From positions 1,568,001-1,632,000 of the forward strand of contig OZ244042.1 of the NCBI GenBank assembly GCA_965215015.1: a stretch of 64,000 bases of DNA, given 5' to 3'. This document shows, one piece after another, positions 1 through 64,000 of the stretch (position 1 is the stretch's first letter; every line of letters starts with the position of its first letter). The position numbers were made by a program, and so were the translations under genes. The notes beneath the pieces are model-generated. The model was not told the DNA's origin. It made no database searches and saw nothing but the letters and a program-made list of their open reading frames with translations. Origin of the DNA: Candidatus Poribacteria bacterium. GTDB lineage: Bacteria > Poribacteria > WGA-4E > PCPOR2b.

Positions 1-489
1 CAGCCGTGGGCTCCTATTAAAGATGGTTGGAATGCCGGAGCACCGAGAGATCAGATCGTTCGGGTATGGCTAGATGCCAACGGCAGTGGGATATTCCAAA
101 ATATAAGTATCGCCCAGAACGTTGTGCAACATCGCCAAGACTTAGCGAAGCGGAAAAACAAGCTGAACATCGGGCAGAAGGAATGGCACTGGGTGCATAT
201 TGTCTTTGCAAGTGGAAAGAGCATAACAATCTACCGAGACGGTGTTGAGGTTTCCAACAATCCAACCGAAGTGACGTGGGATCCAGCACACCAAATGCTA
301 CAGCACGGTATATTTACTTCCGCTCACGTTGAACAGCAGCGAACCTGCAACTGTTCCATCGCTATCTACCGAGTCTACGACCGGATACTCAGCCCAGACG
401 AAATTAACAAAAATGTGAGAAACTCCTTGGCGGTTGACCCGGCTGGCAAGCTCGCCGTCACTTGGGGCGAGATGAAGCATGGTTTTTAG
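1..489 (+). CDS. LamG-like jellyroll protein, 5'-truncated by window edge
   Basis: Frame open from base 1; EWHWVHIVF...ITIYRDG and IAIYRVYDRILSPDEI are LamG-type; ends AVDPAGKLAVTWGEMK. Confidence 0.85.
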   Translation, partial: QPWAPIKDGWNAGAPRDQIVRVWLDANGSGIFQNISIAQNVVQHRQDLAKRKNKLNIGQKEWHWVHIVFASGKSITIYRDGVEVSNNPTEVTWDPAHQMLQHGIFTSAHVEQQRTCNCSIAIYRVYDRILSPDEINKNVRNSLAVDPAGKLAVTWGEMKHGF

Positions 490-529
490 TTGGCTCATTG
501 GCTGTAAGTGTTGGGTTTCACTGATACTG

Positions 530-712
530 CGATTGGGATTCAGAGCAACTTGTCTGTAAAAAACTCGGTTTCTGATGCTTCGAGCTAAGCAGCTGGTAGG
601 GAGCGTAGATCTGCGTTCCCTACGCCTGCCAAACGTCCCCTTTTTTATCAAGGTGGCAACCCGGGGGACTATACCTCCGTCGCCCCGTTGGGGCTGTGTA
701 GGTAGTGCTAGG
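530..712. repeat. Cluster of REP-like intergenic palindromes
   Basis: GTAGGGAGCGTAGATCTGCGTTCCCTAC (596-623); AAAAACTCGGTTTCTGA recurs at ~13308. Confidence 0.55.
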
Positions 713-752
713 AAGCTCGATCCACAGGAATAGTGGCAGCTCTTGAGATATG

Positions 753-1739
753 CTATACACTCCCTTTGGGACGTCCGACGAATGATTCTGAAACAGCGTC
801 CAGCTGTTCCCGGATGGAATCATCAAGTGTCCAACCGACGGCACCACTATTATCGTTCAGGTGTTCGATTGTGTCAGCACCGCTGATGGCGACTGTGATT
901 TCGGGATGCGAAAGCACCCAAGCCAAAGCCAATTGTGCAGGCGTTTTTCCCAATTCATCAGCGAGTTGTCTAACGGTAGTTATAACCCGCGCGGAGCCTT
1001 CTTCCATCATGCGTGGAAACTCAGCTCGGTTACGTGTCGCAAAAAGAGTTCCCGACGGCGGTGGACGATCTGGTGAATAGACTCCGCTAAACAGACCGAC
1101 CGCCAACGGACTAAACGCCATCGCACCCAAGCCCATATCCCTCACCAAATTAAACATTTCACCTTCCATTTGACGATTCAGGAGGTTGTATAGATTCTGG
1201 ACGCACATGTACGGCGTTACGTTGTGCTTGTCCGCAATCCAGAGCGATTTGCAAACCTGCCACGCCGCATAGTTGCAACACCCAACGTAAAGTGCCTTAC
1301 CCGCACGAACTATATCGTCCAACGTCCGTATTGTCTCCTCAAGCGGCGTCAATTCATCGAAGCGATGGACCAAATAGATATCAACATGGTCTGTGTCTAA
1401 CCGTTTGAGCGATCGGTCTACTTCACGCATGATGTGATACCTCGATAAGCCTTCATCATTTGGACCTGATCCGGTGGGCGCAGCGACCTTCGTGGTAATC
1501 ACAACATTATCCCGCTTTCCCTTCAATGCCCTGCCTAAAATCACCTCTGAACGTCCCTGATTGGCTCGATCATCCATGGGCCCGTACCAATTGGCACAAT
1601 CAATGAGGTTAATTCCAAGTTCAAAAGCGTGCTCAATCACCCTCTGGGCTTCTGCCTCGTCGGGCTGTCCCCTGAAACCCAAGCCGAAAGCCAGCTTGCT
1701 TACTTGAACACCGGCAGTTCCAAAGTTCACATATTCCAC
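753..1739 (-). CDS. Aldo/keto reductase
   Basis: GINLIDCANWYG, VVITTK, SLKRLDTDHVDIYLVH, QNLYNLL, SPLAVG. Confidence 0.93.
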   Translation of the reverse strand: MEYVNFGTAGVQVSKLAFGLGFRGQPDEAEAQRVIEHAFELGINLIDCANWYGPMDDRANQGRSEVILGRALKGKRDNVVITTKVAAPTGSGPNDEGLSRYHIMREVDRSLKRLDTDHVDIYLVHRFDELTPLEETIRTLDDIVRAGKALYVGCCNYAAWQVCKSLWIADKHNVTPYMCVQNLYNLLNRQMEGEMFNLVRDMGLGAMAFSPLAVGLFSGVYSPDRPPPSGTLFATRNRAEFPRMMEEGSARVITTVRQLADELGKTPAQLALAWVLSHPEITVAISGADTIEHLNDNSGAVGWTLDDSIREQLDAVSESFVGRPKGSV

Positions 1740-1779
1740 AATTCTGTCTCCCTTTGTTGAAATTTTTGCAATCTATATT

Positions 1780-3717
1780 TCAATACCACGTCCCCCCGTT
1801 CAAATAGATCATATATGTCTGCTGCTGTGTCAGGACGCCGTAAATCATCCAAAGCCCCCCGGTGATAAAATCTCCCAAAATCAGACCGAAAAAGAAGGGG
1901 ATGGAGCGTTGATACCCTCTGACCTGACCGACCCGCAAAATAATGGCTTTTACCGTCCAACTGATGAGAAAGGTAAACCAGAAGTAATCGATGGCAAAGC
2001 TAACGGCAAGTGGGTAACCGGCAGGATGAAGGGGCCACCAAAAGAAGCGAGTTCGTAAAACATGAAGAACTACAACAATCGCCATACCAACGCCCATGAA
2101 CGTGGTACGCGGTACGTCGGTCGGCATTGGGTGAAATAGCCAATTTTCTAATCGGGTCCAAGCCGTATTGGCAACCCAAGTCTTAAAGAATGACACCCGC
2201 GCTGCCGCACCGTCTCGGTACATCATGTCTAGGTTTGTCCACATCCCAACGATGAGTGCCACAGCTGCCCCAATCATCATCGCAATTATCAGTCGACGTC
2301 CATTGATGCGAGCAACTTCAGCCATCTTGAGCGGTTCAAACTGATTTGGCATCGCGTGCGAGCGGTAACTCCGATTGAACCACTGATAGAAACTCATTAC
2401 GGTTAAACTGCCCCCACCCCAAGTCAGCGTTCCGAAAGCGGTTACCATCATGTCAGCAGGATGGTTGAAGATACCATGGGGTGCCCCAAACTCCGCTCGT
2501 AAACGGGTGACAGCGATAGCGATAGCGAAATAAAGCCCAAAGAAGACTGGAATGGCTATCACCGACATGCCCGCCTGATGGGAAAAGATAACCAGGAATA
2601 AAAATCCGCCAACCAGTCCGAGCAATGCTGTTCGATAGCGCATCGGTTCATCGGCATCGGCAGATGATTTTTCAGAAAACGCTGTCCGAAAAGCAAAAAT
2701 CAGATGCCTACGTGTTACCCAAATAGCAATGAGGCACATGCAGATCCATGCGCCGGCGGATTGTTCGTAAAAGTATGGGAAACCGGGGAGCGTGTCCAAT
2801 CCAAGGTAGCTACTCAACACACGGCTGAATTGGCGTATTAAAAAAAAGAACCAGCAGGTAAAGGAGAGGTCTAGCGGCAGAAAAAAACCGAGGCCAATCA
2901 TGAACGGATAGAAGGATATCATCGTATTTGACATCGCGTCCCACGGCTTTTCGGTGAGCTGTCTGCCAATAAAGTGTAGTTTGAGATGAAGGTATGGCAC
3001 AGACGGGAAAAGGACGTGTAACCCGTTCATGAGGTCTAAGACGAAAGGGATAGAGAATCCAACCCATAGCAAGCCATTCCGCAAAAAATTCGACGACTGT
3101 GCCATCGCTACCGGGAGCTGGATAATTGGAAATGCGAGCCGTTCCGTGTGCACCCACTGGCGACGAACGAGAGTATTGATACAGTGGAGCATGAATAGCA
3201 AGACCAGCGTGAACACCGTCCAGACTGTCATCGGACGCAGCCATGCTTTGAAGTGTTTCGGCTCATAAAAGGAGGAATCCCCTTCGTAGTATCCGGTCAA
3301 TACGGGATCAGGTGTGCTGACTGTGAACCAGGGCGGGATGTAATGGAAAAAGAGTTCCTTCCACTCATTCTCTTGGGTCGCGAATTGGTAGGGGTGGAGG
3401 CTGAGGGCAAATAGATCCTGCAACATCCCATACGACGCGATGGAGGTTGAAATCACAATCATCGAGTAGATGGTGAGGAGTTCTCCGGTGGAGAATTGAA
3501 TCCGTGGCCACAGTCGCAATATACCGTTGTTGAACACGACCAGCCAAAATAAGATAAAGATCGGATAGATGAATATCGGCAGTGCAGTCGCTTCCGCTCG
3601 GTACTTCATCTCCGTAATTGTCACCCAATAGACATTGAAGGCGACAAGTGCCAATCCGATCAGGATGGCACGTCCTGTGGCCCCTTTAGACCGCTGCTGC
3701 GTTTTAATTTCTTCCAA
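1780..3717 (-). CDS. DUF6785/DUF6784-like polytopic membrane protein (putative transporter)
   Basis: 645 aa, many TM segments; ERLAFPIIQLP, TRLRAEFG, WWPLHPAGY, PFFFGLILGD shared with three paralogues. Confidence 0.8.
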   Translation of the reverse strand: MEEIKTQQRSKGATGRAILIGLALVAFNVYWVTITEMKYRAEATALPIFIYPIFILFWLVVFNNGILRLWPRIQFSTGELLTIYSMIVISTSIASYGMLQDLFALSLHPYQFATQENEWKELFFHYIPPWFTVSTPDPVLTGYYEGDSSFYEPKHFKAWLRPMTVWTVFTLVLLFMLHCINTLVRRQWVHTERLAFPIIQLPVAMAQSSNFLRNGLLWVGFSIPFVLDLMNGLHVLFPSVPYLHLKLHFIGRQLTEKPWDAMSNTMISFYPFMIGLGFFLPLDLSFTCWFFFLIRQFSRVLSSYLGLDTLPGFPYFYEQSAGAWICMCLIAIWVTRRHLIFAFRTAFSEKSSADADEPMRYRTALLGLVGGFLFLVIFSHQAGMSVIAIPVFFGLYFAIAIAVTRLRAEFGAPHGIFNHPADMMVTAFGTLTWGGGSLTVMSFYQWFNRSYRSHAMPNQFEPLKMAEVARINGRRLIIAMMIGAAVALIVGMWTNLDMMYRDGAAARVSFFKTWVANTAWTRLENWLFHPMPTDVPRTTFMGVGMAIVVVLHVLRTRFFWWPLHPAGYPLAVSFAIDYFWFTFLISWTVKAIILRVGQVRGYQRSIPFFFGLILGDFITGGLWMIYGVLTQQQTYMIYLNGGTWY

Positions 3718-3768
3718 TCACAATCTCCATCTTCACGAATAACACGAATGCACTGATTTCAAATGTCC

Positions 3769-4746
3769 TCATGCACTCAAGGCTCTTCCTTCCCTGGCTG
3801 ATTGATAGATTTTCTCCAACAGTGCAACGGTTCGACGCCCTTCCCTGCCATCAACTCTCAGGTCTCCACCTTCCTCAACAGCCTGAACAAAATCTTCGAT
3901 GATACTGTGAATAGGATTCTCAATTTGCTGGAGACGTTCCTCTAACCCTTGACCAAAAACACGTATCGCTCCACCAAGCACGTCGTCAATCAGAATTCCA
4001 CCTTCAGTTCCATGCACTTCCGCGCTGAAATAGACGCTGGTTGGAAAGGTTGTTGTCCCAACAATCACCCCCTTGGCACCACTCTTGAAATTCACGATTG
4101 CAAGCCCGATGTCCTCGGTTTCAATGCGGTGATTCATAATTGCAATCTCACCGTAGACCGATTCAAAATCGCCCATGAACCAAGAAACGAGATCGAGTAA
4201 ATGTGCTCCCTGATTCGCCAGAGAGCCGCCGCCATCCATCGCCCACGTCCCACGCCAACCTCCATTGCGCTCAAAATACTCGTCGGCTCTGAACCACTTG
4301 AAGCGAACTTCGCCTAGAATTGGCATACCTAGCCATCCACGTCGAAGAGCTTCCGCGACACGGTAATTGGTGTCTACATAGCGGCTCTGATAATCAACAG
4401 CTAGCTTGACACCTGCTTCGTCGCAGGCAGCGATGAGGCGATCACAGGCTTCGGTCGAAACGTCCATCGGCTTGGTAGTAATTACATGCTTCCCCGTCTG
4501 TGCCACGCGGATGCCGAGTGCTGCGTGGGTTCCACTTGGCGTCATCACCATCACGCAGTCGATATCGTTCCGCCCCAAGATATCATCCAAATTCGGTGCC
4601 CACTCCGTGTCAAGCTCTTCAGCAATCCGCTTGGCAAGGGTTTCATTCAAATCGACAACACATTTCAGTTCAGCACCTTCGGTGTTTTTAATCATCCGAG
4701 CGCGGCCGCTACCTACGCCTAAACCCACAACTGCGAAATTGACCAT
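3769..4746 (-). CDS. Gfo/Idh/MocA oxidoreductase
   Basis: VVGLGVG, TPSGTHA, HVITTKP, GGGSLANQGAHLLD. Confidence 0.92.
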   Translation of the reverse strand: MVNFAVVGLGVGSGRARMIKNTEGAELKCVVDLNETLAKRIAEELDTEWAPNLDDILGRNDIDCVMVMTPSGTHAALGIRVAQTGKHVITTKPMDVSTEACDRLIAACDEAGVKLAVDYQSRYVDTNYRVAEALRRGWLGMPILGEVRFKWFRADEYFERNGGWRGTWAMDGGGSLANQGAHLLDLVSWFMGDFESVYGEIAIMNHRIETEDIGLAIVNFKSGAKGVIVGTTTFPTSVYFSAEVHGTEGGILIDDVLGGAIRVFGQGLEERLQQIENPIHSIIEDFVQAVEEGGDLRVDGREGRRTVALLEKIYQSAREGRALSA

Positions 4747-4788
4747 ATTGTAATCCTTTTGCGTAACAAGTCGTGCGTCAATACCTTG

Positions 4789-5197
4789 TAGGAGTTACGC
4801 ACTTGAGTTTGTCGTAACCCCATTCAACCCGCATCACGATAGACCATAAATCGCCCGACAGAGTAGTAGGCATTACCCCCCCCTTTCCGCTTGCAGGGCA
4901 CCCCCCTCGCATCCCCCTGCAAGCGTAGGGACGAAGGAGGGGGCACGCGGAGCGTGCTTGCTACTTTGGGATTCACTGTAGCTTCCCGATTCATCGGGCG
5001 TTGCGAGGCATCTTCACCCAATCTATAAGGGTGGTGCAGAGCCTACCCTCGACGAAATCGGGGTTGCCTGAACTGCCAAATGCATCCACATAGGTCTTCT
5101 GTCTGTCAATTTTCCAAAATCGAGACTGTGGACATTTGGGTGTCGAGATATGAATCCCGACCTACAAGGCTTCGATGGGTCAACTGCGTAAGTCCTA
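4789..5197. repeat. MITE-like element family A, copy 1
   Basis: Ends TAGGAGTTACGCACTTGA / TCAACTGCGTAAGTCCTA are imperfect inverted repeats; internal modules shared with the 18639 and 19985 elements. Confidence 0.75.
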
Positions 5198-5389
5198 ACC
5201 TTGATTCGTTGCAAAACCTACAACCCCCATCATCTGATGGAGACTAGCGGCCCCCCTCTGCAAGCCAGATGATTAGGACTGTGATCTTCTCTGCTATTTA
5301 CGCCATAAATGCAAAGTTAAAGTACACAACGATGAGAAGACATATTCTCATAATATATGAAAAGTGTATTGTAGCACCTTCTTCCATCG

Positions 5390-5418
5390 TTGACAAGTGG
5401 AAAAAATAATCTTATAAT
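5390..5418 (+). promoter_or_regulatory. Consensus sigma70 promoter
   Basis: TTGACA-17 nt-TATAAT. Confidence 0.65.
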
Positions 5419-5580
5419 AACGCAAGTTGCTAGATTTGGAAGTAATCTAGCAAATGGGTTGATGACAACCTTGGGATTATTGCAAGTTTCTTGTGTAATC
5501 CAAATGACACTCGGTTAAAAATAACCAACGATAGACGTGATTTTGCTACAAGCCTCTAAAGTGGGATAGACAGTTTTTCA

Positions 5581-5610
5581 TTGAAAGAAACTCGTAAGCT
5601 GTGCTATAAT
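5581..5610 (+). promoter_or_regulatory. sigma70 promoter, extended -10
   Basis: TTGAAA-18 nt-TATAAT with TG, upstream of the CBS gene. Confidence 0.55.
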
Positions 5611-5684
5611 CATTCTAGCTTTGCACACCAAACCTTAATCATATTGCACTATTTTCTTTCATAAAACTATTTTGACTATCTGAA

Positions 5685-6638
5685 ATGAGAGTGAGACACA
5701 AATTGAAGAAAAATCAATCAAAGTCACCGAAAAAAGACACGGAAATCGCCAAAGCACCAACTGATTCGCTTGTTGTGGCATCCAACCCAAAACAACCACT
5801 TCCTGCTCTAGCAAATATAGCTAAACCCGAAGGAGGCTTGTTCGGGAAATGGAAGCGTAGGGGGAATCCCAAAGCAGAACAGATTAGACAGATTGCCCTT
5901 AACAATATCAGTGCTTTGCCAGAAAATGAGGCGCGGATGTTGTCTGGGGTTTTTTCTCTTTCGAGGACAGTTGTACGAGAAATTATGGTTCCCTTGTCGG
6001 AAATCGTAGCAGTTCATATTGCTACACCGATTGAGCAGGCGAAGGCAATGGTGCAGCGTTCCAGCTATCAATATATTCCGGTCTATGAAGAGCGGATAGA
6101 TCGGTTGACAGGCATTGTGAGCATCATGGATTTTTTGTACGCCTCGCCCGAAACGAGCGAACTCAATTCTTTCGTAAGGACTGCATACTACGTTCCAGAA
6201 ACAAAGCTGATAGGTGATTTACTTGAAGAGTTGCGGCTCGCCACAGAGCCCGTAACAATCGTTATCAATGAACATGGGAGCTGTGTTGGATTTGTAGGGT
6301 TGGAAGATCTTCTTGAGCAAATTGTGGGTGAGATCCATCATTCCCGTAAGCGGCAGCCCCTACACGTTGAAGCACTTGGGAACAATTCATGGACATTTGA
6401 TGCACGGACGCCGATTGATATCGTCAACGCAACGTTAGAAACGAATATCCCCAAAGACGACTACGATACGATTGGGGGGTTTATGCTAAAAACCATTGGG
6501 CGGCTACCGGAACAGGGCGAAAAAGTGGCTTATGATGCCATCGAATATATTGTTGATGAAGTTTTTGACTACGGTATTACTGTTATCCACGCCAATCGGA
6601 AGGTGTCGTCGGTTCTCGACGAAAAACGCAGGGACTAG
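5685..6638 (+). CDS. CorC/TlyC-like CBS-domain protein
   Basis: VREIMVP, IPVYEERID, EDLLEQIVGEI, YDTIGGF. Confidence 0.88.
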   Translation: MRVRHKLKKNQSKSPKKDTEIAKAPTDSLVVASNPKQPLPALANIAKPEGGLFGKWKRRGNPKAEQIRQIALNNISALPENEARMLSGVFSLSRTVVREIMVPLSEIVAVHIATPIEQAKAMVQRSSYQYIPVYEERIDRLTGIVSIMDFLYASPETSELNSFVRTAYYVPETKLIGDLLEELRLATEPVTIVINEHGSCVGFVGLEDLLEQIVGEIHHSRKRQPLHVEALGNNSWTFDARTPIDIVNATLETNIPKDDYDTIGGFMLKTIGRLPEQGEKVAYDAIEYIVDEVFDYGITVIHANRKVSSVLDEKRRD

Positions 6639-6807
6639 GCGGTTGGCACTGGTAAATTAGCGAGCTCGTGGGGACGAAGTTATTCGTTCCGTTTTGGTGC
6701 CATTGAAATCGTCACGACACCTCCACCTCCGTTTCATACCTCACATATGACGCAGTCCTCAGGACGCACCATATATTGATTAACAGAACACTCCTCTCCG
6801 ACAACAC

Positions 6808-7974
6808 ATGCCCAAAGAGCACTGGCTGGAATCCGAATTAGACCAGCTCAATCAAGCCGGGCTCCGGCGATCATTACGTTCCGTCACCACAGCACCAACA
6901 GGGCGCATCTTACTTGATGGACGGGCGGTCATTCTACTTGGATCGAACAACTATCTCGGTTTGAGTGTCCATCCAATGGTGACTGAAGCTGCAGCAACAG
7001 CAGCGCGGGAATACGGGACGGGCGCAAGTGCTTCCCGTCTCATGTCAGGCAATTGCAATCTTTACGCTGAGCTTGAAACAAAGATTGCTAAAGCGAAGGG
7101 AACGGACGCCGCCCTCGTTTTCGGTTCAGGGTATTTGGCGAATATTGGCACAATCCCTGTGCTGGCAGGTGATGACGATCTCATTCTTAGTGATGCCCTC
7201 AATCACGCAAGCATTATTGATGGCTGCCGCCTCAGTCATGCGACAAAACAGATTTATCGGCATTGCGATGTCGAGCATCTAGAGTCACTACTAGCTCAAT
7301 CGACGAAATTCAGACGCAGGCTCATTGTGACCGATGGGGTGTTCAGCATGGATGGTGATATTGCACCACTTCCTGAAATCTGTGCACTGGCAGAGCAACA
7401 CGATGCAATGGTGATGGTTGATGACGCACACAGCTTTGGGGTGTTAGGAGAAAGAGGTGGGGGGACACTTGAACATTTCGGATTGGAGAATCGTGGAGTG
7501 ATTCAGATGGGAACGTTGAGCAAAGCAGTTGGCGGCCTAGGCGGATATGTCGCTGGTAGTGCTGTCTTGATCGATTTCCTAATAAACCGAGCGCGGAGTC
7601 TCATCTTTACAACAGGACTTCCACCCGCAACGTTAGCTGGTGCTGCGGCAGCAATTGATGTAATCCGTTCTACCCCTGAATTATGCCAACGGCTATCATC
7701 GAATGTTCTTCTGCTCAAACACGCTTTGTTGGAAAGTGGATTCCAGCTCCTACCGAGTGAAACCCAAATTCTTCCGCTGCTCCTCGGCTCTGCAGAGGTC
7801 GCATCACGTTTCGCTGAAGTTCTGCTTTCGCACGGTGTATACGCACCTGCTATCCGGCCGCCCACGGTGCCGGAGGGGACGAGTCGGTTACGGATTTCTG
7901 TGATAGCATCTCACACGACTGAAGACTTAGAGACAGCACTTGAGGGGTTTGTGGCAGCGCGAGCTGCCATGTAG
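6808..7974 (+). CDS. bioF: 8-amino-7-oxononanoate synthase
   Basis: SNNYLGL, SDALNHASIIDG, DGVFSMDGD, DDAH, GTLSK, AIRPPTVP. Confidence 0.9.
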   Translation: MPKEHWLESELDQLNQAGLRRSLRSVTTAPTGRILLDGRAVILLGSNNYLGLSVHPMVTEAAATAAREYGTGASASRLMSGNCNLYAELETKIAKAKGTDAALVFGSGYLANIGTIPVLAGDDDLILSDALNHASIIDGCRLSHATKQIYRHCDVEHLESLLAQSTKFRRRLIVTDGVFSMDGDIAPLPEICALAEQHDAMVMVDDAHSFGVLGERGGGTLEHFGLENRGVIQMGTLSKAVGGLGGYVAGSAVLIDFLINRARSLIFTTGLPPATLAGAAAAIDVIRSTPELCQRLSSNVLLLKHALLESGFQLLPSETQILPLLLGSAEVASRFAEVLLSHGVYAPAIRPPTVPEGTSRLRISVIASHTTEDLETALEGFVAARAAM

Positions 7975-8067
7975 ATCGATAGCAGCACCCACTCCAAGCA
8001 GCATGATTAGCTGAACCGTTGATATGAGTAAGTAGAAACCACTATAAAGACATAGCGGCGATGTCCT

Positions 8068-8808
8068 TTAAAATCCACGCGATAGTTCAATCTGATTGAA
8101 TGACATAATCTCCGGATGACCGTGCCCAGCAGAGACTTCTGCATTGCCGGGGCGTTTGCACAAACAAGTTTGCAGCCCGGCGGCGCGGGCTGCCTCTAAC
8201 TCAGCGGGTACATCACTCAAAAAAAGAATCTGCGGCGGCGGCAGACCAAAGCCTAGGGCAATTGCCCGGTAACTCGCTGTTTCTTTTTTTGATCCGGTAG
8301 TCGTATCGTAATGGTCTTGAAATAGGTGCAGCATGTTTCCAGCCACGGTATGCCTAAAAAACAACTTCTGCGCTGCAATGCTCCCGGAGGAAAAAATTCG
8401 GACATTACATCCGGCGTTGCTCCACGCTTGTATTGCAGGCAGGACATCGTCGTAGACGTGCGCCCGCATTTCGCCACTTTCAAAACCGGATTGCCAAATT
8501 AGGCCCTGAAGTGCTTTCAACCCCGTCGCTTTGACATCGCGGTCCATCAACCGAAGGACCTCTGCCCGGAGCAGTTGCTGCTGTTTACCTACTTCAATCT
8601 CGTTACCACACCACGTAACGAAAGATTCATAACCTACGTCTTTAGCAATCAGATCACACACCTCGTTCAATGCCGCCGATCCCCAATTCGTGCACAAGTA
8701 TTTATCTAATTCACGGCGCACGAAAGGGAACATCACATCGTAGACAAAGCGGACCGATGAGGTCGTGCCTTCGATATCGAGCAGGATTCCAGATCCGGAA
8801 AATTTCAT
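8068..8808 (-). CDS. mtnC: Enolase-phosphatase E1 (acireductone synthase)
   Basis: LLDIEGTTS, DVKATGLKALQGLIW, SSGSIAAQKL, LFLSD. Confidence 0.95.
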   Translation of the reverse strand: MKFSGSGILLDIEGTTSSVRFVYDVMFPFVRRELDKYLCTNWGSAALNEVCDLIAKDVGYESFVTWCGNEIEVGKQQQLLRAEVLRLMDRDVKATGLKALQGLIWQSGFESGEMRAHVYDDVLPAIQAWSNAGCNVRIFSSGSIAAQKLFFRHTVAGNMLHLFQDHYDTTTGSKKETASYRAIALGFGLPPPQILFLSDVPAELEAARAAGLQTCLCKRPGNAEVSAGHGHPEIMSFNQIELSRGF

Positions 8809-9389
8809 CAGACTTGCACCACGGGCTCAATGTCGCTGGTAGAAGACAGGTAGGCCGGTCCCATGCAGACAGGTGTATAATTCTCATGGACGGGATTGTC
8901 AACATAGTGCGGTGTCCAACCCGACATGTCCTCAAACAAGCGGATGCAGCGGATGGTGCGGTCTTCGCACAGGTCAAACCAGTGCTGAGTCCCGGTTGGT
9001 ACGCTGATTAGGTCGCCGCTCTCCACCTGGATTGCAAATACAGGTGCATTATCTGGATGAATGTGAAAGAGGCCGCTGCCTTTGATAGTGAAGCGAACTT
9101 CATCCTCGCTGTGTGTGTGTTCTTTGTTGAACTTTGCCAACATGGCAGCCAAACCGGGCGTCTCTGGCGTGACATTAATTACATCCGCCGTCACAAACCC
9201 ACCCTGTTCCTTGAGGTGCTCGATTTCCGGGGCATAAGCGTCCAGAATTTCTTCGTTTGTCGCTTCGGGACTGATGCGCCTCTCTACCTCCCACTTTTCA
9301 TACGAGATGCCGAATGGCTTCAGAAATTCGATAATCTCTTGGTGATCGGTGATTTCTCGGTTTTCGTCTTGCACTCGAATACGAGCCAT
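8808..9389 (-). CDS. mtnD: Acireductone dioxygenase
   Basis: [19 protein letters not shown]; ATG 9389 follows GGAGGAG. Confidence 0.95.
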
Positions 9390-9409
9390 GATGCTCCTCC
9401 TTACCTGAG

Positions 9410-10087
9410 TTAAAGGTTGCTTGCTGAAACCCGCATCGCCCCGGCAAGTGTTAAATGCCGAGCGATGCATTCAAATAGAAACTCAAAAATTTCGATGTGT
9501 CGTTTCGCTTCGTCCAGATCGCATCCCCATGTATATAGACCGTGTCGCCGAATTAAAAATCCGTGCTGAATAGGAGGATCGGAATGCTCTAAGCATTGGC
9601 GAACCTGTTCGGCTAGCGCGGGGATATCTTGTGTATTATCAAAGACCGGCACCCACTCAGAATGCTCATGGGTCATTACGCCGGCAAGTCCTTTGAGCAT
9701 TTCATAACCTTCAATTCCAAAACCGTTGTCCAAAAAATAAAAATCTGAAAGCAGTGTCCCCCAGATGGAGTGTGTGTGCATCACCGCCCGGACATCAGGT
9801 TGTTCAGCAATAGCGATATGTAGTAGCGTCTCCGCAGATGCTTTCGGCTGATCAGCGACGATGGGGAGACCGTCGCCACCCACGCGCACAAAATCGTGTC
9901 GTGATAGGTTGCCTTTATCTTTTCCGCTTGCGGTAATTAGCAACTCCAGTGGCTCATGATAAATCACCACACTGTAATTACTACTGGTACCGAGCGACCA
10001 GCCACGAGTGTGAAACTGGTTGCCAACCTCGCGTAGCGCGTCTATCTCTTTTTCAAAACCCTTAAGAGGTGTCCCGGATAGATTCAA
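9410..10087 (-). CDS. mtnB: Methylthioribulose-1-phosphate dehydratase
   Basis: [38 protein letters not shown]. Confidence 0.95.
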
Positions 10088-10154
10088 GGCGTTCTCCCTA
10101 TGGCCTACGGTTACAAGATGTAATGCAGTGTTTTGGGCATTCTCTGTTTTTTCT

Positions 10155-10182
10155 TTGACAAAAAAACAGGATTGGGTAAAAT
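10155..10182 (+). promoter_or_regulatory. Putative sigma70 promoter
   Basis: TTGACA-16 nt-TAAAAT. Confidence 0.45.
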
Positions 10183-10305
10183 ATTGTAACGCATTTCGCG
10201 AAAGACATCAACCGAAAGCAGCACCCGGAGAATGTGGGCAGGCGCGAAATCAAAGCATTTCTAATTACCGAATTCATCATACAACCCTGAGTAGGAGATA
10301 ACATA

Positions 10306-11115
10306 ATGGACTTAACGCGACAGGACATCCACCACTTTCAGGAACAAGGGTATCTCGCCATTCCCGAATTTTTCTCTTCACGCGAGGTGAAAGCGATGCA
10401 GGTTGAGCTCGACCGCCTGTTTCGAGACGGCTTGTTGCGTAACGTCGCAACCGATGGGGACGGAAAAACACACTCAACCACACAGTTCAATTTCCAGATC
10501 TGCCCGATTTACCACAAGAGTCACTTCTTCAGGGCAATGCCGTTTGATCCTAAAATTATCAAAGCGGTAACACAACTCATCGGGGACCGGATTATCGAGC
10601 ATCTGGATCAGATTTTTTTGAAACCTCCCCATACTGGTTTACCTACCAATTGGCATCAAGACAACGCCTACTTTAGAATTAGCGATCCTTTGCGTGGCAC
10701 GGCAATGTGGACAGCTCTCCACGATGCGACGATTGCCAATGGGACGCTTCGCGTTATTCCCGGTTCTCATCGGGAACAGTATGAACACTCCCGCGACCCC
10801 CACAGCGATCATCACATCCGATGTTACCCTCCAGAGGAGCGCGCCGTATCCCTTGAGTTGCCCGCGGGAGGCGTCGCATTTTTCTGCTATGGCACCGCTC
10901 ATGCAACCGGTCACAACAATACCGCCAAACCGCGTGCCGGCTTGGCGATTCATTTCCTGCATACCGATTATGCTGAACCGCAGCTAGTGGAGGAAAATCG
11001 GACGACCCGTCCCTACTTGACAGGCATAGAAACAACCGGCGGTATCAAAGAGTATGGTGTCAAGGTTGAAGGAACCTGGGAGCAAGAAGTGGCCCGTGTG
11101 CTCGCCTCTGATTGA
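10306..11115 (+). CDS. Phytanoyl-CoA dioxygenase (PhyH) family protein
   Basis: FQEQGYL, KPP, WHQD, NGTLRVIPGSH, HATGHN...R. Confidence 0.92.
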   Translation: MDLTRQDIHHFQEQGYLAIPEFFSSREVKAMQVELDRLFRDGLLRNVATDGDGKTHSTTQFNFQICPIYHKSHFFRAMPFDPKIIKAVTQLIGDRIIEHLDQIFLKPPHTGLPTNWHQDNAYFRISDPLRGTAMWTALHDATIANGTLRVIPGSHREQYEHSRDPHSDHHIRCYPPEERAVSLELPAGGVAFFCYGTAHATGHNNTAKPRAGLAIHFLHTDYAEPQLVEENRTTRPYLTGIETTGGIKEYGVKVEGTWEQEVARVLASD

Positions 11116-11361
11116 AACTATAGCGGCACCTATGTAGCGATGTCTGTCCACCTGGATCTGAATCGAGCCTGTAATCCTGTGGCGCAACATTGCTGGTATC
11201 TGATATTGCACAAACAAGACACACGGATAGAGCAATTGAACCAGCTACTTGCTATGCAGACAAAGCAAAATAGCCAATTATAGCACAACTGCCACTACCT
11301 CGTTAAACGATAGTAGAGCGTATCGGAAAACTATTCACAAAGTTCAAGACTCACGGGGCAT

Positions 11362-11433
11362 AAAAAAAAGGGTATCTTAGGCGGATTGTTAGCGGCTTGA
11401 AGCCGTAAGCTAACAATCTCCCAAGACACCCCC
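11362..11433 (-). terminator. Long hairpin with U8 tail (terminator or structured RNA)
   Basis: Minus-strand nested stems GGGTGTCTTGGG/CCTAAGATACCC, GATTGTTAGC/GCTAACAATC, CGGCT/AGCCG then T8; G:U pairs favour the minus strand. Confidence 0.7.
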
Positions 11434-11456
11434 TTGTTCTCATACTGTTGGGATTG

Positions 11457-11782
11457 CTACAGTGCATCATCGGGATGAGTATGACCCGAAGACACATCAC
11501 CAGAAGGTGCCCCTCGACGCTCCCGCTCAAATCGACGAGCCTCTTCAGGGTCAGACTTCTTCAGACGACGAAGCCCTTCCTCCGTGCCGTACTGGTCTAT
11601 CAACTGTTGCGCCTTATCGGTATTGTGGAAAGGGTTGTGGGGCTGTGGTTTATGGAATAGCCAATCGCACCCCCAGGCATCTGCCTCTACCTTATCGGCT
11701 TGAAAAACGGCTATCACCAAAAAACACCAGTTAAAACAACGACAAGTAAAAGTATTGCTGTGAACCTTCGGGCAGTCAACAT
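11457..11782 (-). pseudogene. Small secreted-protein gene frameshifted in a T6 tract
   Basis: AGGAG-8 nt-ATG; MLTARRFTAILLLVVVLTG joins FLVIAVFQADKVEA-DAWGCDW if T6 (11719-11724) were T7. Confidence 0.6.
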
Positions 11783-11811
11783 AAAAACATCTCCTGTAAG
11801 TAACGAGAAAT

Positions 11812-11856
11812 AAAAAAAGGGGAGTGTCCAAATAATTCCGTTAAAGACACTCCCTA
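11812..11856 (-). terminator. Hairpin with U tail
   Basis: GGGAGTGTC...GACACTCCC then T7. Confidence 0.6.
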
Positions 11857-11894
11857 GTCTGTAGCGTTTGCGCTACCATTCCGCATGAGCCTAT

Positions 11895-11942
11895 TATTTT
11901 TCAGGATAGTCCCTCGGATATTTTTCAGGACAGTCCCTCGGA
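11895..11942. repeat. Tandem 24-bp direct repeat x2
   Basis: TATTTTTCAGGAYAGTCCCTCGGA, one mismatch. Confidence 0.9.
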
Positions 11943-11947
11943 CCGCC

Positions 11948-12277
11948 TCAAACCATCGTTTTACTCGATGAGTAAAGGTAGGCTCTTTTCAATTTAGCAA
12001 GTGCTGTATTGATGATTTGACTCACGCGCCCCTTCGTCACACCAAGGACTTCGGCTATCTCAACTGCCGTGAAACCCTCAAAAAATTTCAACTTCAAGAC
12101 CGTCCGTTCCTGCTTGGACAAACGCCCTAGAAGCTGTGGAAGCAACCGCTCGAATTGCTCAACAACCCTGCGAATCACCTGTTCATTAACGCCTTCACAT
12201 TGACGCGCATCGGCTACCAACCCATCAACCAATGGATTGGGCGGTTCAAATTCATGTTTTTTTTTGGAGTTGGGCAA
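11948..12277 (-). CDS. Sigma-70 region 4 HTH protein (probably 3' half of a frameshifted gene 11948-12524)
   Basis: LSKQERTVLKLKFFEGFTAVEIAEVLGVTKGRVSQIINTALAKLK. Confidence 0.8.
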   Translation of the reverse strand: MPNSKKKHEFEPPNPLVDGLVADARQCEGVNEQVIRRVVEQFERLLPQLLGRLSKQERTVLKLKFFEGFTAVEIAEVLGVTKGRVSQIINTALAKLKRAYLYSSSKTMV

Positions 12278-12524
12278 TGGAAAATTCCCAACTCCTTTCT
12301 GGTATCTTCAATTCAGGGTTGTTGACCACATCAGACAGATCTTCATCGTCATCGTCCTCAGTCCAGTGCATAAACTCGCTTTCCGCTTGCTGTTGTTCTG
12401 CCAGTACTAGCTGCGTCTCTGCCTCTACCAGTTCAATGTCGATTTCATAAAGCTCTTCAGCATCAGACAGATCTTTATCCTCCACCTCTGGCCAGCGAGG
12501 GGTGATTGGCTTTTTGCTTTTCAT
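12252..12524 (-). CDS. Acidic hypothetical protein (probably 5' half of the same gene)
   Basis: D/E-rich 90 aa; overlaps the next ORF across an A9 tract. Confidence 0.55.
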   Translation of the reverse strand: MKSKKPITPRWPEVEDKDLSDAEELYEIDIELVEAETQLVLAEQQQAESEFMHWTEDDDDEDLSDVVNNPELKIPERSWEFSIAQLQKKT

Positions 12525-12672
12525 CGCTAATTTCCTGAATCGCTATGCTCCCTCAAGCAGTCATAGAACGCTGTATCCGCGCTTGCTGCTTTTTTTTCTA
12601 TAGCTGGATTCGTGTGCCCCTATAAATCTTGGGGATACACCCATAAAGGATTTTTGATAACCTACTTATACA

Positions 12673-12996
12673 TTAACCGGCACTTAAACAGTTGCTTGGA
12701 CATGGTTCATCTACATAGAAATAGTCCCCATATGTCGTACTCAGGAGCGTATTAATCTGCCAAATGTTGTAATCACCACAATATTCCCAGGTCTCGAAAT
12801 ACGCGGTAACGTACCAGTGCCAGTTGATTCTTTGATACTTGACACGTTGGGCATATTCTCCACTAGTATAACATTGCCAGGTGTTGGAACTAGAAACTTC
12901 ACCTGCTCCTCGTGTGGTTATATAATCTGAGGCTGTGCCTTCCTCCAATAAGTTATCATCGCAATAGGAGGGAGGCCACTTGTGTAATTTCATCAA
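12673..12996 (-). CDS. Cys/aromatic-rich small hypothetical protein, 5' end probably disrupted
   Basis: 107-aa Y/W/C-rich ORF; its 5' end overlaps an integrase-like fragment. Confidence 0.4.
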   Translation of the reverse strand: MMKLHKWPPSYCDDNLLEEGTASDYITTRGAGEVSSSNTWQCYTSGEYAQRVKYQRINWHWYVTAYFETWEYCGDYNIWQINTLLSTTYGDYFYVDEPCPSNCLSAG

Positions 12997-13125
12997 CGAC
13001 CGGAAATCTCCCCTGCTTGCGGGGGAAAAAGGGGGTATTCCTTTCCAGCCATTTGACCGCTGAGATGGTTTGGCTAATCGTTGCTGGTGACTTGCCCTGT
13101 TGGTGCAGGGGCGTGATGTATTCCG
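12975..13125 (-). pseudogene. Possible tyrosine recombinase N-terminal fragment
   Basis: EYITPLHQQGKSPATISQTISAVKW resembles the integrase core-binding helix (GxSPATI). Confidence 0.4.
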
Positions 13126-13283
13126 CTATCACATACTCGCTATTATAACCGTCAATCAACGCTTCAGCGCAAGTGAGGTCGTGCTGTTGACCTGCTGTCA
13201 ATATAAAGCGGAATGGATAACCTAAGCCATCAACAGCGATGTGAATTTTGGTTGAAAATCCACCCCGACTGCGTCCTAGTGCT
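13126..13283 (-). mobile_element. IS5-family transposase fragment
   Basis: ALGRSRGGFSTKIHIAVDGLGYPFRFILTAGQQHD. Confidence 0.8.
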
Positions 13284-13286
13284 TAC

Positions 13287-14273
13287 TCAAATCGTAGGCT
13301 TCACCGAAAAAACTCGGTTTCTGAGTCTTTTCCCACCAAGGTCGCAACTCAGGTTATTTTTATGCCCTCGTTGCTTCAATTGACGGATGAAATCAACCTC
13401 AAGCTGCCGGTTATGTTCGATCGTCCACTTCCTTGCATCACTCCGATTGCCTAAATAGAAGCGCGAACCTACCAAGCAAATCCCCACCGCATCCACATAA
13501 CGTTCCTCACGTATTGAATCCACTAATAGATAGAGCACAACTGCATTGATTGCACTGGAGATTAACCCGTCTTCCAGCTTGCCGGCGTAAATCTGTCCAG
13601 TCCCCGGCAGAACGGTGGACATCCATTGAGCCAGCCGGGGAGACTTGAAGGGCAGGGGGGTGTTTGTATAAGTTATGTCAGCAAGCTGAGCGGAAACTTG
13701 ACTGAGCGGAGTATCTGGTTGAAGCTGTTCGACTGTGCGGAACTCCGCTATCGCTTTAAACCAAGCCTGCTCATGAATATAACACCAACCCCGTAGGTAT
13801 CGTGCCTGTGCTGCTGTCTCCCCGCCCGCGTCTGCACTAGCAATCTGAAAAAAAGTCGATCTGGCAGTCGAATAGTTTTTGGCATCAAAGTCCGTCCTGC
13901 CGAGCATCAATTGCGCCTGAAGGTAAAGCGGGGTATTGAGAGAATTTTGCTTAATTTCCTCGAACTTCTGCCGAGCCAATTCTCGGTTCCCTTGATGATA
14001 ATAGCTCAATCCAATCCGGTAACGCGCACGGTCTGCCTTAGCTGTGTTAGGTTGATAAAAAAGCAACCGCTTGTATTCGAGGATTGCGGAGCGATAAGCG
14101 CGTTGCTCGAAAAGATGATCGGCATAAAGGGATTGACGCATCTCAAATTGGGGTTGAACGATGGTAAGCAGGGAAACTAAAAAGTAAGAGAGCATCGACA
14201 AATCCCCCAACGAAAAGTGGTTGAGAATGGGAAGGAGGGCTGGTAGATAATTCGTTCCTCCAATCGCGCTCAC
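13287..14273 (-). CDS. TPR protein with C-terminal membrane segment
   Basis: TPR repeats; MSTVLPGTGQIYAG; paralogue of the neighbouring gene; start uncertain. Confidence 0.8.
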   Translation of the reverse strand: MSAIGGTNYLPALLPILNHFSLGDLSMLSYFLVSLLTIVQPQFEMRQSLYADHLFEQRAYRSAILEYKRLLFYQPNTAKADRARYRIGLSYYHQGNRELARQKFEEIKQNSLNTPLYLQAQLMLGRTDFDAKNYSTARSTFFQIASADAGGETAAQARYLRGWCYIHEQAWFKAIAEFRTVEQLQPDTPLSQVSAQLADITYTNTPLPFKSPRLAQWMSTVLPGTGQIYAGKLEDGLISSAINAVVLYLLVDSIREERYVDAVGICLVGSRFYLGNRSDARKWTIEHNRQLEVDFIRQLKQRGHKNNLSCDLGGKRLRNRVFSVKPTI

Positions 14274-14278
14274 AGATG

Positions 14279-15226
14279 CTAAAAGCGAGCACCTAACAAC
14301 ACAAGGACTATATCGGATGGCTGTCGATCTGAAGTGCTGAACAGATCGGATTCAGAAATCTGTCTTCGGAGTCCATCTCGGAGCTGATTTTCGTATTGAT
14401 GGTTAAAAGTCTTCGCGGACTGCAAGCTATCATAAACGTTGTTAAAATAAAAAAATAGTCCGATGATACCCAGCGGAATCGCAACCTCGTAGCGTTCCTG
14501 ATGGGTATAGTAAGCTGTTCCCGCAGCAGTCGTACCGACGGTCAATAGGGAAGACACTCCCGCCGAATAACGCCCACTATAAACTTGTCCAAGCCCCGGG
14601 AAAAATGTCGAAAGTAAGCCAGCGGTAATAGGAGACCGGCGGGGAAGCGATTCTGCCTGTTGAGCTATACGTATTAATTGATCGCTCATTTCCGCGAAGG
14701 GTGTTTGTGAGTATGTCGTCCGAATCTGCTTCCACTCCTGTACTGCAGCTGTCCAATCTTTTTTGTCCATATAGATTGTTGCAATAATAAACTGTGCACG
14801 GGGTGCTAACTTGCTCTCTGGATAGTCCGATAAGAATTGCCGGAGCGATGCAATTGGTGCGGTTTGATTGCCACTCAGAAGCTGGCATTGTGCGATATTT
14901 GATCGGGCACGTTCGACGAATGGGCTTTGTGGATAGTTCTGGATTAATGATTGATAAGCTTCTATTGCCGTGTTCAAACGCCCAGCATTCTGATATGCCG
15001 CAGCGATATGGAGTTGAACAAAGTCTGCTTGGGTTGTATTCGGGTAAAGGAACAGGTAACGTTGATATTCATGCACAGCATTCAGGTAGTCCCTTTCTCG
15101 AAAGAGGGATTGCGCGAAACCCAATAGATTATCAGCATTAACGTTTTGTGAATGGACAGGGGGAGATATGAATAGAGGGAGACAGCAGGAATACCAACAG
15201 AGGAGTAAAAAAAATCTCAATTTCAT
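14279..15226 (-). CDS. Secreted BamD/YfiO-like TPR protein with C-terminal membrane segment
   Basis: Signal peptide; NYPQSP and DYPESK TPR turns; LSTFFPGLGQVYSG. Confidence 0.82.
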   Translation of the reverse strand: MKLRFFLLLCWYSCCLPLFISPPVHSQNVNADNLLGFAQSLFRERDYLNAVHEYQRYLFLYPNTTQADFVQLHIAAAYQNAGRLNTAIEAYQSLIQNYPQSPFVERARSNIAQCQLLSGNQTAPIASLRQFLSDYPESKLAPRAQFIIATIYMDKKDWTAAVQEWKQIRTTYSQTPFAEMSDQLIRIAQQAESLPRRSPITAGLLSTFFPGLGQVYSGRYSAGVSSLLTVGTTAAGTAYYTHQERYEVAIPLGIIGLFFYFNNVYDSLQSAKTFNHQYENQLRDGLRRQISESDLFSTSDRQPSDIVLVLLGARF

Positions 15227-15320
15227 ATGGGTATTAGAGTAAACAGTTTACCGGGAGAAAGTTCCGGCTCAGCTTGAGGGTCGAAGGCGTGTGCTTTTAT
15301 TAATTCAGTCGAGCACCCCC

Positions 15321-15992
15321 TCAACCTGACGAAGCTGCTTGGCGTAAGACGTGGATTGCGCGCTGGAGATTATCACCCCCGAAAATTGCGGTGCCAGCCA
15401 CTAAAATTGTTGCGCCGCAACGCCCAACCAACGCGGCGGTTTCTTGGTTGATTCCACCATCAACTTCGATTGCGACGTTCAGTTTTCGAGTTTGAATCAG
15501 CTGCGAGAGTCTGTCAATTTTATCGAGCGTGTCCATTTGGAACGACTGCCCACCGAATCCCGGTTCAACACTCATTGGCAGAACCAAGTCAATATCACTG
15601 AGATAGGGTTCGACCGCTGTTACGGGTGTCTTGGGACGCAGAGCGATGCCAACTTTGACATCACAGTTTTTAATTTCATCGATAATCATCGGGAATTGTT
15701 CCGCTAGTTCAATGTGAACGGTGATAAGATCTGCGCCCGCATCAACGAAGGCATCAATATACGCCTGCGGTTTAGTGATCATTAGATGCACATCAAAGGG
15801 CAGATCCGTATAGGACCGGATTGACTTAATCAGCTGAGGTCCCATTGTTAAATTCGGGACGAAGTGCCCATCCATCACATCAAGGTGGATAAGGTCTGCC
15901 CCTGCTTCAGCCACTCGGCAAACCTCCTCACCGATTCGGCTAAAATCTGACGCAAGCATGGAGGGTGCGATCATAATTTTTCGTTCCAACAA
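15321..15992 (-). CDS. rpe: Ribulose-phosphate 3-epimerase
   Basis: HLDVMDGHFVPNLT, DVHLM, PGFGGQ, EVDGG. Confidence 0.97.
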   Translation of the reverse strand: MLERKIMIAPSMLASDFSRIGEEVCRVAEAGADLIHLDVMDGHFVPNLTMGPQLIKSIRSYTDLPFDVHLMITKPQAYIDAFVDAGADLITVHIELAEQFPMIIDEIKNCDVKVGIALRPKTPVTAVEPYLSDIDLVLPMSVEPGFGGQSFQMDTLDKIDRLSQLIQTRKLNVAIEVDGGINQETAALVGRCGATILVAGTAIFGGDNLQRAIHVLRQAASSG

Positions 15993-16065
15993 TTGCTCAC
16001 CTCACAATGTCCATCTAATTTTTGCCAATCCTATCCATTTTGTGGTGAAAACCGTTACATCTTGC

Positions 16066-17049
16066 CTACCAATCAAACTCCTGCCTTTTGACTAGCACGT
16101 TGCCTTCGTAGATTCGTATTATTGCGTTACCCACAACGCGCATCGGTGGCCTCTCGACCAGCGTACCGGCCTGATACAATCCATCAACAACCGTGATTAA
16201 CCTTTCGCGTTCATCCTCAACGACAATCCGTACCCGTTTGTGAGACGCACCGGTTGATGAAACTCTATGTTTTATTTCCAAATAACCTCCCCTGTCTGCT
16301 CTCCTTAGCTGTGATCCGCTAATTTCAAAATTGACAGTCTGCCCAACCCGCAGCAGTTCATCCATCCTCGGCTGATGACTGATAATCTCACCTTGATCAA
16401 TTTCCGGGTGTGGTCTATAAACCAATTCACCGATTTGGAGTCCATGTGATACAAGTAAGGAACGTGCCTCATCAATTGGCATAGAGCGGAGGTCGGGCAT
16501 TCGCAACACTTTTGAGCGGATACCTAAGCTTAACAGCAAATGAACTTCGCTGTCATACGGGTGCAGCGTAGCTGCCTGAGGGGTTTGTGCGATAACAGTA
16601 TTGACCTCTGGATACTGATCGGTGTGGACCGCTGCAACCCGTCCCCGCCGCAATCCAGCGTCTGTGAGTAACAGCTCGGCATCGTTCAGTAACCTCCCTG
16701 TAACATTAGGTATCGGAACTTTTTCACTACCCGAACTCAAAGTAAGCCGAACGGGTTTGTTCAATTTAATCTTGAAATTCGCCGATGGCTCTTGCTCAAT
16801 CACTTGCCCCTCTGGAAACTCGGAGCTCGGTTTCTGTTCCTGCACTGGATCAACTACCAATCCTGTGCTATTAATAAGCTGCACTGCTTGTTGATAACTT
16901 TGTCCTATTAGGTTGGGCACAGCAACTTCCGGGGGGCGGACTTGACGCGGGATGAACCAAAAGAGAAAAACCAACCCAATAACACCAATCACCCCGAAAC
17001 AAATTAGCGCGACTTTGATGACAGCAAATAATATGGCATTTCGGCGCAT
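16066..17049 (-). CDS. Membrane-anchored protein with 3 PASTA domains, no kinase
   Basis: N-terminal TM; VPNLIG, IPNVTG, MPDLRS repeats. Confidence 0.9.
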   Translation of the reverse strand: MRRNAILFAVIKVALICFGVIGVIGLVFLFWFIPRQVRPPEVAVPNLIGQSYQQAVQLINSTGLVVDPVQEQKPSSEFPEGQVIEQEPSANFKIKLNKPVRLTLSSGSEKVPIPNVTGRLLNDAELLLTDAGLRRGRVAAVHTDQYPEVNTVIAQTPQAATLHPYDSEVHLLLSLGIRSKVLRMPDLRSMPIDEARSLLVSHGLQIGELVYRPHPEIDQGEIISHQPRMDELLRVGQTVNFEISGSQLRRADRGGYLEIKHRVSSTGASHKRVRIVVEDERERLITVVDGLYQAGTLVERPPMRVVGNAIIRIYEGNVLVKRQEFDW

Positions 17050-17059
17050 ATTCGACCTA

Positions 17060-18091
17060 TTAATCTATTGACGTTTCTCTATGAAAGAGTCGATCGCCTG
17101 TTTTCACCCGATACCCGTTTATAAAGGCACGAGCGTCTATTTCCTTTTTGTTTGCAGGTTGGACGCGATCTAACCGTAAGTGCTTGTCTCCCGATCCGTT
17201 GGGGTTATTTGGTCGCTCAATCTTATCTGGGGCACCCTTTCCGGTAAAGACGATAAGTTCTTTATCAGACGTGACTTCGATTGTACCGTTGGGCAGTCCC
17301 GCAGCATTCAGATAATCGATAACAGTACAAGCCATTACTTTTAGACGGAGGTCATCACCTGTAGGGGCCTTGTCTGTTTTTAGCCACGTATACGCACCAG
17401 GCCAAATTGAGACGCCACGCACCAGATTACGAATCTTATCTGCCGGCTGATTCCAATCAATTAGACCCACCTCCTTGGCGAGTCGGGGAGCATGGGTTGC
17501 TCGGACATGATCTTGGGGTTGATGCGGCGGTGGACCATCTGAGATACGCTCTAACGCCTGAATCAACAAGGCTGGTGCCAGATTCGCCAATCGGGCTGAA
17601 AGGGTGGCGGCATCATCCGAGGCATCAATTGGCAGACTGTTTTGCAGAATAATATCTCCTGTATCTTCCCCTTCATCAAGTAGCATAATCGTGACGCCTG
17701 TTTCCGTTTCACCGTTAATGAGTGCCCATTGAATTGGAGCGGCACCTCGATATTTCGGGAGGCACGAAGGGTGCACATTGAGGCAGCCATAAGGCGGCAG
17801 TCCTAACACCCCTTTAGGAAGAATCTGACCGAAGGCAACAACGACAATTACGTCGGGCCGAAGTTCTTTGAGTGCTTGAACAGAATCACGATGTCGAACC
17901 CGCTCTGGTTGATAAATTGGGAGATTGTGTGCAGCGGCGACAACCTTAACGGGGGTTGGGGTAAGTCGCTTCCCTCTACCACGTGGACGGTCTGGTTGTG
18001 TTACAACACCAACGATCTCAAACCGCGCCGCAATCAATTTTTCTAAGCTCGGGACAGCAAATTCACTTGTTCCCATGAAGAGAATCTTCAT
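17060..18091 (-). CDS. fmt: Methionyl-tRNA formyltransferase
   Basis: FMGTSEFA, VVTQPDRPRGRG, NVHPSCLPKYRGAAPI. Confidence 0.97.
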   Translation of the reverse strand: MKILFMGTSEFAVPSLEKLIAARFEIVGVVTQPDRPRGRGKRLTPTPVKVVAAAHNLPIYQPERVRHRDSVQALKELRPDVIVVVAFGQILPKGVLGLPPYGCLNVHPSCLPKYRGAAPIQWALINGETETGVTIMLLDEGEDTGDIILQNSLPIDASDDAATLSARLANLAPALLIQALERISDGPPPHQPQDHVRATHAPRLAKEVGLIDWNQPADKIRNLVRGVSIWPGAYTWLKTDKAPTGDDLRLKVMACTVIDYLNAAGLPNGTIEVTSDKELIVFTGKGAPDKIERPNNPNGSGDKHLRLDRVQPANKKEIDARAFINGYRVKTGDRLFHRETSID

Positions 18092-18602
18092 TTTCGGTCA
18101 CCGTCTTTCCAGATGATTCCGGTTGAGGTTCAAGCAGTTCTTGATCTTCGGTACGTAGCAGATCGGTAAAAAGAATCCCATTGAGGTGGTCAATTTCATG
18201 TTGCAATACCCGTGCCATTAGGTTGCTTGCATCAAACTCGATTTTGTTCCCAGCCGGCAGCAACCCCTCCACCTTCACAATCGCTGCCCGCCGAACCATC
18301 CCTCGCACCCCCGGCAAGCTCAGGCACCCTTCTTCACCTAGCTCTTCGCCGACGGTCAGTGTGATAACGGGATTAATCAACGCAATCCGTGGATATTCCG
18401 GGTGGTGTCTTTCAATGTCAACGACAATAATCCTTTTGGACACGCCAACCTGCGGTGCCGCCAGACCAATTCCTTGCGCTTCGTACATCGTCTCAAACAT
18501 ATTTTCGATGAGCGGATGTAGATCTGCGTTAATTTCTTGAATAGGGGCAGCCTTTTGGCGCAAGACAGGTGCGTCGTCAGTTTGGATCTCTAAAACAGCC
18601 AT
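18063..18602 (-). CDS. def: Peptide deformylase
   Basis: GIGLAAPQVG, EGCLS, QHEIDHLNG. Confidence 0.97.
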   Translation of the reverse strand: MAVLEIQTDDAPVLRQKAAPIQEINADLHPLIENMFETMYEAQGIGLAAPQVGVSKRIIVVDIERHHPEYPRIALINPVITLTVGEELGEEGCLSLPGVRGMVRRAAIVKVEGLLPAGNKIEFDASNLMARVLQHEIDHLNGILFTDLLRTEDQELLEPQPESSGKTVTENEDSLHGNK

Positions 18603-18638
18603 AATGTAAGAGGTGATGCGTGAAATATGTATAGATTG

Positions 18639-18952
18639 TAGGAGTTATGCACTTGAGTTTGTGGGCGCGCGTTCATTGCACGTCTTTAAGGGCGTAGGCA
18701 TACGGCGTATGTCGTCACCCCCCCCGAATCCCCCTGCAAGCGGAGGGGCGGAGGGGGCCGGCACGCGGAGCGGGCCTACTACTGTCGGATTAATTGTAGT
18801 TGCCCGATTCATCGGGCGTCGTAAGTCGTATTGTCCGGTGATGAGTCACCCAAAGATACCACGACCATCGCGCCATAATCCTGGCTCAACTCCAGGACAG
18901 TCGCACGGCAATGTTTGGTGTTTCCTTTAAGTGCTCAACTACGTAAGTTCTA
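18639..18952. repeat. MITE-like element family A, copy 2
   Basis: TAGGAGTTATGCACTTGAG ... CTCAACTACGTAAGTTCTA; shares CCCCTGCAAGCG, GGCACGCGGAGCG and CCCGATTCATCGGGCG with copy 1. Confidence 0.75.
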
Positions 18953-18985
18953 AATTGATTAAAGTCGATTTGGATCGCTAGCCCA

Positions 18986-19486
18986 TCAAAACAAAATGTG
19001 AACGAGCGGTAAGACAAATTGATCCGGTTCATCGGGGGCCCAATCATTCTGTCCGATATCTCGGATCGGCGGCCGCCGTGGAGGAGTTATACGTTGTGGC
19101 GAAGTAGGAATCAGCTCTTCCGAAGGATTTTTGTCATGCGTGTGCAGCCAATCCCACAAACCAATAAGGAAGGCTAACGATACCGCAGAGGCACCGATAA
19201 TCCTGAAATCTGTAGTGGAGAGCTCGGGTGCAAACTCATTTTGTCGAATCATTTGGATACCACGCACGCCTACATAGCTATGAATTGCTGTAAATGGTAG
19301 GGCAGTGAAGGTAATAATCTCAAAGCGACGCAATGCGCTTTCGTGGTAGACCTCTTCCTCTTGCTGACGAACGGGCGGCGTCTCCGCCTCCGAACCTTCC
19401 TGATATTGGGCCAAAACATTGGTCGTAATAATTGCGGTTAAAATCAGAACGACAAGTAATCTAATTTTCGATCTGTTTCGCTTCAT
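18986..19486 (-). CDS. Hypothetical membrane protein
   Basis: Signal peptide plus 2 hydrophobic segments; overlaps the lspA stop. Confidence 0.7.
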   Translation of the reverse strand: MKRNRSKIRLLVVLILTAIITTNVLAQYQEGSEAETPPVRQQEEEVYHESALRRFEIITFTALPFTAIHSYVGVRGIQMIRQNEFAPELSTTDFRIIGASAVSLAFLIGLWDWLHTHDKNPSEELIPTSPQRITPPRRPPIRDIGQNDWAPDEPDQFVLPLVHILF

Positions 19487-19961
19487 CGTAATCTCCTCGA
19501 TGATGAAATAGGTAAATCATCAACAGGCCAGCACCGATACAGACAGCGGTATCGGCAATATTGAAAGTGGGCCACCAGAGGCCGGGCAGTCGAAATTGGA
19601 TAAAATCTGTGACCTCCCCAAGGCGAATACGGTCAATAAAGTTACCGAGGGCACCCCCAAGCAGGAAGCTGAGTGCGACCTTCATCCATGTGCTTTCGTG
19701 GAATTGCCTGTAATAGTAGGCAATGAACCCCATTGCAACAATCGAGATGAGGACTAGCGGCACGCTGTGCCCCGTCATCAGTCCAAATGCGGCACCGTCA
19801 TTCGTGTCATGGCGGAGGTTGAATATGCCCTGAATGATTACACGTTGACCATGATATGGGATATGTTGTTGAACCAACCACTTGGTGAATTGATCCACCA
19901 ATAATACAGGCAAAGCAATACCGACTAGAGGTAAAATTAATTTTAGTAGTTTTCTCTGCAT
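19461..19961 (-). CDS. lspA: Lipoprotein signal peptidase II
   Basis: DQFTK, NDGAAFG, GALGNFIDR, VTDFI, FNIAD. Confidence 0.97.
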   Translation of the reverse strand: MQRKLLKLILPLVGIALPVLLVDQFTKWLVQQHIPYHGQRVIIQGIFNLRHDTNDGAAFGLMTGHSVPLVLISIVAMGFIAYYYRQFHESTWMKVALSFLLGGALGNFIDRIRLGEVTDFIQFRLPGLWWPTFNIADTAVCIGAGLLMIYLFHHRGDYDEAKQIEN

Positions 19962-19984
19962 TGGAAATGTCCTTGTATATTATG

Positions 19985-20450
19985 ATAACCTAAGTTGCTA
20001 GTTGATAAACCCGCTCGGCTTGGATAGACATATCTAAGCCATAAATACCCGGACTAAGCGCAATGTCCCGGGCCGATTGAGCCATGATTATCGCCCTATA
20101 ATGTCTGGTATTCTGTCGCGCAATGTGCTAGATATCTCGTGCAGTGGATTTGTCAAGCCTATGCGAGTTGCCTAATCCAATACCTGTAGGTCAAGACTCA
20201 TATCTCGACACAAGCCCGTTGATTTTAGAAAATTGACAGACAGAAGTCTGCAACCGTCTCAAATGGCTCTGAATCCCAATTTTATCGGGGAGGAGCGCGT
20301 AGATAGTAGCACAGGGCCTGCTCTTGATGAAATCGGGGTTTCCTAACCTACCAGCTACAGGTTGGAAACCTGTGCTACGATTGGATTGTAATTGTCAGGT
20401 GGTAACTTGAGTGGAGATTCCATGGATATCCAACTAGCAACTTGCGTTAT
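19985..20450. repeat. MITE-like element family B
   Basis: 20-bp TIRs ATAACCTAAGTTGCTAGTTG / CAACTAGCAACTTGCGTTAT; related ends at 5417, 13341, 26024, 32133, 32236, 62575, 62774. Confidence 0.75.
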
Positions 20451-20507
20451 GATAATAGACAGTGCTCAGTCAAAATTCGCCGCCGTTTTATTTCCATATT
20501 TCAAAAT

Positions 20508-22922
20508 TTACTCGTAACTCGTTACCTTTTGACCTATCCATTCCTCTAGCGATTGTGTCCAGTGTCCGTCCGCATCAGTCAGGTGAGAAAAGCGAACATG
20601 GGACATCCAATTTTTCAAAAAAATGCTCGACAACTCCGATTCATCGTGATGTTGGGTGTAATCCGGAGGTGAAGTAGGAGTTTCTTGCATTCGGATTAAG
20701 GCGTAGGTTTGTTCGGAAAAAAAAGGAATGATTGGCGCAAACCGTTGTATCAAGACATATAAAATCGCTGATAGTACTGTTTGGCGCGCCCTCTTTTCTA
20801 GCCCTGTTTCCAACGCATTGCAGTGGTCATCGAAGAATGGTTGAAGATTTGATTGGCAAAAGTTCCTTAGCAGATACCACACCTGATAAAAATCGCGGTC
20901 CTGATAGGCGAGGTCTACGGATTGCAACACTTTGGCGGTAGCGGACAATATCTGTGTATCCGATTTTGATATTGGCTCCAGAAGAGAGGCATGGGGGTCA
21001 AAATCCTCAAGATAACTCAATATCGTGGAGTACAGTTTTTGGATGGCGTTATATTCATGTTGACACTGTTGCAGGTGCATCTCCATTGATGACGGATTCA
21101 GATTGGGTTGCAGGCAGAGCAAGCGCAGTACATCCTTTGGATATTCCTCCATCCAGCTTTGGTTGACATCAACGGACTGGACATTTGAATAATCTCCTGT
21201 CAACTCCACATTCAACGGGGGCGCATCGGAGATAGCAATCGAAGTTAAAACAAACTGAGCAAACCATCTATGAAATTGATTCGAGTAAAAGAAGTAAACA
21301 TTAATCGGCTGAACATTATTTCCTTTGACTTCGAGATTGTTGATCGCGTTGAGCAGAACCGCAAAGCGTCCATCGAGGGTTGTAAATTCTTTCCGAAACT
21401 CTTTTCCATCACAGTTATGGCATAAGGTATTCGGAGGTAACAAATCTTCAGTATCTAACTTAAACCAGCTATCGGCTCCGCGACGACCGATTAAAGCACG
21501 AATGGCTTTGACAATTCGACCGTCGGAAAGCTCTCCCCCACATTTTTGGCACTGAAAAATAGGAATCGGAGTCCCCCAACCTCGGTGGCATGAAACAGAT
21601 GGAGGCGGAAGCTCTCGGACCGTTTGCTGTATCCAATCTCTATCTTTAGAGCTATAGTGTGTCAAACGTTCATCTGAACAAATGACACGCTTCCTCAATT
21701 GATTGTTGTCCAAGGAGAAAATCCATTGTTGAATAGGCCGAAACAAGGCAAGTGTATCACACATCCAACAGTGGGGTTGGTGCACATCCTCAGATCCTGC
21801 TGATATTAGATAGCCCCGTTTCTCTAGTTCAAAGGCAATGAACTTCCCCGCGTCGGAAACTTCAAGTCCACAAAACTGCTCGGAATCCTCTGTTAAACGG
21901 CCCGCATCATCAATAACTGATGTAATTGGAAATTGCAGGACTTGAGCGATTTGATAATCATAAGAACGGTGACCTGGGGTAAGAGGCCTTACCCCGGGCG
22001 GTGGTTGAGACATCATCTCCTCGCTCAATGCACTATCATGTTGAGAAAGATCCGGGATAACGACTACCGGTAGGGCTGTGCCTAGAAATGGATGGGCACA
22101 AATACAATCCGTCAGTACCTCAGCTGAACAGGTTTGTAATAGATTTAAGCTTGCCTGATGGTCTGGCGGAAAGCGAGTCGAGAGATCTTCGTCAGCAAGC
22201 AGGAGGATTTCACCACCTAACTCAGCAATCCAATATTTACTATCTGCCTGTAACCCAATGGCAACACTTCCAGCAAGATACCATAGATCTTGAAGCCATG
22301 CGAGCAGGTAAACGTCCTCGCCAAACTCTTCTAAGCCGATGCTGATGGGAAATTTGACGTATCCCGAATATGCCGGAGAGGGGTGAATTTTCATCTCATC
22401 CGCATCTAATACGGTATTACATTTCGGACACCAAGCCCCCAATTTTTGATCTTTATTTAAATAACCCGACTCTTGCAATGTACTAAAAGCATTGATAATC
22501 TTCGCTTCATCGCGTGAATCTAGACTTTTGCCTTTTTTCCAATCTCCAAAGATTCCAAGTGCCTGTAGTTGATTTTGCTGTTGTTCAACCTCGCGCTGGA
22601 ACTCACGTCGACACTGGCGGCGAAATCGGAGCGCATCAAAGGTGCCATCTTTATACTCACGATTCAAAGCCTTTGTTTCAACATCAGAAGTATAATAATT
22701 CCAATGCGGCACATACTTCACACCTAGTCCCTGCATCATGTTGACTTTAAGAAAAATGTCCTGATAGATTTTTCCTTTAAGCATATCCAACTTCAGGTGA
22801 TGGGTAGCTGTAGGCATTTCTCGAAGGATGTAGGGTGCCGATTCCGCCCGTTGAGTCAGTCGGGCATAGATATCAATATCAGCCCATAGTTCCAAGATTT
22901 TTTCTTCAGTCCTCATTTTCAA
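20508..22922 (-). CDS. ileS: Isoleucyl-tRNA synthetase homologue with degenerate catalytic motifs (candidate pseudo-enzyme)
   Basis: IleRS-type architecture and yggT-ileS-lspA synteny, but HIGH->KLDM, GWDCHG->HWNYYT, no KMSKS, no C-terminal Zn finger. Confidence 0.85.
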   Translation of the reverse strand: MKMRTEEKILELWADIDIYARLTQRAESAPYILREMPTATHHLKLDMLKGKIYQDIFLKVNMMQGLGVKYVPHWNYYTSDVETKALNREYKDGTFDALRFRRQCRREFQREVEQQQNQLQALGIFGDWKKGKSLDSRDEAKIINAFSTLQESGYLNKDQKLGAWCPKCNTVLDADEMKIHPSPAYSGYVKFPISIGLEEFGEDVYLLAWLQDLWYLAGSVAIGLQADSKYWIAELGGEILLLADEDLSTRFPPDHQASLNLLQTCSAEVLTDCICAHPFLGTALPVVVIPDLSQHDSALSEEMMSQPPPGVRPLTPGHRSYDYQIAQVLQFPITSVIDDAGRLTEDSEQFCGLEVSDAGKFIAFELEKRGYLISAGSEDVHQPHCWMCDTLALFRPIQQWIFSLDNNQLRKRVICSDERLTHYSSKDRDWIQQTVRELPPPSVSCHRGWGTPIPIFQCQKCGGELSDGRIVKAIRALIGRRGADSWFKLDTEDLLPPNTLCHNCDGKEFRKEFTTLDGRFAVLLNAINNLEVKGNNVQPINVYFFYSNQFHRWFAQFVLTSIAISDAPPLNVELTGDYSNVQSVDVNQSWMEEYPKDVLRLLCLQPNLNPSSMEMHLQQCQHEYNAIQKLYSTILSYLEDFDPHASLLEPISKSDTQILSATAKVLQSVDLAYQDRDFYQVWYLLRNFCQSNLQPFFDDHCNALETGLEKRARQTVLSAILYVLIQRFAPIIPFFSEQTYALIRMQETPTSPPDYTQHHDESELSSIFLKNWMSHVRFSHLTDADGHWTQSLEEWIGQKVTSYE

Positions 22923-22984
22923 TCACCGTTAGGGCGCAGCCATAATCTCAAGGATTCGAGAGCTCTGAATAGATGGACGCTTAC

Positions 22985-23281
22985 TTAAAAGGTTGCCCTA
23001 AGCATACTTTGCAGTATTCTTAAAAAGATTAATAAAATTAGTGGTGAAATGTCAATTCCCAAGCCCCCCGTCATGGGCCTAAGTGCTCGGCGAATTGGAT
23101 CTAGTGCTGGATCAACAAGTCGATTGGTCATCCAATAAAGTTGTCTTACCGCCATATTACCAGAGAGGTTCACAACCCAAGATAATATAACATTAGCAAA
23201 GACAATGATTGAGTAAATCCCAATCACTTCGGTTACGAGAGGTATCAACACTTCCATAGTCGAGATCCCTTCCAATCTCAC
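22985..23281 (-). CDS. yggT: YggT family membrane protein
   Basis: VILSWV, DPALDPIRR, GIDISPLI; start may be ATG 23257. Confidence 0.9.
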   Translation of the reverse strand: MRLEGISTMEVLIPLVTEVIGIYSIIVFANVILSWVVNLSGNMAVRQLYWMTNRLVDPALDPIRRALRPMTGGLGIDISPLILLIFLRILQSMLRATF

Positions 23282-24097
23282 TCAATTTGCAAGTTCTTCA
23301 GCACGTTGTGTCGCGGCACTTACGGCATCAGCGATAATCGCGCGTAGGCGTCCACTTTCCAACGCATATAGTCCCGCTGCTGTTGTTCCCCCCGGTGTCG
23401 TCACTCGGTTTTTGAGCACCGCCGGATGTTCGTCTGTATCCTCAAGCATTTTGCACGCTCCGAGCACAGTTTGTAGAGCCAGTTGATATGCGTCGGGACG
23501 GATCAGTCCGACCTGTACCCCCGCATCGGTAAAGGCTTCAATGAATAGGAACACAAAAGCGGGGCCGCTACCGCTTAAACCGGTAACGGCGTTCAGATGT
23601 CTCTCCTCCATAACTAGCGACTTACCCGCAGCGTTGAAAATTGCTTGCGTTATAGCGAGGTGCTCAGCTGTGGCTGCACTTCCCGCCGCTATCGCGGAGA
23701 TTGCTTCTCCTACAGATGCTGCAATGTTTGGCATCACACGGACAATTGGCGGTGGCGGAGAGGTGAAGTAAGATTCTAATTGGGCTGTCGAGACACCAGC
23801 TGCAATGGAGATAATCCACTGGGACCGAGATTGGAGGGTAGCAGCAATCTCTGGGAAGATATCTGGCACGTTATTCGGCTTGGCTGCATATAGCATAAAG
23901 TCCACATTTTCTACCAGTTGCGGGATGTTTTCTGCACTGTTGACTCTTAACTCCTCGCACAGTTGGTCAACAAGAGGGCGATAGACATCTGTTATCCAAA
24001 CCTGTTCAGGCGGCAATAAATCATGCACAACGCTTTTGACAATCGCCCCTCCCATATTGCCAACGGCGATAAAACCGACTCGAAGTGTTGTATCCAA
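23282..24097 (-). CDS. proC: Pyrroline-5-carboxylate reductase
   Basis: ISIAAG, VRVMPN, TGLSGSGPAF, VTTPGGTT; TTG start after GGAGGAG. Confidence 0.95.
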   Translation of the reverse strand: MDTTLRVGFIAVGNMGGAIVKSVVHDLLPPEQVWITDVYRPLVDQLCEELRVNSAENIPQLVENVDFMLYAAKPNNVPDIFPEIAATLQSRSQWIISIAAGVSTAQLESYFTSPPPPIVRVMPNIAASVGEAISAIAAGSAATAEHLAITQAIFNAAGKSLVMEERHLNAVTGLSGSGPAFVFLFIEAFTDAGVQVGLIRPDAYQLALQTVLGACKMLEDTDEHPAVLKNRVTTPGGTTAAGLYALESGRLRAIIADAVSAATQRAEELAN

Positions 24098-24101
24098 AGT
24101 G

Positions 24102-24821
24102 CTATGCTCCTCCCAATCTGATCGGGACCTTTTCTGCTCGCTCTCCAAAGATTGCTGTGCCAACCCTAATGAGATTTGCACCTTCCTCAATGGCAACCTC
24201 AAAATCATTGGTCATTCCCATTGACAGGTTATCCATCTCAACGTTCGGAAACTGCTGGGCGATGATCTTCTCTCGGAGTTGCCGCAGCAATACAAACATC
24301 GGACGCACCGCTTCCGGGTCTGGCAGAAAGGCCCCGATTGTCATCAGTCCTTTGATTCGGACATGGGTGTAAGGGTGTGCACTTTCAATGAAGTTTAGCG
24401 TCTGATCCGGTTCCAGACCGTATTTGCTGGGTTCAGCGGAGGTGTTGACTTGAATCAGTACCTCTGTCGCGCGATTCAACCCAGCAGAGCGTCGATCGAT
24501 TTCAGCAAGGAGGCGAGGACTATCCACGGAGTGGATGAGATCAAAAATCTGTAAGGCTTGTTTCACTTTGTTCCGTTGCAAATGGCCAACTAGATGCCAC
24601 TTCACAGGATGGTCAATCTGGGGGTATTTACCTTGTGCCTCTTGGACGCGATTTTCACCGATGTCTGTAATTCCTGCGTCAATTGCCTCTACAATTAGGC
24701 TGACAGGCTTGGTTTTAGATACAGCAACGAGCCCTATTGAAGCTGGGTCGCGTCCAGCACGTGCGGCAGCCGCAGCAATCCGATCTTGAATCCGTGCAAG
24801 ATTTTCGCGAATAGAAGCCAT
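24102..24821 (-). CDS. yggS: PLP homeostasis protein
   Basis: LVAVSKT, GENRVQE, HLVGHLQRNK, LSMGMTND, IRVGTAIFG. Confidence 0.96.
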   Translation of the reverse strand: MASIRENLARIQDRIAAAAARAGRDPASIGLVAVSKTKPVSLIVEAIDAGITDIGENRVQEAQGKYPQIDHPVKWHLVGHLQRNKVKQALQIFDLIHSVDSPRLLAEIDRRSAGLNRATEVLIQVNTSAEPSKYGLEPDQTLNFIESAHPYTHVRIKGLMTIGAFLPDPEAVRPMFVLLRQLREKIIAQQFPNVEMDNLSMGMTNDFEVAIEEGANLIRVGTAIFGERAEKVPIRLGGA

Positions 24822-24922
24822 TGTCTTCCTCCCACAAAAGCAAATTAACAGAGATGTGCGAAACCAGTAAATAATAGCATATTTCAAGAAGCAATTGCAA
24901 GCGCAACCTGTCGGTCAGTGTT

Positions 24923-25852
24923 TCAACTTCCGACCTTCCAGAGACTTGCTGAGTCATAGGCTTCCCCACGCTTAGGCAGAAACTGGCGCAGATGTCGCCC
25001 ACCCAATGCAAATCCGGCAAGTCCCGGCATCCCCCGATCTTCATTCTCAACACAGAGAACATAATCATATCCCGACTCAAGCAGTGCCCCGATGATTGTT
25101 CCCCAATTCAACTGTCCGCGTCCGGGAACACGATACTGCCACCACCAGTTCCCGATGATTCCTTGACGGAAGCGCATCTGTGGACTGACTTCGCAATCCT
25201 TCACATCAGCATAGTACCACTTGCCAGAAAACATGCGGATAGCATCCTCTGCTGGTAAAATTCCCATCCAGAGCCAGTGGGACGGATCACAAGATAAACC
25301 CAAGTTATCGGAAGGAGTTGCGTCGAGAATGCGTTCCCACATCTCCGGATTACAGGCGATGTTACCCATTCGTACCGCACAATCGAGCGCAATCTTCACG
25401 CCTTTCTCCTCCGCAAAACGGATGACCGGCGTCCACATCTCCCTGAACCTGTCCACTAGTTCAACTGATCGATCGCCCGGGTTTCCGGGGTCCGAGGAAA
25501 ATTGTCCATAAAAATGCCAACTGACTGGGCTGCCTGCGTAGGTCACGAGGACTGGTGCACCGAGGAGGCTTGTTGCTTCGATAGCCCGTTTGAGATTTTC
25601 GCGAGCGGTTTCGCGCGCTTCGGGATCGTCGTCCAGCAGATTGTTGTGGGCACTTAATGCGGCGAGATAGGTATTGTGCATCTGCAAGGTTTCATTGATC
25701 TCATCGCCCCCTGTTCGTAGGATATGCTCGGGATCAAATGTCCCACTGGCGTTAGGACGAATTGCATCGAAACCGTTTTCCTGTGCCCAGTTGGCACACT
25801 CTTCGAGGCTCCATGCCCCTCCGCCTGCACCCGTACTAAAACTGATGTCCAT
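24923..25852 (-). CDS. Sugar phosphate isomerase/epimerase (xylose isomerase-like TIM barrel)
   Basis: GLSCDPSH, VKD, RVPGRG, CVENED. Confidence 0.85.
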   Translation of the reverse strand: MDISFSTGAGGGAWSLEECANWAQENGFDAIRPNASGTFDPEHILRTGGDEINETLQMHNTYLAALSAHNNLLDDDPEARETARENLKRAIEATSLLGAPVLVTYAGSPVSWHFYGQFSSDPGNPGDRSVELVDRFREMWTPVIRFAEEKGVKIALDCAVRMGNIACNPEMWERILDATPSDNLGLSCDPSHWLWMGILPAEDAIRMFSGKWYYADVKDCEVSPQMRFRQGIIGNWWWQYRVPGRGQLNWGTIIGALLESGYDYVLCVENEDRGMPGLAGFALGGRHLRQFLPKRGEAYDSASLWKVGS

Positions 25853-26034
25853 AATTCCTCCTCTTTCCGTGAAGGCTTTAGGTTTAGGATGCCACATCAC
25901 GCCCCTGATTAATTGGCATCCAAAGCAATCGTTTGTGTGGGGTACTGAACTACGAGTAGTTTTCTCGATTCATTGTGCATCAATCCAATGTGACACACAT
26001 GTTACCCCGCTAGGACTTTAAGTGGCAACTTGAG

Positions 26035-26886
26035 TTACCATACCATATCCACAACAGATAACGCCATGAGTACCAAACTCACCATGCCATTGAGTGTGAA
26101 GAAGGCAAGATTGACCCGGGACAGATCGTTCGGCTTGACGATGGCGTGCTCATAAATCAAAATGATGATAACGACTCCAACGCCGACTAGATAGACAATG
26201 CCAAGATCTGTTACAAGTGTAATGCCGATTAGTAAGGCAACCATTACTACATGGAGCACTGACGAAATCCATAATGCCGGTTTGATTCCGAATCTCGCAG
26301 GAATCGAATGTAGTCGATGGGTGCGATCAAAATCGAAATCTTGACAAGCGTAGATAATGTCAAACCCCGCTGTCCAAAGCAGCACCGCTAATCCGAGCAG
26401 CATGGGTGTCCAATCAAACTGACCTTTGATGGCAATCCACGCGCCGATCGGCGCAATTGCGAGGGAGGTTCCGAGCCACAGGTGGGAAAGGGAGGTAAAG
26501 TGCTTGGTGTAGGAGTATCCCATAATTACTACAAGTGCAACAGGTGAAAGTGCAAAGGCAAGTGGGTTGAGGTTATATGCAGCGAATACAAGCAGTGCAG
26601 CAGAGACAAGTGTAAACCCCCGCACTGTTCCCTTTGCAATTAATCCGGCAGGAATGGCTCGCATCTCTGTGCGTGGATTCGCTTTATCGATTTCGGCATC
26701 CGCAAGGCGATTGAACGCCATGGCGCAACTTCGCGCACCGACCATGGCGACGAGTATCCAACCGAGCTTGTCTAACGCTGGAAAGCCGTCCGAGGCGATG
26801 AATGCGCTCATAATTGCAAAAGGCAGCATAAAGACTGTGTGCTCAAATTTAATCATATCTAGGATAATTTTAATTTTTCGGAAAAT
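26035..26886 (-). CDS. UbiA-family polyprenyltransferase (MqnP-like); probable ATT start at 26886, first ATG 26856
   Basis: IKFEHTVF, MAFNRLADAEIDKANPRT, YSYTK, FDIIYACQD. Confidence 0.9.
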   Translation of the reverse strand: MFRKIKIILDMIKFEHTVFMLPFAIMSAFIASDGFPALDKLGWILVAMVGARSCAMAFNRLADAEIDKANPRTEMRAIPAGLIAKGTVRGFTLVSAALLVFAAYNLNPLAFALSPVALVVIMGYSYTKHFTSLSHLWLGTSLAIAPIGAWIAIKGQFDWTPMLLGLAVLLWTAGFDIIYACQDFDFDRTHRLHSIPARFGIKPALWISSVLHVVMVALLIGITLVTDLGIVYLVGVGVVIIILIYEHAIVKPNDLSRVNLAFFTLNGMVSLVLMALSVVDMVW

Positions 26887-26927
26887 TGTGGCTCACCTCC
26901 CTTTCAACAACAAAATCTGGTGCTGTC

Positions 26928-26956
26928 AGTATAGTGTATCATCTTTCAATTGTCAA
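26928..26956 (-). promoter_or_regulatory. sigma70 promoter of the ubiA-like gene
   Basis: TTGACA-17 nt-TATACT. Confidence 0.65.
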
Positions 26957-26975
26957 TCCATTTTTCGTCTGCGGA

Positions 26976-28025
26976 TTAGGCCATAGAAAAGACAACCCCT
27001 AACGCCTCATTCGGGGTTTGGATGAGTTTCTCGCACGCATCGGCGGCCTGATCGATTGGAACGATATCGGTAATCAACGGCTTTACCTTTAGCTTGCCTT
27101 CAGACATGAACCGAAGCACCAATGCCAGATTCCGTTGTGTGTGCCAATGGACGAAAACCGGTGGGTAATTTGCACCATGTTCATAGGCTTCGTCATGATA
27201 GCCGGGCCCCGTCCGGGCTGCGCTGATTACATCCACATTTCCAATGGCGGCGGCAAAGCGATGCGTAATGTTTGCACCACCGACAATAACGATGCGTCCC
27301 ATCTTATGTGTGTCAGGTGTTATCTTGAGCATATTGCGGATCTGGCGAAACGCTTCCGTGCCATCGCCGCCGAATGCAATAATTCCGCAGTCCATCCCAT
27401 GTCCGTTTGTGAATTTTTCTGCAATTGGCACCGGGTCATTATCAGTCAATTGAATTGGCAAATCTATACCAGCATCCTGTGCAATCTTCACGCGCTGGGG
27501 GAAGCGATCTAGCCCCATGGCATACGCACCGGCAATCTGTGCAATTTGACAGGAAAGCTGTCCCACCAAACCAAGGCCCGTTACGACAACATTTTCGCCA
27601 ATTGCGATGCGTCCGCGTTGTACGGCGTGTAAGGCTGTCGCAGCAAGGTGATTCGACGCCGCTTCCGCATCACTCACATTCTCAGGAATCTTTGCACAAA
27701 GATTGTGTGGTATACAGGCGTGCGTTGCGTGCAGTGCGTACCCGCCCCCCATACCCGACACGCGGTCGCCAATTGAGAACTCGCCGCAATCCCCTTTGGT
27801 CCCAATAACGACACCAGCGTTGCTATAACCGAAGGGACGCGCGATTGGATTCGGTGTTGGAGTTGCGCGTCTGTCCTTAACCCCGCCGAGTCCGGAACCA
27901 GGGCTTACCATCGAAGCACCGACCTCAACCAGCAACTGTCCGGACTTGAGTTCAGGGATGGGTTGTTCCTCCGTCCAGATTTTTCCGTTACTATCCATCA
28001 CAACAACTTTTCTTGTTTCGCTCAT
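26976..28025 (-). CDS. Medium-chain (zinc-type ADH-like) dehydrogenase
   Basis: VSPGS, FGYSNAG, GLGLVG. Confidence 0.85.
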   Translation of the reverse strand: MSETRKVVVMDSNGKIWTEEQPIPELKSGQLLVEVGASMVSPGSGLGGVKDRRATPTPNPIARPFGYSNAGVVIGTKGDCGEFSIGDRVSGMGGGYALHATHACIPHNLCAKIPENVSDAEAASNHLAATALHAVQRGRIAIGENVVVTGLGLVGQLSCQIAQIAGAYAMGLDRFPQRVKIAQDAGIDLPIQLTDNDPVPIAEKFTNGHGMDCGIIAFGGDGTEAFRQIRNMLKITPDTHKMGRIVIVGGANITHRFAAAIGNVDVISAARTGPGYHDEAYEHGANYPPVFVHWHTQRNLALVLRFMSEGKLKVKPLITDIVPIDQAADACEKLIQTPNEALGVVFSMA

Positions 28026-28044
28026 GATATATTCCTTTTCCACG

Positions 28045-29433
28045 TTATATTTCATCTTGCTTGTCCAAAGCGGCAATCCAGCTGCTCGCTTTATCCAGCG
28101 TTTCCTGGTATTCCGCTTCGGGTTCAGAATCCGCAACTACCCCACCGCCGACGTGAAAGTAGGCGCGTCGATTCTTGAGGATGCAGGTCCGAATTGCGAT
28201 ATTGAAATCCATCGCCCCGTCAAACCCGAAGTAGCCAATTGCCCCGGTATATACGCCGCGATTCGTCGGTTCAAGTTCATCAATTAATTCCATCGCCCGA
28301 ATCTTCGGTGCCCCGGTGATCGAGCCGCCGGGAAAACACGATTTCAGGAGATCGATTCGGTCGGCGTCCTGCCGGAGCGTTCCCCTGATGGTTGCAACGA
28401 GATGGTGTATGTTGGAATAACTTTCGAGCGCAACGCGTTCCGGCACATGGATAGATGCGATTTCGCAGACGCGTCCGAGATCATTCCGCTCAAGGTCCAC
28501 AATCATCAACAGTTCGGCGAAATCTTTTTCGCTATGCAGCAGCTCGATCGCCAGTTTCCGATCTAACTCCGGTGTCAAGCCACGGGGTCGTGTCCCTTTG
28601 ATTGGACGGGTTTCGACGGTTCGACTACCTGGTGAAAAATGGAGAAACCGTTCAGGAGACGCACTCAGAACCTGAAAATCATCACAGTGGAGGTATGCAC
28701 CATAAGGAACGGGGCTTAACTGACGCAAGCGCGCGTATAGCTCTGCGGGCGGCAAATCGCTAGAGATTGACAATCGTTGCGATAGATTGACCTGATAGAT
28801 GTCGCCTGACGCGATGTAAGCCTTGGCGCGTTGCACAGTGGAGAGATAGTCTGCTTTGGAGAAGTTAGATCTAATCGGAGATTTCGCGAAATGTGAAACG
28901 TGGAACCTGAATTCTTCACAACGACGTTGAGAGCAGCGATTTTCAGTTTGGAGAATTGAGTGGAGTTTTTCGACCTGCAGTTGATGTTGATTGGCAGAAT
29001 CTTCGCTGGTATTGGATCGGCATAAATAGACCTGATTGGACAGATGGTCAAATACAACGCTGACATCATAAAACGCAAAGTAGCAATCCGGCAGACTGAG
29101 GTCGTCGTGTGTTGTTGTGGGTAGCTCTTCGACGAAGCAGCGGAGTGGATACCCTAAATATCCAACCCCACCGATAAAGGGTAGGCCGCCGGTCAGCGAA
29201 CATGACTGAAACCGATTCAAAATTTCCCGGAGCGCGTCAAACGGATTGCCTGATCGCTTTTCAATCCGGTCCGTCCAATTCAGCTGCAGATCTGTCCCTT
29301 TGCTGCGGAAAATCAGGAACGGCTGCGAACCGATGAACGAGTAACGTCCAAGTCTTGGGGCATCCATGCCACTATCAAGGAAAAAACTGTGCGGTTCATC
29401 AGCCAGCAGCCAAAAGAGATCAAAAGCTGTCAA
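28045..29433 (-). CDS. pabB: Aminodeoxychorismate synthase component I
   Basis: GDIYQVNL, SPERF, RPIKGT, MIVDLERNDL, FPGGSITGAPK. Confidence 0.9.
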   Translation of the reverse strand: MTAFDLFWLLADEPHSFFLDSGMDAPRLGRYSFIGSQPFLIFRSKGTDLQLNWTDRIEKRSGNPFDALREILNRFQSCSLTGGLPFIGGVGYLGYPLRCFVEELPTTTHDDLSLPDCYFAFYDVSVVFDHLSNQVYLCRSNTSEDSANQHQLQVEKLHSILQTENRCSQRRCEEFRFHVSHFAKSPIRSNFSKADYLSTVQRAKAYIASGDIYQVNLSQRLSISSDLPPAELYARLRQLSPVPYGAYLHCDDFQVLSASPERFLHFSPGSRTVETRPIKGTRPRGLTPELDRKLAIELLHSEKDFAELLMIVDLERNDLGRVCEIASIHVPERVALESYSNIHHLVATIRGTLRQDADRIDLLKSCFPGGSITGAPKIRAMELIDELEPTNRGVYTGAIGYFGFDGAMDFNIAIRTCILKNRRAYFHVGGGVVADSEPEAEYQETLDKASSWIAALDKQDEI

Positions 29434-29521
29434 CTGTGTCTGAATCTCTTCGAGAGTAGAAACAATGCTGGTCGTGGTTCAGCCTACCTTTCTTGCTTGG
29501 CGATGTAGGCAGCAGGAGCGG

Positions 29522-30583
29522 TTATAGGTTATCCCCAAAGAGGAGTGATGTATCCTCATTGGTCATCGTTTCAACCCGGTTTTGTGCATATTTGCAATAT
29601 TCTGGGTTAATATCATAGCCGATGAAATGCCGTCCAAGTTGTTTACAGGCAACAGCTGTGGAACCAGACCCGATGAAGGGGTCTAACACGACATCGCCAG
29701 GGCGTGTGAGAAGGTACAAAAACTCCTCAACAATTTTTACGGGATAAATTGCCGGATGCTTAATTCCTTTAATTGACTCAACGGAGTGCTCTAGCACATC
29801 CCGTTTGAGTTTGTTGCCTCGTAACCGAATAAGCGTGAAACCTTTTTTTTTAATCTGAATCTTACGTCCGCCCTCCTGCCCGCCAAATGCCTCTGCGTGG
29901 ATACCCCGAATTTTCATCCGTAATCCGGCGATTTCGCCGCGGCGAACTTCTTGGATTGCCTTTTCCAAAGCAAGACGTGCGTTATGTTTTTCGCTTTCGG
30001 ATAGATCTGATTGATTAATCAACTCGAAATACTTCTGCCCCACATTCATCCCTTGCGCGCGCAATTTTTGGGGAGTAGCCTCGTTTGCCATGAACGCATC
30101 GGGATTGTAAAAGTAGTCCGCTGTCTTGACGAAATGGAAGAACGGCTCGGTGCTGCTGACCAATCGGCGTCGAAACTGACGCGGCGTTGGATTTTTCTTA
30201 ATCCAAGTCACATCGTTGACCAGTTTCACCAATCCTGTTTCCGTCGCCCTGATCGCAAAGCGGTACGGCACAAGGAGCAAGCTACTATCTTCGTACTTAT
30301 CCCCCAAATTGAACACAAGGCTTCCATCATCTGCCACAACGCGCACGCACTCACGGAACAAGGATAACAAGCTATCAAGATATTCCTCCAAACACCCCTC
30401 GTTGCCCATACCCCCACCGTAGTCGCGTTGTTGGAAATAAGGGGGTGAAGTAATAACGAGTTGAACAGAGTGATCCGGGAGTTGTTGAATCAACTCTATA
30501 TTATCACCGCGCAAAATCTGATCGAGCGGGAGGTCATCGGTAGTGTTTCTATATTGCAAAATTCTGCCTCTTAACACAACCAA
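29522..30583 (-). CDS. Beta-class DNA methyltransferase (SPPY, probably m4C), orphan
   Basis: N-terminal TSPPY, HPAIYP, C-terminal DPFIGSGS. Confidence 0.92.
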   Translation of the reverse strand: MVVLRGRILQYRNTTDDLPLDQILRGDNIELIQQLPDHSVQLVITSPPYFQQRDYGGGMGNEGCLEEYLDSLLSLFRECVRVVADDGSLVFNLGDKYEDSSLLLVPYRFAIRATETGLVKLVNDVTWIKKNPTPRQFRRRLVSSTEPFFHFVKTADYFYNPDAFMANEATPQKLRAQGMNVGQKYFELINQSDLSESEKHNARLALEKAIQEVRRGEIAGLRMKIRGIHAEAFGGQEGGRKIQIKKKGFTLIRLRGNKLKRDVLEHSVESIKGIKHPAIYPVKIVEEFLYLLTRPGDVVLDPFIGSGSTAVACKQLGRHFIGYDINPEYCKYAQNRVETMTNEDTSLLFGDNL

Positions 30584-30596
30584 GTAGAGGTTATTT

Positions 30597-30956
30597 TTAG
30601 CTCATATCTACAACCCAAATCGCTTCTCGCATCACTGTTGAATAAAATCTTCGCTGGCGAAGTTCGTTCCATTCTGCCTGAGTATAGATTAATAGATCGA
30701 CAGGGACCGGCAGTGCTGTGACATTCCAACTGACACTTCGTCTTTCAAAAGGCAGGTCGGAGTGTTTGACAATGACGAGGAGATCGAGATCGTTTCCTAC
30801 TCCCCAATCTCCCCGTGCGTAAGAACCAAAATAGCCGATGCGGACCACATCTTTTCGGTTTTGATTGATGTGTTCTGCCCAACGCCGCACCGCTCTATCA
30901 ACGGTTTGCGCGTCCGGCCATTTGAGCACGGGCGAATTCAATAATCTCACGGGCAT
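30597..30956 (-). CDS. Minimal nucleotidyltransferase (MNT)
   Basis: FGSYARGDWGVGNDLDL, PVDL; ATG 30956. Confidence 0.88.
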   Translation of the reverse strand: MPVRLLNSPVLKWPDAQTVDRAVRRWAEHINQNRKDVVRIGYFGSYARGDWGVGNDLDLLVIVKHSDLPFERRSVSWNVTALPVPVDLLIYTQAEWNELRQRRFYSTVMREAIWVVDMS

Positions 30957-31302
30957 GTCGAATTGCCACCTCACTTTGCAGTGGACCGTAGTGTTCAAAG
31001 GGAGCACCTGTTGAATGACCATTCGGATAACGGGAGGGAATATAAAAGTTATCCAAAACACGTCCCTTTTCAACCAATAGCTCTGGCACATCAATGGTTT
31101 CCGGTAACTCCTCAATTAGCTGGGCGATGACATGGCCCCACGCCTCCTGTCCAGTGTGGGGGTGTAAAGCCTTGATCGCTTTCTCTGCTGCCTGTTGTGC
31201 AGCGAAACACGCCCACTCATGTCGATCGGCATGAGTGGAATCCATCGCGTGCTCAAAATCTCTGTCAGCTTGCCTCAACCAGTCTAGGGCGCGATTTGGC
31301 AT
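30898..31302 (-). CDS. HEPN domain protein of a HEPN-MNT pair
   Basis: WLRQADRD, ACFAAQQAAEKAIKA, GH, YIPSRYP. Confidence 0.92.
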   Translation of the reverse strand: MPNRALDWLRQADRDFEHAMDSTHADRHEWACFAAQQAAEKAIKALHPHTGQEAWGHVIAQLIEELPETIDVPELLVEKGRVLDNFYIPSRYPNGHSTGAPFEHYGPLQSEVAIRHAREIIEFARAQMAGRANR

Positions 31303-31314
31303 TATTCTAATTCT

Positions 31315-31890
31315 TTATGGATGCTGTCTATAAAATGAAAGCGTTGTGCCACCATACTGTTCTTGGCGACTTAAAACCAGCTCATCTAGTATCAAAGACT
31401 CGGTCCAATCGGTCCCCTGAACCTTCCGATGTTCAATAACGAGCACCCCGGCTGGCGAAAGTAGACCTGCCTCCGCGATCTGCCTCAAGCAGGATTCGTG
31501 AATCTTAGAGGCGTATGGCGGATCAAAGTAAATGAGGTCAAACTTCGCTTTATGTTTGCCGAGCCGGGCAAGTGCTTTCTGTGCGTCAAGGTGGATGACC
31601 CTGACATGCGGATGCTTGCGGCCAAACCCACACATTTCAAGATTTAACCCGACAACCCGGATGCAGTGATAATTGCTATCAATAAAGGTGGTGGATTTTG
31701 CGCCTTGGCTCAAGGCTTCGAGACCGATGCTTCCAGTTCCTGCACAGAGGTCAAGAAAATCGGCACCGACAACCTGTTCACCAAAGATACGAAATAACGA
31801 TTCTTTGACGCGGTCGGCAGTGGGTCGAACTTCTAATCCTTTAAGTGTTTTTAAGCGTCTGCCTTTGAATTTTCCAGCGATGACTCTCAT
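31315..31890 (-). CDS. rsmD: 16S rRNA m2G966 methyltransferase
   Basis: MRVIAGKFKGRRL, RPTADRVKESLF, DLCAGTG, DPPY. Confidence 0.95.
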   Translation of the reverse strand: MRVIAGKFKGRRLKTLKGLEVRPTADRVKESLFRIFGEQVVGADFLDLCAGTGSIGLEALSQGAKSTTFIDSNYHCIRVVGLNLEMCGFGRKHPHVRVIHLDAQKALARLGKHKAKFDLIYFDPPYASKIHESCLRQIAEAGLLSPAGVLVIEHRKVQGTDWTESLILDELVLSRQEQYGGTTLSFYRQHP

Positions 31891-31948
31891 CCTGCAACCT
31901 TGATGACGCTTTGAAACTTGGTAGGTAATGTAACAGTAACACAGGCAG

Positions 31949-31977
31949 ATTATACAATAGCGACCTTTGCACGTCAA
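31949..31977 (-). promoter_or_regulatory. sigma70 promoter of rsmD
   Basis: TTGACG-17 nt-TATAAT. Confidence 0.6.
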
Positions 31978-32132
31978 CCCAAAACCGAGAAATGCACATA
32001 AGGGCATATCGGTGGCTTCAAATCTCGCTAATTTCTACGATACCAATCAGCTCAAAAAAGTATTCTCTAAAGGTCTGTGCGGGAAACCGATACTCGAATT
32101 TAGGTGTTGAATCTCGACCGTTATAGTTTATA

Positions 32133-32495
32133 ATAACGCAAATTACTACCTGCCGTTCCCCTGAGACTGTTTTGGTTCATTGGTTGATTGAACTGATGAA
32201 CCTTTACATTGCGCTCCGCTGGAACGAAAATTATTATAACGCAAGTCGCGATTCGGAGGGCACCCCCCCCACCGTCTGTTTTGTGTAGGAGAGAATTCCA
32301 ATTCCCAGTTTTTGATGCTTCGTTTATCAACCAGCAACTTACCTTATAATATCGGCAAGACAGATTTATGCAACGTATTAAAACCTTCATCGTTCATGTT
32401 AAGAAATCGTGCAACAGCAACCGAGTTTTTTCGACCTCCCTCCGTTCCCTCGCTTGCGGGAGGATTACAGGGGGTAAGCGAGGGGAGAGGGCGGC
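32133..32495. repeat. Cluster of degenerate family-B ends and REP-like modules
   Basis: ATAACGCAA at 32133 and 32236; AGCAACTTACCTTAT 32333; CCCTCGCTTGCGGGAGG ~32447. Confidence 0.5.
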
Positions 32496-32568
32496 TTCTG
32501 TTCGTGTTTTGCACTCTCTTTTTGCATGAGTGACCTTCATGAGATTGGTTTCGTAAAGGGAGAAACGA

Positions 32569-33288
32569 ATGAGAAAAAAAATATCGCGTGAGACGCTTAA
32601 TCTTCTCTTGATTCCCAGTACCGCGACCTTGACTTCGGTGCTGCGACAGCATGGCATCACCCGTACCTTTATGCAGGGTGTCGCGCCGCTACGACCCGAT
32701 ATGAAGATGGCCGGGGCCGCGTTCACCCTTCGGTACATACCGATGCGCGAAGATTTGGATCCGGGCATAGTTGATAACCTGAAGGATGTCCAACGTATCG
32801 GGATTGAGCAGATTAGCGAGGGAGAAGTCTTGGTTATTGATGCACGAGGAGATACCCGCGCAGGCACAATGGGGTCAATCCTTGCTACACGCGTCCATTG
32901 CCGTGGCGCAGCGGGTATTGTGACTGATGGTGCTTACCGTGATAGTCCAGCCATCGCTGAACTTGGCATTGCGGCTTATGCAACAGCGATGAACGCCCAC
33001 ACCAACAAAACGGTACACCATCCGAGCGAGATTCAGGTGCCAATTGCTTGTGGCGAGGTAGCGGTGTACCCGGGGGACATCATCGTTGGTGACGAAGAGG
33101 GTGTCGTCGTAGTGCCGGCAGAACTAACAGAGCAGGTGGCACAGACCGCTGTCGAAATGGAGGAGAAGGAGGAGTTTATCACGGAAAAAATACAGACAGG
33201 AGCAAGCATTGTCGGTGTCTATCCGCCGGATGAAAAAACGTTGGCTGAATATGAGGAGTGGAAAAGGAGGAGGGGCAACCGAAATTAA
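32569..33288 (+). CDS. RraA/HMG-aldolase family protein
   Basis: VIDARG, GIVTDGAYRD, VYPGDIIVGDEEGVVVVP. Confidence 0.9.
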   Translation: MRKKISRETLNLLLIPSTATLTSVLRQHGITRTFMQGVAPLRPDMKMAGAAFTLRYIPMREDLDPGIVDNLKDVQRIGIEQISEGEVLVIDARGDTRAGTMGSILATRVHCRGAAGIVTDGAYRDSPAIAELGIAAYATAMNAHTNKTVHHPSEIQVPIACGEVAVYPGDIIVGDEEGVVVVPAELTEQVAQTAVEMEEKEEFITEKIQTGASIVGVYPPDEKTLAEYEEWKRRRGNRN

Positions 33289-33299
33289 AGTAAGCCCTT

Positions 33300-33620
33300 G
33301 GCTTGGAAAAATCCTTTTAGCTGCTCCATCGCGGCAGATATAGAGCCAAAAGGTGTAGGTGTTATCTCCATACCTATTCATTACTTATTCATTCGATCAA
33401 ACTCGTCCACACGGAACTGGGCACTAATGTTGTTGAAAATTTTTAACGCCCCTGTTCCTTTGTAAATCTCCGCGGGTTCGTTGGTGATTTTGGCACCCAA
33501 CTTGAGTCTCCCATCGTTACCACTGCCGGTCAGGTCTGCGACCTTCTTTCCATCAAGCTGCTCATCAAACGAGAAATACAAAAGCATATTCGGATCTATC
33601 GCCGCAATAAGCGTTCTTAT
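33300..33620 (-). pseudogene. Decayed LamG paralogue
   Basis: Near-identical to the 5' part of 33805-34629; ATG->ATA, signal peptide deleted, 11-nt duplication gives a stop, 3' truncated. Confidence 0.85.
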
Positions 33621-33735
33621 TTTTAATACCTCCTTTGATTGTTTAATATGGAATTTTCATCAATTGAGCAGCGTACATCAGCAGATCCACCGGCAATCTA
33701 CCAAAATCAAGGCTATTCTCCAGCCCCAAATGATA

Positions 33736-33766
33736 TAGCCCCGATGGTCAAAATCCCTCGGGGCTA
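33736..33766. terminator. Hairpin after the LamG array
   Basis: TAGCCCCGA...TCGGGGCTA. Confidence 0.5.
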
Positions 33767-33804
33767 AAGGCGTCCGTATCTGGTTTAATATACTATTCCG
33801 AGTT

Positions 33805-34629
33805 CTATCGGTTAATGCCCGTTTTGAGACGGCCCCAGGTAGTAGTCAATTTTCGTTCGGGTTCAACCGACAGGAATTGTCCCTTGGCATCCATCACCAC
33901 TTCCTTTTCGGTTAGGGCGCGGTTATAAAGCCCAAACTCATCCATGGCAAAAGAAGCGGCTCGGATCCGCGATCCTCCGATACGAAGATGCCCCTTACCT
34001 TGGATGAAATCTCGTTTGACACCATATCTGGCTTCTTCTTTGCCGTCAATGTAGATTATTAGGTCCGTTGCCTTTTTGACCCCCGCTATGTGATACCATT
34101 TGTTCAGTTCAAACTTTTCACCCTTGCCACCGGGGCCAACTCCGTCACCCGCTACAGCCCCTTGGTCACCAAATTTATATGTAAGTGTTAGCCCCGGATC
34201 GGTCACATAGATGGCTGGCGCGTTACCTTTCGCATCACCAACTAAAATGTTGGCTTTTTGCAGAATGATTTCCTCCGGACAACACGGATCATTTCTAACA
34301 CCGTATACGTAAAGCCAAAAGGTGTAGGTGTTATCTTTATAGCTATCCATTTCCCTAAAGGACTCAACGAGGAACTGGGCACTAATGTTGTTGAAAATTT
34401 TCAACGCCCCTGTTCCTTTGTAAATCTCCGCGGGTTCGTTGGTGATTTTGGCACCCAACTTGAGTTTCCCATCGTTACCGCCGCCGGTCAGGTCTGCGAC
34501 CTTCTTTCCATCAAGCTGCTCATCAAACGAGAAATACAAAAGCATGTTTGGATCCAGAGCCGCCGGGGTAGAAAGAACCGTTATGGCAACAAATGTAGTG
34601 ATGAAACTTACCGCAATAAGCGTTCTCAT
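33805..34629 (-). CDS. Secreted LamG-domain protein
   Basis: Signal peptide, LYFSFDE, WYHIAGV, MDEFGLYNRAL, SVEPERKLTTTWGRLK. Confidence 0.92.
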   Translation of the reverse strand: MRTLIAVSFITTFVAITVLSTPAALDPNMLLYFSFDEQLDGKKVADLTGGGNDGKLKLGAKITNEPAEIYKGTGALKIFNNISAQFLVESFREMDSYKDNTYTFWLYVYGVRNDPCCPEEIILQKANILVGDAKGNAPAIYVTDPGLTLTYKFGDQGAVAGDGVGPGGKGEKFELNKWYHIAGVKKATDLIIYIDGKEEARYGVKRDFIQGKGHLRIGGSRIRAASFAMDEFGLYNRALTEKEVVMDAKGQFLSVEPERKLTTTWGRLKTGINR

Positions 34630-34810
34630 TTTTAATGCCTCCTTTTATACCGATTTAGGTTGAATGGCCTCCAACTTAAGCTAACTGTTGTAACACTTCC
34701 TGCCCCCGATAAATCGGGAGTACTCTCAAAATCTGCCCGGTAGTTGAGGTGATCTAGACAACCCCGTCCAGGTGCTACGGATAAGCGTCAGCAAAGCTAA
34801 CACATACCTG

Positions 34811-35164
34811 TTGACGTACTCCCAAACCTAAAGGCTTGGGATTCTTCACTGTCTCTTTAGGATTGGAATTGTGCACCCAACGAGAGGAGCCATCGGCAGA
34901 TGGGCTTACCCCTTCTCCTGCAAGGGCTGACGCCCTCCACCCGATAGATATTAACCGCGGCATTGCGATCTCTATCTAACTGTGTATGGCAGTTTGGATA
35001 CTGCCATGTTCTATCTCGCGGATTCAACGCTTCATTGACAGCACCGCAAGCCGAACAGCCCTTACTCGTTGCCAATCTGTATCCCCACCTGAAAAGACGA
35101 GAGGTTAGATTGGAAGGTTCTGATAAATCCTTAAATGATAAACCCCGGCGATCCAGCAAATCAA
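34811..35164 (-). mobile_element. tnpB: IS200/IS605 relic: tnpB 3' fragment plus right end
   Basis: TSKGCSACG...PNCHTQLDRDRNAAVNI; right end GAATCCCAAGCCTTTAGGTTTGGGAGTACGTCAA. Confidence 0.85.
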
Positions 35165-35184
35165 CGCTTCAGAAATCCCATGGG

Positions 35185-36018
35185 TTAACGACCTGTTTTG
35201 AGATGACCCCAGGTGGTAGTCAATTTTCGTTCGGGCTCAACTGACAGAAGTACGCCTTTGGCATCCAACTTTACTTCTTGTTCGGTTAAGGCGCGATTGT
35301 AGAGTTGAAACTCATCCATGGCAAAAGAGGCTGCCCGTTGCCGCGTTCCACCGATGCGCAGGTGTCCTTTACCCTGAACGAAATCGCGTTGGACCTTATA
35401 CCTCGCTTCTTCTTTGCCATCAATATGGATTGTGAGGCTAGATCCCTGTTTAACCCCCGCGATGTGATACCATTTATTCAGCTCAAACTTTTCACCCTTA
35501 CCGCCGGGGCCGACCACCTCACCCGCTACAGCTCCCTGATCGCCAAATTTATATATAAGCGATAGACCCGGATCGGTCAGAAAGACCCCCGGCGCGCTCC
35601 CTTTGTCGGCAGCGTCTAGAACGTTGGCTTTTTTGAAGATACCTTCTTCTGCACAACACGGATCATTTCTGACACCGAAGATATAGAGCCAAAAGGTGTA
35701 GGTATTATCTTTATAGCTATCCATCTCCTTAAAAGACTCAACGAGGAACTGAGCACTAATGTTGTTGAAAATTTTTAACGCGCCCGCTCCTTTGTAAACC
35801 TCCGCGGGTTCATTGGTGATTTTAGCACCTAATTTGAGTTTTCCATCGTTACCGCCGCCGGTCAGGTTTTCGACCTTCTTTCCATCGAGCTGCTCATCAA
35901 ACGAGAAATACAAAAGCATGTTCGGATCTATCGCCGCCGGGGCAGAGAGAACCATCATGGGAACAAACGTGATGATGAAACTTATCGAAATAAATGTTAT
36001 AAATGTTCTCATTTTCAA
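35185..36018 (-). CDS. Secreted LamG-domain protein
   Basis: Close paralogue of 33805; ends SVEPERKLTTTWGHLK. Confidence 0.92.
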   Translation of the reverse strand: MKMRTFITFISISFIITFVPMMVLSAPAAIDPNMLLYFSFDEQLDGKKVENLTGGGNDGKLKLGAKITNEPAEVYKGAGALKIFNNISAQFLVESFKEMDSYKDNTYTFWLYIFGVRNDPCCAEEGIFKKANVLDAADKGSAPGVFLTDPGLSLIYKFGDQGAVAGEVVGPGGKGEKFELNKWYHIAGVKQGSSLTIHIDGKEEARYKVQRDFVQGKGHLRIGGTRQRAASFAMDEFQLYNRALTEQEVKLDAKGVLLSVEPERKLTTTWGHLKTGR

Positions 36019-36097
36019 TTCCTCCTTTTATACCCATTTAGGTTAAATGGCACGGAACTTAAGCCAACTGTTGTAACATTATCAGAAGTCCCATCGG

Positions 36098-36970
36098 TTA
36101 ACGACTAACTTTGATATTGCCCCAAGTAGTTGTTAATCTTCTTTCGGGCTCGACCGATAGAAGTATACCTTTGGCGTCCAACTCCACTTCTTTTGCAGTC
36201 AAGGCACGATCGTAAAGAGAAAACTCATCCATGGCGAAATGGGCGGAACGCTCCCGTGTCCCACCGATACGAAGGAGTGCCTCGCCTTGAACAAAGTCTC
36301 TCGGGACATCATATCTGCCTTGCTCTTTACCGTTGACATAGATTATCAACTCGTCCGCCTTTTTGACACCTGCGATATGATACCATTTTTTCACTTCAAA
36401 CGCTGTGCCGTTGCCCCCGGGACCGACGATTCCCTTCGCGCCTATAGCCCCTTGGACCCCGCCACCCCCTTTATCCTCAAATTGATATATAAGGGCTAGC
36501 GGCTCCTCCTGAATAAGTATGCCCGGTGCCCAACCTTTCACATTACCTTCTAGCACTCTGCCCTTTTCCAGAATGCTTGCCCTTCCTTCTCCACAGGTTC
36601 CACCACAATGTTCCCAATTCCAAGGCTTAGCGGTGTTACCGAAGATATAGAGCCAAAAGGTGTAGGTGTTATCTTTATACTCATTCATTCTCTTAAAGGG
36701 CTCGACACGGACCTGAGCACTGATGTTAGTGAATTTAACCGCCCCTGCTCCTTTGTAAATCTCTGCGGGCTCGTTGGTGATTTTGGCACCCAACTTGAGT
36801 TTCCCATTGTTACCGCCGCCGGTCAGGTCTTCTATCTGCTTCCCATCGAGCTGCTCATCAAACGAGAACCACAAAAGCATATTCGGATCTATCGCCGCCT
36901 CGCCAGAGAGAACCGTCATGAACAGAAACGTTGTGATGAAACTCGCCCCAATCAGCATTCTCATGTTCAA
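36098..36970 (-). CDS. Secreted LamG-domain protein
   Basis: Paralogue; ends SVEPERRLTTTWGNIK. Confidence 0.92.
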   Translation of the reverse strand: MNMRMLIGASFITTFLFMTVLSGEAAIDPNMLLWFSFDEQLDGKQIEDLTGGGNNGKLKLGAKITNEPAEIYKGAGAVKFTNISAQVRVEPFKRMNEYKDNTYTFWLYIFGNTAKPWNWEHCGGTCGEGRASILEKGRVLEGNVKGWAPGILIQEEPLALIYQFEDKGGGGVQGAIGAKGIVGPGGNGTAFEVKKWYHIAGVKKADELIIYVNGKEQGRYDVPRDFVQGEALLRIGGTRERSAHFAMDEFSLYDRALTAKEVELDAKGILLSVEPERRLTTTWGNIKVSR

Positions 36971-37030
36971 TCCCTCCTTTTCAAAATCTGATTATCCACT
37001 TCAATTGAAAAGCCTAAAAAAATTAAACTC

Positions 37031-37060
37031 ATTATATCACATCTATTGAATATTTGTCAA
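37031..37060 (-). promoter_or_regulatory. sigma70 promoter of the LamG array
   Basis: TTGACA-18 nt-TATAAT with TG. Confidence 0.6.
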
Positions 37061-37284
37061 AAAAAAGTAAATTTACGATCGACATCTGCAATTTTTGATA
37101 TTATAATTAATTATTGATGCTGTAATTCTCAGAAATTTGCAATGGAATGAGTAGATTCGCAGTGATTTTGGCTGCAGCATCACTTCGGTTGGTCAATGAG
37201 ATTCGCAAACGAATCGCCATTTGTGCGGACAATGTGTCGGCCTGTGCAAATTTCTGTAATAATCGCAAACAGGAGGATATTTAA

Positions 37285-38085
37285 ATGCAAAGGTTAAAGA
37301 TATTTCCATTCAGTGCCCTGGTCGTTATCTTTTTGATAGGCCTGTTGCCATCCTTGGGATACAGCCAGATCCAATTGGATGACCCACTCCTCGTATTCTA
37401 CTTCCCTCTGGATGAAGGCAAAGGGGACATAATAAAAGACCTCGGTCCCAACCAACTAGAGGGAGAACTTGAAGGGGGGCCAGCATGGGTAGATTCCGTA
37501 GATAAAAAATTTGGAACCTCTCTTTCGTTTATAGACGGTAAAGAGCAATCGGGGTTCGTGGCAGATGTTCCAGCCTTGGATCTCGGCGAATCTGATACCA
37601 CTCTCGCTGCTTGGGTTAAAACCGGCAAAGAGGAGGGTCAGGGATTTGTCTATATTAAGTGGGATGGCGGGGGTTGGTATATCAAGCTAAGGGATAAGAA
37701 ACTCTACACCCGATATCACATACCCGCCCCAGTCGGTTTCGGTGCTGAGATTCCCAGTAAAACAGAGATTTCAGATGACCAATGGCACCATGTTGCCTCG
37801 ATGCGTACAAACAAATCGACGGTTTCACTATTTATCGATGGCAAACTAGACCATAAAGATGACGCGGGTTCAGCAGCCGGTTCGGCTAATACCCCGGCCA
37901 ATTTGGAAATTGGCCGGTTTAAGGAAGAGCGTTTCTGGGATGGGGAGTTTGATGAACTTTTCCTGATGAAGAGAAATTTGACGCTCGACGAACTTCAACT
38001 GTTGATGGACGGCGAGTTTTTAGCAGTCGAATCGAAGGGGAAACTCCCCCTCACTTGGGGTAGTCTCAAAGCTGCTAGGAATTAA
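37285..38085 (+). CDS. Secreted LamG-domain protein (divergent)
   Basis: YFPLDEG, WHHVA, FIDG, FDEL; ends AVESKGKLPLTWGSLK. Confidence 0.92.
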   Translation: MQRLKIFPFSALVVIFLIGLLPSLGYSQIQLDDPLLVFYFPLDEGKGDIIKDLGPNQLEGELEGGPAWVDSVDKKFGTSLSFIDGKEQSGFVADVPALDLGESDTTLAAWVKTGKEEGQGFVYIKWDGGGWYIKLRDKKLYTRYHIPAPVGFGAEIPSKTEISDDQWHHVASMRTNKSTVSLFIDGKLDHKDDAGSAAGSANTPANLEIGRFKEERFWDGEFDELFLMKRNLTLDELQLLMDGEFLAVESKGKLPLTWGSLKAARN

Positions 38086-38265
38086 CAGGACAGTGTTGGA
38101 GATTTTTCGATAGTCCAGGTTTTACACTTAGCAGACGTGAAAATAGTAGGAAAACGGGCTGAATTTTGGGTTCGTTCTCACAACAAATTGCGGCGAGGAG
38201 CCTGCCGAATTCATTCGTGCAGATTTCTCGCCGCAATTTTTTATCTGCTGGGGAGAAATCCGCAA

Positions 38266-40056
38266 ATGAAAAAAGCGTTGATTATCTTGATTGCGCTTGT
38301 AGCAATCAACATAGCGGGTTGGCAGATTGCTCGGCCACAGCAAACAGATTCCACCACCCAACCCCCCGAGGAAGGTCAGATTATCTTGGCCGAATATCAG
38401 TGGAAGGGGAGAAAATTCGAGATTTCACTTGCGGATTTCAAGGCGGCGATTGGAGAATTATCAATCTTCCAACAGGAAAATTACGCAAGTAAAGCTGGAA
38501 AGACAGAATACCTGCAGGAGTTCATCGACGAAAAACTAAAAGTCCTTGCAGCTATAGATAAGGGACTGGATAAAGATGAAGATATACTCAAGAAAGCGCA
38601 GGAATACAAACATACCCTCTTAGTCCAGCACCTGACATTAATTGAAGTTGATGAAAAGGTTTCTACCACGGAGGAAAACCTGCGGCGGTATTACGAGGAA
38701 CACAAGTCGGAATACGTCGAGGAGGCAGCAGCACGGGTAACCTGCATCAGTGTACTGGAGAAAGCACTCGCACAAGAGGCATTGGCACAAATCAAAGCTG
38801 GAGTAGACATTAGCAAACTGGCAAAACAACTGTCAGAAAAAGAAAAATTGTTTGGTCCCGGGAGCAACAAGGTGGATCCGGGGAACACGGGACTCTTCAC
38901 CAAGGACGAATCCCACGCCTGGCAGGTTTTTGTTGACGCCGCTTTTGGCATGGAAGTCGGGGAAATCACGGAAGAAATCCTTGAACTTGAGATGAATCAC
39001 GAAACGTACTACCTCATGTTCCGCAAGGAGGAGCACATACCGGAACGGATAGCCGACTTTCAGGAGGTCAGAGACTATATTGAGACGCCTGTTAAGCGTG
39101 ATCTCAAACGGAGGCGAATTATCGAGTGGGTGGCAGAAGTCACCGCAGAAAGTGGACTGAAAACCTACCCGGAACGGATTCCTGAAGCAGGACTGGATCA
39201 AGAGGAACCGGGGACAAACGCGGAAACTATTGTCGTTGCAGAGTTTAGTTGCAACGGAAAACAGCACATTACGCTTGCTGAAATGATATCAGACATTCGC
39301 GAACTCTCGGAGTTTACACCGAAACGATATAAAAGCAAGGCGCGCCTTGAAGAATACTTGACCCTGATGGCAGAAGGGCGCTTAATGCTCTGTATTGCCA
39401 AAGATCGGAAACTCGAAGAAGTGCCGGAAATCCAGAAAAAAATCCAGAGGTATCTCCATACGCTGCTTGCCAATAAACTCTGGAAAATTGAAGTTGAGCA
39501 GAAAGCCGAAGTGACAGAGGTAGACATACAAGCCCACTATGAAGCGCGTAAAAGCGAATTCGCCGAGGAGGAGCAGGTGCGGCTAACCTGTATCACGCTT
39601 AGGGAAAGCGACCGCGCGAAGGAGGTTTTTGAGTCAATTCAGTTGGGCAAAGCCATCGGCGAAGTAGCGAAGGCGTTGTCAGATAGTGGAGAATTGACCG
39701 GCCCGGGGGCGGATCCCCTCAAACCCGGCGATACCGGGTACCTGACCCGCGACACCTTTCCGGAAGAGCAGCAAGCCTTTACTGACGCTGCCTTTGCGAT
39801 GGAAGTGGGACAGACCGTTGATGATATCATGATTGTTAGTTTTCAAGGCAGACAATACTACACAATTTTCCGAAAAGAAGAACATAACCCACCACGCCAA
39901 AAAACGCTTGACGACCCAGAGGTCCGGCGGATAGTGACAGCAGACACCCAAACGGAAAGACGCGGGGCACTTACAAACAACCTGCACACTCGACTCCGTG
40001 ATAAAGCAAAACTCAAAATATATTTCGACCGAATTCCAGAGCAGTCAGACAAATGA
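38266..40056 (+). CDS. Secreted protein with two PpiC/parvulin-like domains (PrsA/SurA-like foldase)
   Basis: Internal duplication YY/HYE..K.E..EE, PGnTG, F.DAAF.MEVG, FRKEEH; ATG 38266. Confidence 0.82.
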   Translation: MKKALIILIALVAINIAGWQIARPQQTDSTTQPPEEGQIILAEYQWKGRKFEISLADFKAAIGELSIFQQENYASKAGKTEYLQEFIDEKLKVLAAIDKGLDKDEDILKKAQEYKHTLLVQHLTLIEVDEKVSTTEENLRRYYEEHKSEYVEEAAARVTCISVLEKALAQEALAQIKAGVDISKLAKQLSEKEKLFGPGSNKVDPGNTGLFTKDESHAWQVFVDAAFGMEVGEITEEILELEMNHETYYLMFRKEEHIPERIADFQEVRDYIETPVKRDLKRRRIIEWVAEVTAESGLKTYPERIPEAGLDQEEPGTNAETIVVAEFSCNGKQHITLAEMISDIRELSEFTPKRYKSKARLEEYLTLMAEGRLMLCIAKDRKLEEVPEIQKKIQRYLHTLLANKLWKIEVEQKAEVTEVDIQAHYEARKSEFAEEEQVRLTCITLRESDRAKEVFESIQLGKAIGEVAKALSDSGELTGPGADPLKPGDTGYLTRDTFPEEQQAFTDAAFAMEVGQTVDDIMIVSFQGRQYYTIFRKEEHNPPRQKTLDDPEVRRIVTADTQTERRGALTNNLHTRLRDKAKLKIYFDRIPEQSDK

Positions 40057-40205
40057 TAATGACCATCCACCCTTAACTGGGAGCACCGACTTCAAACCAA
40101 TTCTTAACAATGCGTTGTAGATTTAGCGATGTACAGCGGACAAGACTATCAAGGCCTATGTTGCGATGCACAACTTGACAATGTTGAATTTAGGAGGATT
40201 TACAA

Positions 40206-40985
40206 ATGATGCAATCAATCAGTGACAGTCAATGGCAGCAATTCTTGGAGGAAGGCTATCTCCTTCTCGGTAGAGTGATGGACGATGAAGAACTCACAAC
40301 TTTACAACAGCGCATTGATGAAATCATGATGGGCAAAGCCACACTCCCCTACGACCAGCTAATGATGCAATTGGATGGCAAGACCAGCGACTATAGTAAG
40401 ATGGAACCAATGACAAAGGGACACAAAGGCCCGACGTTAAACTATCGTAAAATCACGGAACTTGAACTTGACCCATTCTTCCTGTCGTATATGCAAAAAC
40501 CTGCCTTCCGGGACATTTGTGCCAGAGCCTACGGTCCCTCTACCCCGATTGCTACCCCGCGTGCAATGTTTATGAATAAGCCGGCGGACACAGGAACTCA
40601 CCTTCCTTGGCATCAGGACGTATTTCGGAACCTTGACACACTTTCACGCATTATCATTTGGGCAGCGCTTGATCCTGCGACCCTTGACAACGGCTGTCTC
40701 AGGGTAATTCCCAAATCTCATCACCGCATTTATGAAGGAAACTTCCCCACGGAAGAACAGCTCGAAGTCCTCTTCGCAGCGGCGGATCCCGTTACTCTTG
40801 AATTACAGGCGGGCGAGGGGGTATTGCTGCACGTCAACCTGATTCACACTTCCGCGGTGAATGGGACCGGTTTGCCGCGGCGGGCATTCAGCGTCGCTTA
40901 TGCAGATGCTGCGACCAGGACCGCTGATGGTCAGTTTCTCCCCACTATTTTCGGTGAAGGTGCCTTAAGTCCACAATTCAACTAA
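40206..40985 (+). CDS. Phytanoyl-CoA dioxygenase (PhyH) family protein
   Basis: FMNKPA, PWHQD, NGCLRVIPKSH, IHTSAVN...RRA. Confidence 0.92.
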   Translation: MMQSISDSQWQQFLEEGYLLLGRVMDDEELTTLQQRIDEIMMGKATLPYDQLMMQLDGKTSDYSKMEPMTKGHKGPTLNYRKITELELDPFFLSYMQKPAFRDICARAYGPSTPIATPRAMFMNKPADTGTHLPWHQDVFRNLDTLSRIIIWAALDPATLDNGCLRVIPKSHHRIYEGNFPTEEQLEVLFAAADPVTLELQAGEGVLLHVNLIHTSAVNGTGLPRRAFSVAYADAATRTADGQFLPTIFGEGALSPQFN

Positions 40986-41263
40986 TCAAGCAGATTTTCA
41001 ATTCCGCCACCAGTCCGTAAAGATCAGAACGATTTCGCAGAAGCGGGGCTTGTCAAGGTTGAGGACAATGTCCGTCCGATGAAATCAGACTGTGTTACTG
41101 CCTCTCGAAGTTGTAATTATCAATAGCCGCTAGGGAATGCAATTACCCCTTAGAATCACGACATGGGCTCACCTCAAAGGGTCGCTTGCCCTTCATTTCA
41201 TTCACGGGTAGGCTTCACACCTCAACATGCCAGTCAAAACTAATTCTACGGGAGAATAGTTTA

Positions 41264-42211
41264 ATGCGCGAAGATTCTGGTAGAAAATCTGTGTATAGCC
41301 TGAGGTTATCTATCATCTTGATTGCTTCACTATGGCTAGGTTGTGGAGGTAATAATGAACAAGAGAATGGAGAAATTCTCGACAGAATTGTCGGTAAAGA
41401 CATGGCGGTAATGGTATTGATTCCTGCCGGCCCGTTTGAGATGGGGGACCACTTCGACGAAGGTACTACCTATGAACGGCCCATCCACACCGTTTTCCTT
41501 GATGATTTTTATATCGATGCCTATGAGGTAACCAACGCCATGTACGCAAAGTTCCTCAATGCGATGGGAAAGTATGTGGGGGATACCGGTCATATCTGGT
41601 TGGATATTGGTGACGGTGATGAGCAGATTGAATGGGTTGGGGGGCAATATCGACCAAAGGCAGGATTTGAAGAGTATGCTGTAGTCGAAGTGAGTTGGTA
41701 CGGCGCAGCGGCGTATGCCCAGTGGGCAGGCAAACGCTTGCCGACCGAAGCGGAGTGGGAGAAAGCTGCTCGCGGTGGACAGGTCAGGGAACGGTATCCG
41801 TGGGGAAATGATGACCCTGATGGGAGTCAGTGCAACTTTGCTGATAAGAATACCACCTATTCTTGGTCAGATCAGAATGCTGATGACGGCTACCAAAAAA
41901 CCGCTCCTGTGGGTCTATATCCTCCAAATGGCTACGGGTTATACGACATCGCCGGAAACGTATGGGAGTGGTGCATAGATGAATTGGATTTAGAATTTTA
42001 CGCAAACAGTCCAAAAGAGAGCCCGGTGTCAGGCGGGCTTGCACTATTGATGCCTAATAACTTCGCCAGTATTACAGAACGTCGCGTGCTTCGCGGTGGT
42101 TCGTGGCATAGCACTCCAGAGATCCTTCGCGTGGCATACCGCAACAGCAGTGAACCTGCGGTCACGCTCAGCTACTTTGGTTTTCGTTGCGTAGTCCCCG
42201 TCGATCCTTAG
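41264..42211 (+). CDS. FGE-sulfatase (SUMF1) domain lipoprotein
   Basis: Lipobox-like WLGC; FEMG, EVTN, RLPTEAEWEKAARG, GNVWEW, RGGSW, GFRC. Confidence 0.92.
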   Translation: MREDSGRKSVYSLRLSIILIASLWLGCGGNNEQENGEILDRIVGKDMAVMVLIPAGPFEMGDHFDEGTTYERPIHTVFLDDFYIDAYEVTNAMYAKFLNAMGKYVGDTGHIWLDIGDGDEQIEWVGGQYRPKAGFEEYAVVEVSWYGAAAYAQWAGKRLPTEAEWEKAARGGQVRERYPWGNDDPDGSQCNFADKNTTYSWSDQNADDGYQKTAPVGLYPPNGYGLYDIAGNVWEWCIDELDLEFYANSPKESPVSGGLALLMPNNFASITERRVLRGGSWHSTPEILRVAYRNSSEPAVTLSYFGFRCVVPVDP

Positions 42212-42217
42212 TCCTAT

Positions 42218-42444
42218 TAGGACTTACACAGTTGAACGCTTGAAGCTAACACCAGAAAAGGGTGTGCAATGTTCACGGTTGGTTGAGCCATGACTAGTGC
42301 ACAAGAGTCCTAGTATCCTCGGCGATTTATCGCCGCTGGACACCGTTGCCAACGCCCGAGGAATCGGGCAACTACAGCAGAGACGCCATAAGGAGTCCGC
42401 AGGGAACACCGATTGTTGTTCCCTATTGAAATGCCTAAGTCCTA
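42218..42444. repeat. MITE-like element family A, copy 3
   Basis: TAGGACTTACACAGTTGA ... AATGCCTAAGTCCTA; internal CGGCGATTTATCGCCG. Confidence 0.65.
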
Positions 42445-42514
42445 TCCTTTTTTAACTTTTGAAAAGTCCGCATTGTGACGCTCTCATACCATTATTTGAA
42501 GGAAAGATTAAATA

Positions 42515-43348
42515 ATGACAGTACCCCATGCGTGGCCCCCTGCTGAGGGTGGTCTACAAGAAATAATAAAAAAATATCCGAAACCCCTCAATGCGCTGGT
42601 GTCGGGTGAAGTACCAGCTATTGTCCTCCGCAAAGCCTTCAACCCGGCCCACTGTGCAGGTCTCGTGGAAAGGTTCTATGAACGTGGCTTGGTATACGAC
42701 CCTCGCCAAACTCGGGATAGTAGTAAGAGACCTGTGTACGTTGGCCCCGCTTTAGTTAGGTACAACGCTGATCCCGAAAAGTTCTTCGCCTACGCCACCG
42801 ACACCCACGAACTCTTCAAAACCTTGTTCAACGGGTACGACAATCCAGTGAAGACCTTCTACGAGATGTTGTCATGTCTGGCACCGAATAAGCGGGTGAT
42901 GACCGCACGCGAGCCGGATGGACGCCGCTATGGCCCCGCCGTTTTTCGTATCTACTATGCTGATATAGGACACGGACCGCACTTTGATTCCATAGCAAAG
43001 CGGCAGAAGCTGTTCAATTATGAGGTCTCGCGGTTCCAGTATCAGTTGGCTGGGGTGATGTGCTTTCAGAACTCCGAAAAGGAAGGTGAAAGTGGAGAGC
43101 CCTTTCTCTACAACTGTCCTTGGACACCCGCCGTGCAGCGGTATATCACCAAAGGTACGTTTAGCCAATACGTCGCTGAGCAAGGCATCTCCCGGATTCA
43201 AATTCAACTTGAGCCCGGGGACCTTTATTTTTTCTTTTCTGAAAACATCCATGAAGTACCACCCGTGATAGGTGAGAAGCCGCGTATTGTGCTCGCTGCC
43301 TTCTTTGGCATGTCCCCAAACGATGATGAGATTTTTGTCTGGTCGTAA
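42515..43348 (+). CDS. 2OG-Fe(II) oxygenase-like protein
   Basis: PHFD, LEPGDLYFF, IHEV, RIV. Confidence 0.72.
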   Translation: MTVPHAWPPAEGGLQEIIKKYPKPLNALVSGEVPAIVLRKAFNPAHCAGLVERFYERGLVYDPRQTRDSSKRPVYVGPALVRYNADPEKFFAYATDTHELFKTLFNGYDNPVKTFYEMLSCLAPNKRVMTAREPDGRRYGPAVFRIYYADIGHGPHFDSIAKRQKLFNYEVSRFQYQLAGVMCFQNSEKEGESGEPFLYNCPWTPAVQRYITKGTFSQYVAEQGISRIQIQLEPGDLYFFFSENIHEVPPVIGEKPRIVLAAFFGMSPNDDEIFVWS

Positions 43349-43398
43349 TGATATCCCTGCCACTGTGTACCATTGGCGTTCACTGAAAAGGAAAACAA

Positions 43399-44496
43399 AT
43401 GAAAATCACGAAAATCGAAACGTTCCAGATTGAAACCCCGCGCTATTACCAAGAACACCCAGTTAAAACGAACGAAGCATCAGGTCATGTTATCGTGAAA
43501 CTCCATGTGGCTGACGGACTGGTGGGACTAGGAGAGGCATCAGACAGCAGGGCTGATAATCTGGGAGCACTAACAAAACACTATAACGATTTGCTGGTTG
43601 GACGCGACGCGACTCGGATTACCGAGATTAATGAATTGATGCGGGCACAGGACTTTGGCAGTACAGTTAGCAACTCGCACCTGACCGCTGCCATCGACAT
43701 CGCACTGTACGACCTCAACGGGGTGGCGCAGAGTGTACCAGCCTACAATTTAATGGGCGGTAAAGTGCGAGAAAGTGTGTACTTCTGTTATCCAATTATA
43801 GGAGCGCACCTAGCGGACGGCTTTGAGCGGAATGCCAGCTACCTACAGCGGCTAGTGGATTTGGGGCATCATCTGTTTCGTTACTACGTTTCAGGGGACA
43901 GTGATTTGGATAACCGATTCATAACCGACATGAAAGCCCGTTTTGGCGAGAAAATCAAACTCAAAGCCTTTGATTTTTCCGGACGTTTCGCGGATTGGGA
44001 GACTGCCCTGCGTTACGCAGACGTGCTACGCCACCACAATCCGTATAACTTTGAGCAACCATCAAACAATTTACGGGTATGTGCCGACTTCGTCAAACGG
44101 ATGGATGTGCCGGTGAGTCTGCATATTAGCAGCCTAGAGGAGGGTTACGAGGCGATTGAACGCGGGGCGTGCACCGTTCTTAATTTGGCGTGGATCTGGT
44201 GGGGACCGACTTACGTGCGCCGGATGTTCGCGCTGGCAGAAGCTGCTGGCTTGAAAACCTTGCTTTCAACCGATCAGGATTCGACCGTAGGCACAGCCGG
44301 GGCGGTGCATCTAGGGGTTTCAGTGCCCAACCTAGATATTCCCGCTGATCCTGCTGGCCCTCTCCTCTATACAGTTTCGCCTGCCAAAGCGCGCATCCGG
44401 GCAGAGGCAAGCCACCTGTATCCGCCAGAGGGGGCCGGACTGGGCGTTGAGTTGGATGAGGACAAGATGAGGGAACTGACGGTGGCCTCCGCATGA
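43399..44496 (+). CDS. Mandelate racemase/muconate lactonizing enzyme family
   Basis: MKITKIET, GLGE, AIDIALYDL, FEQP, GLGVELDE. Confidence 0.9.
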   Translation: MKITKIETFQIETPRYYQEHPVKTNEASGHVIVKLHVADGLVGLGEASDSRADNLGALTKHYNDLLVGRDATRITEINELMRAQDFGSTVSNSHLTAAIDIALYDLNGVAQSVPAYNLMGGKVRESVYFCYPIIGAHLADGFERNASYLQRLVDLGHHLFRYYVSGDSDLDNRFITDMKARFGEKIKLKAFDFSGRFADWETALRYADVLRHHNPYNFEQPSNNLRVCADFVKRMDVPVSLHISSLEEGYEAIERGACTVLNLAWIWWGPTYVRRMFALAEAAGLKTLLSTDQDSTVGTAGAVHLGVSVPNLDIPADPAGPLLYTVSPAKARIRAEASHLYPPEGAGLGVELDEDKMRELTVASA

Positions 44497-44547
44497 ATAT
44501 CTCCTATTGATTATTACAAAAATCGGTTTTTGTAAGAGAGAATCACA

Positions 44548-46455
44548 TTGAGTCGTAAACATCTCGCTTCAATCCACACCCCGCAGCCAGAAATCCGTTG
44601 GCGCGTAATCTGGTTGGCAGTGGCTGTCATCCCCTTTAACAACTACTGGGTCTACGCGATGTTGCGGTGGGCACAGGGCCTCCCAACAACCATGTCGCTC
44701 TTCTTCAATGTGATTTTTATCTTTGCCATTCTGCTCGCACTGAATTATGGAATTTCTCTATATTCGCCGCGTCTGGCATTGACACAGGGCGAATTGCTGA
44801 CCTTCTACGCCATGCTCTCCGTCGCCACTGCAATCGCCGGTGCAGATTTTTTCGCCGTAATCATCACACATATCGCTGTCGGCGGCTGGATGGCAACTGA
44901 GGAGAACGAATGGGCAACGTTGTTTCACCGTTACTTCCCGGATTGGCTGGCGTTGACCGATAAAAACAGTCTTACGACCTATTTTGTTGGTGAATCCAGC
45001 CTGTACCTTGACGAGCATCTTCGGTTATGGTGGAAGCCTGTCCTTTCCTGGTCTGGGTTTATTGTCGTCCTCGTTTTCACGGCATTCTGTATCAACGTCA
45101 TTCTACGGAAACAGTGGATTGAGATAGAACGACTGAGTTATCCAATTATTGAACTGCCGCAGCAGATGACCACCAAGGGCTTCTTTCGGAATCGATTGAT
45201 GTGGGCTGGGGCAATTCTCGCTGGAGGCATGGATATCGTCAACGCGCTGCATTTCTTGTATCCATCCATCCCAGGACTCGGTGGCGATTTCTTCGATCTG
45301 CGCCCCTATTTTACCACGAAACCGTGGAATGCTATCGGTTGGACACCTGTCACGCTCTTCCCCTTTGCCGTTGGAATGGCATACTTCATGCCTCTCGATC
45401 TCTCCTTCACGTTCTGGTTTTTCTACATCTTTTGGAAATTTGAAATGATCATGGGGAGTATTCTCGGGTTTCAGCAGATCCCCGACTTCCCCTTCATCTT
45501 TGAACAATCGTTTGGTGTCTGTGTGGGTGTAGTAATTCTGGTACTTTGGAGTGCGCGCCATCATTTGCGAGATGTGCTAATAGGGGCATGGCGCGGCGAG
45601 AAAGCGTCTGAGTCTAACGAACCGATTTCCTATCGTGTGGCAGTCCTCGGACTGATTATCGGCTTCCTACTGTTGATTGGTTTTTGGGTAGTAGCGGGGA
45701 TGTCGCTGTGGATTGCTGTCCTAGTCTTCATTATCCATTTTACGACCTTGACCGTTACAACCCGTATCCGCGCCGAGCTCGGACCTCCTCTCCATGACCT
45801 CCGCAGGATGGGACCCGATGTGTTAATTCCAAAGATGTTTGGCATGCGGCGATTGGGTCCGAGAAACCTCAGTCTATTTTCGCTCGTATTTCCTTTTAAT
45901 CGTGCCTATCGCGGGAATGCCATGCCACCGCAACTGGAAGGATTGAAACTTGCCGAGCGGGCGGGTATCTCACCGCGTCGCGTCGGATTCGCAATACTAA
46001 TCGCTGTTGTCATCAGTCCATTACCCCTGTTTTGGGGGGGATTGCAGCTCGGCTACGAATCTGGCGCGGTGGCCTTTTGGGGCGGCGGGGTCTTTCGACG
46101 GACACAAAGCTGGCTCACCAACCCAATGCCTGTCGATATCCTGTCAATCATCGCGATGCTCTTCGGTACGTTCTTCACTTTCGCTCTCACTGCTTTGCGT
46201 CACCGTTTCGTTTGGTGGCCCCTGTATCCCGTTGGGTACGGCATCACAGGTACATGGGCGGTCAACTTTTTCTGGTCTTCGGTGCTCGTCGCTTGGGTGA
46301 TTAAGTGGTGCATCCTCCGCTTTGGGGGGGTAAGGACGTTTCGCCGTCTGGCACCCTTCTTTTTAGGAATGCTATTCGGCGAGTTTCTACTTGGAGGTGT
46401 ATGGGCACTGATTGGTGTGATTGTACAGAGGCCGATGTACCGGTTCATTTGGTAA
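44548..46455 (+). CDS. DUF6785/DUF6784-like membrane protein
   Basis: ERLSYPIIELP, TRIRAELG, WWPLYPVGY, PFFLGMLFGE. Confidence 0.8.
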   Translation: MSRKHLASIHTPQPEIRWRVIWLAVAVIPFNNYWVYAMLRWAQGLPTTMSLFFNVIFIFAILLALNYGISLYSPRLALTQGELLTFYAMLSVATAIAGADFFAVIITHIAVGGWMATEENEWATLFHRYFPDWLALTDKNSLTTYFVGESSLYLDEHLRLWWKPVLSWSGFIVVLVFTAFCINVILRKQWIEIERLSYPIIELPQQMTTKGFFRNRLMWAGAILAGGMDIVNALHFLYPSIPGLGGDFFDLRPYFTTKPWNAIGWTPVTLFPFAVGMAYFMPLDLSFTFWFFYIFWKFEMIMGSILGFQQIPDFPFIFEQSFGVCVGVVILVLWSARHHLRDVLIGAWRGEKASESNEPISYRVAVLGLIIGFLLLIGFWVVAGMSLWIAVLVFIIHFTTLTVTTRIRAELGPPLHDLRRMGPDVLIPKMFGMRRLGPRNLSLFSLVFPFNRAYRGNAMPPQLEGLKLAERAGISPRRVGFAILIAVVISPLPLFWGGLQLGYESGAVAFWGGGVFRRTQSWLTNPMPVDILSIIAMLFGTFFTFALTALRHRFVWWPLYPVGYGITGTWAVNFFWSSVLVAWVIKWCILRFGGVRTFRRLAPFFLGMLFGEFLLGGVWALIGVIVQRPMYRFIW

Positions 46456-46623
46456 GCACCATCAACGGTGGCGTCTTTCTCGTTCCATTGAAGTTAAAGA
46501 GGGGAAAGCTGGATGCCAGTGCCACCGTGAAGCAACTGCAAGCGGGAGCGACCATTGTCGCCACTCGAATGATTCCGAAGCGCGACGAACCTTCAGTTGA
46601 AATACTTTCCAAAGGGAGATGAA

Positions 46624-49425
46624 ATGACCCACCGCAAGAAGCTTATTGAAGTAGACCTGCCGCTAGACGACATCAACCGCGAATCCGCCCGAGAGAAGTC
46701 CATCCGGCACGGCCATCCCTCCACATTGCATCTATGGTGGGCACGCCGTCCGTTGGCTGCTTGCCGCGCGGTCATCTTTGCCAGCATGGTGGACGACCCC
46801 TCCCACTGCCCCGATGAGTTCCCCACCGAGACCGAGCAACGTGCCGAGCGGGAACGACTCCACAATATCATCTGTCAGCTCGTCAAATGGGAGAGCACCG
46901 ACGAGAGCCAACTGGATGTAAAAACACTCCTAGCAAACGCACGCTACGAAATTGCCCGCTCGGTGGCGCGTTCCCGGGGTGAAACGGCACCCACTGACCC
47001 GGCTGCAGTGTTGAAATACCTGCACGACCATACGCTGCCGATATATGACCCCTTCGCCGGTGGAGGTTCTATCCCCCTCGAAGCACAACGGCTTGGACTG
47101 AAGTCCGTTGCTTCAGATCTCAATCCGGTGGCAGTCCTCATCAACAAGGCGTTGATTGAGATACCGCCCAAGTTTCAGCATCTGCCTCCGGTCAATCCCG
47201 AAGCGGACCCCCTCGGCATATCTACGGGCAGAGGCAGAAACGCGCGGCGCGTCCCTTGGCGCGGGGCGTCCGGCCTTGCAGACGACATCCGCTACTACGG
47301 GGCATGGATGCGAGAGGCGGCGTTTAAGCGGATTGGGCATCTTTACCCGAAGGCGAAACTGGCTGATGGCAGCGATGCGACTGTGATTGCATGGCTCTGG
47401 GCGCGGACGGTCCCCTGTCCCAATCCCGCCTGCGGTGTCGAGCTGCCCCTTCTGAAAACCTTCCAACTCTCGAAAAAGCGAAACAACCAACACTGGATTA
47501 GGCCTGTCGTTGACTATGAGTCGAAGCGCGTCTCCTTTGTCGTGCAGGACCACAGTGGTGGCGTCCCCGAAGATGGCACGGTGGGCCGCCACGGTGCCGT
47601 CTGTATCGCCTGCAACAGCGCGGCTCCGTTGTCTTATGTCCGCGAGCAGGCGAGGGCTGGCAACATGGGTGAACAAATGACTGCCATCGTCGCTGAGGGG
47701 GATCGCAGACGGCTCTATGTGTCACCGTCCGACGAACATACCAAGGCCGCAATATCTGCCGAACCTATTTGGAGGCCAACGCAACCAATAACAAGAACAC
47801 CAAAAGTCAGTGCGTTGACTTATGGTGCTACCCATTGGCATCAACTTTTTACCAAACGTCAACTTCTCGCAATAGCCACATTCAGCGACTTGATTGTAGA
47901 TGTTCTCCAAATGGTAAGGCAAGAGAGCGGAAACGACGAATACGCCGATGCGCTCTGCACATACCTTGCGCTTGTTGTTGGCAGAATAGCAGACAGCAGT
48001 TGCAGTTATGCAACTTGGGTAGATGGGTATGAAAAGGTCGGCCACGTTTTCACGCGCCAAGCAATTCCGATGGTTTGGGATTTCGCGGAGGTGAATATCT
48101 TCTCTACTTCAACCCGGAACTGGATGGCTCAAATCGAGTGGGTAGCCAAAGTTATCGATCGATTGCCCGCAGCTGCGAACAGTGGTGCCGTGCATCAGGC
48201 GGATGCCTCCACCACTATCCACGCCCAAGGTGGGCCGGTCATCGTCACCGACCCGCCCTACTACAACAACATCGACTATGCTGACCTATCCGATTTCTTC
48301 TATGTGTGGCTGCGTCCCCTGCTCCGCGATGTTTACCCGGACCTGTTCGCCGGTATCCTGACCCCCAAAGCTGAGGAGATAACAGCTATTCCATCCCGAT
48401 TTGATGACCCCCGGCAGCGATTTGAGGACTTACTGAACAAGACACTCCAGTTAATACGAAACCGATGCAGCCCGGAATTCCCGTCCTCCATCTTCTACGC
48501 CTACAAGCAACAGGAGGAGGAGCGGGATGGTAGAACGTCCACAGGCTGGGAGACGATGCTGAGGTCTATCGTGTCAGCGGGTTTCGAGATAGTTGGCACC
48601 TGGCCCATGCGTACTGAGCTTTCCGCAAGATTAAACGCCTTGAGCACTAATTCACTGGCGTCGTCTGTTGTGCTGGTCTGTCGCCCGCGTCCCCGTGATG
48701 CCCCCGCCGCAACACGCCGTCAATTTTTCAACGCACTTGACAAAGAACTGCCTGCAGCACTCGACCAACTGACGCGAAAAGGGCACATCGCACCGACGGA
48801 TCTGGCGCAAGCCGCTATCGGTCCGGGGATGCAGATTTACTCCCGTTACAGCGGTGTGGAGACTATCAGCGGCAAGTCGGTGTCGGTGCGGGAGGCGTTG
48901 GCAGCAATCAACCGGGCTATCGCGGATTACGACGAGCGTCAGGAGGGGGATCTGGATTCGGAGAGCCGGTTCTGTCTCGCCTGGCTCAAGCAGCACGGGT
49001 ATGAGGAAGGCCCCTACGGTGACGCGGAGACGCTGGCACGTGCCAAGAATGTCACCATCAGTGGGTTGCAGCATTCTAACGGTCTACTCACTGCCAAAGG
49101 GGGGTGGGTCAAGCTACTGCCGCTCGATGCGTTTTCTGAAAGCGAGGAGTTGCCCCTCGACGCCACGACAGCGTGGGCGGGTTGTTTCCGGATGGCATAC
49201 CACCTGAACCGTGAGGATGGTAGGGGTGTTGAAGGTGCAGCGCATGTCGGCAGGGAGATGAGGGGTGCTGTTGAATCTATCGAGCGGTTGGCACGCGTCC
49301 TCTACAACCACTATGACCGCGCGGGGGATTCCCAGAACGCTGTTATTTTCAATAACCTCGTCACGGAGTGGGAACAGATTCAGAAGCAGATGACAGCGGA
49401 CAGACAGATCGACATGCAGTTTTAA
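46624..49425 (+). CDS. DUF1156-domain adenine DNA methyltransferase
   Basis: KKLIEVDLPL, TLHLWWARRPLAACRA, DPFAGGGSIP, TDPPYY. Confidence 0.92.
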   Translation: MTHRKKLIEVDLPLDDINRESAREKSIRHGHPSTLHLWWARRPLAACRAVIFASMVDDPSHCPDEFPTETEQRAERERLHNIICQLVKWESTDESQLDVKTLLANARYEIARSVARSRGETAPTDPAAVLKYLHDHTLPIYDPFAGGGSIPLEAQRLGLKSVASDLNPVAVLINKALIEIPPKFQHLPPVNPEADPLGISTGRGRNARRVPWRGASGLADDIRYYGAWMREAAFKRIGHLYPKAKLADGSDATVIAWLWARTVPCPNPACGVELPLLKTFQLSKKRNNQHWIRPVVDYESKRVSFVVQDHSGGVPEDGTVGRHGAVCIACNSAAPLSYVREQARAGNMGEQMTAIVAEGDRRRLYVSPSDEHTKAAISAEPIWRPTQPITRTPKVSALTYGATHWHQLFTKRQLLAIATFSDLIVDVLQMVRQESGNDEYADALCTYLALVVGRIADSSCSYATWVDGYEKVGHVFTRQAIPMVWDFAEVNIFSTSTRNWMAQIEWVAKVIDRLPAAANSGAVHQADASTTIHAQGGPVIVTDPPYYNNIDYADLSDFFYVWLRPLLRDVYPDLFAGILTPKAEEITAIPSRFDDPRQRFEDLLNKTLQLIRNRCSPEFPSSIFYAYKQQEEERDGRTSTGWETMLRSIVSAGFEIVGTWPMRTELSARLNALSTNSLASSVVLVCRPRPRDAPAATRRQFFNALDKELPAALDQLTRKGHIAPTDLAQAAIGPGMQIYSRYSGVETISGKSVSVREALAAINRAIADYDERQEGDLDSESRFCLAWLKQHGYEEGPYGDAETLARAKNVTISGLQHSNGLLTAKGGWVKLLPLDAFSESEELPLDATTAWAGCFRMAYHLNREDGRGVEGAAHVGREMRGAVESIERLARVLYNHYDRAGDSQNAVIFNNLVTEWEQIQKQMTADRQIDMQF

Positions 49426-49546
49426 CCCCCCTGACCCCCCGCAAGCAGGGGGAATAGCCCCCCTGACCCCCCGCAAGCAGGGGGAATAACCCCCCTAACC
49501 CCCCGCAAGCAGGGGGAATAGGATGACCTCCCGCAAGCAGGGAGGG
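49426..49546. repeat. Tandem 32-bp GC hairpin repeat x3 plus a degenerate fourth
   Basis: CCCCCCTRACCCCCCGCAAGCAGGGGGAATAR. Confidence 0.92.
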
Positions 49547-49880
49547 AACCCGATTCCAACGTGAGCATGTCCGTCTATCGGCTTGTGCAATTGACGATTA
49601 CCGTGATGGCTGTCCATTTTGAATGTGTAGGTTTTCATGATGTTTTCAGGGGATTGTCTTTCTGTCTTTCATAGTCAATCGTTTTTGACCTATCAACGCC
49701 CTTTGGCTGACTACAGTCCCTCCCTAAAGGGTTTGGGCTGCGGGGGCTTGTCAGCAGGATTGATAAGAATTGCTTAAATAGTGTTAGACTTTCTGATCGT
49801 CCGGTAGGCCGGGTTGAAGTGAATCCCTATTAGGAACGATAGAGAGGCTGCCTTAAGGGGAACGAAGGAGACGTAACAAA

Positions 49881-51809
49881 GTGTCTAAAGTGCCTGAAGC
49901 GACCTTCCACAACGGTCTGACGCTCAAATCCTTTCTCATTGCCCTATGCCTCATTCCGATCAATATTTACTGGATCGTTCAACTTGAAGTCATCCGCTAC
50001 ACATTCCCAACGCTCGTCCATCCCCTATCAAATGTTATTTTTATTGTATTTTGGCTACTTCTGATTGGGTACGGTCTCAAGAAAATTTCTCCAAAACTCG
50101 GGATTAGTTCGCCGGAGCTTCTGACAATCTATGTCATGTTGGGTATCGTATCATCTCTCGGCTCGGCAGACATGATGCAAATTTTGATCACGATTTTGGG
50201 GCACCCCTTCCGCTTTGCGACGCCTGAAAACCAATGGCGCGAACTGTTCTGGAAGGAACTTCCCTCTTGGCTCACCGTCCAAGATGAAAAGGTACTAACC
50301 CCCTATTACGAAGGGGGATCCAGCTTCTATATCAAACGGCACCTGTATGCGTGGCTCCGCCCCGCTCTGGCATACATCCTATTTATCTTTGTGCTGATGT
50401 TTGTGATGCTGTGCATCAATACGCTGTTACGGATTCAGTGGACGGAACGGGAACGACTGACTTACCCAATTATTCAACTTCCACTGGAGATGACGGATAC
50501 CAGCAACAGGTTCTTTAAAAATAAACTGATGTGGCTTGGCTTCAGCATCGCTGCGTTGATTAGTATAGTGAATCTGCTCAATTCGATTTACCCCACTGTT
50601 CCCTATATTCCCGTCAAGCGTCAGAATCTACATCAATATTTCACCGTCCGCCCTTGGAATGCGATGGGCTCCTTCCGAATCTCGTTCTATCCCTTTGTCA
50701 TCGGCATTAGTTTCCTTATACCACTAGATCTCCTCTTTTCATGCTGGATGTTTTACGGAGTCTATAAGATCGAACTAATGGTCGGTAACATAATGGGGTG
50801 GCGCAATCTGCCGCGTTTTCCTTATTTTAACGAGCAGGCCTTGGGTGTCTACGTTGGGCTACTCGCATTTGCGCTGTGGATCGGCAGAGTCCATTTCAAA
50901 GGATTGGGGCGCCATCTGCTACGCTCATCTCCACTCGATGATTCCCGTGAACCGATACCATACCGCTTGGCGGTCGCCGGCATATTACTTGGATTAATAT
51001 TCTTGACAGTATTTTCCTACAGAGCGGGGATGTCCTTGTGGGTTACTCCAATCTTTTTCGGGATTTACTTCCTATTAGCAATAATGATTGCGAGACTCCG
51101 TGCGGAATTGGGTTTTTTAGTACACGATTTGCATCAGATTGACCCGCACAACACGCTCGTCATCGTATTTGGTACACGCCGCCTGGGACCTGGCACATTG
51201 ACCGTCTTTTCGCTATATCAGTTTTTCAATCGTGCCTATCGGGCTCACCCGATGCCACCGCAACTGGAAGGCCTGAAAATCGCTGAAAGGCGAAATATCA
51301 ATCCGCGTCATATAGCTGCAGCGATTCTACTTGCCACCTTAATTGGATCCGTAAGTGTTTTTTGGGTGTTGTTAGATAATTACTACCAACACGGCGCGGA
51401 AACGGGGTACTATGGACCATGGGCCCTAGGGTACGGACGAGCCATCTATCGTCAACTCGAAAACTGGCTGAACTATCCCCAAGAGACGGATCTCCCAGCT
51501 CTCACTTTCATGGGAGGCGGACTCAGTTTCGCAGCACTACTCATGTTCCTAAGAACACGCTTTCTGTGGTGGCCCCTCCATCCACTCGGCTATGCCATGG
51601 CAAATAGCTGGGGAATGTTCAATCTGTGGGCGTGTCTCTTTGTCGCATGGGTGGCGAAAGCACTCATCCTACGCCACGGTGGGCTTAAAGCGTATCGACA
51701 GGCGATTCCCTTCTTTTTAGGTCTTGCCCTAGGAGACTATATTTTCGGCAGCCTTTGGAGTATTATCAGCATTGCAGCCAATACTACTCTGTATCAATTT
51801 TTTCCCTAG
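49881..51809 (+). CDS. DUF6785/DUF6784-like membrane protein
   Basis: Same motifs as paralogues; GTG start. Confidence 0.8.
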   Translation: MSKVPEATFHNGLTLKSFLIALCLIPINIYWIVQLEVIRYTFPTLVHPLSNVIFIVFWLLLIGYGLKKISPKLGISSPELLTIYVMLGIVSSLGSADMMQILITILGHPFRFATPENQWRELFWKELPSWLTVQDEKVLTPYYEGGSSFYIKRHLYAWLRPALAYILFIFVLMFVMLCINTLLRIQWTERERLTYPIIQLPLEMTDTSNRFFKNKLMWLGFSIAALISIVNLLNSIYPTVPYIPVKRQNLHQYFTVRPWNAMGSFRISFYPFVIGISFLIPLDLLFSCWMFYGVYKIELMVGNIMGWRNLPRFPYFNEQALGVYVGLLAFALWIGRVHFKGLGRHLLRSSPLDDSREPIPYRLAVAGILLGLIFLTVFSYRAGMSLWVTPIFFGIYFLLAIMIARLRAELGFLVHDLHQIDPHNTLVIVFGTRRLGPGTLTVFSLYQFFNRAYRAHPMPPQLEGLKIAERRNINPRHIAAAILLATLIGSVSVFWVLLDNYYQHGAETGYYGPWALGYGRAIYRQLENWLNYPQETDLPALTFMGGGLSFAALLMFLRTRFLWWPLHPLGYAMANSWGMFNLWACLFVAWVAKALILRHGGLKAYRQAIPFFLGLALGDYIFGSLWSIISIAANTTLYQFFP

Positions 51810-51866
51810 CCGATAGAGCTAATTTTGATCTGCTTGTAATGGATATCAACACATATAGGCGGTGAA

Positions 51867-53849
51867 ATGAACAGTACATCAACAGAACCTCAAAATACCC
51901 GTTTTACCCTGATAGGAAATACCCCTGTGCCCTTCCAAAGTGGTTTAACGCTTAAATCATTCGTTATCGCTGTCCTACTGATTCCAATCACTGTTGCCTG
52001 GATCATTCAGCTTGAGGTGGTTCGTCATACCTTCCCAACACTTGTTCATCCGCTCTCACATGTCATTTTTACGCTCTTCTGGCTCGTTCTAATCGGGTGG
52101 ATATTCGGCAAAATCTCACCTAAACTCGGCCTCTCTCAACAGGAACTCCTCACAATCTACTTCATGCTGTGTATTGTCTCTACCCTGTGTTCATATGACT
52201 GTATGGAGATCTTCGTGCCGATCATGGCGCATGCATTCCGATTTGCCAGTCCCGAAAACGAATGGCGTCAACTGTTTTGGCGACAGCTTCCGGAATGGCT
52301 CACCGTTCACGATGAAAAAGCGGTGACCGCTCTTTATGAAGGGGGGTCAAGTCTCTACATTGAGAGGTATTTGAAGGCGTGGCTCATTCCGGCGGTGGCG
52401 TGGATGGCGTTTCTTTTCGCGTGGATGGTTGTGATGCTATGTGTCAACGCGCTGTTACGGGTTCAGTGGATTGAGCGCGAGCGGTTGACTTACCCCTTGA
52501 CTCAACTTCCGTTAGAGATGACCAATCCTAGGTTGGGGTTCTTCAGAAACAGATTGATGTGGTTCGGTTTCGGCATCGCCGCCTTGATTAGTATTGTGAA
52601 CCTGCTCCATTCAATCAACCCGGTTGTCCCCTATATTCCTGTCAAGCGCCAGAGCATCAGTCACTATTTTACCACCCGCCCTTGGAATGGGATGGGAGGG
52701 GTGCAAGTCGCTTTTTATCCTTTTGCGATTGGTATTGGTTTCCTCATACCGCTAGATCTCCTGTTTTCATGCTGGGCGTTTTTCTGGATCTACAAGATTG
52801 AACTGATGGTCGGCAGCGTCATGGGTTGGCGAGGGCTCCCGCGCTTCCCTTACCCCGCCGAACAAGGCTTCGGTGTATATATGGGGCTACTAGGATTCGT
52901 CCTCTGGACTGGCAGATCCCATATCAAAAGTCTGGTGCGTCATCTGTTTAGCTCTCGCGCCTCCCCGTCGCAACTAGATGATTCTGGCGAACCAATGCCA
53001 TATCGTCTTGCATTCGCGGGTATCCTGATCGGTATGATTTTTCTGATGGCATTTTCCTATAAAGCCGGCATGTCGTTATGGGTGATTCCCATTTTTTTCG
53101 CAATCTACTTCTTATTAGCGATAATGGTTACCCGACTAAGGGCAGAGTTGGGGTTCCTAGTGCACGGTTTGAAATACATCAGTCCACATAACATGATTAT
53201 TGTCGGTGTTGGCACATGGCGACTTAATTCCAGCACACTGACGGTTTTTTCGCTGTACATGTTTTTCAATCGCGCCAACTGGGCAAATCCAATGCCGGAG
53301 CAGCTAGAAGCCTTGAAAATCTCGGAAAGGCGGCATATTAACCCGCGCCATACAGCCATTGCTATTCTGCTTGCGACGGTGATTGGATCGGGGGTGACCT
53401 TTTGGCTGTTGTTGGATGTCTATTATCGACATGGCGCGGAATCTGGATACTTTGATCCCGCCACATTGGGATTTGGACGTGATGTCTATGTGCAGCTTGA
53501 AAATTGGCTGAACTCTCCCAAAGAGCCAGATCGCCCAGCACTCGCCTTTATGGGGGGAGGACTTGTGTTTACTATCTTGCTGATGTTTTTGCGAGCGCGC
53601 TTCCTATGGTGGCCTCTCCATCCACTCGGCTATGCAACAGCACAGAGTTGGGGGATGGGGAATCTGTGGTGCTGTTTATTTGTTGCCTGGGCCTGCAAGG
53701 CTGTCATCCTGCGTTATAGCGGATTCAACGCATATCGACGCGCAATTCCGTTCTTTTTAGGACTCGCGTTAGGAGACTATATCTTGGGGAGCCTTTGGAG
53801 TATTTTAGACATTCCAACCACTATCTCTTTATACCTATTTTTCCCTTAA
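51867..53849 (+). CDS. DUF6785/DUF6784-like membrane protein (tandem paralogue)
   Basis: Closely similar to the preceding gene. Confidence 0.8.
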   Translation: MNSTSTEPQNTRFTLIGNTPVPFQSGLTLKSFVIAVLLIPITVAWIIQLEVVRHTFPTLVHPLSHVIFTLFWLVLIGWIFGKISPKLGLSQQELLTIYFMLCIVSTLCSYDCMEIFVPIMAHAFRFASPENEWRQLFWRQLPEWLTVHDEKAVTALYEGGSSLYIERYLKAWLIPAVAWMAFLFAWMVVMLCVNALLRVQWIERERLTYPLTQLPLEMTNPRLGFFRNRLMWFGFGIAALISIVNLLHSINPVVPYIPVKRQSISHYFTTRPWNGMGGVQVAFYPFAIGIGFLIPLDLLFSCWAFFWIYKIELMVGSVMGWRGLPRFPYPAEQGFGVYMGLLGFVLWTGRSHIKSLVRHLFSSRASPSQLDDSGEPMPYRLAFAGILIGMIFLMAFSYKAGMSLWVIPIFFAIYFLLAIMVTRLRAELGFLVHGLKYISPHNMIIVGVGTWRLNSSTLTVFSLYMFFNRANWANPMPEQLEALKISERRHINPRHTAIAILLATVIGSGVTFWLLLDVYYRHGAESGYFDPATLGFGRDVYVQLENWLNSPKEPDRPALAFMGGGLVFTILLMFLRARFLWWPLHPLGYATAQSWGMGNLWCCLFVAWACKAVILRYSGFNAYRRAIPFFLGLALGDYILGSLWSILDIPTTISLYLFFP

Positions 53850-53886
53850 TATACGAGGGGGTATCGCTTTGAATCAAAGTGCTCGC

Positions 53887-54792
53887 TCAACCGAGTCGTG
53901 TCAAATACTGCCCCACGATGTCTACCCCTACGAGGTCACTATATGCTTTCTGGAGGTGGCCGGTAACCGGACCCGGTACACCCCCCTCACCGATGGTTAA
54001 GCCGTTGACAGAGGACACAGAGCATATGCAGAAACTGGTAGAGGTCACGAAGGCTTCGTCCGCCGTATAAACATCATAGAGATCGATATCCCCCTCATCC
54101 ACCTTCATGTTCAGGCCTTGGGCGAGCTCAATGGCAGTCTCACGGCTTATGCCTGCTAGAACGTACTGCTCCTTTGGTGTAACGACTACCCCATTTTTCA
54201 CTATGAAGAAGTTGCTCCCGAGTCCTTCGGATATATTACCGTTGATGTCCAACAAGATAGAGAAGGCGTCCGGGTTCTGTGCCTTTACCTCCTGATCGGC
54301 AAGGACGAGGTTAATGTAATTGTGCACCTTGACCCTAGGACTCATGCACTCAGGCGGCGTCCGTCTTATCGAAGGGATGATGACGGTCAGACCGTCACGG
54401 TAATACCGGGCCCTCGCAGCAAACGGTAAAGGGTTGCACTCGATGATTACCGTTGGCTTATATTTGCCCCCTCCCGTGGGGACACCTCTGCTAATCCGCT
54501 GTATCACCCAATAGTCATCGTCTGCTCCCAACAGGGGTTGATTTGCCTCTAATACCTGCATGGTCAACTCTGCCATCCGTTGCGGGGAAATCCCCGGATC
54601 AAGGCGCATATATTTTAGCGATCTGTACAACCGATCCAGATGCTCCCTCAGTTTGAATATCACCCCTCCGAAAGTACGGGTCGCATCGAAGACCGCATCC
54701 CCGGTTACAAATCCCTGGTCCCGGAAGGAGATCTTCGCCTCGCTCTCTAAGACTATCTCTCCATTGATGTATACCACACGTTCTTGAGCCAT
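53887..54792 (-). CDS. Class IV aminotransferase
   Basis: GDAVFDATR, HLDRL, VKVHNY, EGLGSN, LAGISR, ADEAFVTST. Confidence 0.92.
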   Translation of the reverse strand: MAQERVVYINGEIVLESEAKISFRDQGFVTGDAVFDATRTFGGVIFKLREHLDRLYRSLKYMRLDPGISPQRMAELTMQVLEANQPLLGADDDYWVIQRISRGVPTGGGKYKPTVIIECNPLPFAARARYYRDGLTVIIPSIRRTPPECMSPRVKVHNYINLVLADQEVKAQNPDAFSILLDINGNISEGLGSNFFIVKNGVVVTPKEQYVLAGISRETAIELAQGLNMKVDEGDIDLYDVYTADEAFVTSTSFCICSVSSVNGLTIGEGGVPGPVTGHLQKAYSDLVGVDIVGQYLTRLG

Positions 54793-54872
54793 GTTGTTTT
54801 CCTGCTCCTTGAAGCTATAGACTACCCGAAAAGTTCGCTACACTGCTCAGATTTGCCCTCAAAGTAAAGGTT

Positions 54873-54990
54873 TCTAAACCGTGCCGATTGGTTTCTTCAT
54901 CTGGGTCGGGTAGAGGTTGTTTCCTGATGTGATGTACAGGATTTTGTGCTGGGCCTCGCGATCAAAAACGACATTGAACTCGGTGATTAA
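54873..54990 (-). pseudogene. Possible SMP-30/gluconolactonase C-terminal remnant
   Basis: NVVFDREAQHKILYITSGNNLY. Confidence 0.3.
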
Positions 54991-54998
54991 TATTGTTC

Positions 54999-55259
54999 CT
55001 ACTTCTCCACTGATGAAAATTCATCTGCCAACCGTAAAAGTTGTTCTTCTGGAAGATTAGTGATTTCAGAGATAAGCGTCATCTCCATTCCTTTGGCAAG
55101 CATCGCCTTGGCAGTTTCAATCTTCCCTTCAATTCTACCTTCCTGCTTGCCCTCGAGCAGACCTTCCTGCTTCCCTTCAATTCTACCTTCCTGCTTGCCC
55201 TCAAGCAGACCATTTTGAAAAATCTGACGCCTTTCTCGCTCTAACGCTGTTACTAACAT
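54999..55259 (-). CDS. Stand-alone Rpn C-terminal module (putative RpnS antitoxin, 86 aa)
   Basis: Copy of the Rpn 3' end including SD GAGGAGGTGA and ATG; duplicated DNA extends to ~55395. Confidence 0.65.
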   Translation of the reverse strand: MLVTALERERRQIFQNGLLEGKQEGRIEGKQEGLLEGKQEGRIEGKIETAKAMLAKGMEMTLISEITNLPEEQLLRLADEFSSVEK

Positions 55260-55467
55260 CGTACTCACCTCCTCTTCGCTGCGATAAATGAAATCAAGCG
55301 ACTCGTAATCTGCTGATCCTATCCGACCATGGAGAGCCAACTGCCTGAACCAGTTTAAAAACAAACTGACAGCCTCTTTGTCCACCTCCGAAAACAATCC
55401 CAACGCAAAGCTTGTATCCCAAAGATAAATCTTTCGGCTTTACGGGTTAAAGCCCCTATCGGTAAGG

Positions 55468-56550
55468 TCAGGATTTACACACTTCTGACACTAAGCCCTC
55501 CCCTCTCAACTGCAAAAGTTGTTCTTCTGGAAGATTAGTGATTTCGGAGATGAGCCTCATCTCCATTCCCTTGGCAAGCATCGCCTTTGCCGTTTCAATC
55601 TTCCCTTCAATTCTGCCTTTCTGCTCACCCTCAAGCAGACCTTCCTGCTTGCCCTCAAGCAAACCTTCCTGCTTCCCTTCAATTCTACCTTCCTGCTTGC
55701 CCTCGAGCAAACCTTCCTGCTTCCCTTCAATTCTACCTTCCTGCTTGCCCTCAAGCAAACCTTCTTGCTTGCCCTCAAGCAGACCATTTTGGAAAATCTG
55801 ACGCCTTTCTCGCTCTAACGCTGTTACTAACATCGTACTCACCTCCTCTTCGCTGCGGTAAATGAAATCAAGCGACTCGTAATCTGCTGATCCTATCCGA
55901 CCATGGAGAGCCAACTGCCTGAACCAGTTTAAAAACAAACTGACCGCCTCTTTGTCCACCTCCGAAGAAAACAGATTCAACAGCTCTACCTCCAGCAAAT
56001 CTAAGTCGTAATGTGATTCTGCCAAAAACAAAGTCGATACTATGTTTCGGATGGTCAACAACGCTTCCTGACTGTATTGGTTCTCAGCAATTAGGAAATA
56101 CTGAAAATCTAAGGCGAATGCACCAAGGGGTGGATCCCGCTCAATCAACCCCGAAAGATTCACCGGGGCCGTCCAAGATGCTTCTCCATTATACAACACG
56201 ATTGGAAAAACTGCCGGCAGCCTTTTGACACCTCTGTTATTGACGAGAAAATCCATGTAAAAGTTGGTGATGTAGTTGAGGACACGCAACGCCATGAACG
56301 GGTCAACGGTGGATTGAAACTCGATGAGAATATAGATGTAGACCTCACGGTCATGAAACTGGATTTTGTAGACTAAGTCACTCTCTGTTTCTTTGTAGTG
56401 TTCGGAGATAAAGGATTTATCTAGGGGTTCACAGTTGTCGAAATCCAGCTGAGCGACCCATTCTTGGTTGACGAATGTCTCAAGGAGCTGCTGAAATATG
56501 GTACGATTTGAGAATAGCTTCTTATAGCCGCTGTCGTGAATGTTCATCAT
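55468..56550 (-). CDS. Rpn family (recombination-promoting nuclease/Transposase_31) protein with internal start at 55833
   Basis: HDSGYKKLF, ESDLVY, IEFQS, PIVLYNG, EG-repeat tail. Confidence 0.92.
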   Translation of the reverse strand: MMNIHDSGYKKLFSNRTIFQQLLETFVNQEWVAQLDFDNCEPLDKSFISEHYKETESDLVYKIQFHDREVYIYILIEFQSTVDPFMALRVLNYITNFYMDFLVNNRGVKRLPAVFPIVLYNGEASWTAPVNLSGLIERDPPLGAFALDFQYFLIAENQYSQEALLTIRNIVSTLFLAESHYDLDLLEVELLNLFSSEVDKEAVSLFLNWFRQLALHGRIGSADYESLDFIYRSEEEVSTMLVTALERERRQIFQNGLLEGKQEGLLEGKQEGRIEGKQEGLLEGKQEGRIEGKQEGLLEGKQEGLLEGEQKGRIEGKIETAKAMLAKGMEMRLISEITNLPEEQLLQLRGEGLVSEVCKS

Positions 56551-56607
56551 TAACACCTTTTCAACGAATAGGGCAGACAAATCCTTTCCGGTGCTGAGTA
56601 ACGATTT

Positions 56608-57399
56608 CTATCGCTCCGGGAGCAGTGCTGTCAGGCCGCCATCAATAACGAAATTAGCACCGGTAATATTGGTCGCCCTCTCGCTGCACAAGAATAGTGC
56701 CAGTTCTGCGACTTCTTGCGGTGATGTAAAGCGGCGGGTTGGATATTGTGAGCACCAGACCTGCCATTGCTCATCTTTGGTACGGTTAAACAGGCGCGCC
56801 GCTTGGTCAACTGCAGCCTCCAATAATGGCGTTTCCACCGACCCGGGTGAGATAGCGTTGGCGCGGATGCCATATTTTGCCAAATCAATGGCTTCGCTCC
56901 GGGTGAGCGATAGTAACCCGGCTTTGGTCACTGAATAGACCATCGCATCTTCTTGGTTCGCCAAGCCTGACACCGAAGCAATGTTGAGAATAGCACCGCC
57001 TTGTTGTTTGATATATGGCACCGAATATTTTGCCATCAGAAAAGCGGAGGTGAGGTTGACTGAGACTGTCCTATCCCACATTGACAGCGAGAGTGCTTCG
57101 ACATCTCCCGGACAATCGACAATGCCGACAGTATTGATCAGGCAGTCAATTGTCCCAAAGGTTTGGGCAACTGTTTCACAAAAACTACGCACCGGGGCTT
57201 CATCAACAACATCAATCGCACCGCTGTGGACGGTTGTCCCCGCTTGTCGATATTTTTTAGCGGTGCGTGAGAGTTCGTCTCGGCGTATGTCACAAAGGGC
57301 TAATGTGGCACCGGCATCCGCGAATTTTTCAGCGACTACCTCTCCGATGCCGCCACATGCACCAGTGATGATGACTACCTTGTTCTTGTAGTTTTCCAA
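56608..57399 (-). CDS. SDR oxidoreductase
   Basis: TGACGGIG, NIAS, YSVTK, PG, IDGG. Confidence 0.94.
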   Translation of the reverse strand: MENYKNKVVIITGACGGIGEVVAEKFADAGATLALCDIRRDELSRTAKKYRQAGTTVHSGAIDVVDEAPVRSFCETVAQTFGTIDCLINTVGIVDCPGDVEALSLSMWDRTVSVNLTSAFLMAKYSVPYIKQQGGAILNIASVSGLANQEDAMVYSVTKAGLLSLTRSEAIDLAKYGIRANAISPGSVETPLLEAAVDQAARLFNRTKDEQWQVWCSQYPTRRFTSPQEVAELALFLCSERATNITGANFVIDGGLTALLPER

Positions 57400-57420
57400 T
57401 CGCTTCGCTCCGTTATGTGA

Positions 57421-57897
57421 TTAGCTGGCCGCTTTGTCGAAATTCTCGTGCCAGTAAATCGCTTCAATTGCACGATACTTTCCCTCTGTTTCAAAGTTCA
57501 TGCTGTGAACTTTGGGTGTGCGCTGATCCGTCCGATTGCTGATTGCTTCCGCGTTGCCAATGTAAAACCCCACGTGTCTACGAATCCTACCGTCGGGAAA
57601 TTCTGTCGGTTCCCAGACGAGGACACTGCCAACTTTCGGCTCTTCTATCTTGTTCCAACCTGACCGTTGGAGATTTGCCTCTAGCCCCCTGACGGTTGTG
57701 TGTAGGTCATCTATCAGTTTACAGTGGAAGAGTACCGATGAAACAAAATAGGCACAAGAAAGTATTCCATCTCGTAGAATATCTGTTTCTTCCCCGTCAA
57801 CAGAAGCGTATAGATTTCGGAATAGATCCGAACCAACACTGCGATGAACCATTAGCATGTAATTCTTAAAACGATTTAGCTGAACTGTTTGCGCCAA
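57421..57897 (-). CDS. NlpC/P60-like Cys-His hydrolase-fold protein
   Basis: LSCAYFVSSVL, GSVLVW, HVGFYIG, AISN. Confidence 0.65.
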   Translation of the reverse strand: MAQTVQLNRFKNYMLMVHRSVGSDLFRNLYASVDGEETDILRDGILSCAYFVSSVLFHCKLIDDLHTTVRGLEANLQRSGWNKIEEPKVGSVLVWEPTEFPDGRIRRHVGFYIGNAEAISNRTDQRTPKVHSMNFETEGKYRAIEAIYWHENFDKAAS

Positions 57898-57950
57898 AAT
57901 ATTCCTCCGATTAAAGACTCATATGATTTCTCGAAAGCACATTCCGCCCA

Positions 57951-58574
57951 TTACGTGAGATCTGACTTATAGCCTCCAAACAAGGCGCGCCCTTCCGTCT
58001 GCCAAAAACACTCCACATCAACAAACCCAATATTTTTAAGCCAAACGACCTGATCCTCGACCGTCCCAAAGGGATCGTGGTTGTCGCGCACGGGATCGCC
58101 GGATTTTCGGACCAAATCGTGGTTGGCGAAACAGCCACCCGGTTTCAGCAGCTGGAAGATTTCTGCGTATAACGCCCGTTTACGGTCATCAACAACATGG
58201 TGAATGGCTCGCGACGAGACCACTGCATCAAACAGTCGATCCGCGGATAGGGTTGCTAACCAATCTGGAGAATCAAAGTTCGATACAACAAAACAGAGTT
58301 GATCCCCCCAATCTGCTAGCCGCGCTTTCCCATGCTTTAGCATCTCCGCTGACCCATCGAGACACACCACCTGTGCATTTGGATAAGCAGTGAGAATCTC
58401 GCGTGTTACAATTCCATATCCGGCACCGAGATCTAACACCTCAATACATGCTTCAGAGCTGCATCGAATCAAACCCGCGAGTGCCGTAATCTGTTCCGCC
58501 CGTTGCGAGTCTGTTTTGTCACCATCTTCTATCCATTGACAAACATATTCGGGTGAATCCCATTCGTGTGGCAT
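57951..58574 (-). CDS. Class I SAM-dependent methyltransferase
   Basis: VLDLGAGYG, FDAVVS, LKPGG. Confidence 0.9.
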   Translation of the reverse strand: MPHEWDSPEYVCQWIEDGDKTDSQRAEQITALAGLIRCSSEACIEVLDLGAGYGIVTREILTAYPNAQVVCLDGSAEMLKHGKARLADWGDQLCFVVSNFDSPDWLATLSADRLFDAVVSSRAIHHVVDDRKRALYAEIFQLLKPGGCFANHDLVRKSGDPVRDNHDPFGTVEDQVVWLKNIGFVDVECFWQTEGRALFGGYKSDLT

Positions 58575-58665
58575 CGCATTTCTCCTTTCAATGAATCAGA
58601 AATTATTAGATTAACAGTTTGCCTCTTGGTACAGGTCCTACAAAACAGAGCCGAAACTTGTTGAC

Positions 58666-59754
58666 CTAGCGAATCGCCGCTAACACACGCTTCATCAATT
58701 CATCAGCGTGGTCTGCTTCTATCCACCGCGCCACGACCACCAAATCGTTTTCCGGTTCAATCCAGATCATGTTCCGGCCAGCACCCAGAGCATAGAAATT
58801 ACTCTCCGGCGCGCTTGGGAACAGTTGCCTGCCTGTATTAAGCCACCACATATAACCATACTCCAGTTTAACCGGACACGGTGTGGTCGCTAAATCTATC
58901 CATCGTTCAGAGATTACCTGCCGGTCCCCCCAGTGGCCGCGGCGCAGAAACAGATAACCAAACCGTGCGTGATCTCTAGTACTAATCCATACTCCACCGC
59001 CCCAATGACCCCCACCACTGACCGACTGCATCTTCAGGCCATCAATTGTCAACCACGAATTTCGGTAGCCATACCATCTCCACGTATCGGAAGCACCAAT
59101 AGGGTCCATCACGTTGGTTTTTAGCAGCTGTGGTAACGGCTTACGCCAGATATGCAGCAGAGAGAGTGCCAGCCGGTTGACGCGCACATCATTGTAAGCA
59201 AAGACTCTACCAGGGGCTTGAAGTGGGGTATCAGGCCCCTGTTCTCCCTGATTGTCGGCATAGTGGGGTTTGTCCCAAAGGGTTCCTTCCCACTCGCTCG
59301 TCTGTTGAAGCAAATGGTGCCAAGTGATTTGGGCGTTGTGTGGCGAATCAAATCCACCATCGTTTACATAATCCCGGACAGGTTGATGTACATCTTGAAT
59401 GAGTCCACGGTCTAGTGCTAGCCCTGCCACCGTAGATAGGTAACTCTTACTGACACTGAACGTCATATCGACACGCTGCGTCTCGCCCCACTCGGCAATA
59501 ATGTAGCCGTGCCGCAAGATAAGCCCGTTGGTCGCGGCCCGATCTTTTATCGGTCCGATAACCTCGTTGTGGGATTCCTCCCTTTCGTTTTCGGTGTAGT
59601 GCAATCTCATTTTACGAGACCATGCGGTTTCGTGCGTCTGGGCATAGCGAATCGCCTCGTCGAGGGAGTCAGCGTCAATACCCACCTCTCCTGGCTTTTT
59701 GCGTTCCCAATCTTCACCTTGTTCAGGATAGTATACATCTTGTGTGAACTGCAT
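58666..59754 (-). CDS. Serine hydrolase, beta-lactamase family
   Basis: FSVSKS, HLLQQTS, YND, YGYMWW. Confidence 0.9.
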   Translation of the reverse strand: MQFTQDVYYPEQGEDWERKKPGEVGIDADSLDEAIRYAQTHETAWSRKMRLHYTENEREESHNEVIGPIKDRAATNGLILRHGYIIAEWGETQRVDMTFSVSKSYLSTVAGLALDRGLIQDVHQPVRDYVNDGGFDSPHNAQITWHHLLQQTSEWEGTLWDKPHYADNQGEQGPDTPLQAPGRVFAYNDVRVNRLALSLLHIWRKPLPQLLKTNVMDPIGASDTWRWYGYRNSWLTIDGLKMQSVSGGGHWGGGVWISTRDHARFGYLFLRRGHWGDRQVISERWIDLATTPCPVKLEYGYMWWLNTGRQLFPSAPESNFYALGAGRNMIWIEPENDLVVVARWIEADHADELMKRVLAAIR

Positions 59755-59769
59755 CGTTAAACCTCCAAT

Positions 59770-61959
59770 TCAATCCCTATACTCCACAAGAAGTACCTCG
59801 TGGAGGTTTACCGTCGGCACCACAACCGTCGCAGCGTTTCCTGACGCCTCTATATCTGTCCCTTGTAATGGCAGCCGTGCCGACTTCACTGCAAAGTCAT
59901 TAAAACGAACCTGAATGTTATGGATGGGAGGGACCTCACGGAGCGAGAAAAAAATAGTCGTATCTTCATCGTTCTGTTCGCGATTGGCAATACGCCAAGG
60001 CAGTAATGGAGTAGGGTTGTTGAGCAGATGAATCATTAGTTCATTGGAGCTTCGGTGGGCAGCGGTAACTTCAATAGCCTCCGGCATCTCAAACTCAATC
60101 GGTGGAGGTGTCCGCTTCATCAAGTCCGCGATAAGCCGTTTCAGCGGCGGATACGGGTTGTTCATATATGCGCCACCTACATCACCGCAGATATAAATCG
60201 CCTTGCCCTCCCCGAACCGGTGCATCGTGATAGCGGGTTCGGGCGAATCATAATCCATCCTCGGATCGAAATCTTTCAGTAAGCGTTCTCCTTCCAGACA
60301 ACTGCGCGTACAAAGCACATGGACGGCCGCATCTGGCAGGACGGACACCGCAGATTCCTGAGCATAGAAGCAGATAACATAGCCGAATTTGCGCGACAAC
60401 TCTACATCATGCGGGACATATATGATACTGTGGTCCCTTGTGTCCCCAGGCCCTCGGTACTCCACGCCTAATACGTCGGAGAGGGCAAATTTGCCCCGCT
60501 CACGTCCAAGCTCGTCCAACAGGGAGGTTTCATGGGTAGCGATGAGCGTACCACCTTCATAGACAAATTTTCTGATAGCCTCGCACTGTTCATCGGATAA
60601 GCACGCACTGTTTGAGAGAAAGAGCAAACGATATTGTGACAACGTCTCGCAATTCAGACGCTCGTCCAAAACGAAGTCGAACAGCAAGTGAGATCGATTC
60701 AATATCTCGTAGGCACCGTAAACGTCCTTCTGTCCAATCTCGTGGAAATAGGTTTGTCCCATGTTCTTGGGAAGCTCCGACGGACGAAAGTCCCGGTTCT
60801 GCTGTGAGTAATGGAGGGCGACGTATTTAACTGTATCACCTTTGATGTAATCAACCCGTTTCTTGAATTCACTGAAGACAGATTTGACCGTGTCCTTATG
60901 GAGAATTGTTGGTCCATCGAAAGGATTTCCACACGGTGCACCGCCGTTAGCGATGGCGGCTAGCCCAGCAATAGCAGGCGAAAACATTTCAGGATAGGGG
61001 GCACCCCCAAATCCCTGTAGTGATTGAGTGACGTTTCGGAAAAGACCGAAGGGTGTACCTGTTGACCGAAGCACCTTTGCTGTAAAGCTGGGCTCTCGTA
61101 GAGACCGGAAGGTTTCCACGAAAAAATAGCCACCAACGTCTTCCAAATGAAATAGGTTGAGCGGGTGACCGTCTGTCCAATCGGCGGTGGGGCGAATATA
61201 TGAATTCATGTCGAGAATAACATCCGGATATTTCCCTCTGATCTGCCGGAAGAGATGGTGCATAAAATCCTTCATCTTCTCGTAGCGCCAGTTGACAAAG
61301 TGTCGGAAGTCCAAAGAATGGAAGTCAACCTTCCGGGGGAGTTTCAGACCTGTCTCGTCGCGAAACAGTTTTTCGCAGTATCCACAACAGCAGGAGGGGT
61401 AAAAGGGACGCTCCTCGTGGGACCCGTAGTTGGTGTCATCGAAGTAGAAGCCATCAAGATCAAGATTGTCCAACCACTCAATGAGATATTCCGGCAACCA
61501 GTCCCGGTAGGGCGAGTTAAAACAGAACCAGCCCAGATTCTCGATCTCAGGTCTGCCATTGTCCAGAAACTGCATCAACCACTCCGGATGCAGCGGTTTA
61601 AGCGGCTTGGTGTATATGACAGGGTAGTAACTGAGGATGAGAATACCTCGTTGGTGCGCCAATTCTAAGAATCTTGGCAGACGGTCGTTGTCAACATTGG
61701 CGTGCGGCGGAATCATCTTTGAGCAGAAGCGGGGCGTACCCCTGTTAATTTCCCCATCAACCACCTGCACTTCGATACCCACTTCGTCGATGAAGTCCAC
61801 CCATTCTTCGACGGACAGTCCGACATACGACTCCCCCGGTTGCACACAACTTGGGTAGCATTCTATACGGCACACGCGCTGCTCGTAGGGTTTTTCTGCC
61901 AGCCTTTGGGCGGTAGACCCGACCCGATTCACTTTGGGTTGTTTATCCTCTGTGTTCAA
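59770..61959 (-). CDS. Putative glycoside hydrolase with beta-galactosidase trimerisation domain
   Basis: HPEW, CFNSPY, DGFYFD, CCCGYC, FVYEGGTLIAT. Confidence 0.78.
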   Translation of the reverse strand: MNTEDKQPKVNRVGSTAQRLAEKPYEQRVCRIECYPSCVQPGESYVGLSVEEWVDFIDEVGIEVQVVDGEINRGTPRFCSKMIPPHANVDNDRLPRFLELAHQRGILILSYYPVIYTKPLKPLHPEWLMQFLDNGRPEIENLGWFCFNSPYRDWLPEYLIEWLDNLDLDGFYFDDTNYGSHEERPFYPSCCCGYCEKLFRDETGLKLPRKVDFHSLDFRHFVNWRYEKMKDFMHHLFRQIRGKYPDVILDMNSYIRPTADWTDGHPLNLFHLEDVGGYFFVETFRSLREPSFTAKVLRSTGTPFGLFRNVTQSLQGFGGAPYPEMFSPAIAGLAAIANGGAPCGNPFDGPTILHKDTVKSVFSEFKKRVDYIKGDTVKYVALHYSQQNRDFRPSELPKNMGQTYFHEIGQKDVYGAYEILNRSHLLFDFVLDERLNCETLSQYRLLFLSNSACLSDEQCEAIRKFVYEGGTLIATHETSLLDELGRERGKFALSDVLGVEYRGPGDTRDHSIIYVPHDVELSRKFGYVICFYAQESAVSVLPDAAVHVLCTRSCLEGERLLKDFDPRMDYDSPEPAITMHRFGEGKAIYICGDVGGAYMNNPYPPLKRLIADLMKRTPPPIEFEMPEAIEVTAAHRSSNELMIHLLNNPTPLLPWRIANREQNDEDTTIFFSLREVPPIHNIQVRFNDFAVKSARLPLQGTDIEASGNAATVVVPTVNLHEVLLVEYRD

Positions 61960-62075
61960 GGCATATTCCTCTTAATACTCACCCCAATCTAAGCCTCTCG
62001 CAGCTATGCCTCGACACGGCGCATTTGGCGTAATTTTGGCGAGTATGGCACCGGTATAGAACGCGGGTTGTTGTT

Positions 62076-62489
62076 TTATGCGAGGCTTTTAACCCGGTCA
62101 AACGGAATTACCGCGACCGCCTCAATTTCAATCAGCCACTCAGGGTTAACCAACCGGCTCACTTCAACCAACGTGCTAGCGGGATACGGCGGATCAAAAA
62201 ATTCAGCGCGTACCGCATGGATATCGGCGAGCGTTGATATGTCGGTGACGAAGACTGTGACCTTGGCGATATCCGACATCACCCCTCCAATGCTTGATAG
62301 GACGGTCTGAATGTTTGTCAGGGTCTGCCGGGTCTGGGAACGGATATCACCCACCCCGACTGTGTGTCCGTCCGGGTCCTGGGCAACATGTCCAGAAATA
62401 TGCAGGACTTTGCCCTCCGGCTGCCATGCAGCACTCGAAAAAATCCCAAAGGGCTTGACGACGCCCGGTGCGTTAAATCCATCTGCCAT
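62076..62489 (-). CDS. RidA family protein
   Basis: HISGHV, QTLTNI, KVTVFVTD, PASTLVEV, LIEIEA. Confidence 0.92.
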   Translation of the reverse strand: MADGFNAPGVVKPFGIFSSAAWQPEGKVLHISGHVAQDPDGHTVGVGDIRSQTRQTLTNIQTVLSSIGGVMSDIAKVTVFVTDISTLADIHAVRAEFFDPPYPASTLVEVSRLVNPEWLIEIEAVAVIPFDRVKSLA

Positions 62490-62522
62490 GTCGATGCGTT
62501 CCCTCTAATGACTTGGTTTTGG

Positions 62523-62618
62523 GTGAGGCAATATAGTTGTCAAGTATTATAGGCGTGCAGGCTGCAAAAACGAAGGCAACTCGGTTAAGTGAGGCAATAT
62601 AGTTGTCAAGTATTATAG
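62523..62618. repeat. Perfect 30-bp direct repeat x2, 36 bp apart
   Basis: GTGAGGCAATATAGTTGTCAAGTATTATAG at 62523 and 62589. Confidence 0.9.
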
Positions 62619-63142
62619 CGCGAGCCACTACCTGTTATTCCGGTGCCTGTCTGAATATTGAAGCGTAATGCATAAGCAGTTCATTATGGGCTCATTGGTT
62701 TACCAGCTACATTAATGAACTCTTGAACTCAAGGGATTCATGGGACAGTGGTTACGGCATATGGAGACTACTACTAGCAACTTGAGTTATTATACCAAAT
62801 ACTTTCTTCCTAATCTACTATCTACTCACTGAAAAACAAAAAAACACCTAAATAAAAAAAATAAACTGAAGAATATCGCGGAGTGTGCATTAAAAAATTA
62901 AAACCGTAAAGTATTATAATTTAGATAAAGAATCTCCAAATGCCCGGTAAATCTCCGATATAAATAAAAATAAAGAAATATCCACTCGGAAAGCACGATT
63001 AAAAATTACACATCGCGGTTATTGTCAGAAAACAGGAGAAGAAACTTTGATTTCCGATTTTGAATTGATGGTTACTCAAGCGGATACGCTCTTCATCCAT
63101 GATACCAAAGGACAGCCGAAGCTTATCAGAATCTTCCGCTCT

Positions 63143-63802
63143 AAAACCTCGTCTTTTAAGACGGGGCTACAGATTAGCAAAGGGTATTCAGTCAAACAAC
63201 GGTTGAAATTGTCTGAGGCTAACAACCACAAAATAGGGTATACTTTTCTTCGCTTTTGTGAGAGCATGTCAGCACCAGTCCCCATCGGTGACTTCCACCT
63301 CCGACTGACATAGGATATGAGAATCAGAAATCGAAATCCCATGAAGACCGACAAGTTCAAAATGTATAACCATCACGGCAACCGTAAGTTACACAAGACC
63401 ATAGACGGGCACGCTCACGTATGGAATCACTGCGTTGCCCTTCAGCGTCGATACTATGCGATATACGGTCAATATATCCGCAAATTTAGATTCATCAATT
63501 ACATATCTAAACTCAAGCGAACCCAACGCTTTGCCCATTGGAATACACTCCCAAGTCAAGCGATACAGGACGTGGTATCCCGAATAGACACAGACTACCC
63601 AAAGATGTTTTCTGACCGTGCTGCAGGTAAAAAGTGCGGTCATCCCCGTTTCAAGCCACGCCGTAAATACAAGTCGTTCACATTGCTTCAATCGGGGTGG
63701 AAGATTCTCCCCGGCAATCGCATCAAAATCGTTAAACGCTTCTACCGCTATTTCAAGTCTCGTGAGATACAAGGATTGACAACATTCATGTTTGAAACAT
63801 GA
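63143..63802 (+). mobile_element. tnpB: IS200/IS605 relic: left-end hairpin plus 5' half of tnpB
   Basis: CCTCGTCTT-TT-AAGACGGGG; VWNHC, SQAIQ, PRFK, KSFT; stops before RuvC. Confidence 0.8.
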
Positions 63803-63808
63803 ATGTTG
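63780..63808. promoter_or_regulatory. Perfect 14-bp inverted repeat (operator-like)
   Basis: CAACATTCATGTTT-G-AAACATGAATGTTG. Confidence 0.55.
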
Positions 63809-64000
63809 ACAAATTCCAGTTGAATCTGCGTGACAGGGCAGGGCAGTGTCCAAGCTGCGATACAAGTACTCCTCCACCGGACGGAGGAACTCAAATCAGA
63901 AATAGAAGCTGTGGGGTTCACTCTCGAAGGTCTATTTGGGATTCAGTACCCCGTCGGGCTGCTACAAAATCTTGAAGAACAATGGGATGATCGAAACTGC

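What the first reader, a model, noticed from the sequence alone, without database searches (positions are those of the whole stretch)
20508..22922. Intact but catalytically erased IleRS at the canonical ileS locus: candidate pseudo-synthetase
Seen: an uninterrupted 804-codon ORF between yggT and lspA with IleRS-type domain order. Aligned by eye to the IleRS consensus, the functional motifs are replaced: HDGPPYANGxxHIGH -> REMPTATHHLKLDM, GWDCHG -> HWNYYT, editing WTTTPWT -> WLQDLWY, GTGxVHxAPGHG -> PPGVRPLTPGHR, DWCISRQR -> PPSVSCHR, DVWFDSG -> DGRFAVL, EGSDQ -> FYSNQ. KMSKS is absent, and the N-terminal peptide and C-terminal Zn finger are missing. Four CxxC pairs (CPKC, CWMC, CQKC, CHNC), WGTPIP and an anticodon-domain helix (FAPIIPFFSE) remain. 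Established: HIGH and KMSKS are needed for class I aminoacylation. Inference: loss of all active-site motifs with no stop or frameshift over 2.4 kb suggests the fold is selected for a new role (tRNA/RNA binding, scaffold, regulator), with a functional IleRS elsewhere in the genome.
Basis: partly seen in the sequence, partly recalled or inferred. Interest (0 to 1): 0.85.

Follow-up and report, generated by a model that had tools for sequence, protein, structure and literature searches.

The report
Conserved catalytically dead IleRS in Poribacteria
This gene is an intact copy of the bacterial isoleucine-tRNA-charging enzyme that has lost every catalytic signature yet has been preserved by selection across a sponge-symbiont phylum, while a second, complete enzyme elsewhere in the genome apparently does the real job.

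Summary
Window 20508-22922 (-) is an uninterrupted 804-codon frame (likely start at the ATG of codon 3, 802 aa) between yggT and lspA. It is a type-1 IleRS homologue (ileS model 254.7 bits against a cut-off of 621.4) whose HIGH, KMSKS, editing and amino-acid-pocket motifs are replaced.

The complete 5.94-Mb genome, a Candidatus Poribacteria, holds a full type-2 IleRS of 1119 aa that passes the cut-off. The dead copy is intact in all 34 orthologues extracted, in the same proC-yggT-X-lspA setting. Its dN/dS is about 0.2, with bootstrap intervals far below 1 in every major domain. AlphaFold keeps the whole IleRS1 fold. A matching copy was found in 153 of 176 genomes of the phylum and has been cleanly deleted in two lineages.

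It is a selected pseudo-synthetase and not a decaying gene. Its role is unknown. Canonical tRNA-anticodon-domain residues are also lost, while a clade-specific acidic loop (GLEEFG) in the former editing domain is newly conserved. I therefore favour a non-catalytic binding or regulatory role. My literature searches found no description of it.

The parts
20508..22922 (-). Pseudo-IleRS (IleRS1-derived) ORF of 804 codons plus stop. The likely start is the ATG at 22914-22916, giving 802 aa.
22782..22823 (-). Residues 34-47, REMPTATHHLKLDM, the former HDGPPYANGxxHxGH site. HIGH is replaced by KLDM. E35 and P37 are kept in all 34 orthologues.
21738..22442 (-). Residues 161-395, the CP1/editing-domain homologue. 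The T-rich peptide is replaced (WLQDLWY) and the GTGxVH His is not conserved. dN/dS is 0.20.
22311..22355 (-). Residues 190-204, KFPISIGLEEFGEDV. This is the clade-specific conserved acidic loop (K190 P192 G196 L197 E198 E199 G201 V204), which is not conserved in canonical IleRS1.
22419..22430 (-). CPKC (C165/C168), half of the first structural Cys4 site.
21759..21770 (-). CWMC (C385/C388), the partner half-site. The second Cys of both halves is lost together in G027 and G030.
21540..21551 (-). CQKC (C458/C461), invariant.
21411..21422 (-). CHNC (C501/C504), invariant.
21153..21215 (-). Residues 570-590, the place of the KMSKS loop. There is no KMSKS-like word, and the alignment to IleRS1 has a gap here.
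20604..20960 (-). Residues 655-773, Pfam Anticodon_1 helical domain. The fold is kept, but the canonical R628/N629/R632 and K698/D699/Y702 just upstream and inside it are not conserved. dN/dS is 0.29.
19962..20507 (.). Spacer of dispersed genomic repeats between the stop codon and lspA. It is absent from the relatives' loci, where lspA follows within about 30-170 nt.
19461..19961 (-). lspA (signal peptidase II), the ancestral downstream partner of ileS.
22985..23281 (-). yggT, the upstream neighbour. Further upstream lie proC (23282-24208) and a YggS-like PLP protein.

Best explanation
The gene is the positional descendant of the ancestral bacterial type-1 ileS, at the yggT-ileS-lspA locus, in a Candidatus Poribacteria genome. 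Isoleucine charging is done by a separate type-2 IleRS elsewhere on the chromosome. The old copy lost ATP binding (HIGH, KMSKS), the amino-acid pocket, the editing site and the C-terminal zinc domain. It has nevertheless been kept as a folded, full-length protein under purifying selection across most of the phylum, which makes it a pseudo-synthetase (pseudoenzyme). Shown here: homology and fold, loss of the motifs, the second functional-looking IleRS, conservation, synteny and dN/dS. Inferred: it does not aminoacylate. It acts by binding something, using the rigid IleRS scaffold (two conserved Cys4 sites), a remodelled former active-site cleft (R-E-M-P) and a newly conserved acidic loop (GLEEFG) on the former editing domain. 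My split for the partner is: a protein partner or regulatory subunit in the manner of HisZ about 0.3; tRNA or another RNA about 0.25; a small-molecule sensor about 0.1; a new chemistry about 0.1. The role is accessory and not essential, because two Poribacteria lineages deleted the gene cleanly.
For: Homology and fold. Pfam gives tRNA-synt_1 at 8.8e-30 plus Anticodon_1. The best NCBIfam model is ileS at 254.7 bits, below the cut-off of 621.4. The best solved relatives are IleRS1 of P. megaterium and S. aureus. The AF2 model has pLDDT 83.8 and pTM 0.79. Foldseek's top hit is 8c9e IleRS1, E 2e-46, TMq 0.76.

Motif loss. It is seen in the residue-level alignment and in all 34 orthologues. 65 positions that are at least 90% conserved in 119 canonical-looking IleRS1 representatives are not kept in 27 clade members.

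Functional IleRS elsewhere. G000:C1 about 3255448-3258807 encodes 1119 aa at 676.6 bits against a cut-off of 621.4.

Selection. 34 of 34 extracted orthologues are open frames of 734-893 aa, and the 'stops inside' listed sit at the C-terminal end. The median NG86 dN/dS is 0.19 over 183 pairs. It is 0.197 against 0.052 for IleRS2 in the same 91 genome pairs. Pooled over 9 non-overlapping pairs it is 0.24 (CI 0.22-0.26). By domain the values are 0.20, 0.20, 0.22, 0.29 and, for the C-tail, 0.54. This lies within the range of the flanking yggT and orf166.

Ancestry and spread. The order proC-yggT-X-lspA-orf166 is kept in nearly all of 38 loci. 153 of 176 genomes of the phylum match at E<=1e-40. Five deep-branching genomes each hold an IleRS2-type gene plus a motif-less copy. 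One clade of 32 rows has 100* support in a FastTree of 77 rows.

New constraint. 22 clade-specific conserved positions were found, 12 of them in CP1, including K190 P192 G196 L197 E198 E199 G201 V204. The Cys pairs are invariant or nearly so.
Against: There is no biochemical, expression or interaction evidence at all. No RNA run was listed for the stretch, so even transcription is not shown. dN/dS is about four times that of the real IleRS, so constraint is relaxed. Across the order the protein diverges faster than its neighbours (29% identity against 50-60% for lspA, yggT and proC). The gene was deleted in family f3 (0 of 11) and genus g5 (0 of 4), so any role is dispensable in some backgrounds. 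The non-catalytic inference rests on motif absence; class-I-like enzymes without these motifs that use aminoacyl-tRNA do exist (cyclodipeptide synthases and SbzA). The tree is FastTree only and long branches are present, so monophyly of the deepest members is provisional. Motifs were inspected in only 34 + 5 genomes of the 153 with a match.
Confidence: 0.78

Rival explanations
1. The gene is a plain relic. After IleRS2 took over, the old ileS1 has been decaying neutrally, and the open frame survives by chance or only because transcription and translation through it feed lspA.
For: Catalytic motifs are gone. Constraint is relaxed relative to IleRS2. The gene was deleted outright in two lineages. 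The C-terminal 50 residues are nearly free (omega 0.54), and the C-terminal Zn domain is lost.
Against: 34 of 34 orthologues are intact, at divergences down to 28% amino-acid identity. The omega confidence intervals are 0.17-0.35 in all four major domains. Cys4 sites are invariant and new clade-specific motifs are conserved. A requirement for mere read-through would not constrain amino acids. In this genome a 546-nt repeat insert separates the stop from lspA, so tight coupling is not needed.
Confidence: 0.04
2. It is still an isoleucyl-tRNA synthetase (or another aminoacyl-adenylate-forming enzyme) with an unrecognisably divergent active site, for instance a stress or antibiotic-resistant back-up.
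For: The full IleRS architecture is kept. P37, W74 and W553, the counterparts of pocket residues, are retained. The genome's main IleRS itself uses non-canonical GVHH and MHKS, which shows tolerance of motif variation in this phylum.
Against: Both ATP signature motifs are absent in every orthologue, and the KMSKS loop is deleted rather than substituted. Counterparts of GWD-Asp, DVW-Trp and EGxDQ are not conserved. The score is 367 bits below the equivalog cut-off. That HIGH and KMSKS are required for class I adenylation is established knowledge and was not tested here.
Confidence: 0.03
3. It is catalytic but with a new chemistry that needs no ATP. It could be an Ile-tRNA-dependent aminoacyl transferase (as described for the IleRS homologue SbzA) or a trans-editing hydrolase that uses the CP1 domain.
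For: According to passages of the review PMC9437257, SbzA is an IleRS homologue that transfers Ile from Ile-tRNAIle, and cyclodipeptide synthases are class-I-like enzymes that use aminoacyl-tRNA. New constraint is concentrated in CP1. Deep clade members (P0061-P0067, G041) still carry WTNTPWT and GTGCVH.
Against: In the window's lineage the T-rich peptide is gone, the His is not conserved, and the Asp of GHGxDD is not conserved across the clade (D322 44%). Even the deep members lack that Asp. Anticodon-domain residues and the C-terminal tRNA-binding domain are lost. There is no biosynthetic gene cluster around the gene; the neighbours are housekeeping genes.
Confidence: 0.1

Closest known systems
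Bacterial type-1 isoleucyl-tRNA synthetase (IleRS1; e.g. P. megaterium 8c9e, S. aureus 1ffy/1qu2)
   Same: It has the same fold and domain order (Rossmann, CP1, CP2/3 with Cys pairs, helical anticodon domain). These are the best sequence and structure matches. It sits in the same chromosomal place, upstream of lspA.
   Different: It has no HIGH, no KMSKS, no T-rich editing peptide and no C-terminal zf-FPG_IleRS domain. It is about 18 residues shorter at the N-terminus, and 65 canonically conserved positions are lost. It falls below the ileS equivalog cut-off.
ileS1 + ileS2 pairs in Bacillaceae (Zanki et al., bioRxiv 10.1101/2022.02.09.479832; abstract and passages read)
   Same: One genome carries both an IleRS1-type and an IleRS2-type gene, with ileS1 at its conserved locus.
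   Different: In Bacilli both enzymes are active and ileS1 is the housekeeping one. In that paper's sampling, species with both genes belonged only to Bacillaceae. Here the IleRS1 copy is catalytically erased and the type-2 enzyme is the only candidate synthetase.
LeuRS-I of Sulfolobaceae and LeuRS2 of Halobacteria (as summarised in review PMC9437257; passages read)
   Same: Each is a full-length class Ia synthetase paralogue that no longer charges tRNA, or barely does, yet is retained beside the housekeeping enzyme. CP1 is disrupted and the role is unknown.
   Different: According to the review, LeuRS-I still forms leucyl-adenylate and binds tRNALeu. The Poribacteria protein lacks the ATP motifs altogether and has lost conserved anticodon-domain residues.
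HisZ (HisRS paralogue, regulatory subunit of HisG)
   Same: It is a synthetase-derived protein without adenylation activity that is kept for a binding or regulatory role (review passage). It serves here as a functional analogy for a pseudo-synthetase.
   Different: HisZ is class II, truncated, and has a known partner and ligand. No partner or ligand is known here, and no membership is claimed.
SbzA (IleRS homologue in SB-203207 biosynthesis)
   Same: It is an IleRS-derived protein with a non-translational function (review passage).
   Different: SbzA is an enzyme in a Streptomyces biosynthetic cluster that uses Ile-tRNAIle. This gene sits among housekeeping genes, and its tRNA-binding features are degraded. 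I did not see SbzA's sequence.

Membership tests
Isoleucine--tRNA ligase (NCBIfam TIGR00392 equivalog) | Whole-protein score at or above the curated cut-off of 621.4 bits | tested here: not met
   254.7 bits. The genome's other IleRS scores 676.6.
Isoleucine--tRNA ligase (functional class Ia synthetase) | HIGH signature in the first Rossmann half | tested here: not met
   HMGH aligns to KLDM. The signature is absent in 34 of 34 orthologues.
Isoleucine--tRNA ligase (functional class Ia synthetase) | KMSKS loop | tested here: not met
   The alignment has a gap or unrelated residues at this position.
Isoleucine--tRNA ligase (functional class Ia synthetase) | CP1 editing site: T-rich WTTTPWT, GTGxVH His and the Asp of GHGxDD | tested here: not met
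   The protein reads WLQDLWY. His is present in only some orthologues, and the Asp counterpart D322 is kept in 44% of the clade.
Isoleucine--tRNA ligase (functional class Ia synthetase) | Aminoacylation / ATP-PPi exchange activity | not testable with these tools
   This needs purified protein.
IleRS1 subtype | C-terminal zinc-binding domain (Pfam PF06827 zf-FPG_IleRS) | tested here: not met
   Pfam does not find it. The ORF ends at residue 804 and repeats follow. Deep clade members P0061-P0067 still have the domain.
Class I aaRS superfamily (Pfam tRNA-synt_1 + Anticodon_1), IleRS fold | Domain models above gathering score, and overall fold | tested here: met
   PF00133 scores 104.2 bits and PF08264 36 bits. 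Foldseek gives TMq 0.76 to 8c9e.
Positional orthologue of bacterial ileS | Location directly upstream of lspA, co-oriented, in a conserved cluster | tested here: met
Pseudoenzyme (selected, non-catalytic homologue of an enzyme) | Catalytic residues lost, together with purifying selection on the protein | tested here: met
   Motif loss is shown. dN/dS is about 0.2 with CI below 1. Lack of activity itself was not tested.

The most novel reading that the evidence does not exclude
After an ancestor of the phylum Poribacteria acquired IleRS2, the displaced IleRS1 was not lost. It was converted step by step (synthetic site first, then editing site, then C-terminal tRNA domain) into a new non-translational protein whose working surface is the former editing domain. 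The same route, from IleRS1 to pseudo-synthetase, has been taken independently in other uncultured lineages: about 15 further motif-less IleRS1-like cluster representatives lie outside this clade. That would make 'retired' class Ia synthetases a recurrent source of new binding or regulatory proteins, or of aminoacyl-tRNA-dependent enzymes.
Probability: 0.25. Interest if true: 0.8.

Novelty: new variant of a known kind. Interest (0 to 1): 0.62.

Why it matters
Synthetase-derived proteins with new roles are known (HisZ, LeuRS-I, SLIMP, SbzA). The 2022 review's table lists no full-length, catalytically erased IleRS. The IleRS1/IleRS2 literature I read says that bacteria keep one type or, in Bacillaceae, two active ones.

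Here the displaced housekeeping gene stays at its ancestral locus, loses all four ligand sites and is still conserved across a phylum. This gives a dated, stepwise natural series for how an essential enzyme becomes a pseudoenzyme: deep members keep the editing motifs and the Zn domain, while crown members do not.

There is also a practical point. JGI names these proteins 'isoleucyl-tRNA synthetase' and NCBI names them 'class I tRNA ligase family protein'. They can therefore be miscounted as the IleRS in metabolic reconstructions, marker-gene sets or antibiotic-target surveys of sponge symbionts.

Tried and rejected
Expression. The look-up of sequencing runs (kind rna) listed no RNA holder, only 4 contig-type runs of one study. 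This is no evidence either way, and read laying was not used.

Rfam on 19000-24000 found no RNA family at E<=1. The promoter and terminator scans were at shuffle level.

The ESM Atlas look-alikes were generic class I synthetase clusters and added nothing.

Net charge and K+R counts per domain do not differ between the clade and canonical IleRS1, so they do not bear on RNA binding.

I considered a shifted HIGH (T-H-H at residues 40-42) and rejected it, because it is not conserved. I considered that the spacer before lspA is a decayed C-terminal domain and rejected that too: it is made of dispersed repeats and is absent from relatives.

The 'stops inside' flags turned out to be the normal stop codons near the variable C-terminus.

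Complex prediction was not used. I have no specific partner to claim, and the protein with IleRS2 or as a dimer exceeds the size limit.

Literature. Searches on Poribacteria + tRNA synthetase, isoleucyl-tRNA synthetase + paralog + catalytically inactive, IleRS1 + IleRS2, isoleucyl-tRNA synthetase + lacks + HIGH + KMSKS + pseudogene, LeuRS-I and pseudoenzyme + aaRS found no description of this protein. Supplements of papers were closed and may hold IleRS surveys that I could not see.

The taxonomic origin of the metagenomic 'other degenerate' proteins could not be determined.
Full report
**What is there.** Window 20508-22922 on the minus strand is one open frame of 804 codons. An in-frame TGA directly precedes the TTG listed as start. 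A GGTGA word lies about 6 nt before the ATG at codon 3, and the identical database protein (P0002) has 802 residues, so the real start is probably that ATG. The gene lies in a co-oriented row: YggS-like PLP protein, proC, yggT, this gene, lspA, a conserved 166-aa protein of no Pfam family, def, fmt.

**Homology.** Pfam finds tRNA-synt_1 (8.8e-30) and Anticodon_1, but not the C-terminal IleRS zinc finger. The best NCBIfam model is ileS, at 254.7 bits against a curated cut-off of 621.4. Among solved structures the best sequence matches are type-1 IleRSs: P. megaterium IleRS1 at 4e-63 and S. aureus at 9e-54. Type-2 and eukaryotic enzymes come far behind.

**Motif loss.** HMGH aligns to KLDM, GWDTHG to HWNYYT, WTTTPWT to WLQDLWY, and GTGCVHTAPGHG to PPGVRPLTPGHR. 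DWCISRQR aligns to PPSVSCHR, DVWFDSG to DGRFAVL, and EGSDQ to FYSNQ. There is a gap where KMSKS should be. The protein begins about 18 residues later than IleRS1.

**Fold.** An AlphaFold2 model built on 44 aligned relatives is confident (pLDDT 83.8, pTM 0.79). Foldseek places it on IleRS1 structures over the whole length: 8c9e at E 2e-46 and TMq 0.76, followed by H. pylori and S. aureus IleRS. The fold is kept and the chemistry is not.

**A working IleRS elsewhere.** The window belongs to a single-contig genome of 5.94 Mb, 98% complete. Database names and record titles of relatives identify the group as Candidatus Poribacteria. A search of the whole genome with the ileS model finds one gene above the cut-off, a 1119-aa protein at about C1:3255448-3258807. 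It scores 676.6 bits and is nearest to the MupA/MupB type-2 models. It carries GVHH in place of HIGH, WTTTPW, and an MHKS loop. The other hits are this gene and frames of 890, 849 and 667 aa. So there is exactly one candidate functional IleRS, and it is not the gene at the ileS locus.

**Conservation of the gene.** In 40 relatives of the same order the protein is found as follows:
- all 19 other species of the genus (72-80% identity)
- 4 of 5 other genera of the family
- 5 of 5 genomes of family f4
- 6 of 6 genomes of family f2
- 0 of 5 genomes of family f3

I extracted 34 orthologues. All are uninterrupted frames of 734-893 aa. The stops flagged by the search tool are the natural stop codons at a variable C-terminus. 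All 34 lack HIGH and KMSKS.

Across the phylum, 153 of 176 genomes give a match at E<=1e-40, in 22 of 31 genera. There is none in f3 (0 of 11) or in genus g5 (0 of 4). I inspected motifs in only five of the deeper genomes. Each has a type-2 IleRS (four above the cut-off at 920-996 bits; the fifth is cut by a contig end) plus a copy without HIGH, KMSKS or the T-rich peptide.

The gene order proC-yggT-X-lspA-orf166 holds in nearly all 38 loci examined. In five genomes without the gene, yggT is followed directly by lspA. These are clean deletions, and they occurred at least twice.

**Selection.** Nei-Gojobori dN/dS among the 20 family-level sequences has a median of 0.19, with a range of 0.15-0.31 over the 183 of 190 pairs that have dS<1.5. 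In the same 91 genome pairs the pseudo-gene gives 0.197 and the real IleRS 0.052. Pooled over nine non-overlapping pairs, omega is 0.24 (bootstrap 95% CI 0.22-0.26). The values by domain are:

| Region | omega |
|---|---|
| First Rossmann half | 0.20 |
| CP1 | 0.20 |
| Second Rossmann half with CP2/3 | 0.22 |
| Anticodon-binding domain | 0.29 |
| Last 50 residues | 0.54 |

In the same pairs the flanking genes give: proC 0.06-0.17, lspA 0-0.19, yggT 0.08-0.32, orf166 0.20-0.41. The protein is therefore constrained like an ordinary accessory protein. Constraint is much weaker than on the true synthetase, but far from neutral. This rejects plain decay.

**What is conserved and what is not.** I compared 27 clade members with 119 canonical-looking IleRS1 cluster representatives.
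- 37 positions are conserved in both sets. They are mostly Trp, Gly, Pro and Cys of the core.
- 65 positions that are at least 90% conserved in canonical enzymes are not kept. These include the HIGH region, the GWD Asp, the T-rich peptide, the editing His and Asp, DVW-Trp, EGxDQ and KMSKS. They also include R628/N629/R632 and K698/D699/Y702/R710 of the anticodon-binding domain.
- 22 positions are conserved only in the clade, and 12 of these lie in CP1. Eight form one loop, K190 P192 G196 L197 E198 E199 G201 V204 (KFPxxxGLEEFGxxV), just before the former T-rich strand.

In the crown group the HDGPP segment has become R-E-M-P, with E35 and P37 kept in all 34 orthologues. The four Cys pairs are invariant or nearly so. 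In two genomes (G027, G030) the second Cys of CPKC and the second Cys of CWMC are lost together, as expected if these four Cys form one metal site.

**History.** I searched 1.84 billion cluster representatives with a profile of the clade and tabulated motifs for the top hits of at least 700 aa. The clade includes metagenomic members of 918-949 aa (P0061-P0067, P0104) that group with a Poribacteria genome of another class (G041). These lack HIGH and KMSKS but still carry WTNTPWT, GTGCVH and the C-terminal zinc finger.

I chose 77 rows from about 170 for a FastTree: 16 Poribacteria-type, 16 deep metagenomic, 15 other degenerate, 27 canonical and 3 IleRS2 as outgroup. All Poribacteria-type and deep members form one clade (32 rows, support 100*) beside canonical IleRS1. 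FastTree joins long branches readily, so this is provisional.

The most economical reading is that the synthetic site was lost in an early member of the phylum, after IleRS2 was present. The editing motifs and the C-terminal domain were lost later in the lineage leading to the window's order.

**Mechanism.** Shown: the protein is a folded IleRS1 homologue without the class I ATP motifs, under purifying selection, beside a complete IleRS. From established knowledge that HIGH and KMSKS are needed for adenylate formation, I infer that it does not aminoacylate. Canonical recognition of the tRNAIle anticodon is doubtful, because the conserved anticodon-domain residues and the C-terminal domain are gone. 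Editing is unlikely for the same kind of reason.

What selection preserves is the rigid multi-domain scaffold with its metal sites, a remodelled cleft and a new acidic loop on CP1. I therefore favour a binding role. My estimates for the partner are:
- a protein partner or regulatory subunit, by analogy with HisZ: about 0.3
- tRNA or another RNA: about 0.25
- a small-molecule sensor: about 0.1
- a new ATP-independent chemistry, such as aminoacyl-tRNA-dependent transfer as described for SbzA: about 0.1

None of these is tested.

**Comparison with what is known.**
- The review of duplicated synthetases (PMC9437257; Table 1 and passages read) lists only IleRS2 and SbzA for IleRS.
- Zanki et al. 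(abstract and passages read) state that bacteria generally rely on ileS1 or ileS2 alone. In their sampling only Bacillaceae carry both, and there both are active.
- The 2026 preprint on IleRS C-terminal evolution does not mention Poribacteria (term search only).
- The nearest functional analogues are LeuRS-I of Sulfolobaceae (it binds tRNA and makes adenylate but does not charge) and HisZ.
- Six full-text searches found no description of a motif-less IleRS1. Supplements were closed.

I class this as a new variant of a known kind, the synthetase-derived pseudoenzyme.

**Limits.** Model coordinates could not be inspected. dN/dS is pairwise NG86 and not a codon-model likelihood test. Motifs were inspected in 39 of the 153 genomes with a match.

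Noticed in passing
window 19962-20507: The 546-nt spacer between the pseudo-IleRS stop and lspA is a mosaic of short dispersed repeats. Pieces of 25-310 nt match more than 100 other places in this genome at 72-100% identity. None matches the relatives' loci, where lspA follows the stop within about 30-170 nt.
   Followed up: partly
G000:C1 about 3255448-3258807 (L001 964-4323), outside the window: The genome's only candidate functional IleRS (1119 aa) has GVHH in place of HIGH and AMHKS in place of KMSKS. A passage of the 2026 preprint links the [A/G]IHH variation of IleRS2 to augmented mupirocin resistance.
   Followed up: partly
L001, L054-L071 (relatives' IleRS loci): Poribacteria carry two different functional IleRS forms. 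One is 1119-1173 aa and reads 'PITANNPMGVHHAWG ... MHKS' (families f1, f3, f9). The other is 1046-1093 aa and reads 'GPPTANG.PGVHH ... KMSKS', scoring 920-996 bits on the ileS model (f5, f8, f10, and by length f2 and f4). Both lineages that lost the pseudo-gene have the long form.
   Followed up: partly
proteins P0061-P0067, P0104; G041 (L072): Deep members of the pseudo clade (918-949 aa) lack HIGH and KMSKS but keep the editing-domain WTNTPWT and GTGCVH words and the C-terminal zf-FPG_IleRS domain. This is a possible intermediate stage. The Asp of GHGxDD is already gone.
   Followed up: partly
proteins P0116, P0122, P0132-P0134, P0146, P0158, P0166, P0178, P0189, P0217, P0225, P0235, P0238, P0246: About 15 further IleRS1-like cluster representatives outside the Poribacteria clade lack KMSKS, and most lack HIGH too. 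Many of them keep DVWF and/or E.xxQxRGW-type words. They fall in at least two other places of the tree, which suggests independent degenerations in unknown taxa. Two are fused to long extensions (1441 and 1469 aa).
   Followed up: partly
L009-L028 against L054-L066: For the closest species pairs, synonymous divergence at the IleRS2 locus (dS 0.30-0.68) is several times that at the pseudo-IleRS locus and its neighbours (dS 0.04-0.27). Examples are 0.43 against 0.09 for G009/G012. Different recombination histories of the two loci are a possible cause, not examined.
   Followed up: no
window 18986-19486 (-): A 166-aa protein with no Pfam family overlaps the end of lspA by 26 nt and is syntenic with lspA in nearly all Poribacteria loci examined (42-81% identity). 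It appears to be a conserved, unnamed partner of lspA in this phylum.
   Followed up: no
database names of P0009, P0035, P0049, P0051, P0054 and others: JGI names members of this motif-less family 'isoleucyl-tRNA synthetase', while NCBI uses 'class I tRNA ligase family protein'. The former is a likely functional misannotation.
   Followed up: no
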